A DNA stretch of 32,000 nucleotides from an uncultured Desulfurococcales archaeon (GTDB lineage Archaea > Thermoproteota > Thermoprotei_A > EX4484-217-1), in contig CAYOTT010000004.1 of NCBI GenBank assembly GCA_964406965.1, positions 115,790-147,789 of the forward strand, read 5' to 3'. The notes under the pieces were generated by a model. It had not been told where the DNA came from and did no database searches. It saw nothing but the letters and a program-made list of their open reading frames with translations. Below are positions 1-32,000 of the stretch, piece by piece. The position numbers and the translations under genes are program-made. Within the stretch, counting starts at the first letter, position 1. Each line of letters starts with the position of its first letter.

Positions 1-273
1 GATTACGCTTTAAAAATTAAGAAAGCTAGGGAAAGACTAGGATGGTCACTTAACATTTTAGCTCAGAAAGTTAGAGAAAAAGAATCTGTTCTAAGAAGAA
101 TAGAGCAGGGAAAACTCACTCCACCAATGGACTTAGCAAAAAAGTTAGAGAAAATCCTTGGAATAAAGCTACTTGAACCCACAATAGAAGAATATTCTCT
201 TAAACGCGTAGGCAATAAAGATTTAACTTTAGGAGACATCGTAGTTATAAGGAAAAAGAAGGGAGAGAAGTGA
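1..273 (+). CDS. mbf1: MBF1-type (Cro/C1 HTH) multiprotein bridging factor, C-terminal part; 5' end lies outside the window
   Basis: Frame 1 is open from base 1 to TGA at 271-273. Translation is DYALKIKKARERLGWSLNILAQKVREKESVLRRIEQGKLTPPMDLAKKLEKILGIKLLEP..., which looks like the archaeal MBF1 HTH domain. Not in the ORF track because it lacks a start inside the window. Confidence 0.65.
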   Translation, partial: DYALKIKKARERLGWSLNILAQKVREKESVLRRIEQGKLTPPMDLAKKLEKILGIKLLEPTIEEYSLKRVGNKDLTLGDIVVIRKKKGEK

Positions 274-1550
274 AGAAAGCAATAATAGTCACCGTTAATG
301 CTAAAGATAAGGGTAGATTAGAGGAGCTCATAGCTTTAGCAGAGACTCTAGGCTACACTATTGTTAAGGTTTTTTCTCAGCAAAGAAAAAGACCTGATCC
401 GAGATTTCTTCTTGGCAAAGGAAAATTTAAGGAGCTAATAAATTATGTTAAAGGCTTACAAAGTGAAAGTAAAAGAGACAATATAACCATAATATTTGAC
501 GGGAATTTAAAACCTATTCAGTTCTTCAACATATATAGAGAGCTTAAAAACGTAAACATACTGGATAGAGTGCAGTTAATTTTAGAAATATTTGATGAAC
601 ATGCTGGAACTCGTGAAGCAAAACTTCAAATAGAATTAGCTAGGCTTAAACATGTTAAACCCATCGTAAAAGAATGGATAAGACAAAGGAAAATAGGTGA
701 GTTACCAGGATTTTTAGGTTCAGGAAAATACGATGTCGACGCATACTACTTAATGATAAAGCGTAGGATAACTAGGATAACTCAAGAACTTGAGAAACTA
801 AGAAAACTTAGAGAAAAGTTAAGAAAAAGCCGCAGGAAAGCGGGCATAAACACTGTAGCAATAATAGGGTATACTTCAGCAGGTAAAACATCAATATTCA
901 ATGCATTAACAGGCGAGAGAAAGAAGGTAGGTGAAGAACCATTCACTACTCTTACAACAAAGCATAAAGCCGTAATACTGGAGGATAATTTGAAAGTTCT
1001 TTTAATGGATACTGTAGGTTTCATAGACTATATTCCGGTAGAAATAATTGAGGCCTTCTACTCGACTTTAGAAGAAATCGTAGAATCCTCCTTACTGCTA
1101 CTAATAATTGATGTATCTGAGGAAATAAACGAAGTTAAGAGAAAAATCCGCGGTGTTTTCGAAACCCTAAGAAGAATAGGTGTTTCAGGGAAACCCATGA
1201 TAGTTGTGTTTAATAAAATAGACTTAGTTGAAGAGGAGAAGAAAGTAGAGGAAAAAGTAAATTTACTTAAGAATGTTGTTTCTGAAAACTATGAAAACAT
1301 AGTGACCTATATTAATGCTTCAGCAAAGAAGGGTTTTGGAATAAGCGAGATAACTAAGGAAATAGTTAAAGTTCTTAAGAAGGATATGGTAAAGGTATTT
1401 GTTAGTGTTCCTGAGAGTAAGTTAGGCGAAATATATTTGCCATTAAGAATAATAAGTAGAAGTAATGGTTTTTACAAATGCGAAGTATATACTTACAAAG
1501 ACTACCTGCTAGCAACTCTTAAAACGTTAAAGAAAGTTAATGCACAATAA
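270..1550 (+). CDS. hflX: GTPase HflX
   Basis: 426-aa ORF with G1 GYTSAGKTS, G3 DTVGF and G4 NKID motifs following an HflX-type N-terminal and helical region. The GTG start overlaps the upstream stop (GTGA). Confidence 0.85.
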   Translation: MKKAIIVTVNAKDKGRLEELIALAETLGYTIVKVFSQQRKRPDPRFLLGKGKFKELINYVKGLQSESKRDNITIIFDGNLKPIQFFNIYRELKNVNILDRVQLILEIFDEHAGTREAKLQIELARLKHVKPIVKEWIRQRKIGELPGFLGSGKYDVDAYYLMIKRRITRITQELEKLRKLREKLRKSRRKAGINTVAIIGYTSAGKTSIFNALTGERKKVGEEPFTTLTTKHKAVILEDNLKVLLMDTVGFIDYIPVEIIEAFYSTLEEIVESSLLLLIIDVSEEINEVKRKIRGVFETLRRIGVSGKPMIVVFNKIDLVEEEKKVEEKVNLLKNVVSENYENIVTYINASAKKGFGISEITKEIVKVLKKDMVKVFVSVPESKLGEIYLPLRIISRSNGFYKCEVYTYKDYLLATLKTLKKVNAQ

Positions 1551-1573
1551 TTTCTCGAAATTAAAGGGAGAAA

Positions 1574-2119
1574 GTGTTGGAAATTTACGTTTTAAGATTA
1601 GGACATAGGCCTGAAAGAGACAAGAGAATAACGACTCATGTAGGCCTTGTTGCAAGAGCCTTCGGAGCTTCAGGTTTCATATTAGCCGACATATGTGATG
1701 AAAAAGTTATTGGAAGCCTTCAAAAGGTTGTTAATAGCTGGGGAGGAAAGTTCACACTAATTCACTGCATAAACTCTAAGAAGTTCATTATTGATTGGAA
1801 GAGAAGGGGCGGAGAAGTAATACATTTAACAATGTATGGTTTGCCAGTAGACTATGTGATTCCTAAAATAAGGAATTCAAATAAAGATAAATTAATAATA
1901 GTTGGAGCGGAAAAAGTACCAATAGAGTATTACGAACTAGCAGATTACAATGTAGCAATAGGTCATCAGCCGCATTCAGAGGTCGCGGCGTTATCAATAT
2001 TCCTTGACAGATTGTTTGAGGGAAAAGAGCTCTATAAAAGCTTCGTAAATGCGAAGATGAGAATTGAGCCTTGCGAAAAGGGCAAGAAGGTGGTTAGGAA
2101 AGTTGAGAAAGAGAAATGA
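1574..2119 (+). CDS. trm56: tRNA (cytidine56-2'-O)-methyltransferase aTrm56 (SPOUT family)
   Basis: 181 aa. The N-terminal [26 protein letters not shown] signature and the size match archaeal Trm56. Confidence 0.8.
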
Positions 2120-2123
2120 CATA

Positions 2124-2624
2124 GTGGAATTCGTTAAACTAATGCTTGGAGAGCAAGCAGCAAGAATATTTGAGGAACTTTATAAAATAGGTGACGAAGT
2201 TAATGATGAAGAAATAGCTAAAAGACTTGGCCTAAAACTTAACGAAGTCAGAAGGCAACTCTACCTTCTTTCAGAACAAGGACTAGTTTCATATAGGAGA
2301 ACTAAAGGTAGGAACGGTGAATGGTATACTTACTATTGGAAAATAGAAAGAGATAGATTATTGGGAATTATTAAGTCACGGAAACTCATAACATTAAGTA
2401 AGCTAAAAGAGCGGTTGAAATATGAAGAAACAAATACGTTTTACATATGTCCAAATTGCGGAATACGCTTCACATTTGACGAAGCACTTGAAAACGGCTT
2501 CAGATGCCCACGCTGCGGAACATCTCTAGAGTTTTTCGATAATACTGAAATTATAGGGTTTTTACGTAGAAAAATAAGGGAGCTTGAAAAGATAGTGAGC
2601 AATGAGGAAAGAAAGAGAAAATGA
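2124..2624 (+). CDS. tfe: Transcription factor E alpha (TFE; winged helix plus Zn ribbon)
   Basis: The winged-helix N-terminal half (EEIAKRLGLKLNEVRRQLYLLSEQGLVSYRR) is followed by a CPNCG...CPRCG zinc ribbon. The ORF-track start at 2064 would overlap trm56 by 56 nt. In-frame GTG 2124 or ATG 2142, both just after the trm56 stop at 2117-2119, are more plausible starts. Confidence 0.75.
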   Translation: MEFVKLMLGEQAARIFEELYKIGDEVNDEEIAKRLGLKLNEVRRQLYLLSEQGLVSYRRTKGRNGEWYTYYWKIERDRLLGIIKSRKLITLSKLKERLKYEETNTFYICPNCGIRFTFDEALENGFRCPRCGTSLEFFDNTEIIGFLRRKIRELEKIVSNEERKRK

Positions 2625-3586
2625 GCGAATTTAATGTAGTTGATCTCTTCTGCGGCGCTGGAGGCTTCGCTAAAGGCTTTTATGATAAAGGTTTTAACAT
2701 AGTTTTAGCCATAGATAATTTTAAACCTGCTTCAGAAACTTACAAAGCAAATTTCCCAGACACCATTGTTTTAACAGAGGATATAAGAGAGGTTTCATGC
2801 AAACTAATACGTAGGATTCTTGGGAAAATCCACATACACGTAATAATAGGGAGTCCGCCTTGTGAACCCTTTACTGCAGCAAATCCACGTAGAAAAGAAA
2901 AACCTTTAGATAGGCTATATGTAGACCCTGTAGGTAGGCTTACTCTTGAATTCATAAGGTTTATTAGATGTTTTAAACCCGAAGTTTTTGTTATGGAAAA
3001 TGTTCCCCAAATTCTCGATGATGGGCTTAAACAAACTCTTTATAGGGAATTTAAAGCTGCAGGGTATGATAGAATATTTTTTAACATTTTAAGAGCAGAG
3101 GATTATGGCACTCCATCTCATAGGATAAGGGTTTTCATTTCAAATATTCCTATAAGACCTAAGAAATTGAGAAGAAAAATCGTTGTTGAAGAAGCACTCA
3201 AGAACTTACCGGAACCTGGTTCTCAAAACGTACCGAATCATGATCCAGTGCCATTGAGTCATAGGAAACTTAGGCGAATATCTAAAGTAAGATGGGGTCA
3301 AGCACTAATAAGATATGAAGGGTTTAAAGGAAAACTCTTACCTAATCTTATAAGGCTGCATCCGAAAAAGCTTGCACCAACAGTTTTAGGTTCATCTCGT
3401 TTTATACATCCATATGAAGATAGGTTTTTAACTGTTAGAGAGCAAGCTCGTTTAATGGGTTATCCGGACAACTTCATTTTCTTAGGTGGAAGAGATTCCC
3501 AATTTAATCAAGTTGGAGAATCAGTTCCAGTACCTTTATCTAAAGCGATAGCCTCCACTGTAATGAAGTATTTAGTGGAAAGGTGA
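2621..3586 (+). CDS. DNA (cytosine-5)-methyltransferase, Dcm/M.HhaI-like
   Basis: C5-MTase motifs appear in canonical order: I DLFCGAGG, IV SPPCEPF, VI ENV, VIII PSHRIRVF, IX RFLTVREQARLMGYPDNF, X QVGESVPVPL. A target-recognition region of about 100 aa lies between VIII and IX. The ATG overlaps the tfe stop (ATGA). Confidence 0.85.
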   Translation: MSEFNVVDLFCGAGGFAKGFYDKGFNIVLAIDNFKPASETYKANFPDTIVLTEDIREVSCKLIRRILGKIHIHVIIGSPPCEPFTAANPRRKEKPLDRLYVDPVGRLTLEFIRFIRCFKPEVFVMENVPQILDDGLKQTLYREFKAAGYDRIFFNILRAEDYGTPSHRIRVFISNIPIRPKKLRRKIVVEEALKNLPEPGSQNVPNHDPVPLSHRKLRRISKVRWGQALIRYEGFKGKLLPNLIRLHPKKLAPTVLGSSRFIHPYEDRFLTVREQARLMGYPDNFIFLGGRDSQFNQVGESVPVPLSKAIASTVMKYLVER

Positions 3587-4068
3587 CGCATATGCTTTAC
3601 ATCATAATATATAATGTAAGTAGTGTTCAAAGAATAGTGGATATAGCACGCTTCATACTAACGTTTACTAAGAAAAATGAGGTACCAGTAGTTGTTTTTT
3701 CAAGAATTTCCGGAAGTGCAGCACAAACAGGTATAGCTGAAGTTAGTAAGTTAGCCTATAAGCTTGGCCGATCAATACTAATAACTGAAAACTTAGAAGA
3801 CACGTTAGAAATAATTAAGCCTTCAAAAGCCTATATTCTTTCAACAAACGGGATAACCGTAGAGGAGGTAATTAAAGAATCTTTAGAGAAGGATATAGCA
3901 GTTATCCTTCCAGGTTCAGAATCGGCTTTTTCAAAATATGACTTATCGCTTGCAACGGAATTTAAAGTAGAGAATTTAAGCGAAGAAAACGGGATAGTTC
4001 CTTTAGTAGCAATAGCGCTTTACAAAATTATAAGTGAAATCAGATGTAAACAGAAAAGTATAAGCTAG
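3583..4068 (+). CDS. Conserved hypothetical protein, probable SPOUT-like (alpha/beta-knot) fold
   Basis: 161 aa. The GTG start overlaps the methyltransferase stop (GTGA). The C-terminal pattern IAVILPGSESAFSKYDL...IVPLVAIALYKI resembles SpoU/TrmH knot motifs. This assignment is by eye only. Confidence 0.45.
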   Translation: MTHMLYIIIYNVSSVQRIVDIARFILTFTKKNEVPVVVFSRISGSAAQTGIAEVSKLAYKLGRSILITENLEDTLEIIKPSKAYILSTNGITVEEVIKESLEKDIAVILPGSESAFSKYDLSLATEFKVENLSEENGIVPLVAIALYKIISEIRCKQKSIS

Positions 4069-4075
4069 TGCCTCA

Positions 4076-4083
4076 TTTAAAAA
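4076..4083 (+). promoter_or_regulatory. Candidate archaeal TATA box for tRNA-Val(CAC)
   Basis: TTTAAAAA starts 30 nt upstream of the mature tRNA 5' end. Similar A/T boxes lie 34-36 nt upstream of the other three plus-strand tRNAs. Confidence 0.45.
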
Positions 4084-4105
4084 GAAAACGGCTAATATTA
4101 GCGAT

Positions 4106-4183
4106 GGGCCCGTCGTCTAGCCCGGTTAGGACGCCGCCCTCACGAGGCGGAGGTCGGGGGTTCAAATCCCCCCGGGCCCACCA
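4106..4183 (+). tRNA. tRNA-Val: tRNA-Val (anticodon CAC), no intron, CCA encoded
   Basis: Hand-folded cloverleaf: acceptor GGGCCCG/CGGGCCC, anticodon stem CCGCC/GGCGG with loop CTCACGA, T arm GGGGG-TTCAAAT-CCCCC, A73, CCA. It forms a GC-rich island in AT-rich surroundings. Confidence 0.9.
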
Positions 4184-4185
4184 AA

Positions 4186-5052
4186 CTAGGTTTTCAAAAT
4201 ACTCTTTGGTACGCATTTAAATGTTAATACTATTGTAGCTTCTTTTTGAGGAAACAGTTTACCTATTGGTTTAGCTAGCATTTCCTCATCTATTTCTAAT
4301 GTTTTACCATTTGCTGTTAAAAGAACACCATAGCAGCATTCTTCTAAGTCTAAAATCATTCTTATAGAGAAAACTTTTACTTTAGAATAAACGTAAATAA
4401 TGAAGTCCTTACTTACCTTATTAAATGTCTGTATGTGTAGTTCTTTAATTACTTTGTTGAATAATTCTCTAAAACTGTTCTTTCTTGAAACATTCACCCT
4501 TATTTTACCACTACATGTTTTGTTAACGTAAAGTATTATGCGTGAAAGAACTAAAACATCCTTTAGCACCTTAGATAATTCATTAGATAGCTTATATTCA
4601 AGAGCTAATTTCTCTTTTAACTTTTCCTCAGCTCTTATCCTACTTAGGAATTCTTCAACGTACTTTTTAGTTTCATCCGGTGTAAGAACGTCTATGTTAA
4701 AACTGCTAAGCTTCTGAGCAAAGTTTAGTGTTTCCATGTCTTTTAGTAAATTTTCATATGATAGAACATATACGTCAATTATTAGGGGAAGGTATTTCCC
4801 TATGTTTTCGTAATTAAGGATGTTTTTGAAACTTACACCATTAACGCTTGCAAGCACTATTTTATTGTCTTTACTAATCCAGAACATGACCTTCTTATCG
4901 TCCTTAAGCGTAAGTTCTAATCTTAAAGCATATGATTTCTCATTTTTAGCTAACTCATTCAAGATTTCTGTAAATACTTTACTATAGTTTAAAGCGTTTT
5001 CTATGAAAACTGTTTTAACATGAGTGCCCGTAATAAAGCTTATAACGGACAT
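4186..5052 (-). CDS. Hypothetical protein (288 aa) with a central coiled-coil-like segment
   Basis: Long ORF with no family I recognise. The central stretch RIRAEEKLKEKLALEYKLSNELSKVLKD looks coiled-coil. The stop lies 3 nt from the convergent tRNA-Val 3' end. Confidence 0.6.
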   Translation of the reverse strand: MSVISFITGTHVKTVFIENALNYSKVFTEILNELAKNEKSYALRLELTLKDDKKVMFWISKDNKIVLASVNGVSFKNILNYENIGKYLPLIIDVYVLSYENLLKDMETLNFAQKLSSFNIDVLTPDETKKYVEEFLSRIRAEEKLKEKLALEYKLSNELSKVLKDVLVLSRIILYVNKTCSGKIRVNVSRKNSFRELFNKVIKELHIQTFNKVSKDFIIYVYSKVKVFSIRMILDLEECCYGVLLTANGKTLEIDEEMLAKPIGKLFPQKEATIVLTFKCVPKSILKT

Positions 5053-5194
5053 TTCCCTTTTCCTAACGACCGAGACGTATTGCTATAATTTATATTGCTA
5101 ATCTGGGTAAAAAAGATGCACTTTAATGTGGCTCCTTTAAAATGATGAGAAATAATTATTTATTAACATACTGAGTTGTTAAGTAAGATATAAG

Positions 5195-6214
5195 GTGTAT
5201 CCAATGTATCCTTTGCCTGTTGAAAAAGCTGTGGGTAAAAAACTTGCTTACGACGTCTCCCTAATTACCGAGAATTTTAAAGAAGCTATTTTTAGGAGAG
5301 GCCACATTATAAAGCCAGAGGATGTCGACTTATTTAAGAAATCAGGTCACTACGTAGTTTTTGTTGAAGAAGAAGAAGCCAGTGGTAATGTTGTTCATGA
5401 GGAAGAAGCAGTTTACTTATTAGCTAAAGAACTTTCAGGACCAGGAACATATGTTATGAGGGTTGCTGAAGGTAAAGCCTTCATTAAAGCACAGTATAGT
5501 GGATTGTTTAAGGTAGTACCTGAAGCAATTTACGAAATAAACTATGAGGGAGTATTTGCAGTAATTTCCAAGAAAAATAATGCAGCAGCATTCAGAAACG
5601 ACGTTTTAGCTGTTGTCGACTTAATACCGCTAACAATAGATGCAAGTATTTTAAAGAAACATTTAGAAATTGCAGCAAAAAATAAGCCTGTGTTTCAAGT
5701 TAAAAGATTTCTAAGGAAAAGTGTAGGCGTCATAGTTACTGGAACAGAAATTTATGAAGGACTCGTTGAAGATAAAGCTTCGGATAAGGTTGAAGAGAAA
5801 GTTAAAAAATGTGGAGGATATGTTGCGGAAAAAACCATTGTACCCGATGACGAAATAAAAATTAGAGACTCCATACGTGCTTTTGCTAAGAAATACGACA
5901 TAGTTATTGTAACAGGAGGTATGAGTGTAGATCCCACAGATAAAACTCCAAAAGCAATAGCCTTAACTGGAGCAAAAATAGTTGCTTATGGTATTCCCGT
6001 AAAACCTACAACCATGAGCTTAATAGCGTATCTAAACGGAAAACCCATTATTGGTGTTTCATCAGGAATCATATTTTTCCATGAAGAAAACATATTGGAC
6101 ATCTTACTACCCAAAATAATGGTAGATGAAAAATGGACACGTGAAGAAATAGCTGCTCTAGGCCATGGAGGAATTATGAGATCCTTTCTGAAAAAGAAAA
6201 ATAGGCCCCATTAA
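5195..6214 (+). CDS. Molybdopterin-binding (MoCF biosynthesis / MoeA-like) domain protein
   Basis: 339 aa. The C-terminal half VTGTEIYEG...DIVIVTGGMSVDPTDKTPKAI is typical of the MoaB/MogA/MoeA domain III fold. AAGGTG precedes the GTG start; an alternative ATG is at 5204. Confidence 0.65.
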   Translation: MYPMYPLPVEKAVGKKLAYDVSLITENFKEAIFRRGHIIKPEDVDLFKKSGHYVVFVEEEEASGNVVHEEEAVYLLAKELSGPGTYVMRVAEGKAFIKAQYSGLFKVVPEAIYEINYEGVFAVISKKNNAAAFRNDVLAVVDLIPLTIDASILKKHLEIAAKNKPVFQVKRFLRKSVGVIVTGTEIYEGLVEDKASDKVEEKVKKCGGYVAEKTIVPDDEIKIRDSIRAFAKKYDIVIVTGGMSVDPTDKTPKAIALTGAKIVAYGIPVKPTTMSLIAYLNGKPIIGVSSGIIFFHEENILDILLPKIMVDEKWTREEIAALGHGGIMRSFLKKKNRPH

Positions 6215-6233
6215 AAACTTATGTATAGAGAAA

Positions 6234-6283
6234 ATGATGAACCAACACCTACCTGAATAAATGATGAATTCCCTGCTGACTGA
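6234..6283 (+). ncRNA. Box C/D sRNA (2'-O-methylation guide)
   Basis: Box C ATGATGA 6234-6240; 12-nt guide ACCAACACCTAC; box D' CTGA 6253-6256; 4-nt spacer ATAA; box C' ATGATGA 6261-6267; 12-nt guide ATTCCCTGCTGA; box D CTGA 6280-6283. This is the canonical archaeal architecture and spacing. It starts 20 nt after the upstream stop codon. Confidence 0.85.
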
Positions 6284-6735
6284 AAAACAATATTCATGAA
6301 CTACAAAAGCAGCATCACTTAGCAATGTAACACTTATTCTTCAAAATAATAAATAATTACCTTCGATGCTAGGAAAAATGGATAATTAAGGGAAACGAAA
6401 AAGCTATTCAATATAAATACAAGGTTATTTGAAAAGTTGTTTTAAATCGTTAAATGCTAGCATCGATACCGAAGAGCCTTTAAGCCGGTTTAAAAGCAAG
6501 TACCTACATTAGTAAAGAGAATAGAGAAAAGCGGTTTCCTTCAATGTTTAAATCAAGAAGAAAAGCCATAGAGTTACCTACAGCACTTATGTTAAGTCAG
6601 ATATTTGTTGTAGGAAATGCAATTATCTCCGCATTTATACCTTTCATGAACTCTGAGATAGATAATGCCAAATCCTGCTTATTATTTAAATTATTTATTT
6701 AGAATATTTTCTTCGTAGAATTAGGTAGGGCGAGG

Positions 6736-7581
6736 ATGTTATCTGAGAGCATTGGGGAATTTATTAGGCTGTTGCGAGAATATTTCTTAGTTTTCTTTGG
6801 TTCCAAATTAGTGTATGCTTCAATAGTTCTAATGATAATATCAGCTATTGTTTCAGCAGCTATTCTTCTTTCAGGTAATGAAAACTTAAAGAATGCTTTA
6901 GCTCTATCTAAAGATAATCCCTGGGGCATTGTTACGGCAAATTTTGTTCATGGAAGTTTTCAGCATTTACTTGAGAACATTTTTAGCTTTACCTCTTTAA
7001 CATTCGCTATATTCTTGTTTTCATTAGTTCTTTATTCATCTAAAAAGCACATTGCGAGATCAACTAGCAATAATGTTAGAAAGCTATTTAAGATTTCTTA
7101 TTACGTCTCATTAAAAACAAGTTTCTTCTATGGTTTAGCTTTTTTCCTAGGACTTTTTATTCCTGGAATTACGTCTTATGTGTATTGTTTACTTTATAAT
7201 CCATTAATGCAAGCATTGGGCATATCTAGTGCTGATTACTCATTACTTGGCTTACTTGTCACCTACTCATTTTGCCTGGGAGCTAGGATAATAGCTGAAG
7301 ATATGGTGAAGAAAAAATATTACCCTACGATTATGTACTTTACTTTTTTAGGAACATTCCTCTTTTATCAATTCTTTATCGAACCAGAAACATTAATAGG
7401 TTCTTGGAAAGAGAAAATCAACGTTGTTGGTCACATAGCAGGGTTAATCATAGGGTTTATTGTTGGCTTATTTAACATGTTCTACGCGTATGTTAAGCTC
7501 AAGAAGAATAGAAGTCTTAGCCATATTAATTCGATGCGAGGTGAAAACCATGGCTGTGGCTTATGTTACCACAGAACATAA
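6736..7581 (+). CDS. Rhomboid-family intramembrane serine protease-like membrane protein
   Basis: 281 aa and polytopic. It has a TM2-like FVHGSFQHLLEN motif, the candidate catalytic-Ser segment GISSADYSLLG, and the His segment VVGHIAGLIIGFIVG, in the rhomboid order. Confidence 0.6.
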   Translation: MLSESIGEFIRLLREYFLVFFGSKLVYASIVLMIISAIVSAAILLSGNENLKNALALSKDNPWGIVTANFVHGSFQHLLENIFSFTSLTFAIFLFSLVLYSSKKHIARSTSNNVRKLFKISYYVSLKTSFFYGLAFFLGLFIPGITSYVYCLLYNPLMQALGISSADYSLLGLLVTYSFCLGARIIAEDMVKKKYYPTIMYFTFLGTFLFYQFFIEPETLIGSWKEKINVVGHIAGLIIGFIVGLFNMFYAYVKLKKNRSLSHINSMRGENHGCGLCYHRT

Positions 7582-7773
7582 AATAGCATGTGTTTCAAAT
7601 GAAACCCCTAAATAGTTTGAAGGTGAAACACAACATGGTGTCAGAAACGGTCTTCTACAGGATAAGGAAAATTAACGGAAAATACTACCTTTACAAAGAA
7701 TGGTACGATCCATCATCTGGTAAAAGAAGGTCAAAATCGTTAGGAAACTGCGAGGAATTAGAGAAGTTAGTTG

Positions 7774-7851
7774 TGGGACCGCCGCCGGGATTTGAACCCG
7801 GGACCTCCGGATCCACAGTCCGGCGCTCTCCCAGACTGAGCTACGGCGGCC
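7774..7851 (-). tRNA. tRNA-His: tRNA-His (anticodon GUG) with genome-encoded G-1 and CCA
   Basis: The reverse complement folds as G-1 + GCCGCCG acceptor, D arm GCTC/GAGC, anticodon stem CCGGA/TCCGG with loop CTGTGGA, T arm CCGGG-TTCAAAT-CCCGG, 3' acceptor CGGCGGT (G1-U72 wobble), C73 opposite G-1, then CCA. Confidence 0.88.
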
Positions 7852-7910
7852 GCTTCTGTTGGGTTCGTAGAAAATCTATTAAGTATGTGTTTTTAAAGTT
7901 TAGTATTTGA

Positions 7911-8510
7911 CTATTTTCGGTAGGGTTTAAATGTTTTCCATAACTCTAAGGCTTCCCTTCTCTTAATTTCCCTCATGGCTCTCTCTAAGAATCTATAAAC
8001 GGATGCATGTCTTTGTCCGCGTATAAGCATTGCAATAGCTTCTCTAGCTACACTTGCTCTCTCATAATCCCCTATTATTGCAACGTAAGTGTCGGAAATG
8101 GAAATGTAGGTATCTGTCATTTCCTCTATTATTCTTCTGGCTTTCCCATGTTCACCTATTAACCTAGCTTTAACTCTAGCTAGATGGTTAGGTTTATCAC
8201 CTACATAGCTTTTCAAATCTATTACTATAAGTGTTTGGTCTTCACCTAAAACCTTAAAAGCTCTTTCAGGGCTAAAACCGTAAGCTATTGCTAATACGAA
8301 ATCTCTTGCTTTAAGAACATTTATGGGGTTTACATCTGGTGCTTCAGGCTCTATTATTACTGTTCCATTTACGCTATCTACGGTTATTTTAGTTCTAGTT
8401 CTCTTCATAAGCTCCTTTTTAATTTCCCCCTCCTTACCTATAAGAACACCTACTCTATCCAATGGAACCTTAGTATATATTTTCGTAACACCAGGTTCTA
8501 CTCCTCCCAT
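7911..8510 (-). CDS. KH-domain RNA-binding protein, Dim2/Pno1-like
   Basis: 199 aa with two KH-like modules (VGVLIGKEGEIKKEL; LIGEHGKARRIIEE). It sits in the conserved archaeal aIF1A-Rio1-KH gene order and overlaps the rio1 end by 13 nt. Confidence 0.75.
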   Translation of the reverse strand: MGGVEPGVTKIYTKVPLDRVGVLIGKEGEIKKELMKRTRTKITVDSVNGTVIIEPEAPDVNPINVLKARDFVLAIAYGFSPERAFKVLGEDQTLIVIDLKSYVGDKPNHLARVKARLIGEHGKARRIIEEMTDTYISISDTYVAIIGDYERASVAREAIAMLIRGQRHASVYRFLERAMREIKRREALELWKTFKPYRK

Positions 8511-9169
8511 TCTCCTACTCCCTCTTCGCCAGTAATTATTCTATACAATTCCTCAATAGTATGGGTTTCTATTTTCGCTTTCTCACTAAAGAACTTCACT
8601 ATGTTTCTTATGTCCCTCAAGAGGAAATGTGTAGCTAATGGATGATCTAGTGTTACAGCTTGACTCACATCTATTATAACAGGTTCATCATGGAAAATCA
8701 TTATATTGTATTCGCTTAAATCTGCATGCACAAGCCCTGCCTTCCTATACATGAGCCTCATGTACTCCACTACTTTCCCATATATTTCCTCATACTCTTC
8801 CCTAGTAAGTGGTATTTCTTTAAGTAGAGGTGCTCTAACACCGTTCTCCCCTATGAACTCCATAACTAAAATGTTTCTATATGCATAGTATGGTTTAGGT
8901 ACCCGAACTCCAGCATTAAACATTCTTTTTAAATTCTTATACTCTTTCCGAACCCATTTTAAAATGAGCTTTCTTAAATCGGAAGAAACAGCTTCAAACC
9001 TGGGGTCACCAATAATGTATTGCTTAATACTCTTCCTAAATTCCGCAGTGAACGTTAAGTATATTTTTACTGCAACATCCCTTCCCGCTCTATCTTTAGC
9101 CCAGTAAACTCTTGCTTCCTTTCCAGCACTAACAACGCCATACATTTTGTCAATAAAGCCCTTTCTCAT
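8498..9169 (-). CDS. rio1: RIO-type serine protein kinase (Rio1); minimal ATG-initiated coordinates, and the conserved N-terminus continues upstream to 9271
   Basis: Contains SAGKEARVYWA (ATP-binding loop), catalytic HADLSEYN and metal-binding IIDVSQ. The in-frame extension 9170-9271 encodes Rio-like sequence but has no ATG, GTG or TTG (see findings). Confidence 0.8.
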   Translation of the reverse strand: MRKGFIDKMYGVVSAGKEARVYWAKDRAGRDVAVKIYLTFTAEFRKSIKQYIIGDPRFEAVSSDLRKLILKWVRKEYKNLKRMFNAGVRVPKPYYAYRNILVMEFIGENGVRAPLLKEIPLTREEYEEIYGKVVEYMRLMYRKAGLVHADLSEYNIMIFHDEPVIIDVSQAVTLDHPLATHFLLRDIRNIVKFFSEKAKIETHTIEELYRIITGEEGVGEWEE

Positions 9170-9275
9170 AACATGGTATAGAGCTAGAAGTGTAGGTACA
9201 TTAAAAACTTCTTCAACTGTTTCGTAAAGGTCCTTATCCTTAATTCTTTTCTCTTTACGCTTAACTATAACTTAA

Positions 9276-9605
9276 TCACCCTAGTTCTTCGCCGAGAAAT
9301 TCGGCATGAATAACTCCTTTTGCGGCAAGCTTTCTAACTTCATCTTTAGAGTACCTATAAACGATGTCTCCTCTCTTATCCGGCTGAAAATCCCATATCG
9401 CAACTAATACGTAATCTCCTTCCCTAATCCACACTCTCTTCTTCATTCTACCCGGAATTCTGCAAAGCCTACTTTTCCCGTCAAAACACTTAACCATAGC
9501 TTTATCATGACCTAAAAGTTTCTCAACAACACCTATAATCTCTCCCTCACCGGGTACAGGAGGTTCCTTAGGTTTTTCCTCTCTAGCACGCTTCCTCCTA
9601 GGCAC
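9276..9605 (-). CDS. eif1a: Translation initiation factor aIF-1A
   Basis: 109 aa with an S1/OB-fold core: GEIIGVVEKLLGHDKAMVKCFDGKSRLCRIPGRMKKRVWIREGDYVLV. Confidence 0.9.
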   Translation of the reverse strand: MPRRKRAREEKPKEPPVPGEGEIIGVVEKLLGHDKAMVKCFDGKSRLCRIPGRMKKRVWIREGDYVLVAIWDFQPDKRGDIVYRYSKDEVRKLAAKGVIHAEFLGEELG

Positions 9606-9629
9606 TCAACATCACCATTCTTAAGGTTT

Positions 9630-10706
9630 CTATGCTTTCCCTAGAACATAAGGTTTACCGTTAATTATAATAACTCTCAATTCATCGCCGGGTTTCACAT
9701 TTTCAGGAATATAGCCTAAGGGAATTTCCTTTACCTCATAGTTTTCCAAGGAATCGACAACGTAAACTACTTTATCATCCCTACCTATTACAAGGTACCT
9801 CTTGTAAGCAGCATTGTCAGGTATGCCTGCTACCCTACCATTCCACAGAGTTTCTGCCGGAACAGTAATTTTCCTCTTAGAAATTTCATTTCTAAGAACA
9901 ACCTTAAACCCGCTTATTTTCTCTATCCTATACATTTCGTTTCTAAATAGTACGACGTCGTTTTCCCTATACTTTGGAAGCCTAGCGACAATTATTAATT
10001 TTGAAGTCCGCTTCCCTTCCTTATTTCTTCTAACGTGCTCAAAACTTTCACTAATCACAGCTCCCGTTTCATTACGTATTTTTGAAGCTAAAATTCTAGC
10101 TGTAGTACTGTCAGAAACCTTAATATTTAATCCTTCTCTTAGCTCTTCAATATCGATTATGTTATGTGGATCTATTTCTCTAAGTATTCTCCCAATCTTT
10201 CTCATATCCACTTTATCTAAATGATTTCTTGCTGAACGCACTTGCACAATGGCTTTATATGTTTTTGAAACCCTCATTAAACAATTAGGACATAGAGTAA
10301 ATAATATCTTAACATTCATAGGGTATTTTTGCTGAAAAACATTTCTTCCATCACTAATTTTTGCTGTAACATATGATGTAAATTGTGTTGAATGTATTTC
10401 TGACGGCAACTCTAGCTCATACGTTACATTAAGTTTCTTAGAGTCTTCAGAAGGTATTTTAAACTTTATTTTATCTTCAAGAATTTTATGTAAAACATCC
10501 TCCACAATATCCTCTATTCTGCCATGAAGCTTAAACCACTTGTTCTTCCACCTATATGAGAAGCAATTTTTACATATGTGGAGAGTTACTTCAGAAGGTA
10601 CACTTAAGACTTCATGTTCTTCAAGATAGCATTGAATACATAAGTTACCTATAAACGCTACTTCTCCATTATCTGGTCTTCCACATTTAGCGCAAAACCT
10701 ACTCAT
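9630..10706 (-). CDS. NMD3-family protein (archaeal homologue of the 60S export adaptor)
   Basis: 358 aa. The N-terminal Cys clusters CAKCGR...CIQCY...CKNCFSY and a later CPNC are typical of the NMD3 N-terminal domain. Confidence 0.75.
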   Translation of the reverse strand: MSRFCAKCGRPDNGEVAFIGNLCIQCYLEEHEVLSVPSEVTLHICKNCFSYRWKNKWFKLHGRIEDIVEDVLHKILEDKIKFKIPSEDSKKLNVTYELELPSEIHSTQFTSYVTAKISDGRNVFQQKYPMNVKILFTLCPNCLMRVSKTYKAIVQVRSARNHLDKVDMRKIGRILREIDPHNIIDIEELREGLNIKVSDSTTARILASKIRNETGAVISESFEHVRRNKEGKRTSKLIIVARLPKYRENDVVLFRNEMYRIEKISGFKVVLRNEISKRKITVPAETLWNGRVAGIPDNAAYKRYLVIGRDDKVVYVVDSLENYEVKEIPLGYIPENVKPGDELRVIIINGKPYVLGKA

Positions 10707-10780
10707 AGCTTACACTCTTCCCTTGCAGAAACATTAATGTATAGAAAACTGTACTTAACGGTTTCCCTTATGGAAAGATA

Positions 10781-11092
10781 TTATAGAATCTTCACTATTT
10801 GTGCATGTAGGGTTTTACCTATTTTCAATACTGCATCCGGATGAACAAGCCCTCTCTTAATTGCTTCATTAACTATCCTTTTGCCTACAAGATTAGCTAT
10901 TGTTGCATTACCTATAGCATTTAATGCTTCCTCTACTGTTACGAGAGAACCTTTGTAGAAACTTTCATAAACCTCTATTGAGATTTTCCCCTCACTAAAA
11001 CGTTTACCTAAAACCTCCATGTCGCAAGCTGCAACAAGAACCTCTTTACCTACATAATGTATTTTTAAGTAAATGTTTTTTTCAGAAGTCAT
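10781..11092 (-). CDS. DUF424-family protein
   Basis: 103 aa. The pattern LKIHYVGKEVLVAACDMEVLGKRF..., the size and the position directly downstream of aIF-2beta match archaeal DUF424 proteins. Confidence 0.6.
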   Translation of the reverse strand: MTSEKNIYLKIHYVGKEVLVAACDMEVLGKRFSEGKISIEVYESFYKGSLVTVEEALNAIGNATIANLVGKRIVNEAIKRGLVHPDAVLKIGKTLHAQIVKIL

Positions 11093-11095
11093 GGC

Positions 11096-11524
11096 TTAAA
11101 CCGGTTCAACAGAAGTTTCAGCACCGCAAGCTTCGCATCTTAAAATCCATATTCTTCCTTGACGCTTTAACACGGTATCCCATGATCCACATGTAGGGCA
11201 TACAACATATTTTTTAACGTAAATTTCTAATAGCCTATTAATAGTTGCTGCCGATACTCTACCATGAAGCACCAGAACACCGGATTGTTCATCAACCGCG
11301 CCTGCAACGCCAAGTTTTTTAAGTAGGAATTTAGAAAGATGCTTAGTGTTTCTTCTAAGAGTAGTGTAAATCTCTTTAAAATTCCTTATTGTAGTATAGG
11401 ATCCAACAGTTACAGCCATGGCTTTAGGTAATGTGAAGCGTTGCGCTCTAGCTGTCTTCTTAGGCATTAAGCTAAATGCTCTTTCAAGCATCCACTCATA
11501 ACTGTAATCTTTAATCGATGGCAT
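11096..11524 (-). CDS. eif2b: Translation initiation factor aIF-2 beta subunit
   Basis: 142 aa with the eIF2beta/eIF5 core and the C-terminal zinc ribbon CPTCGSWDT...CEACGA. Confidence 0.88.
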   Translation of the reverse strand: MPSIKDYSYEWMLERAFSLMPKKTARAQRFTLPKAMAVTVGSYTTIRNFKEIYTTLRRNTKHLSKFLLKKLGVAGAVDEQSGVLVLHGRVSAATINRLLEIYVKKYVVCPTCGSWDTVLKRQGRIWILRCEACGAETSVEPV

Positions 11525-11538
11525 AGTCAGGTTACACC

Positions 11539-11549
11539 TTTATATATAA
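11539..11549. promoter_or_regulatory. Palindromic A/T box, candidate shared TATA element for the divergent aIF-2beta and MtaB-like genes
   Basis: TTTATATATAA lies in the 86-nt divergent intergenic region. It is about 15-25 nt from the aIF-2beta ATG, which would make that transcript leaderless or nearly so, and about 65 nt from the plus-strand ATG. Confidence 0.35.
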
Positions 11550-11610
11550 GTTTACTACTAACCTCATTTCTAAGAGAACAAGTGGAGCTAAAAAAGTTTC
11601 GGGAAGGAAA

Positions 11611-12948
11611 ATGAAAGTATACATGGAAAACTATGGTTGCCCTACGAATAAAGCTGATGGAGCGTACATGCTTAGCTTACTTTATAAGGCAGGGTTTAAA
11701 GCTGTAAGTAAACCTGAGGAAGCAGATGTAGTAATAATAAACACTTGTACTGTACGTAAGGATACTGAAAATAAAATGGTTAAGAGAATTAAGAAGCTTT
11801 ACACAATAACTGAAGCCCGCAAAGCTAAACTCATCGTTACCGGGTGTTTACCTAAAGCACAACCATACTTTGTTTCATCAGTTGCTCCGAAAGCTAGCAT
11901 GGTGTCTCCTCAAAATTTTGATAAAATAGTTGAAGCAGCTATGTCAAAAGCTAAAGTAGTTCTTCTCAAGGGTGAGAGAAGAACAGACATTGTACCAATG
12001 TACATTGACGGAGTCATAGCCGCTATTCCAATAGCTGAAGGATGCTTGGGCAACTGCAGTTATTGCATAGTTAAACTCGCTAGAGGTAACTTGAGAAGCT
12101 ATCCTCCAAGACTAATTCTTGAAAAAGTTAAAGAAGCCCTATCTAAAGGTGTTGTAGAGATAGATTTAACAGCTCAAGATACTGCAGCATACGGACTAGA
12201 CTTAGGGGTGAACTTAGCTGAACTTGTAAGCGGAATTGCTGAATTGGAAGGAGACTTCATGATTAGGATAGGTATGATGAACCCCAATTTAGCCTTGAAA
12301 ATAATTGATGAACTAATAGAAGTATATAGGCATCCAAAAGTTTACAAGTTCCTTCACGTACCATTGCAAAGCGGAGATAATAGAGTACTTAGAATAATGA
12401 ATAGACCATACACTGTTGAGGAATTTAAAGAACTAGTTAGTGAATTTAGAAGAAAAATACCTGAAATCAATATTACAACAGACATTATCGTAGGGCATCC
12501 AGGAGAAGACGATGAAGCTTTCGAAAACACATTAAAAATTATGGAGGAAATTGAATTTGACAGAATTCACCTTGCAATATATAGTTTAAGACCACATACT
12601 CTGTCAGCTTCAATGCCTCAAATACCCAGTGGTATTAGGAAAGCTAGAATGAGGAAAGCACTTGAAGTCATGGAGAAAATTGCGTTTAAAAAACACTCTA
12701 AATACGTAGGCAAAATAGTGAATGTTCTCATAACTGAGAAAGGAAAAAACAATACCCTAGTCGGCAGGACAATAAACTATTACCCAGTAGTTTTACCATA
12801 CAATGGACTCACTAGAGGCATTTGGGTTAAAGCGGAAATAGTTTCAAACACATTTTATGATTTAAGAGGAAAAGTTGTCGAACTACTTGGGAAAAGAGCC
12901 CGTATGGAAACGAAACATAAACTATGTAAAGCTTCAATTACAGCATAA
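11611..12948 (+). CDS. Radical-SAM methylthiotransferase, archaeal MiaB-like / MtaB (CDKAL1-type) tRNA-modifying enzyme
   Basis: 445 aa: N-terminal UPF0004 domain (ENYGCPTNKAD), radical-SAM cluster CLGNCSYC, C-terminal TRAM-like domain. Confidence 0.8.
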   Translation: MKVYMENYGCPTNKADGAYMLSLLYKAGFKAVSKPEEADVVIINTCTVRKDTENKMVKRIKKLYTITEARKAKLIVTGCLPKAQPYFVSSVAPKASMVSPQNFDKIVEAAMSKAKVVLLKGERRTDIVPMYIDGVIAAIPIAEGCLGNCSYCIVKLARGNLRSYPPRLILEKVKEALSKGVVEIDLTAQDTAAYGLDLGVNLAELVSGIAELEGDFMIRIGMMNPNLALKIIDELIEVYRHPKVYKFLHVPLQSGDNRVLRIMNRPYTVEEFKELVSEFRRKIPEINITTDIIVGHPGEDDEAFENTLKIMEEIEFDRIHLAIYSLRPHTLSASMPQIPSGIRKARMRKALEVMEKIAFKKHSKYVGKIVNVLITEKGKNNTLVGRTINYYPVVLPYNGLTRGIWVKAEIVSNTFYDLRGKVVELLGKRARMETKHKLCKASITA

Positions 12949-13005
12949 AACATATTTCCTAAGCCTCACCCATCTTATACTAAAAGCTTAGGAGCGGTAT
13001 TATTA

Positions 13006-13398
13006 ATGATTGCTGAGAAACTAAGTGAAATAATTAGTAAGGAAAGCGAATCTAAAAAGTACAGGGTGATGGCTGATATTTTAAGAGTTCTTAGTTTAAC
13101 ATTTGGTAAACTATGGTTATTTGAAATCGTAGGAGAAGTGAATGCACTAAGAAGAACACTTAACATAAGTGAAGAGGTTAGCTACAATGAATGCTTAGAT
13201 GCAATTAGGGAATTAGCGAAAAACGAGCTCGTATCTTTTGAAGAAAAAATTAGAGGCACATTCACATCATCTCGAGGAGAACCTGACTTACTTATCGAAT
13301 TAAGTAATAGAAGCGTAGCAACTACTTTACTTGCCATAGACGATAAAATACGTAAGTATCTTGAAATACGTAGGAAAATTTTTGAAAAACTAAAATAG
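13006..13398 (+). CDS. Hypothetical protein, possible winged-helix regulator
   Basis: 130-aa ORF immediately upstream of the ABC permease. The helix-rich pattern ...LRRTLNISEEVSYNECLDAIRELAKNELVSFEEK suggests wHTH. Weak assignment. Confidence 0.4.
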   Translation: MIAEKLSEIISKESESKKYRVMADILRVLSLTFGKLWLFEIVGEVNALRRTLNISEEVSYNECLDAIRELAKNELVSFEEKIRGTFTSSRGEPDLLIELSNRSVATTLLAIDDKIRKYLEIRRKIFEKLK

Positions 13399-13421
13399 TA
13401 TTTTGAAGGGTTTAGGAGAAT

Positions 13422-14180
13422 ATGAAGAAAGCGTTTATCGCAATAAGCTTACTATACTTTTTAATGCTTGCTTCGATAATAGCTTATCTTCTAATTCAAA
13501 ATAACACTTCAACATTAGTTAGGATACTGTTTTCAGATGAAATAAGGTATGCCATAGTACTGACTTTAATGACATCTATAGTTGCAACATTTTTATCCCT
13601 ACTATTTTCCATACCTGTAGCATATTCTTTAGCTAATTATTCCTTTAAAGGAAAGAAAGCGGTAGAGCTTTTAACGGATATACCGCTTGCTTTACCACCC
13701 ATTCTTTTAAGTTTCGCACTTCTCATAGTTTTAACGAAAAGCCCTTTAGCCATGTTTTTTAAGGAATTAGGTTTAGAAGTGATATTTACCCCTTATGGAA
13801 TAATTGCTGCATTATTTTTCTACGTAACTCCTGAAGCTGTGAAAATACTTTATTCAACATTCTCCTCTATCGATAAGAGATATCGTATGGTTCTTAAAAC
13901 GCTGGGTTATAGTGATTTCCAAAGCTTCCTTAAAGCAGATATTCCCCTTTCAATTAAAGGTATATTCTCTGCTTTCCTTGTTTCCTTAGCTAAATGTATA
14001 GGTGCTTTCGGTGCAATACTGCTTGTATCGGGGGCGATTAAGGGGAAAACTGAAACATTATCTATAGCTATTTTTCTTAGTTGGCAAGGAGGGGACATGG
14101 ATACCGCAATAGCGGCTGCAACAATTCTCATACTTATTTCACTAGCAATATTCTATGTTTTCGAGAGGTTAAAGAAATGA
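13422..14180 (+). CDS. ABC transporter permease (molybdate/tungstate/sulfate-type, CysT/ModB-like)
   Basis: 252 aa with about 5-6 predicted TM segments and a MetI-like core. Translationally coupled to the downstream ATPase (ATGA overlap). Confidence 0.7.
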   Translation: MKKAFIAISLLYFLMLASIIAYLLIQNNTSTLVRILFSDEIRYAIVLTLMTSIVATFLSLLFSIPVAYSLANYSFKGKKAVELLTDIPLALPPILLSFALLIVLTKSPLAMFFKELGLEVIFTPYGIIAALFFYVTPEAVKILYSTFSSIDKRYRMVLKTLGYSDFQSFLKADIPLSIKGIFSAFLVSLAKCIGAFGAILLVSGAIKGKTETLSIAIFLSWQGGDMDTAIAAATILILISLAIFYVFERLKK

Positions 14181-15208
14181 TAGGTATTTACAATTTAGAA
14201 GTTAGAAGAGGAAATTTTACTCTAGGAGTTAATGAACTGGATGTTGGAAGCAATAAGTACTTTGTAATTCTAGGTCCCTCGGGATCTGGAAAAACAACAT
14301 TACTTAGCACTATAGCTGGTTTTGTAAAGCCTATTAAGGGGAAAATAATCATAGATGGCATTAATGTTGTGAATTATCCTCCTGAGAAAAGAAATGTAGC
14401 TTATGTTTTTCAAGACCCCCTATTACTGCCGCACTTAACAGCTTTAGAGAACATATTACTTGGATCCCACGGAAATAGAAAAATAGCTTTAAGCATCGCT
14501 AAGGAACTTGGTATTGGGGATCTACTTAGCAAGTACCCTTCACAGCTAAGTAGGGGGCAACAGCAAAAGGTTTCTCTAGCTAGAGCTTTAGCTTATAATC
14601 CTAAAGTAATTTTACTTGACGAACCCCTTAGCTCTCTCGATAGGGTGTCTAAAGAGGCTGTAATAGACACTTTACTTAAGCTTAAAGGTAAGAAAACAGT
14701 TATTCATGTTACACATGATTTGTCGGAGGCTTTTGCTTTAGCCGATGAGCTAGCCATAATATATAATGGAAGCATTTTAGCTAAAGGTTTACCAGATACG
14801 ATCATGCTTAATCCTCTTAACGAGAAAGTAGCTAGGTTTCTCGGTTTAACAAACTTCTTCAAAGGATATGCTAAGATTGTAGGGGAGAATAAGTCAATAG
14901 TTAAAATAGGTGAGAATGTTGAATTACACGTATATGGTAGGTATAGTGGAAGAGTTTTCGTAACAGTGTCCCCTGGAGAAATATTCTTAGCTAAAGATTT
15001 GGATTCAGTTACTGCAGCAAATAAGTTTGAAGGAGTAATAGCTAAAATTGTTCCAAGAGATGTAGTCGATGAGGTTAAGGTTAAAGTTAATTCAGTGTTT
15101 TTTAGCGTTTACGTTTCTAAGAAAGCGGTAAGGGATTTAGGGTTAAAAATCGGTAGGAAAGTTGTTATTGCGTTTAAAAAATCAGCTATAACGGTAAATA
15201 AATTGTAA
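14177..15208 (+). CDS. ABC transporter ATP-binding protein with C-terminal TOBE/Mop-like domain (ModC/WtpC-like)
   Basis: Walker A GPSGSGKT, Q-loop, signature LSRGQQQKV, Walker B ILLDEP, H-loop HVTHD. The C-terminal roughly 110 aa is a beta-rich TOBE-like domain. ATG 14177 overlaps the permease stop; the ORF-track start at 14081 is an implausible extension inside the permease gene. Confidence 0.85.
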   Translation: MIGIYNLEVRRGNFTLGVNELDVGSNKYFVILGPSGSGKTTLLSTIAGFVKPIKGKIIIDGINVVNYPPEKRNVAYVFQDPLLLPHLTALENILLGSHGNRKIALSIAKELGIGDLLSKYPSQLSRGQQQKVSLARALAYNPKVILLDEPLSSLDRVSKEAVIDTLLKLKGKKTVIHVTHDLSEAFALADELAIIYNGSILAKGLPDTIMLNPLNEKVARFLGLTNFFKGYAKIVGENKSIVKIGENVELHVYGRYSGRVFVTVSPGEIFLAKDLDSVTAANKFEGVIAKIVPRDVVDEVKVKVNSVFFSVYVSKKAVRDLGLKIGRKVVIAFKKSAITVNKL

Positions 15209-15219
15209 TGGTGTTTAAA

Positions 15220-15885
15220 ATGAAAATACTTGTTATAACGGATATTCACTATAGATGGAAGTATCTTAAAAAAGTTCTTAAAATGGAAGAATACGATGTA
15301 ATAGTTGTTGCAGGGGATTTATCTCGTTGGGGAGATGTTAAGGAAGCATTTGATGTTCTGAAAACACTAACAAAGCATGCTACAACCTTTTTTGTCCCAG
15401 GAAATTGTGATAATCCATCGCTATTAAGGACAGAGAATGTTTATAATGCAATAAATCTCCATGGAAAAGTTATTGAACATAATGGTTTAGTGTTTGCTGG
15501 AATAGGGGGTTCAAATACAACACCATTCAATACACCAATAGAGTTCACTGAGGATAAGCTAGCTGAAATAATGGATCAAATGGAGAAGAACCTTCGCGGA
15601 AAAAACATAGATATTATGGTGAGCCATACACCACCATACGCTACGAAACTTGACATAGCATTTTCTGGAGAACATGTTGGAAGCATTAAAGTTAGGGAGT
15701 TTTTAGAAAAACACCAGCCACTAATATGTATTTGCGGGCACATACATGAATCACAAGGCATGGATAAATTAGGGAGAACAATAGCTATAAACCCGGGTCC
15801 TATAGCTGATGGAAAATATGCTATAGTAGAATTAGACGAGAGGAAAAAGAGAATCATAAAAGTGGAGATTAAAAAGATCCGGTGA
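15220..15885 (+). CDS. Calcineurin-like metallophosphoesterase
   Basis: Motifs ITDIHY, AGDLS, GNCD and GHIHE appear in order. GGTG lies 6 nt before ATG 15220. An alternative ATG at 15208 shares one base with the upstream stop. Confidence 0.75.
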   Translation: MKILVITDIHYRWKYLKKVLKMEEYDVIVVAGDLSRWGDVKEAFDVLKTLTKHATTFFVPGNCDNPSLLRTENVYNAINLHGKVIEHNGLVFAGIGGSNTTPFNTPIEFTEDKLAEIMDQMEKNLRGKNIDIMVSHTPPYATKLDIAFSGEHVGSIKVREFLEKHQPLICICGHIHESQGMDKLGRTIAINPGPIADGKYAIVELDERKKRIIKVEIKKIR

Positions 15886-15932
15886 TTCAATGTTAACGTA
15901 CTTGCTCATAGTAATTTTCGTCGAAAACCTAA

Positions 15933-16010
15933 TGGTGGGCCCGCGGGGATTTGAACCCCGGACCACCGCCGCGTCAGGGCGGCGTCCTAACCGGGCTAGA
16001 CGACGGGCCC
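15933..16010 (-). tRNA. tRNA-Val: tRNA-Val (anticodon GAC), no intron, CCA encoded
   Basis: The reverse complement is GGGCCCGTCGTCTAGCCCGGTTAGGACGCCGCCCTGACGCGGCGGTGGTCCGGGGTTCAAATCCCCGCGGGCCCACCA. The first 34 nt are identical to tRNA-Val(CAC) at 4106. Confidence 0.9.
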
Positions 16011-16252
16011 TACTCTCTTATCCTTCTATAGTTTAGGGTGAGCGAGAGAATATAAATTTTAACTTATACGACTCTAGAAACTTATTCTCTAAAAACAAGG
16101 TACTCAAATACTTTAGATAAGCTTATAACTAACGTTATTGCCACTGCAATTCCAAAGAGTATAGCTAGCACTTCAGCTCCCCAAAAGTAAAGTAGAGGGG
16201 TTTATAAAGTGAAGAGACCCTACTGAAACTATCGGCTAACAAAACGGAAACA

Positions 16253-16258
16253 TTTAAA
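16253..16258 (+). promoter_or_regulatory. Candidate TATA box for tRNA-Asn
   Basis: TTTAAA starts 36 nt upstream of the mature 5' end. Confidence 0.35.
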
Positions 16259-16288
16259 CCCTCACAGAATTAATACTGATTAGGCGGT

Positions 16289-16408
16289 GCCGGGGTAGCT
16301 CAGCTAGGTAGAGCGCCGGGCTGTTAACTGGCTGGTGGGAGGTTCGAGTCCTCCCCCCGCCGGGGAGAAACCCGGTGGTCGGAGGTTCGAGTCCTCCCCC
16401 CGGCGCCA
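16289..16408 (+). tRNA. tRNA-Asn: tRNA-Asn (anticodon GUU) with a 43-nt intron at canonical position 37/38 (16327-16369); CCA encoded
   Basis: Acceptor GCCGGGG/CCCCGGC, D arm GCTC/GAGC, anticodon stem CCGGG (16316-20) / CCCGG (16371-75), loop CTGTTA|intron|A, T arm GGAGG-TTCGAGT-CCTCC, G73, CCA. There are 7 nt on each side between the anticodon stem and the intron helix CTGGC (16328-32) / GCCGG (16359-63), which fits bulge-helix-bulge geometry. Confidence 0.85.
16327..16408 (+). repeat. Tandem duplication (period 43 nt) of the tRNA-Asn 3' half: degenerate copy 16327-16365, functional copy 16370-16408
   Basis: An ungapped alignment of the two 39-nt units gives 31/39 identity by hand count. 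This includes the 22-nt identical run GGAGGTTCGAGTCCTCCCCCCG (16338-59 versus 16381-402). Confidence 0.85.
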
Positions 16409-16431
16409 CCTTCAATAATAAAGCTAATGTT

Positions 16432-17019
16432 TCATTTCTCTATTAGCTTATGTCTCTTAAGCCTATTTTCCATCATACCTATTTCTTCTTGAGGAAAATA
16501 CTGTAGTAGTTTCGCTACTTTTTTCCTATTTAACTTAAGATAGCCTTCTTTAACCAATTGGCTTATTCTATTTAAGTCTTGGTCGTCTATGTCCCTACCT
16601 ATCCTTGACTTTAAAACAACATATGCTTCAAGTGTTAAGTGTTTCAGCTTATACTCTCCAACTCTAATGCTTCTTACCTCATTATTCACTATTTCCTGTG
16701 GTATGTAGAAGTCATGTATGTTCTCGTAGAAATCTATGAAGAACTCACCCATTTCCTTAGGTATAACGAGTCTAGGTGTTCCATAGTCAGTATATGCATA
16801 ATCCCAGCCTGCCATTAAAGCTATGTTTTTAAAAACATCTTCTTCAAGAAATGGGCTTCTATTTGTAACGAAAAAATCTAGATCTTCACTATCCTTAAAG
16901 AAACCTCCGAGCTCTAAAGAAACAATAGTGCTTCCAACAACAACAGCTTCTATATCGTTATCTTTAAGTAAAGGGAGAAGTTCGCTAAGCACCTCTCGAA
17001 GTTCGTCAAATAAAGGCAT
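16432..17019 (-). CDS. Nucleotidyltransferase-fold protein (minimal NTase, DUF2204-like)
   Basis: 195 aa. The N-terminal VVGSTIVSLELGG...SEDLDFFV matches the GS...[DE]xD NTase pattern. Family assignment is tentative. Confidence 0.5.
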   Translation of the reverse strand: MPLFDELREVLSELLPLLKDNDIEAVVVGSTIVSLELGGFFKDSEDLDFFVTNRSPFLEEDVFKNIALMAGWDYAYTDYGTPRLVIPKEMGEFFIDFYENIHDFYIPQEIVNNEVRSIRVGEYKLKHLTLEAYVVLKSRIGRDIDDQDLNRISQLVKEGYLKLNRKKVAKLLQYFPQEEIGMMENRLKRHKLIEK

Positions 17020-17118
17020 TAACTAAACACCTAAATAATTACATTCTAAATTCCAAGGGGTAACATAATATGTTCAAGTATTTAGAGTTAACGCACTAAA
17101 ACATAAGTTTACATAACA

Positions 17119-17125
17119 TTTTTAA
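17119..17125 (+). promoter_or_regulatory. Candidate TATA box for tRNA-Cys
   Basis: TTTTTAA starts 34 nt upstream of the mature 5' end. Confidence 0.35.
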
Positions 17126-17152
17126 CCGGAAACAAGAAAATCATAGAATGGA

Positions 17153-17262
17153 GCCGGGGTGCCCGAGCGGCCTAGGGGACGGGCTGCAGTGGAGTATTCC
17201 ACAAATTCCGCCCACCGGTAGAAACCCGTTTTACCCGGGTTCAAATCCCGGCCCCGGCTCCA
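17153..17262 (+). tRNA. tRNA-Cys: tRNA-Cys (anticodon GCA) with a 34-nt intron at 37/38 (17190-17223); U73 discriminator, CCA encoded
   Basis: Acceptor GCCGGGG/CCCCGGC, anticodon stem ACGGG (17179-83) / CCCGT (17225-29), loop CTGCAG|intron|A, 5-nt variable loop, T arm CCGGG-TTCAAAT-CCCGG, U73 (a Cys identity element). A BHB can be drawn with central helix CTGC/GTAG (17218-21) and 3-nt bulges at both splice sites. Confidence 0.8.
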
Positions 17263-17463
17263 TTAAAATACACTGTATCTTCTAAACTTTCTAAGAATTT
17301 TCTTTGCTGCGCTCCTACTTTTAACCCTAACAATAATGATGTCTCCTTGTTCTTCAATAATAAATCCTTTACTGTTGCTTAGCTTAACTATTTCTTCTCT
17401 AATATCGGACTTGAACACTAATACATAGTAACCTTCAGGATCAGGGGGGCCGATATCGCTCAT
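17263..17463 (-). CDS. Hypothetical small protein (66 aa)
   Basis: An ORF with basic C-terminus (KSRSAAKKILRKFRRY) lying between tRNA-Cys and tRNA-Trp. The stop abuts the tRNA-Cys 3' end. No family recognised. Confidence 0.4.
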   Translation of the reverse strand: MSDIGPPDPEGYYVLVFKSDIREEIVKLSNSKGFIIEEQGDIIIVRVKSRSAAKKILRKFRRYSVF

Positions 17464-17525
17464 AAGAGGTCACCCTTAAATAACTCGTGAAAACTTCATA
17501 ATAACGCTTAGGTATTTCCGCAACC

Positions 17526-17531
17526 TTTATA
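17526..17531 (+). promoter_or_regulatory. Candidate TATA box for tRNA-Trp
   Basis: TTTATA starts 34 nt upstream of the mature 5' end. Confidence 0.4.
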
Positions 17532-17559
17532 CGAACCCTTAATCCAACTACACTACTGA

Positions 17560-17697
17560 GGGCCCGTAGCTCAGCCAGGGAGAGCGGCGGGCTCCAGACC
17601 CGTTAAAGTACGGGTCTGCTGACCTTTAAGGGATGACTTAGGTCTGGAGCTGGGAGAGACCCGTAGGTCGGGGGTTCAAATCCCCCCGGGCCCACCA
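17560..17697 (+). tRNA. tRNA-Trp: tRNA-Trp (anticodon CCA) with a 61-nt intron (17598-17658 if placed at 37/38); CCA encoded
   Basis: Acceptor GGGCCCG/CGGGCCC, D arm GCTC/GAGC, anticodon stem GCGGG (17587-91) / CCCGT (17660-64), loop CTCCAG|intron|A, T arm GGGGG-TTCAAAT-CCCCC, A73, CCA. BHB: central helix CTCC (17592-95) / GGAG (17653-56) with AGA bulges at both junctions. Confidence 0.88.
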
Positions 17698-17798
17698 CAT
17701 ATAAACATTAGAACTTGGGCTCCTAATGGAGTAAATACCTTACTTTTTCTGAAAATTCAAATAACAATATTGTTAGAGTCTTTGAAGTTAAAAATGTT

Positions 17799-17963
17799 TT
17801 AGAACTTCCTTGCCCCTCTCTTTTTCGGTCTAAGATTTCTACTCTTACATCTTCTACACTTAGCTGCTCCGGGAGGATTTCTTGCACCACACTTTCTACA
17901 TATCCATACGTCTAAAAGTCTTGCCGCGGCTATCCTATATTTTACAGGATCTGTTATGGGCAT
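17799..17963 (-). CDS. rpl40e: 50S ribosomal protein L40e
   Basis: A 54-aa ORF below the ORF-track cutoff: MPITDPVKYRIAAARLLDVWICRKCGARNPPGAAKCRRCKSRNLRPKKRGARKF. It has the CxxC...CxxC zinc ribbon and N-terminal MPITDP typical of L40e. GAGG lies 9 nt upstream of the ATG. Confidence 0.88.
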   Translation of the reverse strand: MPITDPVKYRIAAARLLDVWICRKCGARNPPGAAKCRRCKSRNLRPKKRGARKF

Positions 17964-18166
17964 TTAAGTGTTCCTCAGTATGTAGTTATTTAGTATTCTA
18001 GCCCATTATAGTTTGGGGCAGAGATTTAAGCTTTATGGTAACCGAAAGAGAGATATAGGAGGGTTAATAATTTCTTTGAAGAAACTTGAAACAGAATCTC
18101 AAAAGGAGTAAAAACGATGGCTAATAGTGAAGACAATTTTGAGGTGATGGCAACACGAAACTGCCG

Positions 18167-18661
18167 ATGTGCACAGTATGTGTTAAGAGCGGAATACTGT
18201 GTCCGAGATGCCAGTCTCTTGTAGATCGCGGCGAATACGATGAAGTAGACATAAAAGTGCAGAAAACCTTACTTGAGATAGAAGAAAAAACACATTGGCC
18301 TCAACTAAAAGACCTAGTTTACCATAAAAGCTACAAAACAAATAATCTATATGTAATAGTTGTTTCCGGAAGCCAACTACCACCTTACTTCATAGCTAAA
18401 TTAGCCAGAAAGTTAAGTGAAAAACTCGAAGGAAAAGTCAGAATAGTTGAGAAAACAAGTAGCCTAAAGAAAATGGCAGCACAACTTTTCATACCAGCTA
18501 ATGTATTAGGAGTTAACATTCTATGGTTACCTGACGGATCATGGCAAAGCATCGTAAGAGTTTCAAGGAAGGACTCAAGACTATTACCGGCGAGAAAGGA
18601 ACACCTTGAAGACGTACTTACTCAACTAAGTGGCATGGTGGTTAAGATAAGGTTTGAATGA
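18167..18661 (+). CDS. Putative RNA-binding protein: N-terminal Zn ribbon plus NusA-like KH region
   Basis: 164 aa with CTVC...CPRC at the N-terminus. The C-terminal KVRIVEKTSSLKKMAAQLFIPANVLGVNILWLPDG...VRVSRKD resembles NusA-type KH segments. Assignment is by eye. Confidence 0.45.
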   Translation: MCTVCVKSGILCPRCQSLVDRGEYDEVDIKVQKTLLEIEEKTHWPQLKDLVYHKSYKTNNLYVIVVSGSQLPPYFIAKLARKLSEKLEGKVRIVEKTSSLKKMAAQLFIPANVLGVNILWLPDGSWQSIVRVSRKDSRLLPARKEHLEDVLTQLSGMVVKIRFE

Positions 18662-18724
18662 AACCTTATTTAGAATAAATTAAATTAAACTACACATTCT
18701 TTCATCCAAAGTAGAGGGTAAACT

Positions 18725-20038
18725 ATGGAAACTACTTACAAGAAATATTTCGCAAAAGACATAAAGCCTGAGCTTAACGGTAAAAAAGTTATTCTTGCAG
18801 GATGGGTTCACATAAAAAGAGACCTTGGAGGGAAAAAATTCCTGATTTTAAGGGATAAAACAGGAATAGTTCAGCTAATTTTTACTAAAGGAAAAACATC
18901 TGAAAACCTCATAAAAACATTCTATGAGCTTACAAGAGAGAGTGTAATAAAAGTTACTGGAGTAGTGAAGGCAACACCTAAAGCGCCAGGAGGAGCTGAA
19001 GTAGAACCCTTAGAAGTAGAAGTCTTAAACATAGCTAAAACCCCGCTTCCACTAGATGTGACAGGAAAAGTTCCAGCAGACTTAGACACTAGACTTAACA
19101 ATAGAGTTCTTGATTTAAGAAGAAAAGAAAGCCAAGCAATATTTAAAATACAAGACACCGTACTTAAAGCAATAAGGGAAAAGCTGAGGGAACTAGGATT
19201 TATAGAAGTTATTACACCAAAAATTATAGCAACAGCAACGGAAGGCGGAGCCCAACTATTCCCCGTAATATACTTTGGTAAAGAAGCTTTCCTAGCCCAA
19301 AGCCCACAGCTATATAAGGAATTACTCGCAGGAGCCTTTGAGAGAGTTTTCGAAATAGCTCCAGCATTTAGAGCTGAAGAATCGGACACACCATATCACC
19401 TTTCAGAGTTCATTTCAGTAGATATTGAAGCAGCCTTCATGAACTACCATGATGTAATGAGGGTTTTAGAAGAAGTAATAGATCATGTACTATTTAAGGT
19501 TAGGAAAGAGAATTCAGAAGACTTAAAAATTTTAAAATATGAAGACAAATTCCCAAAAATTAAGAGACCCATAAAGAAGATAACGTATGATGATGCAGTA
19601 GATTTACTTCAAGAACACGGATACCCTATTAAGAGAGAAGAAGACTTAGACACACCAGCTCAAAGGAAACTTGGAGAAATTATTGGAGAAACATTCTACT
19701 TCATCATAGACTGGCCTACAGCCACTAGACCCTTCTACACTATGCCTAAAAAAGATAATCTAGAAAGAACAGAGTCATTCGACATAGTATATAGCTGGCT
19801 TGAAATAGCTTCTGGAAGCACTAGAGTCCATACAAGAGACTTGCTTGAAAAACAACTTAGAAGACAAGGACTTAATCCAGAAAATTTCGAATACTTCCTA
19901 AAATGGTTTGATTGGGGAATGCCTCCTCATGCGGGCTGGGGACTAGGTCTTGGAAGACTTATGCTCATACTTACAGGTGTAAGAAACATTCGAGAGGTAG
20001 TGCTATTTCCAAGGGATAAGAAAAGACTTACACCATAA
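18725..20038 (+). CDS. aspS: Aspartyl-tRNA synthetase (archaeal/eukaryal type, class IIb)
   Basis: 437 aa: N-terminal OB anticodon-binding domain, class II motif 2 [15 protein letters not shown], motif 3 GWGLGLGRL. Confidence 0.9.
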
Positions 20039-20043
20039 CTTCG

Positions 20044-21315
20044 CTAAGAAACATACTCGTTCTTCATGATTTCCCTTAGAAACACAGTAGCATACATTCC
20101 TTTTTCTAAACAGAAGTGAATGCGTAAATTACTTTCCGAGCAAACATAAGATAGACCATGCATTATCATAGGTGATTTCCTTAAACCACCTTTAATTCTC
20201 ATATTTAATTCTTTAATTTTAAACATAGATAAGCTAATGTTTTCTTTATCAATAACCTCCCTAAGCATAGTGTGAGCTAATTGCTTACCTAATTTAGTAG
20301 CATATCCAACTAAAGGTAACAGAATATTCTCCTTACAGCGCAGCTTCCTCTTTTGAACTATTTTCTCATAGTATCCCTTAGAAAACACTGTGTCTCCTTC
20401 AATAGCAACATTGGGAGGTATGTCGTTTTCAAGTCTCTTACTAACGTACTCGTTAAAGATATAGGCTTGGTATGCTTCTACATAAATTTTCAGAATTCGC
20501 TTAGGTAAGGCATGAAGAGCTTCAAGATAGCTTCTCCCTTTAAGCAGTTCTTTAAGAACAATTCTTTCATAAACGAATTTTCTTGGAAAAAGCTCTAAAG
20601 CCTCCTTAGGGTTAAGGGTTTTTTCGAAAACTTTTCTTGCTTCATAGACTTGGGGGGCCTCCTTAGGGTGAGGGTTTCCTACAAGCTCAAGAACAGCTCC
20701 AAACCAGTCTCTCTTAACTATTTTCTCCCCTATCTTATGAGTATTTGGCCTAATAGTTCCAAACCTCTGATGGCCGAAATAAGGATACAGTCCTCCCATA
20801 GAGGAAATTTCATGTAAAACACTTTCTAAAGCATTATAGCATTTCTCTTCCTTAACATCCCTTATTACTAAGTAGAAGCTATTTCCCCAATTTTCACCTA
20901 AACTTATATGGTGGTCATGACATCTATAGAAAAATAATTTAACATTATTGTTTAAAGCAATAATGCATGGAAGTTTTTCCCTGTAGCTTCTGAAGCTTAT
21001 AAATTGATAGGTTACAGCATTAGCGTCCTTAAGTCCTGCATACCCTATTTTCCCTTTAGCACCTACTTTTCTCTTGACTATTTCTAAAGCTTCGAAAGTA
21101 TCTAATCCTTTCTTCTCAAGAATATAGACGAAGTATTTATTACAGCATACATAATTATTAGTGCATCTATGTATTGAAGAAGCTTCAACACCCCATAGGA
21201 TTTCTTTAACAAGAAAGTCTTTATACTTTAGCCTAACTCTACCTCCTATACCGTTAGTGAATGTTTGGTAGAAACGCATACCCATGCTTTTCTCGATAGG
21301 AGGCGGTGTTGGCAT
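20044..21315 (-). CDS. truD: tRNA pseudouridine synthase TruD/Pus7 family (Psi13)
   Basis: 423 aa. The N-terminal DFLVKE and the catalytic-Asp segment YAGLKDANAVTYQ are typical of TruD. Confidence 0.8.
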   Translation of the reverse strand: MPTPPPIEKSMGMRFYQTFTNGIGGRVRLKYKDFLVKEILWGVEASSIHRCTNNYVCCNKYFVYILEKKGLDTFEALEIVKRKVGAKGKIGYAGLKDANAVTYQFISFRSYREKLPCIIALNNNVKLFFYRCHDHHISLGENWGNSFYLVIRDVKEEKCYNALESVLHEISSMGGLYPYFGHQRFGTIRPNTHKIGEKIVKRDWFGAVLELVGNPHPKEAPQVYEARKVFEKTLNPKEALELFPRKFVYERIVLKELLKGRSYLEALHALPKRILKIYVEAYQAYIFNEYVSKRLENDIPPNVAIEGDTVFSKGYYEKIVQKRKLRCKENILLPLVGYATKLGKQLAHTMLREVIDKENISLSMFKIKELNMRIKGGLRKSPMIMHGLSYVCSESNLRIHFCLEKGMYATVFLREIMKNEYVS

Positions 21316-21327
21316 AGCTTACATCGC

Positions 21328-21690
21328 CTAAAGTAGCTTCAAATTACCGGTGATTTCATCTATTTTAGATAATTCATCCGGACCTATGCCGATACATGTT
21401 ATAGTTCCCGGCTCAAGCTGTGTTAAACCAGCATTCCTTATAATTACAGCGATTAAGCCCTTCTTTACAGCCTTCTCATAAACTTTAATTAGTTCTTCCA
21501 AACTTGAAACCTTTACTACAACCTTTTTCTGACCTTTTTTAAGCCATTCCTTGGCCATTTCAGGTTTGCTTCTAAGTGTTTTTACGAAACTTTCAACAGA
21601 AGCATGTGCTACCTGAGTAGCTAGTTTTCCTTTACCCATTTTCAAATCTGATCTAACAACAATTACCTGTTTTAGCTCCTCACATGTCAT
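21328..21690 (-). CDS. pth2: Peptidyl-tRNA hydrolase, archaeal type (Pth2)
   Basis: 120 aa with VVRSDLKMGKGKLATQVAHASV and the C-terminal TQLEPGTITCIGIGP pattern. Confidence 0.88.
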   Translation of the reverse strand: MTCEELKQVIVVRSDLKMGKGKLATQVAHASVESFVKTLRSKPEMAKEWLKKGQKKVVVKVSSLEELIKVYEKAVKKGLIAVIIRNAGLTQLEPGTITCIGIGPDELSKIDEITGNLKLL

Positions 21691-21769
21691 TGACAGCTCC
21701 CTTAACTAGATTGTTCTAGTAAGTTCACTATTTATTTCCTTAGCTAAACGTCAAGCTTAAATAATACAG

Positions 21770-22015
21770 GTGGATTTAAGCACATTAGCGTATACTGTGG
21801 GATATGCCTTGGCGTTTAATGCAAGGTTAAAAATAAGTGCTGTAGGGATAGCTACACCTATATGTACTAGTTGTAAAAGGCCAATACCTCCAACAGAGAA
21901 AGCAATAAAATTTACATGTCCAAATTGTGGAAAGGTAACCATTTGGAGATGCTATAGGTGTAGGAAACTTTCGGTACCATATAAATGTGTTAACTGCGGA
22001 TTCGAGGGACCTTAG
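21770..22015 (+). CDS. Zn-ribbon RNA-binding protein (COG2888/DUF1610-like) usually found upstream of aEF-1beta; start uncertain
   Basis: Four CxxC pairs: CTSC, CPNC, CYRC, CVNC...GP. The true start may be in-frame GTG 21797 or TTG 21809, because homologues are about 60 aa. Confidence 0.65.
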
Positions 22016-22031
22016 AATAGGTGGTTTAGGT

Positions 22032-22304
22032 ATGGCAAAAATAGCCGTCATTATGAAAATATTTCCTAAAGACATCGAAGTAAACCTTGATGAATTAATC
22101 AATAAAATAAAGGCTAATCTCCCGGAAATATACGAGCTAAAGGATTATAGAAAGGAACCAATAGCCTTCGGACTTCAAGCACTTATAGTAAGCATAGTTA
22201 TGCCTGAGAACATTGAGGGAGGAACGGAAGAGTTGGAAAAAACCATTACAAACATTCCTGAAGTTGGAGAAGTAAGTGTAGAATACGTAAGTAGAATATC
22301 CTAA
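22032..22304 (+). CDS. ef1b: Elongation factor aEF-1 beta
   Basis: 90 aa starting at ATG 22032: MAKIAVIMKIFPKDIEVNLDEL...IAFGLQALIVSIVMPE...EVGEVSVEYVSRIS. The ORF-track start at 21987 overlaps the previous gene. Confidence 0.85.
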   Translation: MAKIAVIMKIFPKDIEVNLDELINKIKANLPEIYELKDYRKEPIAFGLQALIVSIVMPENIEGGTEELEKTITNIPEVGEVSVEYVSRIS

Positions 22305-22443
22305 AACATTCTTAAGATGAAGAAAACATCCTATAAACACTTTTTAGACGGACAGAAGAGAGAGACCAATCATTTAAAAACTTCCAGTTGTAAAAGACAT
22401 TAAAAGGGGTAGAGCAGAGTACATAGTTTACAGCTAAAGGTGA

Positions 22444-24660
<2,217 letters not shown>

Positions 24661-24799
24661 CACCCGAAAAGTCTTAATATTCTTTTTAATAAAGTTATTT
24701 GCTGGAATAAAATTAGATTAATTCTAATACATTACCTGTTCAGCAGTGTACAGCGCAGTTTTAGTTAACTGCACAACAGAGGTTTGAGATGATTTAGCA

Positions 24800-25033
24800 A
24801 TGACTGTATGGAACCCTGAACCCTTAGTGAACATAATATTAGCTCTACTTAAAGTTTCGAGGGATGGAAGATTAAGGGAGGATGAAATACTTAGAATGTT
24901 GAAATATACGTACTCTGAAATTTCAAGAAAAGAACTTATTAAAACATTAATGATTCTAGAAATTAGAGGCTTAATAAGGGTTTTTCTCGCTAAAGAGGAC
25001 CTTTTAATTGCTGAACTGGCTAAAGAAGATTAA
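24800..25033 (+). CDS. Hypothetical small protein (77 aa), possibly winged-helix
   Basis: ORF with LRMLKYTYSEISRKELIKTLMILEIRGLIRV, a wHTH-like pattern. No family recognised. Confidence 0.4.
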   Translation: MTVWNPEPLVNIILALLKVSRDGRLREDEILRMLKYTYSEISRKELIKTLMILEIRGLIRVFLAKEDLLIAELAKED

Positions 25034-25101
25034 AAAGAACTTAATCAATGGCAGAATAAGAAATAAAAGACTTAAGAATTTTACACTCCTATGGGAGAAG
25101 A

Positions 25102-26151
25102 GTGGTGGGAGTTAATCTTAAAGAACTCATTCCAGACTCAGCAAAGAAAACCTTAGAACTAGTTGAGCTTAAGGGAAAAGTGGTTAGCATAGACGGATAT
25201 AATGCATTATATCAGTTTCTTACAGCAATAAGGCAACCTGATGGAACACCCTTAAAGGACAGTAAAGGTAGAATAACAAGTCACTTAAGCGGCCTTTTCT
25301 ATAGAACAATAAACCTTATGGAGCATGGAATAAAGCCTGTTTACGTTTTCGACGGAAAACCTCCAGAACTAAAAGCGATAGAAATTGCTCGAAGAAAAAA
25401 GGTTAAAGAGGAAGCTGTTAAGAAGTACGAAGAAGCACTAGTTAAAGGTGATTTGGAAGCAGCAAAACGTTACGCGCAAATGGCTTCTAAACTAACGGAA
25501 GACATGGTTGAAACAGCAAAGAAACTATTAACTGCTATGGGTATTCCATGGGTTCAAGCTCCAGCTGAAGGAGAAGCTCAAGCAGCTTATATGGCAGCTA
25601 GAGGTGATGTTTGGGCTGCTGGAAGCCAAGACTACGACTCCTTACTTTTCGGAGCACCAAAACTAGTGAGAAACTTAACAATAACGGGTAGAAGGAAACT
25701 TCCGAGAAAAGATGTTTACATCGAAATAAAGCCTGAACTCATCTACTTAGATAAACTGCTTAGCTCACTAGGTATAAGTAGAGAACAGCTCATAGACATA
25801 GCGATTCTTTTAGGAACAGACTATAATCCAGAAGGAGTAAAGGGAGTAGGTTCTAAAACAGCTTTAAAATACATTAAAACCTATGGTTCTTTAGAAAAAG
25901 TTTTGAAAGTTATCAAAGCAGATTTCCCCGTTGATCCGTTAAAAATAAAGGAGTACTTTCTAAAACCGCCTGTAACAGATAATTATAGTATCGAGTGGAA
26001 AGAGCCAAATAGAGATGAAGTAGTAAAAATATTAGTTTACGAACACGACTTTTCAGAAACTAGAGTTAATAATGCATTAAATAGATTAGAGAAAGCATAT
26101 AGGGAACATATTAAAACTAGACAGTTAGGATTAGATATGTGGTTTAGGTAA
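25102..26151 (+). CDS. fen: Flap endonuclease FEN-1
   Basis: 349 aa with the XPG-N ([11 protein letters not shown]), XPG-I ([13 protein letters not shown]...[10 protein letters not shown]), H3TH and C-terminal PIP-like LGLDMWF motifs. Confidence 0.92.
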
Positions 26152-26838
26152 CTAATCCTCTTCCCAGCCATGTTCACCAACGAGGGGTACGAAAACACAA
26201 GGTGTTATAGATTCTCTTACAAACTCATTTCGGCCTTTTTTCTCAATAACATACAGGTGTTGTAGGTATCTTGACCCAATAGGTATGATAAGCTTGCCCC
26301 CTACCTTAAGCTGGTCAAGCAGGGGCTTAGGAGGTTTAGGAGCAGCTGCTGTAACTATTATTCTATCATATGGTGCTTCCTTAGAGTATCCAAGTGTTCC
26401 ATCACCTACAATTACTGTAACCCTGTCAGCGTAGCCTGCTTTTCTAAGATTTTTAATAGCGAACTCTGCTAACTCAGGTATTCGCTCTATAGTGTATACA
26501 TGTCCTTTTTCAAGAGAATCTTTTGGAGCAATTATTTCGGCAATAACTGCTGCATGATATCCTGATCCAGTTCCTATTTCTAAAACTCTATGGCCAACCT
26601 CTAAATCTGCAATCTCACACATAAGAGCGACCATGTGGGGTGCACTAATCGTTTGCCCCTTCAGTATAGGCAGTGGTGAGTCTATGTAAGCATACTTCCT
26701 ATATTCAGGTAGTACAAATTCTTCGCGAGGAACTTTAAGCATGGCCTTCTTAACTTTTTCAGAGCGAATAACACCTTCAAGTTCTAAGCGTTCAATAAGC
26801 TTCTTCCTTTCACTTACAAAACCTATTTCTCCTACCAA
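26152..26838 (-). CDS. pcm: Protein-L-isoaspartate O-methyltransferase
   Basis: 228 aa with TISAPHMVA, the SAM motif [14 protein letters not shown], and GGKLIIPIG. Confidence 0.9.
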
Positions 26839-26918
26839 TTCTGTAACTCCCTAACAATACATTTTCAACATTAACCTTATATTTATCACGTAACTCGCTT
26901 ATAACATAGTGGTATATT

Positions 26919-27356
26919 ATGAAAATAGCTTTGGAAAGGATAAAAGCAAAAGGTCATCCCAACGTTAAAGCAACACATAAGATAACATTTGAAATAACTA
27001 AGGAAAACTGGCTTACACCGCGAGGAGACTGCATTATAGCTATAAAGGCGTCTAAGTCGCCTAGTGAATTCAATAGTGAGCTTAAGAACCTTTTAAGAAG
27101 AGACGACACCATCACCATAGTTGTTCTTCTAACCAAAAACGCATACGATTACGTTATAGGCAAGGGTTCTTCAAAACTAACCTTAAGCGATAAAGTAAGG
27201 GCTGTTTTTAGAAAAAGCACTCATACTTCATCGAACACCGTGGCCATAAATGTTAATAAAGCAGCTAAGGACTTGAAAAGAAACCTCATAGATGATTTAA
27301 GGAAAGGATTAGAACTTGACGTAATAATTTTAGCACTAAATCCTCATGTAACATAA
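26919..27356 (+). CDS. DUF371-family protein
   Basis: 145 aa with AKGHPNVKATHKITFEITKE..LTPRGDCIIAI, characteristic of archaeal DUF371. Confidence 0.6.
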   Translation: MKIALERIKAKGHPNVKATHKITFEITKENWLTPRGDCIIAIKASKSPSEFNSELKNLLRRDDTITIVVLLTKNAYDYVIGKGSSKLTLSDKVRAVFRKSTHTSSNTVAINVNKAAKDLKRNLIDDLRKGLELDVIILALNPHVT

Positions 27357-28381
27357 AAATCAACTACATAGAGGCTCTTGGTAGGGGAAGCTTCTAAAAC
27401 CCTTCTAACATTCATTACTTTAATGAGCCGCCTATTGTACTTTGGTACTTCTCTAACAAATTCAATAACAGGTTCTAGCGAAGTATACGCGAATCTATAA
27501 TAATGAATTATTCCTCCCTCATCACTTAAGAGATTAAGAGCGTATTTTATGAAATTATGTGAAAGCCCTGGTAGATTCATTATTATCCTATCGAAGTTTT
27601 TATGTAGAAAACCATGTATTTTAGATGAATCAGCAAGTATTGGAATTACTGTTCCTTTTAGCTTATTTAAAACCATACTTTCAATAATTGACTTTATAGC
27701 GTATGGATTTATGTCGACAGCATAAACTTTAGCTTTCTTATATTTCGCTATGAGAATAGAGAAACAGCCTATACCTGCAAACATGTCTAAAACTTTTTCA
27801 CAGTCTAAAACTTGTTCGCTAATACGTTTATGCTCGTAACTAAGAGAAGGATTTACATAAGTTTTACCTATGTAAACAACGAATCTACACCCGTGTTCAA
27901 CATAAACTGTTTTATCAATAGGGCTTCCTGCTATGAGTTTTAAAGGTAAAACTCTTTCAGTCCCAACGGTTTCACCAACTATAGCATAAACGGCTTTCTT
28001 ATTCCTATGCAGTTTTAAAAGCGCTTCACCAATATAGCCCCAGTACTTTTCCGGAATATTCTGTAAACGTATGAAAATAGCCTCCCCTACTATATCATAG
28101 GATGTGGGTAGTTTTTCGAAAACACTTTTAGGTATTTTGTCTACTAAATAATCTTTATATGTCCTTACATGAAATCTCTTCTTAAGCTTACATTCAATAA
28201 GCCCAACGCTTACTTTTCTAGCTTCTAAAGGTAGCTTTTCAAAATCACCAATTTTTACAGGTATATACAGGTATTCATTTACCCTCTCTATTTTAAACGA
28301 ATAATCTATTAACCCATGTTTTCTAAGAATCTTAAGCACTGCTTCTCCATGAACTTTTCTTACCTTTAAACAGTACACCAT
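27344..28381 (-). CDS. trm5: tRNA (guanine37-N1)-methyltransferase Trm5 (Trm5b/Taw22-type, Met-10+ family)
   Basis: The N-terminal MVYCLKVRKVHGE...YLYIPVK resembles the archaeal Trm5b D1 domain. SAM motif is DMFAGIGCFSI, catalytic NLP. ATG 28381 is preferred over the TTG at 28414 used by the ORF track. Confidence 0.8.
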   Translation of the reverse strand: MVYCLKVRKVHGEAVLKILRKHGLIDYSFKIERVNEYLYIPVKIGDFEKLPLEARKVSVGLIECKLKKRFHVRTYKDYLVDKIPKSVFEKLPTSYDIVGEAIFIRLQNIPEKYWGYIGEALLKLHRNKKAVYAIVGETVGTERVLPLKLIAGSPIDKTVYVEHGCRFVVYIGKTYVNPSLSYEHKRISEQVLDCEKVLDMFAGIGCFSILIAKYKKAKVYAVDINPYAIKSIIESMVLNKLKGTVIPILADSSKIHGFLHKNFDRIIMNLPGLSHNFIKYALNLLSDEGGIIHYYRFAYTSLEPVIEFVREVPKYNRRLIKVMNVRRVLEASPTKSLYVVDFYVT

Positions 28382-28460
28382 AGTATTAGCCCGTCTTATC
28401 TCTATTCTAAACAAATTTAAGATTCAACATATAATTGGTTCTGTGAGGTTAAGAAAAATC

Positions 28461-29315
28461 ATGGCTACAATACTGTTGACTTCAAGAATAGATAAGCCTG
28501 AAGCATTAGAGTTGGCTAGGAAAATTCTTACATCACATAAGCTAAGAGAGAGTGTTAAGAAGTTTATTGTTGATTCATCGTTAAAACCTTATCTTAAACT
28601 GTTAAGTGAGAAAATTGTTTACAAATCTATAGAGGAATTTCCTAAAGTAGGTGCTAACTTAGTTGTGGTCATAGGCGGTGATGGGTCAATACTGAGATTA
28701 CTACATTATTTTAAAAACAAGAATCCACCACATGTTTTCAGCATAAACCTTGGGAGATACGGTTTCCTCTCAGAAATATCTCCGGAAAACGCTATTAACC
28801 TACTTAGAGATATTGTTGAAAACAGAGGTACATATGAAATAGTGTTCAAACCTAGGATAATAGCTTATACTGAAACTGGACAATTACCTCCAGTGCTTAA
28901 CGATTACGTGGTTTTAGCTCCTAGGCTTAAAATGGTTCATCTTAAACTTATAAAAGCTAGGACGAAAGAGCTCGTATACAATATTTACGCTGATGGAATA
29001 ATTATTTCGCCAACAGCTGGTTCTACAGGATATTCCTTAAGTGTTGGAGGACCAATAGTTGATGAAGACTTGTTAGCTATAATAACTACACCCATGAACC
29101 CTATGCAGCTACGTGCAAGACCGGTTATTTTTGACATTAATGAGGAATTAGTGCTTGAAATAATTGATAGGGATGTTGAAGTCTTTGCTGACGGCTTCTT
29201 ATGCTGCAAAATATCTGAAGGAGGATCATTGCGTATTAAATTCTGGGATAAAGTAGGTTTTTACAGGAAAGAAAGACAATATTACAACAAGCTTACGCGG
29301 AGAGACCATGTGTAA
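28461..29315 (+). CDS. nadK: NAD kinase
   Basis: GGDGSILR motif, NxG, and TAGSTGYSLSVGGPIV. GAGGT lies 10 nt before ATG 28461; the ORF-track GTG is at 28443. Confidence 0.88.
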   Translation: MATILLTSRIDKPEALELARKILTSHKLRESVKKFIVDSSLKPYLKLLSEKIVYKSIEEFPKVGANLVVVIGGDGSILRLLHYFKNKNPPHVFSINLGRYGFLSEISPENAINLLRDIVENRGTYEIVFKPRIIAYTETGQLPPVLNDYVVLAPRLKMVHLKLIKARTKELVYNIYADGIIISPTAGSTGYSLSVGGPIVDEDLLAIITTPMNPMQLRARPVIFDINEELVLEIIDRDVEVFADGFLCCKISEGGSLRIKFWDKVGFYRKERQYYNKLTRRDHV

Positions 29316-29811
29316 AAAGAAAGTTCCCATACTGGATACTGCAGCTGTAATTACAAAAATAGTTTTACAACTACCTACTAAGCAATATACTGTTCCCCAA
29401 GTTATAAATGAGGTAAGGGATAGGGAAAGTTTAGAAGCTTTAGAATCAGCTCAAACGACGGGAAAGCTTATTATAAAGAATCCTTCGCAAGAATCTCTTG
29501 TAGAAGCTGCAAGGGCTGCTGAAAAAATAGGTGAAAAACTAAGTCTTTCAGAAACAGATTTAGCAGTTATGGCTTTAGCCTTAGATTTTAAAAAGGAAGG
29601 TTTCGAACCAATAATATACACTGATGATTATTCCCTACAGAATTTAGCTAAAAGCCTAGGAATAGGTTTCCATCCTATAAGAACACGTGGAATAATTAGG
29701 AAAAGAAAATACATAACATATTGTACAGCATGCGGTTACGTAGCGGTAGGTAGGAATGAAAGAATATGTCCAAGATGCGGCCATAAACTTACGAGAAAAC
29801 CTATTTCTTAA
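29308..29811 (+). CDS. nob1: Nob1-like endonuclease (PIN domain plus C-terminal Zn ribbon)
   Basis: 167 aa: PIN N-terminus (ILDTAAVI...), TDDYSLQN, and the zinc ribbon CTACGY...CPRCGHKL. Confidence 0.75.
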   Translation: MCKKKVPILDTAAVITKIVLQLPTKQYTVPQVINEVRDRESLEALESAQTTGKLIIKNPSQESLVEAARAAEKIGEKLSLSETDLAVMALALDFKKEGFEPIIYTDDYSLQNLAKSLGIGFHPIRTRGIIRKRKYITYCTACGYVAVGRNERICPRCGHKLTRKPIS

Positions 29812-30970
29812 CGAGTTTAGCTATAAAATATCCTGTAACATCATGTATGTGGGGATGAAATCTTAGGAAAAACTTACCATATGAACTAAACCCTTTTGAA
29901 CCAAGACCGCCATATATGGTTTTAACAGGTTCGAACCTGTATTTGCTTATTGCTTCCTCTATTATTTCCTCATTCTCCTCTAATGTAACAGTGCATGTAG
30001 AATAAACTAGTACTCCTCCTTTCCTTAGAAGCTCATATGCTGGTTTAAAGAACTGTATTTGATAGTTTCCCAAATCAATAATGTCCCTGTACTTTTTCGA
30101 ATCATAAAGTTTAGGTCTAACACCAAATGATGAACATGGTGGGTCAATAAGTACCTTATCTACTTTACCACGTAATAAAGGATAATCTACATGTAAGTAT
30201 CTTGAATCTGCTAAGTAAACTTCAATATTAACCTTCATTCTTCTAAACTCTCTAATCATTTTAACTACTCTCTTCCTGGAATGGTCAAAAGCTATGATTC
30301 TAGCCTTACCTTTAGTAAGCTGGTGTATGTGTGAAGCCTTTCCACCGGGCGCTGCACACATATCAACTATTAACTCTCCCGGTTGTGGATCTAAAATTTT
30401 AGATGCAATCATTGCTGGAAGGCTTTGCTCGTAAAGCACTCCTTGAGAATACTCGGGAAATTCTCTAACTTTAGGAGCCTTATACCTTGAAATTTCTACT
30501 TCCACAGCTAGTCCTTTCCTAACCTTACCTATGTCTTTAGGGTTTATTTTCAAATAACCCCAGCCTACAGGTTCGAGAAGAGGGGAAACAACAGTAACTG
30601 GAGCATTTCTTCTAAATTTACCAACAGCCTTCAAAACTCCAGGTGCGTAAACATGTGAACCTAAATATACGCTTTCAGCAGTTCTCTTATCAACAATAAC
30701 AACGCCTTCCTCAACAGGTACTTCATAGGGTCCTTCAATAGGGAAAAATATTGCTTCCTCAACGTTTTCATCGGGAAATACCTTAATCCCCCTGTTTCTT
30801 AACGACTCAATAACTTCATCGGTGTTCCAAATTAAAGTATTAACCCTAACATAAAGTCTTCTACCAGGTTCTCTAATAGATTTAAGAAAAGATGGAAGCT
30901 CATTACCATAAACTCTTCTTAAAGAATTAACTACGCCCTCATCGTATTGGAAAAACTTAAGTGCTTCCAT
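29801..30970 (-). CDS. PUA-domain RNA (cytosine-C5)-methyltransferase, NOL1/NOP2/Sun family (NSun6-like)
   Basis: SAM motif DMCAAPGGKASHI, catalytic DPPCSSFG and YSTCT, preceded by a PUA-like domain. ATG 30970 (MEALKFF...) is more plausible than the ORF-track start at 31033. Confidence 0.8.
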   Translation of the reverse strand: MEALKFFQYDEGVVNSLRRVYGNELPSFLKSIREPGRRLYVRVNTLIWNTDEVIESLRNRGIKVFPDENVEEAIFFPIEGPYEVPVEEGVVIVDKRTAESVYLGSHVYAPGVLKAVGKFRRNAPVTVVSPLLEPVGWGYLKINPKDIGKVRKGLAVEVEISRYKAPKVREFPEYSQGVLYEQSLPAMIASKILDPQPGELIVDMCAAPGGKASHIHQLTKGKARIIAFDHSRKRVVKMIREFRRMKVNIEVYLADSRYLHVDYPLLRGKVDKVLIDPPCSSFGVRPKLYDSKKYRDIIDLGNYQIQFFKPAYELLRKGGVLVYSTCTVTLEENEEIIEEAISKYRFEPVKTIYGGLGSKGFSSYGKFFLRFHPHIHDVTGYFIAKLVKK

Positions 30971-31145
30971 AGTTTCACGGCAGAATAATTTAAAACTAAG
31001 ACGCATAAAAATTTGGGAAATAATATAATACATTAAACTAAGTTGGTTAAATCATTAGTTATTTCGCTAGGAAACCTCAATATTTAATCTTAAGCAAACT
31101 TTATATGTTTAAGTTAAAATCGGGCTACCTAATAAGTAAAAGTTT

Positions 31146-32000
31146 GTGAAAAAGATGATTCTTAAAACTAAACTAATAGCCCTAATCATAATAGTGATGT
31201 TCTCAACAACGCTTTCAACACCGATAGTAACATTAGCTCAAGAATATAAGCATCATGTTGCTGTTTTAACGCATCCAGAAAACGATGAATATCTGTACCC
31301 TTATGATGTTGTATTTGATTCCCAAGGTAATGCGTATATTTTAGTGGAAGGATACAACTACGATATAGATGAGTATGAGCAGTACATAATTAAGCTAAAT
31401 CCAGAAGGTCAAGTACTATGAGCTAAGAGAATTTCTGAAGATAACGCCTACATCTACTTTATGGCATACGATGAATATTCAAATAAACTCTTCATTACAG
31501 GAGAACATTATTTCAATGGAAGTCATAACTACTTTTTAGCTAGGCTTAGCGCGGATAATGGAATTTTTGAAAAGGCTATTTTAATACTGTGGTCAAGTAT
31601 AATAAATCACTGGCTTTCAACCATAGTCCCTGACGGTAAAGGAGGAATATATGTTGGAGACTGGGTAGACTACTATGCTGGTCGATGGCATACGGGAGCC
31701 TATGTTTTAAAGTTTGATGTTGATTTGAATTATAAATGGAGCAAGGGTATTATGGAAAACGTTGGTGTTTACACATGGATACCTTGGGATTACTTCATTA
31801 AGCCGTTAGATGTTAATTCTCAAGGAAACCTTTATGCTGGAATATTGCTTACTATGGTAATTAATAATATCTGGCACCGTCCTTTTTCACTTATGAAAGT
31901 AAGTAGTAACGGTACATTAATTAAAGCTATAGCTTATGGTTCAGCAAAGCCTGAAATAAAGATTGACAGTAGCTACCTAATATACTATCGAAACCAATGA
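31146..32000 (+). pseudogene. Secreted beta-propeller-repeat-like protein interrupted by one in-frame TGA (31419-31421)
   Basis: ORFs 31146-31421 and 31461-32000 are in the same frame, and the frame stays open across 31422-31460. The N-terminus has a signal peptide (MKKMILKTKLIALIIIVMFSTTLSTPIVTLAQE). A D.QGN.Y / ..K...G..W.K repeat pattern continues across the stop. Confidence 0.55.

Follow-up and report, generated by a model that had tools for sequence, protein, structure and literature searches.

A bulge-helix-bulge intron in an archaeal tRNA-Asn gene that resembles the gene's own 3' half

The tRNA-Asn locus and its internal repeat

A tRNA-Asn(GUU) gene lies at positions 16289-16408 on the + strand of the window, by which we mean the whole 32-kb stretch of DNA that was analysed, and is interrupted by a 43-nt intron at 16327-16369, as can be read directly from the sequence. 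Its neighbours are genes for a metallophosphoesterase, a tRNA-Val and a DUF2204 nucleotidyltransferase. The 5' exon (16289..16326, +), likewise read directly, comprises tRNA positions 1-37, with the acceptor strand GCCGGGG, the D arm, the anticodon-stem strand CCGGG (16316-20) and the anticodon-loop nucleotides C32 U33 G34 U35 U36 A37 (16321-26). The 3' exon (16370..16408, +) supplies positions 38-76, namely A38, CCCGG, the variable loop TGGTC, the T arm, the acceptor strand CCCCGGC and the discriminator G, and ends in an encoded CCA (16406-08), which the other tRNA genes in the window also encode.

Between the exons, the intron (16327..16369, +) consists of a degenerate copy of tRNA positions 38-73 and a tail of 6-7 nt. 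Without a single gap, 16327-16365 can be laid on the real 3' half at 16370-16408 with 31 of 39 positions identical, and a repeat search pairs 16326-16362 with 16369-16405 (32/37) at a spacing of 43, the length of the intron. The two copies thus form a direct repeat of 37 nt each, 86% identical and 6 nt apart, of the kind found at att sites, and the intron is in register with the adjacent exon at a period equal to its own length, as in a tandem duplication. An identical run of 22 nt, GGAGGTTCGAGTCCTCCCCCCG, stands at 16338-16359 and again at 16381-16402. Within it is a pseudo T arm, GGAGG TTCGAGT CCTCC (16338..16354, +), which agrees with 16381-16397 at 17/17 positions and is followed by a pseudo acceptor 3' strand (16355..16361, +) that reads CCCCGCC where the real one reads CCCCGGC; the anticodon-stem strand is CTGGC in the degenerate copy and CCCGG in the real 3' half. 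The original prediction had described the intron in these terms, as a degenerate tandem copy of the 3' half whose period equals the intron length, with the T arm and most of the acceptor strand identical in both copies, and base for base that description holds.

A match of this quality is not expected by chance. The binomial probability of at least 31 of 39 matches at a fixed offset is ~1e-10, and the local-alignment score of 50 compares with 11.5 +/- 2.2 for shuffled sequences, none of which reached it in 5000 attempts (z = 17). No other direct repeat in the window is 25 nt or longer with its copies within 300 nt; Tandem Repeats Finder does not report the present one, because it has fewer than two full copies. 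These alignments establish homology between the intron body and the 3' half of the same tRNA, as opposed to a chance match. The tail (GGGAGAA, the last 6-7 nt) lies outside the repeat, and comparison with the 3' trailer CCACCTT and the loop CTGTTA gives at most 1-2 matches in 7, so that a seamless 43-nt tandem duplication alone does not explain the 3' splice site, which calls for either subsequent reshaping or an intron end that is older. An assembly artefact was ruled out, as the same 43-nt intron, with 2-3 substitutions, is present in the independent assemblies L007 and L128, which are ~93% identical over 8-12 kb. Together with the window's lineage these two form group A of the relatives compared below, the others being groups B, C and D; the 5' exon is identical in L007, L128 and group B, and matches the intron-less tRNA-Asn of L140 and L079.

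About 30 nt upstream of the mature 5' end is a putative archaeal promoter, GGAAACATTTAAACCC (16246..16261, +), with a purine-rich BRE and a TATA-like box. The assignment is made from position and conservation: the motif GAAAC(A/T)TTT(T)AAACCC is kept in groups A-D, whereas the flank around it has diverged. Since it is the only conserved upstream element, one transcript spanning both copies is implied, which would carry, in order, the 5' half, the pseudo 3' half and the real 3' half.

The bulge-helix-bulge motif and the working tRNA

Canonical archaeal tRNA introns sit at 37/38 in an hBHBh' motif, are cut by the splicing endonuclease EndA and have their exons joined by RtcB. The Asn intron has the same position and architecture. 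The strand CUGGC (16328..16332, +), a diverged copy of the anticodon-stem 3' strand CCCGG, pairs with GCCGG (16359..16363, +), in which the 3' part of the pseudo acceptor strand serves a second time, and this closes helix h'; the 5-bp anticodon stem is helix h. CUGUUAA and GGAGAAA are left flanking the anticodon stem, and from them C32 U33 G34 U35 and GGAG (16364..16367, +) face each other in a central helix of four positions (C-G, U-A, a G.G mismatch and U.G), three of which pair in the window. Two 3-nt bulges result, U36 A37 A16327 on one side and, after GGAG, A16368 A16369 A16370 on the other, the last of these being A38. The pseudo T arm forms the hairpin tip in both constrained and free folds. 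The helix closed by CTGGC and GCCGG, the 7 nt on each side of the anticodon stem and the mismatch at G34 had all been part of the original prediction.

Comparison with relatives supports this structure. Helix h' has 5/5 pairs in all nine sequence variants of groups A and B, and every change in it preserves pairing (U.G to C-G, U.G to U-A, G-C to G.U and C-G to U.G). The central helix is compatible in 21 different tRNA-Asn introns and is paired at all four positions in groups B and D. Opposite G34, other lineages have U or C, and G or A is confined to group A: the window has G at 16365, L007 and L128 have A. With this G.G (G.A in L007 and L128) and the terminal U.G, the bulge-helix-bulge (BHB) motif of the window's lineage is the weakest of the set. 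The crenarchaeal (alpha-beta)2 splicing endonuclease accepts relaxed BHB motifs, and the mismatch makes for a slightly relaxed motif that is within the tolerance of crenarchaeal EndA (PMC6379350).

Removal of 16327-16369 places CUGUUAA between CCGGG and CCCGG and so restores a standard anticodon loop. The spliced sequence equals the intron-less tRNA-Asn of L079 and L140 except in the D loop and at T-loop position 59, and for L140 also in the acceptor stem. The cut could also be written as 38/39, 16327 and 16370 both being A; 37/38 is preferred because of the BHB geometry. On the sequence evidence, then, this is a real intron of the canonical archaeal 37/38 BHB (hBHBh') type with predicted splice sites. 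It agrees with other such introns in its position, its two 3-nt bulges, its four-position central helix between nt 32-35 and the intron 3' end, its flanking helices and the normal cloverleaf formed by its exons, and it differs from them in that its body can be recognised as copied from positions 38-73 of the gene itself, T arm intact, and in the G.G mismatch carried by the window's lineage.

While the geometry of the motif, its conservation and the tRNA's dependence on the downstream copy are shown by the sequences, cleavage and ligation are inferred and would run as follows. The pseudo 3' half would fold into a 13-bp hairpin capped by a T-loop, with CUGGC paired to the GCCGG from the end of the pseudo acceptor strand; the hBHBh' motif would be made up of the hairpin's base, the central helix (CUGU with GGAG) and the true anticodon stem. 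Splicing endonuclease would cut after A37 (16326/16327) and before A38 (16369/16370), and ligation would give a 77-nt tRNA with a predicted junction of GGGCTGTTA joined to ACCCGGTGGTC, and a circularised intron with a predicted junction of GGGGAGAA joined to ACTGGCTGG. By nearest-neighbour energies, the native fold with the BHB comes to -60 kcal/mol, against -28 kcal/mol for a cloverleaf made with the upstream copy. The minimum-free-energy structure of the pre-tRNA is a rod in which the two T-arm copies pair with each other (-75.6 vs -60.0 kcal/mol), so the duplicate brings a risk of misfolding.

As far as the sequence can tell, a perfect cloverleaf with its encoded CCA is obtained with the downstream copy alone, and the gene is functional and depends on splicing. 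In groups A-D there is no variation among the 77 exon nucleotides, apart from a D loop that is 1 nt shorter in C and D and the CCA of L124, and this at AspRS 4-fold site divergences of 18-21% (A), 50-59% (B), 66% (C) and 69% (D). That exons remain invariant while synonymous sites are near saturation implies a functional gene. The idea of a decaying pseudogene, which the original prediction had named as an outcome that would refute it, was rejected for the same constraint on the tRNA body, in which no such decay is seen at 50-69% 4-fold divergence; the prediction that the degenerate copy cannot replace the real one also stands.

Orthologous introns in related lineages

The original prediction had asked for comparison with related loci, and had named orthologous introns lacking T-arm similarity as evidence that would speak for chance. 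A metagenome scan for orthologous tRNA-Asn introns, in which intron content was left unconstrained, recovered introns of 30-49 nt in 14 contigs. A copy of the T arm is present in 11/14, and in 11/14 the intron matches its own exon 2 significantly (z = 4-15). The comparison took in the window and flanks of up to 14 kb in the relatives, over which tRNA-Val, tRNA-Asn, DUF2204, tRNA-Cys, L40e, tRNA-Trp, AspRS and TruD are conserved in synteny. The outcome thus goes against a chance resemblance: introns of other lengths carry the copy too, in four lineages.

The state of the copy differs from group to group. It is most complete in the window's own lineage and near-complete throughout group A, shortened on both hairpin strands in step in group B, and reduced in group D to the T arm only; group C keeps CCGG at an exon-like spacing after the T stem. 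In L129 and L130 the T-loop has been lost to unrelated loops, with exons and BHB intact. Groups A and B share their intron ends, ACUGG(C/U) and CCGGG.AGA. L140, with an AspRS that is 64% identical and the same gene neighbourhood, has no intron and is the only syntenic outgroup from which the gene was recovered. L001, L020 and L079 combine near-identical exons with the lack of an intron; their loci, like that of L126, have no protein genes in common with the window. Introns at 37/38 of tRNA-Asn are also present in other Desulfurococcales (L013, L035, L037, L089, L104 and L111). From this distribution, the intron is clade-wide and old and is not a recent duplication in one genome.

Origin of the intron and fate of the T-arm copy

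The origin of the tRNA introns of archaea, and by descent of those of eukaryotes, is an old question, to which current ideas answer with relics of a two-piece tRNA, transposition or by-products of mobile-element integration; such introns are usually too short and too diverged to show their source. In the Asn intron the source can be read directly as the gene's own 3' half, which is sequence evidence for introns formed from a gene's own DNA, and the related lineages offer successive states (near-complete copy, shortened copy, T arm only, unrelated hairpin, no intron) that make a duplication route to BHB introns testable.

The reading we favour, and regard as probably correct, is that of a canonical BHB intron in a functional tRNA-Asn(GUU) gene, built by local duplication of the gene's 3' half, with one copy later intronised. 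The tandem duplication would date to the ancestor shared by a small group of uncultured, Desulfurococcales-like Thermoprotei. Intronisation of the upstream copy would have followed, with substitutions clustering where helix h' is built and the tail reshaped to pair with the anticodon loop. At least four lineages would have inherited the intron, with indels presumably shortening both hairpin strands in step, and the T-arm core would have stayed nearly identical to the exon, probably through gene conversion. Intron gain by internal tandem duplication has been proposed and documented for spliceosomal introns, and the likeness extends to homology with the adjacent exon, to a period equal to the intron length and to the copying of the nucleotides after both splice sites (A-C-U-G-G and A-C-C-C-G-G). 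The difference is that the archaeal protein endonuclease reads RNA structure; with sites set by the BHB fold, duplication alone does not supply them. Of the original suggestion that the intron arose by partial gene duplication, the homology to the gene's own 3' half stands, and the tail outside the repeat does not fit.

A single seamless duplication gives no 3' splice site, and when it was new the working 3' half would have been the upstream copy in place of the downstream one, so several further steps are needed. The 37/38 tRNA-Asn introns of other Desulfurococcales mean that the intron may predate the copy. It is therefore conceivable, in our view at rather less than even chances, that an older short canonical intron had its interior hairpin overwritten by the downstream exon through gene conversion or template switching, and that the BHB ends are old. 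The 37/38 introns of L013, L035, L037, L089, L104, L111 and L126 begin AC(C/U) and have tails that fit the central helix, and the non-repeat tail GGGAGAA is explained by overwriting without extra steps. Groups A and B, with their common ends, differ in the middle as if an exon tract (UGGUC...CCCCG) had replaced it in A. T-arm fragments are found in the introns of L013 and L035 as well, in each case from the gene's own, different T arm, GGGTTCGAA (p ~0.0015) and GGGGTTCA (p ~0.014), and a T arm retained beyond neutral expectation needs conversion anyway. Against this, the only syntenic outgroup and the three relatives with near-identical exons are intron-less, the similarity of intron ends across orders is explicable by pairing with the invariant CUGUUA loop, and the group A similarity begins at the first nucleotide of the intron, keeps its register and has a period equal to the intron length, as plain tandem duplication predicts.

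We would also suggest, as a tentative proposal, that self-copying of the 3' half into the anticodon loop is recurrent in the clade and has created or repeatedly rewritten BHB introns. The pattern is strong in tRNA-Asn, weaker in tRNA-Cys, whose intron in the same window shows a weaker version of it, and possibly present in other Desulfurococcales tRNA-Asn genes. Should this be true, the loci would be living intermediates of a self-templated route to archaeal tRNA introns, and the T-arm mimic may act in the folding or processing of the pre-tRNA. An intron family common to tRNA genes was rejected, as pairwise comparison of the Asn, Cys and Trp introns of the window (n=3) gave no significant similarity. 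The Thermoproteales transposed introns of Fujishima et al. 2010, which as summarised in PMC4090602 resemble the introns of other tRNA genes, are alike in being evidence for a DNA-level, 'intron-late' gain of BHB introns in Crenarchaeota; unlike them, the Asn intron resembles its own exon and not the other introns of the window. An earlier account of a BHB intron derived from its own exon was not found in the searchable literature.

A second question is raised by the T-arm copy itself, which could be kept by gene conversion between repeats spaced 43 nt apart or by function. It is retained at 13-17/17 positions in groups A-D, against an identity of ~0.46-0.51 expected from drift; the intron changes within lineages at about the synonymous rate, the rest of it is unalignable between groups, and the exon T arm is the same in all four lineages. 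Retention beyond neutral drift points to exon-to-intron gene conversion or to selection. Occasional conversion between the repeats is most likely, as judged from this retention, with selection for a very stable hairpin as the alternative.

That a T-arm-like hairpin is kept for a function of its own we consider unlikely. As a mimic of a tRNA minihelix, it could recruit or titrate processing or modification enzymes that bind T-loops; other possible roles would be to present the BHB, as a scaffold of exceptional stability, at about 90 degrees C, or to act as a stable circular intron RNA. Persistence of the T-arm core next to near-saturated synonymous sites and an otherwise unalignable intron would agree with a function, as would the size of the group A hairpin, which with 13 bp and a 7-nt T-loop is that of an acceptor-T minihelix, and the nature of the loop substitutions, which keep R57 (G to A in group C) or hit the variable position 59 (L128). 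However, L129 and L130 have swapped the T-loop for unrelated loops with exons and BHB intact, which shows it to be dispensable; the universal G53-C61 pair is broken in group D and in L123, the latter of which also folds in a shifted register; the T-like sequence of L013 is not folded as a T arm; and the T-arm copy takes recent substitutions at about the same frequency as the remainder of the intron (2/9 differences).

Integration of a mobile element is a much more doubtful source. The repeat would then be the scar of an element that entered the 3' half of tRNA-Asn, in the manner of the att duplications of SSV1 and pNOB8, and lost its interior, the upstream copy becoming an intron. Archaeal viruses and plasmids do use the 3' part of tRNA genes for integration, with a direct repeat of it left behind (44 bp for SSV1; PMC3293823), a model of intron gain through mobile elements exists for Caldiarchaeum tRNA-Thr (PMC3293823), and recent tRNA rearrangements in Desulfurococcales have been ascribed to mobile elements (PMC3218864). 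As in the att repeats and the Caldiarchaeum model, the downstream part of the tRNA is here directly duplicated from the anticodon-loop region, over 37-39 nt, and the weaker feature of tRNA-Cys would make a second case in the window. However, there is no integrase or other element gene between or beside the copies at the tRNA-Asn locus, and the few nucleotides between them would need a near-complete and precise internal deletion. Moreover, four diverged lineages inherit the arrangement stably at a syntenic locus, and here it is the upstream copy that has degenerated and that lies, as an intron, within the transcript. An exact-pattern scan of IMG/VR viral contigs for an attP-like version of either repeat copy gave 0 matches, and BLAST of phage and plasmid collections returned only generic tRNA-Asn genes, the viruses of the clade being probably unsampled in both. 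The integration or excision scar that the original prediction had offered as an alternative is thus without an integrase, element DNA or attP-like copy at this locus and in these collections.

A permuted or split-tRNA intermediate, its other alternative, was rejected. The pseudo-copy was correctly seen to end in GCCGGGG (16359-65), identical in the window to the 5' acceptor strand at 16289-95, but the identity is not conserved: L007 and L128 have GCCGGGA in its place, and group B has GCCGGGT. The motif is explained by the requirements of the helix and so gives no support to such an intermediate, and the gene is co-linear with a single conserved promoter. Split and permuted tRNA genes are found in Desulfurococcales and Thermofilum (PMC3218864), and the Asn gene has in common with them the broad taxon and a recent rearrangement of tRNA halves around BHB junctions; unlike them, it is contiguous and co-linear, with nothing trans-spliced or permuted.

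Hardly credible at all is the reading in which the working tRNA is the uninterrupted 16289-16362, with the downstream copy a leftover, or in which the similarity is due to chance or convergence: the Rfam tRNA model does match that span at 44.8 bits (vs 60-62 bits for intron-spanning matches in relatives) and BLAST aligns intron-less tRNA-Asn genes to it, but it leaves 2 of the 5 bp of the anticodon stem and 1 position of the acceptor stem mismatched and lacks the CCA that all other tRNA genes of the window encode, groups B-D have no pseudo acceptor strand at all and only the downstream copy completes their tRNA, the downstream copy is invariant while the upstream one gathers substitutions and indels, and the match probability already given stands against chance. 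ARAGORN, with introns allowed, likewise arrives at a 77-nt tRNA by excising 43 nt, but with the frame displaced by 4 nt (16323-16365 removed, 'tRNA-Ser(AGA)'); this frame was rejected, as the body is that of the relatives' tRNA-Asn, a long variable arm is lacking and the BHB is ignored. Such genes are labelled Ser, Leu, Ala or undetermined by ARAGORN, and Rfam takes the pseudo half in the window, so that in practice tRNA genes of this kind get mis-annotated.

The tRNA-Asn gene and its splicing geometry

The tRNA-Asn(GUU) gene (16289-16408, + strand) is one of six tRNA genes of about 70% G+C in a window of 36.5% G+C, a contrast typical of a hyperthermophile. Its 5' exon (16289-16326) encodes the acceptor strand GCCGGGG, the D arm, the anticodon-stem strand CCGGG and the loop nucleotides CUGUUA; its 3' exon (16370-16408) encodes A38, CCCGG, UGGUC, the T arm GGAGG-UUCGAGU-CCUCC, the acceptor strand CCCCGGC, G73 and CCA; between them lies an intervening sequence of 43 nt (16327-16369). 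The original prediction, that this intron is a degenerate copy of the gene's own 3' half, stands: 16327-16365 aligns without gaps to 16370-16408 at 31/39 identity (32 of 37 for 16326-16362 against 16369-16405), a run of 22 nt is free of differences, and the repeat period of 43 nt equals the intron length. The chance probability of this match at a fixed offset is about 1e-10, none of 5000 shuffles reached its alignment score, and the 32-kb window contains no other direct repeat 25 nt or longer within a distance of 300 nt. Judged on this alignment, homology of the intron to tRNA positions 38-73 is secure.

The Rfam tRNA model reports 16289-16362, that is the 5' half with the upstream copy, at 44.8 bits. 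The upstream copy is nevertheless as unfit to serve as a 3' half as had been claimed: the 5-bp anticodon stem would contain one C.C and one G.G mismatch, the acceptor stem a further C.C, and the CCA that every other tRNA gene of the window encodes would be lacking. Joined to the downstream copy, the 5' half forms a mismatch-free 77-nt cloverleaf that ends in CCA; the nearest-neighbour model assigns -28 kcal/mol to the reading with the upstream copy and -60 kcal/mol to the downstream reading with the intron hairpin. ARAGORN, with introns allowed, also excises exactly 43 nt to leave a 77-nt tRNA, cutting 4 nt upstream and calling the product 'tRNA-Ser(AGA)'; this frame was rejected, as it ignores the bulge-helix-bulge (BHB) and the tRNA body is that of the relatives' tRNA-Asn.

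The BHB geometry proposed for the intron is present. With the anticodon stem closed, C32 U33 G34 U35 lie opposite G16367 A16366 G16365 G16364, forming the central-helix pairs C-G, U-A, G.G and U.G, the mismatch at G34 included. The 3-nt bulges are U36 A37 A16327 and A16368 A16369 A38, and immediately behind them CUGGC (16328-16332) pairs with GCCGG (16359-16363) in the intron-closing helix that had been proposed. The whole intron hairpin comprises 13 bp, with one U.C mismatch, one bulged U and a T-loop cap. This arrangement is hBHBh', h being the exon-exon anticodon stem and h' the intron-intron helix, and from it we infer cleavage at 37/38; the crenarchaeal (alpha-beta)2 endonuclease accepts relaxed BHB motifs (PMC6379350). 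All sequence-level features of a canonical archaeal tRNA intron are present, with one central-helix mismatch, and as a working part the intron is, by its sequence, an ordinary member of that class. The minimum free-energy fold of the pre-tRNA, rather than being the cloverleaf, is a rod whose two T-arm copies pair with each other (-75.6 versus -60.0 kcal/mol for the native fold). Such a rod may represent a misfolding cost of the duplicate, which is a possible reason for other lineages having shortened it.

Conservation and change of the copy in related lineages

Among the matches listed in a scan of a genome collection with a tRNA-Asn anticodon-arm pattern is L007 (GCA_964564025.1), a MAG of an uncultured Desulfurococcales archaeon that shares 93% identity with the window over 8 kb. 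Its exons are identical, and its 43-nt intron differs from the window's by two substitutions, one changing an h' C-G pair to U.G and the other at the mismatched central-helix position. L001, L020 and L079 have nearly the same tRNA-Asn exons and no intron, and introns of 24-29 nt occupy the same site in Desulfurococcaceae farther removed, Desulfurococcus and Thermogladius among them. A metagenome scan whose pattern joined the end of the 5' exon to the opening 21 nt of the 3' exon through 25-55 unconstrained nt yielded 14 contigs, which were grouped by flank and synteny: group A (the window, L007 and L128; intron 43 nt), group B (L124, L129, L130, L131, L134 and L136; 30-38 nt), group C (L123, L127, L132 and L133, with L148 and L149 fetched through AspRS; 34-35 nt), group D (L125 and L135; 49 nt) and the unrelated L126 (30 nt).

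Because the gene order tRNA-Val, tRNA-Asn, DUF2204, tRNA-Cys, L40e, tRNA-Trp, AspRS, TruD is kept, the locus is, on synteny, orthologous across groups A-D. Gauged on the neighbouring non-discriminating AspRS, protein identity to the window is 97% in group A, 89% in B, 82% in C and 81% in D, and 4-fold sites differ by 18-21%, 50-59%, 66% and 69% respectively, so that synonymous sites between A and C or D are near saturation. The tRNA-Asn exons are identical throughout groups A-D apart from the CCA of L124 and, in C and D, a D loop that lacks one nt, a pattern that marks the gene as being under strong purifying selection. In groups B-D the tRNA is completed solely by the downstream copy; from this sequence relation we infer that splicing must occur. 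The nearest syntenic outgroup carrying the gene, L140 (AspRS 64% identical), has the same neighbourhood and a tRNA-Asn without an intron.

The AspRS gene itself (18725-20038, + strand), 2.3 kb downstream of tRNA-Asn, encodes the non-discriminating aspartate-tRNA(Asn) ligase, which charges tRNA-Asn in the transamidation route, and belongs to a conserved cluster that also includes TruD, PTH2 and three tRNA genes with introns. Relative to AspRS, the DUF2204 nucleotidyltransferase gene (16432-17019, - strand) has the opposite orientation in the window's clade to that in two outgroups (L137, 4405-4980; L140, 4557-5117), so the surroundings of the tRNA genes have undergone rearrangement. In groups B-D the Rfam tRNA model reaches across the intron (60-62 bits), and in the window it takes the pseudo 3' half. 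ARAGORN names the intron-bearing tRNA-Asn 'tRNA-???', 'tRNA-Ala', 'tRNA-Ser' or 'tRNA-Leu' (window, L128, L133, L136), an annotation hazard.

The comparison with related loci, by which chance similarity could be recognised, bore out the prediction: in a scan blind to intron content, the intron matches its own 3' exon significantly in 11 of the 14 contigs (z 4-15). Groups A and B have GGGAGGTTCGAGTCCTCC in common; group C introns carry GGAGGTTCAAGTCCTCT and variants, with CCGG retained behind the T stem at a spacing like that of the exon; group D introns carry GGAGTTTCGAGTCCTCT. The T-loop is replaced in L129 and L130, with helix h' and a hairpin retained, and the hairpin of L126 is unrelated. 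Of all the copies, that of the window's lineage is the longest and best preserved, and the group B intron looks like the same intron minus about 1-4 nt of the 5' hairpin strand and 4 nt (CCCC) of the 3' strand. Across 21 different tRNA-Asn introns compared, the central helix is compatible in every case: pair 32 is always C-G, pair 33 U-A or U.G, pair 34 G-C or G.U and mismatched solely in the window's lineage, and pair 35 U.G or U-A, with U.U in group C. Helix h' has 5/5 pairs in nine group A and B variants, and all four types of change keep pairing.

Within groups the intron changes at about the rate of synonymous sites: 2/43 differences between the window and L007 (DUF2204 4-fold sites 5%), 3/38 between L131 and L134 (4-fold sites 2%) and 3/35 between L127 and L133 (9%). 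At 0.8-0.95 substitutions per site per lineage, a neutral 17-nt segment should retain about 46-51% identity to its ancestor. In the window, in L007 and in four of the six group B members the intron copy matches the exon T arm at 17/17 positions; the figure is 16/17 for L128 of group A, 13-15/17 across group C and 15/17 for group D (p <=0.03 under drift per lineage, lineages taken separately), and by this measure the T-arm copy is kept better than drift allows. Such retention fits either occasional gene conversion from exon to intron across the 43-nt repeat spacing or selection on the hairpin. Three features speak against a strictly required T-arm mimic: the T-loop is gone in L129 and L130, the equivalent of G53-C61 is broken in L123 and group D, and the L123 fold is shifted; gene conversion is therefore favoured as the probable cause. 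Two of the more distant relatives, the Desulfurococcales MAGs L013 and L035, have short tRNA-Asn introns that hold pieces of their own T arms, which are unlike the window's (p ~0.0015 and 0.014 respectively), GGGTTCGAAGCC standing opposite the exon's GGGTTCGAATCC and GGGGTTCA opposite GGGGTTCA; each intron seems to follow the variant of its own exon, a hint of repeated copying or gene conversion.

Origin of the intron

The unusual part of this intron is its content and the bearing of that content on origin, not its working role. It provides a readable series of intermediates for an old question. Plain tandem duplication of the 3' half would account for the similarity being in register, for its period and for its beginning at the opening nucleotide of the intron, and the substitutions between the copies (CCCGG to CUGGC, UGGUC to UGGUG, CCCCGGC to CCCCGCC) cluster at sites that build h' and the hairpin, which fits intronisation under selection. 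The last 6-7 nt of the intron (GGGAGAA), however, are not repeat-derived, and the upstream copy would have been a working 3' half at birth, with a BHB needed before its decay. If an older short intron was instead overwritten by an ectopic exon copy, the tail is explained without extra steps and the conversion that is required fits; the ancestor must then have had an intron, yet the only syntenic outgroup has none.

A permuted or split-tRNA intermediate, also raised in the original prediction, does not agree with the gene, which is co-linear, whereas split or permuted tRNAs are not. An integration scar mimicking the 44-bp SSV1-type att repeat (PMC3293823) has no support, as att-site repeats are element-associated, no integrase or element DNA was found at the locus, and viral, phage and plasmid collections, in which this clade's viruses are probably unsampled, held no attP-like copy.

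No description of a BHB intron copied from its own tRNA's 3' half was found in the openly searchable literature. The transposed introns of Thermoproteales resemble other introns, whereas the tRNA-Asn intron resembles its own exon; the nearest parallel in concept is the gain of introns through tandem duplication that is known for spliceosomal introns.

Introns of the neighbouring tRNA genes

A tRNA-Cys(GCA) gene (17153-17262, + strand), overlooked by ARAGORN and by the default Rfam run and recovered by Rfam in E-value mode, has a canonical 34-nt intron (17190-17223). This intron holds CAAATTCCGCCCACCGG, against CAAATCCCGGCC-CCGG in its own 3' exon (score reached by 27/5000 shuffles, p ~0.005), the matched exon segment covering the end of the T-loop, the 3' strand of the T stem and the acceptor strand, so that the copy is degenerate and weaker than that in tRNA-Asn. 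It is stronger in the group B orthologue of L136, where GGTTAAAATCCCGCCCACCG stands against GGTTCAAATCCCGGCC-CCG (z = 7.2, 0/2000 shuffles). Sequences within a group being non-independent, these cases amount to one or two observations, and they suggest that the self-copying process is not confined to tRNA-Asn. The tRNA-Cys of outgroup L140 also has an intron, with the motif CCGCCC in common.

The tRNA-Trp(CCA) gene (17560-17697, + strand) has a 61-nt intron (17598-17658) at 37/38 that starts with ACCCGT, the same six nucleotides with which the 3' exon of this gene opens. The intron carries the box C/D-like motifs GGATGA and CTGA; the archaeal tRNA-Trp intron guide RNA is a known box C/D case, and Rfam gave no C/D family match for this intron. 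In group B and C relatives the 5' part of tRNA-Trp (GGGCCCGTAGCTCAG...GCGG) lies 0.3-0.87 kb upstream of the remainder of the gene (L148, 1814-2760; also L133, L136, L142 and L146). The gap in L148 contains an ORF of 222 aa (1951-2619) that matches LAGLIDADG_3 at 28.7 bits (Pfam cut-off 22.5), and such a gap looks like a second, ORF-bearing intron near 30/31, which the window's tRNA-Trp is without.

Follow-up and report, generated by a model that had tools for sequence, protein, structure and literature searches.

The tRNA-Trp intron of a Desulfurococcales archaeon as a predicted methylation guide with a single K-turn

In an uncultured Desulfurococcales archaeon, the tRNA-Trp gene contains an intron that we predict to be a guide for the methylation of its own tRNA: judged from its sequence and from those of its relatives, it would be the Thermoproteota (Desulfurococcales) ortholog of the C/D guide found in euryarchaeal pre-tRNA-Trp, pared down to one K-turn. 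We give this reading a probability of roughly 0.8. The window (the whole stretch of 32,000 nucleotides that was analysed) had been described in an earlier note as part of an otherwise crenarchaeal genome, and this holds, as the window belongs to the Desulfurococcales; it is 93% identical across 8 kb to a Desulfurococcales MAG. The features on which the argument depends, all on the plus strand, are as follows.

17526..17531, plus strand: TTTATA, a TATA-box-like hexamer about 30 nt 5' of the tRNA start, read from the sequence as a candidate archaeal promoter
17560..17597, plus strand: tRNA-Trp 5' exon, G1 to G37 (Rfam tRNA match of 55.5 bits, and parsing)
17592..17598, plus strand: 5' strand of the bulge-helix-bulge (BHB), CUCC (17592-95) followed by the 5' bulge AGA (17596-98); 5' splice site between 17597 and 17598
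17594..17596, plus strand: anticodon CCA, from parsing of the 5' exon; C34 (17594) is a predicted 2'-O-methylation target
17598..17658, plus strand: intron, 61 nt, at the canonical 37/38 position (tRNA model match and parsing)
17598..17603, plus strand: ACCCGU, the start of the intron and a copy of the start of the 3' exon (pairing and covariation)
17607..17618, plus strand: D' guide, 12-nt spacer AGUACGGGUCUG (complementarity, covariation and N+5 ruler)
17619..17622, plus strand: box D', CUGA, the non-bulged strand of the K-turn (NNGA ruler; aligned to the CUGA of canonical introns)
17623..17631, plus strand: C-stem and loop, CC-UUUAA-GG, capping the K-turn (pair conservation and covariation)
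17632..17639, plus strand: bulged strand of the K-turn, G17632 and box C' AUGACUU (17633-39) (covariation, and MAFFT alignment to the canonical GUGAUGA)
17640..17651, plus strand: D guide, 12-nt spacer AGGUCUGGAGCU (complementarity, fixed spacing and covariation)
17652..17655, plus strand: degenerate terminal box D, GGGA, overlapping the 3' strand of the BHB (offset, and alignment to the CUGA of canonical introns)
17653..17659, plus strand: 3' strand of the BHB, GGAG (17653-56) followed by the 3' bulge AGA (17657-59); 3' splice site between 17658 and 17659
17659..17697, plus strand: tRNA-Trp 3' exon, A38 to A73 and the encoded CCA (Rfam tRNA match and parsing)
17660, plus strand: C39, in the 3' exon, a predicted 2'-O-methylation target

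The tRNA-Trp(CCA) gene extends over 17560-17697, with its intron at 17598-17658. The Rfam tRNA model matches 17560-17694 with 55.5 bits and an insertion of about 64 nt in the anticodon loop, and excision of 17598-17658 in silico leaves a 77-nt tRNA-Trp(CCA), which together with the parsing bears out the earlier statement that the gene reads as tRNA-Trp(CCA) once 61 nt are removed; ARAGORN made no call of a tRNA-Trp gene at 17560-17697. The intron boundary is ambiguous by 1 nt because an A stands at both 17598 and 17659. The short strings reported for the intron and its flanks (CTGA at 17619-22, GGATGA at 17631-36, CTCC at 17592-95, GGAG at 17653-56, and the AGA bulges) are all exact.

On either side of the internal boxes, the intron carries antisense elements of about 9-12 nt in which the target faces the fifth pair 5' of box D' or D. 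Upstream, ACGGGTCTG (17610-18) is the reverse complement of C35-U43; the slightly longer segment 17609-18 is antisense to nt 35-44 and in the precursor pairs with AG|ACCCGUA (17657-65), with G17614 paired to C39 (17660) at N+5 from box D'. Downstream, GGTCTGGAGC (17641-50) is the reverse complement of G31-C40 and, in the precursor, is antisense to G31-G37 plus intron nt 1-3, with G17647 paired to C34 (17594) at N+5 from box D. Since the intron opens with ACCCGT, a copy of the start of the 3' exon, the precursor also offers both complements without interruption (17591-17603); the ACC of this opening pairs with GGU (17641-43), so that the C34 guide duplex reaches over the exon-intron junction. 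Both guide duplexes thus cover exon-intron junctions of the unspliced precursor, and both exclude the BHB. Chance is a poor source for such a pattern: when the intron was shuffled 20000 times, a perfect complement of at least 9 nt to the 19-nt anticodon arm turned up 51 times, and a pair of them together with the boxes lies far outside what chance would give. One observation counts against the guide reading, namely that the MFE fold of the window's intron joins ACCCGU (17598-17603) to 17610-15 in a hairpin, which locks the C39 guide against the 5' exon-intron junction.

A scan for tRNA-Trp genes that placed no constraint on the intron yielded 70 distinct archaeal introns, and 43 of them, the window's included, share one layout that we call Thermoproteota-type (one of the 43 comes from a MAG labelled Methanobacteriota). 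They are mostly from Desulfurococcales, Sulfolobales, Ignisphaera, Thermogladius and Pyrolobus, and the layout runs from a 12-nt guide to nt 39 through nnGA, a CC..GG hairpin, G-AUGA-NNN, a 12-nt guide to C34 and a second nnGA to GGAGAG. The closest relative, from a Desulfurococcales MAG (L002), differs from the window's intron by one base. Pairing statistics were computed over 41 sequences. Guide and target are paired in 85.5% of cells, compared with 29-48% in slid registers, and their covariation score is 0.277 against 0.105 for shuffled data, a value reached in none of 500 shuffles. In the C39 guide, compensatory changes follow tRNA positions 42, 43 and 44, and the guide also co-varies with the last two nucleotides of the intron; covariation likewise links intron nt 1-3 to the three nucleotides that precede CUGGAG (AU20/CG10/UA10/GU1, with no unpaired case), and the spacing from AUGA to CUGGA is 7 nt in 43/43 introns. 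For the splicing helix CUCC:GGAG, 99.4% of cells in the 41 introns are paired, and the guide duplexes compete with this helix. An alignment of orthologs had been put forward as a check, and it comes out on the side of the guide: the guides, whose complementarity and N+5 spacing are exact in the window, are conserved and covary in the 43 introns, as does the K-motif; the N+5 spacings are conserved there too, and the BHB pairing is kept as well. The mutual exclusion of guides and BHB, also part of the original proposal, concerns a conserved helix.

The target in that proposal needs refining. The guides had been matched to the mature anticodon arm, and this fits the C39 guide, which matches precursor and mature tRNA about equally well. 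The C34 guide, by contrast, is better matched to the precursor than to the mature tRNA in 36/43 introns, with a duplex of 9.0 bp against 6.9 bp; covariation across the family shows that its predicted target is the unspliced precursor and not the mature anticodon arm.

The internal D'/C' element could, at the level of sequence, form a K-loop or a K-turn, and it matches the K-turn pattern nnGA-CC..GG-(G/A)AU-GA-nn; as read from the aligned introns, it is a hairpin-capped K-turn. The bulge is G-A-U and the tandem G.A pairs join G17635/A17636 to A17622/G17621. The closing CC/GG pairs are C-G in 41/41 and 39/41 introns and the inner pairs co-vary; the -1b:-1n pair is C-G in 41/41, the 3b:3n pair is formed in 35/41 by three pair types, and C-stem and NC-stem together are 82% paired, with a covariation score of 0.447 against 0.168 (0/500 shuffles). 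GAUGA is found in 42/43 introns. The GA of box D' is present in 43/43 parsed introns, a count that the parsing pattern itself imposed by demanding GA there, and when the position was measured again under relaxed conditions, with no motif required, NNGA stood at N+5 for nt 39 in 55/58 introns. The first two nucleotides of the box are variable (ATGA in 10, TCGA in 9, ACGA in 6, and others), with CTGA confined to the window and L002. Nucleotides 1-2 of box D' are 76% paired with the 2 nt that follow GAUGA (score 0.68); the canonical K-loop register, in which they would face U5/G6 of GAUGA, was rejected for the clade (34% paired, score 0.01, no covariation). A point against the clade register is that the window's own 3b:3n and 4b:4n are pyrimidine mismatches, C.U and U.C, and a canonical register with GGGAUGA (17630-36) is a possible alternative for the window and L002 only. 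The internal K-motif of the earlier note is therefore conserved and covarying, but as a hairpin-capped K-turn and not a K-loop, with box C' lying 3 nt further 3': in the clade this box reads AUGA-NNN (in the window, 17633-39) rather than GGATGA or xGAUGA. Likewise, the spacer CCTTTAAGG, taken for a palindrome, is not a true one, since only CC/GG, or at most CCUU/AAGG, can pair.

The known relatives of this element are the intronic C/D guides of euryarchaeal pre-tRNA-Trp, such as Pyrococcus sR50 and that of Haloferax volcanii (Clouet d'Orval 2001, Bortolin 2003 and Singh 2004, as reviewed in PMC7994747 and PMC6313347). Their canonical arrangement, C-g39-D'-C'-g34-D, was read from 44 introns fetched from metagenome contigs, which we tentatively assign to Thermococcales. 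Host gene and 37/38 intron position are the same as in the window, as is the element order g39-D'-C'-g34-D, and in both types the two spacers are exactly 12 nt and both targets stand at N+5; the string ACGGGUCUG-CUGA is identical in the window's intron and the canonical introns. Duplexes over the exon-intron junctions and competition with the BHB are likewise features of the euryarchaeal guide. The differences concern the boxes and the hosts. Thermoproteota-type introns have no 5' box C, often without space for one (1-12 nt before the guide); their box D is reduced to YKGA/GGGA and part-merged with a BHB strand; their D'/C' element is a hairpin-capped K-turn instead of a K-loop; and their box C' keeps only RUGA, its last nucleotides covarying in Watson-Crick fashion with D' nt 1-2. 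The hosts are Thermoproteota here, Euryarchaeota for the canonical guide. Since the canonical order is collinear with the window's, a circularly permuted C/D sRNA (box D-hairpin-box C) was rejected.

A box C (RUGAUGA) adjoining the roughly 12-nt spacer at the 5' end is absent from the window's intron, the bases at the expected site being CCGUUAA. Across the family, a GA at a fixed offset 5' of the 12-nt C39 guide occurs in at most 6/43 introns (linear) or 13/43 (circular), compared with 44/44 canonical introns. Restoration of box C by circularisation was rejected, as the circular context offers no GA at a fixed offset. The idea that the 5' exon preserves a trace of box C (CCAG|A) was likewise rejected: just 20/41 introns begin with A, and it is with the guide that this first nucleotide covaries. 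At the other end, GGGA (17652-55) lies exactly 12 nt past box C' and at N+5 for C34. The terminal box is never CUGA among the introns; its GA stands at the exact offset in 28/43, including 19/20 of those with tails of at least 9 nt (TTGA, TGGA, CGGA, GGGA, ACGA), and is missing from that position in 15/43. For this degenerate box D no partner strand could be identified, and pairing between box C' and the orphan box D was rejected (40% paired versus 38% in shuffles, no covariation). One K-turn is all that the intron can form. With box C absent and box D degenerate, the intron falls short of the four canonical boxes, and it matched no Rfam C/D family at the gathering threshold or at E<=10. The earlier note had seen neither terminal box: this is right for box C and for a canonical CUGA, but it overlooked the degenerate box D. 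Of its three suggestions for what such an RNA might be, degenerate guide and half-mer survive, given the collinearity with canonical guides, and dependence on circularisation does not.

These gaps suggest the most serious competing explanation, a partly decayed guide in which only the D' guide works, through the intact K-turn, and makes Cm39, while the C34 antisense and box D are relics or folding aids and Cm34 is made by another sRNA or a protein enzyme. The loss of box C and the inexact box D would fit, as would the stricter ruler for nt 39 (55/58 introns) than for C34 (41/58) and the Pyrodictiaceae, which retain the C39 guide and the K-motif and have lost the C34 guide. We nevertheless consider it unlikely. 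The core of the C34 guide is invariant and lies 7 nt from AUGA in every one of the 43 introns; the guide covaries with intron nt 1-3, the first pair is never unpaired, and such compensatory change indicates ongoing selection for pairing. Moreover, Methanomethylicia and Culexarchaeia show the reverse loss, keeping the C34 guide without the C39 guide; Cm34 is present in the tRNA-Trp of S. acidocaldarius; and a search of the 32-kb window found no other antisense to the tRNA-Trp anticodon region. One Thermoproteaceae MAG has lost the whole guide arrangement. Guides have thus been lost in some related lineages, and the function is therefore dispensable.

Under the favoured reading, in which both guides act, a working order of events can be proposed. 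After transcription, L7Ae would bind the hairpin-capped K-turn (CUGA 17619-22, the CC..GG cap and AUGA 17633-36), as sequence and covariation suggest, and Nop5-fibrillarin would, by homology, assemble next on the L7Ae-bound K-turn. The 12-nt segment 5' of D' would pair with the intron-3' exon junction AG|ACCCGUA, placing C39 at the fifth pair from D', and the 12 nt that follow C' would pair with GCUCCAG|ACC, at the junction of 5' exon and intron, so that C34 takes the fifth pair counted from GGGA (17652-55). Covariation shows both the pairings and their spacing. Fibrillarin would then 2'-O-methylate C39 and C34 on the unspliced precursor, both methyls being reported in S. acidocaldarius tRNA-Trp. 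The two guide duplexes would cross each other, and the C34 duplex would exclude the CUCC:GGAG helix of the BHB; methylation would therefore be sequential or in trans, before refolding to the splicing-competent form. The excised intron probably persists as a stable circular RNP that acts in trans on more precursors, as S. solfataricus data suggest.

The two methylations with which the guide claim was earlier said to stand or fall are on record, for S. acidocaldarius tRNA-Trp carries Cm34 and Cm39, the latter in the fragment A[mimG]A[Cm]Cp and labelled by the authors 'probably FlpA+Nop5+snoRNP' (PMC7668247). At present the analogy with P. furiosus is the sole ground for ascribing them to a snoRNP. 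The intron family described here probably accounts for the Cm34 and Cm39 of Sulfolobus tRNA-Trp: introns from Sulfolobales MAGs (L012, L030, L076 and L089) have the full architecture, and these orphan modifications gain a concrete candidate guide. In S. acidocaldarius, L7Ae RIP-seq enriched a single tRNA, whose gene is 132 nt long and is listed with 'many reads of intron' (PMC5539422, Table S1); this gene, Saci_0066 (complement 49180-49311 of strain DSM 639), is a candidate for tRNA-Trp. Methylation by aFib-Nop5 without a guide (PMC5558902) was set aside, as tRNAs are not substrates there. In S. solfataricus, according to Danan et al. 2012 (PMC3326292), the tRNA-Trp intron is a stable circle of 65 nt, two short stretches of which are complementary to positions 34 and 39, and is said there to be without C/D boxes. 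It is very probably the same element as the window's. To that account the present analysis adds the K-turn, the degenerate box D, the rulers and the covariation, and the published puzzle of a circular intron without C/D boxes would be resolved by a conserved K-turn with correctly spaced guides, found also in dozens of Thermoproteota-type orthologs.

The unusual stability of the S. solfataricus circle (PMC3326292) could also be turned to a different explanation, in which there is no methylation and the antisense and L7Ae-bound K-turn serve as an RNA chaperone or splicing control, holding a non-spliceable conformer or stabilising the circle. The exclusion of the BHB by the guide duplexes is what such a role would call for, and in H. 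volcanii the tRNA-Trp intron and its methylations are dispensable (PMC4090602). Yet a purely structural role leaves the exact fifth-nucleotide spacing and the 12-nt spacers, identical to canonical ones, unexplained, and Cm34 and Cm39 do exist in Sulfolobus tRNA-Trp; we regard this explanation as improbable. That CTGA, GATGA and the complementary runs arose fortuitously in an ordinary intron can be dismissed: such short motifs are common and some of the complementarity stems from the intron's ACCCGT copy, but a single 9-mer complement appeared in just those 51 of 20000 shuffles, and the architecture and its covariation recur in 43 distinct introns, collinear with canonical guides.

Efficient archaeal guide RNPs are generally described as requiring two juxtaposed K-motifs, and on this point the single K-turn of the intron counts against the guide reading. 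A conserved guide with one K-turn and no box C offers a natural test of the number of K-motifs that an archaeal C/D RNP requires, and the same intron allows the order of methylation and splicing conformers of a pre-tRNA to be asked. We tentatively raise the idea, to which we give rather less than even odds, that the intron is a natural 'half-mer', in which one L7Ae-bound K-turn directs both methylations, with C34 measured from C' via the Nop5 dimer, or in which two intron RNAs dimerise to give two K-turns per RNP. If either version were true, two juxtaposed K-motifs per archaeal guide RNA would not be universal in vivo, and the intron would provide a natural substrate for the debate over mono-RNP and di-RNP. 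Synthetic half-mer C/D RNAs (Xue 2010, via PMC6239191) likewise have one K-turn with a loop-closed C-stem, from which a single-stranded guide emerges; they are artificial and carry one guide, whereas the window's intron is natural, lies within a pre-tRNA, and has guides on both sides together with an orphan D-like box. On the predicted-guide reading, the range of self-targeting intron-encoded methylation guides would now include Thermoproteota as well as Euryarchaeota, and our comparison argues that the intronic guide is older than the split between them. A canonical stand-alone C/D box sRNA is encoded in the same window at 6234-6283 (AUGAUGA/CUGA/AUGAUGA/CUGA). Stand-alone archaeal C/D sRNAs share with the intron the 12-nt spacers, the N+5 rule and, presumably, the L7Ae/Nop5/fibrillarin machinery; the one at 6234-6283 has all four boxes, whereas the intron has D'/C' and a degenerate D only.

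The 61-nt intron of the tRNA-Trp(CCA) gene represents, in Thermoproteota, an intronic guide system already known; the feature is real and looks functional. The gene was left uncalled by ARAGORN on the window, and the Rfam tRNA model matches it with 55.5 bits at 17560-17694, with an anticodon-loop insertion of about 64 nt. The coordinates and strings reported in the earlier note all proved exact on re-reading.

Elements of the tRNA-Trp gene and its intron in the window.
17560-17697, + strand: tRNA-Trp(CCA) gene (Rfam tRNA match over 17560-17694)
17598-17658, + strand: intron, 61 nt; excision leaves a regular 77-nt tRNA with CCA encoded
17592-95 / 17653-56, + strand: CTCC / GGAG with AGA bulges, read from the sequence
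17610-18, + strand: ACGGGTCTG, reverse complement of C35-U43
17619-22, + strand: CTGA (box D'), read from the sequence
17631-36, + strand: GGATGA (box C' region), read from the sequence
17641-50, + strand: GGTCTGGAGC, reverse complement of G31-C40
17652-55, + strand: GGGA, degenerate box D, overlapping the splicing-helix strand

The first six intron nucleotides, ACCCGT, duplicate the beginning of the 3' exon, a point absent from the earlier note; both antisense targets therefore also run uninterrupted through 17591-17603 of the unspliced precursor. Owing to this copied ACCCGU, the minimum free energy fold of the window's precursor has the 12-nt segment 5' of box D' (the C39 guide) tied up with the 5' exon-intron junction, forming a 9-bp hairpin (17595-17618) in which intron cytidine 17599 sits in the 'position 39' slot. 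This hairpin is peculiar to the window and to L002, an uncultured Desulfurococcales metagenome-assembled genome (MAG) whose contig CAZLZO010000014.1 is 93% identical to the window over 8 kb, which bears out the initial impression of a crenarchaeal genome; the L002 tRNA-Trp intron differs from the window's by one base, and has ACCCG as in the window but C as intron nucleotide 6.

One genome per GTDB species was scanned with a pattern comprising only the D-stem, CTCCAG and T-loop of the tRNA body, leaving the intron and anticodon stem unconstrained, and at least 71 of the hits were genuine tRNA-Trp genes, their introns 42-70 nt long, which gives at least 70 distinct introns. Among the matches listed, a single architecture is common to 43 of 70 distinct introns, counting the window's; the carriers listed are Desulfurococcales, Sulfolobales, Ignisphaera, Thermogladius, Pyrolobus, unclassified Thermoprotei/Thermoproteota, and one MAG labelled Methanobacteriota. 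In this clade, 1-12 nt precede a 12-nt segment ending in YGGGUCUN, followed by nnGA, a CC...GG hairpin and (G/A)AUGA, and then by 2+5 nt, CUGGAR, NN, nnGA and a variable tail ending in GGAGAG ahead of the 3' exon ACCCG.

Pairing and covariation were computed on a gap-free, anchored alignment of 41 sequences (A1). In 85.5% of cells the proposed guide pairings are standard pairs, as against 29-48% when the registers are slid by 1-3 columns, and the guide segments named in the earlier note covary with their targets (score 0.277 versus 0.105 +/- 0.008 for shuffled alignments, reached by 0 of 500 shuffles). The C39 guide covaries with tRNA positions 42, 43 and 44 (at position 43: AU 35, CG 3, GC 2, UG 1) and, through its 3' end, with the last two intron nucleotides (UA 29, AU 8, GC 2); the three nucleotides directly 5' of CUGGAG, in the segment 3' of box C' (the C34 guide), covary with intron nucleotides 1-3 (first pair: AU 20, CG 10, UA 10, GU 1, none unpaired). 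Covariation with the intron's start and end points to selection across the clade for pairing with both exon-intron junctions of the unspliced precursor. The C34 guide averages 9.0 bp of duplex with the precursor versus 6.9 bp with mature tRNA, the precursor duplex being longer in 36 of 43 introns among the matches listed, and the C39 guide fits both substrates (means of 11.0 and 10.7 bp, respectively); in the window itself the two substrates are indistinguishable, since the intron starts with ACC. The bulge-helix-bulge (BHB) splicing helix, CUCC:GGAG, is paired in 99.4% of cells, and thus both of the mutually exclusive conformers first proposed, guide duplexes and BHB, are under selection.

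The D'/C' motif, read initially as a K-loop, is conserved and covarying, but in a different form. In clade introns CC directly follows the GA of the upstream nnGA and GG directly precedes GAUGA; the two pairs that close this hairpin cap are C-G in 41/41 and 39/41 sequences, with covariation at the inner pairs. The two variable nucleotides of nnGA covary with the two that follow GAUGA (one pair CG 15, UA 10, AU 8, UG 2; the other UA 17, AU 10), and together with the cap stem these pairs are formed in 82% of cells (covariation 0.447 versus 0.168, 0/500 shuffles). The canonical K-loop register, pairing the variable nucleotides of nnGA with U5/G6 of GAUGA, reaches 34% across the clade and shows no covariation. 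These patterns argue for a hairpin-capped K-turn in which a C-stem leads into a bulge of three nucleotides, (G/A)-A-U; the GA that ends GAUGA then forms tandem G.A pairs with that of nnGA, and a short Watson-Crick NC-stem follows. Box C' then reads AUGA-NNN (17633-39 in the window) and lies exactly 12 nt from the downstream nnGA, the canonical archaeal spacer. Among the matches listed, CUGA at D' occurs in the window and L002 only, and in both of them pyrimidines are mismatched in the NC-stem, which leaves the canonical register (GGGAUGA, 17630-36) as an alternative reading of the window's sequence.

Spacing was measured by relaxed, motif-free criteria on all 70 introns among the matches listed. 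Nucleotide 39 lies at the fifth pair from NNGA, as the N+5 rule for D/D' boxes has it, in 55 of the 58 listed introns having antisense to nucleotides 38-41, and GA offsets in the listed introns show a single peak (59 occurrences, at most 8 at any other position). The distance from AUGA to CUGGA is 7 nt in 43/43 listed clade introns. Counted from a downstream nnGA (TTGA, TGGA, CGGA, GGGA, GAGA or ACGA), C34 falls on the fifth pair in 28 of these 43, and in 19 of the 20 listed whose tail is at least 9 nt long. The most serious rival reading, a partly decayed guide that serves C39 only, draws on this degeneracy of box D and on the retention of a single guide in certain lineages; against it, selection on the C34 guide is clear from its covariation with the intron start and the fixed 7-nt distance.

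For comparison with the euryarchaeal four-box guide (canonical), we collected 45 distinct metagenome introns with UGAUGA near the 5' splice site, inferred to come from Thermococcales-like organisms. In 44 of the 45 the order is cggyg, RUGAUGA, 12 nt ending in ACGGGUCUG, CUGA, a short loop, GUGAUGA, 12 nt (cccgtUGGAGyg), CUGA and cccgaagag, that is, box C, nucleotide 39 guide, D', C', C34 guide and D, each spacer measuring exactly 12 nt. In a MAFFT alignment the window and clade are collinear with these introns, clade AUGA-NNN lying over canonical GUGA-UGA and the clade nnGA boxes over both CUGA boxes, which argues that the window's intron is a homolog of the canonical guide. Three changes set it apart from the latter: loss of box C, degeneration of box D, and a hairpin cap gained by the D'/C' K-loop. 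Neither terminal box had been seen in canonical form in the earlier note; a degenerate box D is present, and box C is indeed gone. Many clade introns have no room for it, with just 1-3 nt ahead of the C39 guide, and a GA at fixed offset upstream of the guide was found in at best 6/43 linear precursors and 13/43 circularised introns, compared with 44/44 in the canonical control. Restoration of box C by circularisation is rejected on these counts, and a circularly permuted sRNA is ruled out by the collinear order C-g39-D'-C'-g34-D.

Part of this had precedents. Danan et al. [quoted passage not shown] (2020, PMC7668247) assumed it by analogy. The latter report Cm34 in S. acidocaldarius tRNA-Trp, assign the fragment A[mimG]A[Cm]Cp in their supplement to Cm39 of this tRNA, and list its source as 'probably FlpA+Nop5+snoRNP, see in P. 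furiosus'; therefore both predicted products exist in a crenarchaeon. In L7Ae RIP-seq of S. acidocaldarius (PMC5539422 Table S1) the sole enriched tRNA is Saci_0066 (log2 enrichment about 3), an intron-containing 132-nt gene at complement(49180..49311) annotated 'many reads of intron' and adjoined by Sac-sR102 and an antisense RNA (PMC5539422); it fits as a candidate tRNA-Trp, its length being compatible with an intron of about 57 nt as in sampled Sulfolobales MAGs. A purely structural or splicing-control role without methylation would leave both the rulers and the published methylations unaccounted for, and a separate guide nearby finds no counterpart in the 32-kb window, where no second antisense element against tRNA-Trp was detected. 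Chance resemblance of motifs and complements is excluded, as a perfect anticodon-arm complement of at least 9 nt arose in 51 of 20000 shuffles of the window's intron and no shuffle of 500 reached the covariation score. The reading of the intron as a guide is upheld by conserved and covarying layout, guides and K-motif. We found no description of the crenarchaeal architecture in the searchable literature; what is new is its definition, with covariation over 43 distinct introns among the matches listed, as a single hairpin-capped K-turn with no box C, a degenerate box D and precursor-specific guides.

Sequence and covariation show the K-turn motif, the pair of duplexes across the exon-intron junctions, the spacing rulers (N+5 and 12 nt) and the competing BHB. 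By homology, L7Ae would bind the K-turn, Nop5-fibrillarin would assemble on the intron RNA, and methyl groups would be transferred to C39 and C34. Topologically, the two duplexes would cross into a pseudoknot, and in those clade members where the C34 target and the C39 guide are 0-1 nt apart, both cannot coexist in cis; the methylations would then be sequential, or occur in trans through another precursor or the excised circular intron. Given the fixed distance from C' to the C34 guide, the Nop5 dimer may serve to measure C34 from the C' side, or a dimer of two RNAs may position it.

Guide content varies in other lineages. Nine Pyrodictiaceae introns (L004, L019, L071, L079, L081, L086, L093, L099, L104) keep the nucleotide 39 guide (..CCGGGUCUG), nnGA, short loop and GAUGA, lack the CUGGAG guide for C34, and carry an additional upstream ACCGGUCC-like segment. 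Their mirror image is found in Methanomethylicia, Culexarchaeia and one 'Nitrososphaerota' MAG (L007, L038, L045, L046, L074, L075), which retain the hairpin-capped K-turn together with the C34 guide, with AGCUCUGGAGC pairing with the intron start AGCU, and have no antisense to nucleotide 39. DPANN-type introns place the C34 guide upstream of an nnGA-hairpin-(A/U)UGA K-turn, and Micrarchaeota-type introns (L031, L035) have the swapped order g34-CGGA-GGGCAACC-GAUGA-g39, so guide order around the K-turn is lineage-dependent. Besides the Micrarchaeota-type pair, the introns in this comparison are of the types Nanoarchaeia (L050, L064, L113, L119), Aenigmarchaeota (L058 and L062 so labelled, and L103, an 'uncultured archaeon' MAG with a near-identical intron) and Nanohaloarchaea (L006, L043 and L108 so labelled, and L094, an 'uncultured archaeon' MAG with a matching intron). 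The 47-nt intron of L032, a Thermoproteaceae MAG, lacks both antisense elements and GA boxes and has only a CCCCCG...CGGGGG stem and a GAAGAG end; at least one lineage of Thermoproteota has lost the guide.

Elsewhere the genome uses canonical boxes, as the window holds a textbook four-box C/D sRNA (6234-6283, +; AUGAUGA-12 nt-CUGA-AUAA-AUGAUGA-12 nt-CUGA) with no Rfam match at the gathering threshold. At 16289-16408 (+), ARAGORN and Rfam calls conflict and overlap on a tRNA-Asn(GUU)-like gene (fold z-score -5.4), whose 5' half (16289-16326) fits with a perfect 3' half at 16371-16408. The stretch separating the two, 16328-16369, repeats that 3' half in decayed form (T-arm and acceptor strand, 30/38 identical); at position 37/38, it may represent either an intron or the scar of a duplication.
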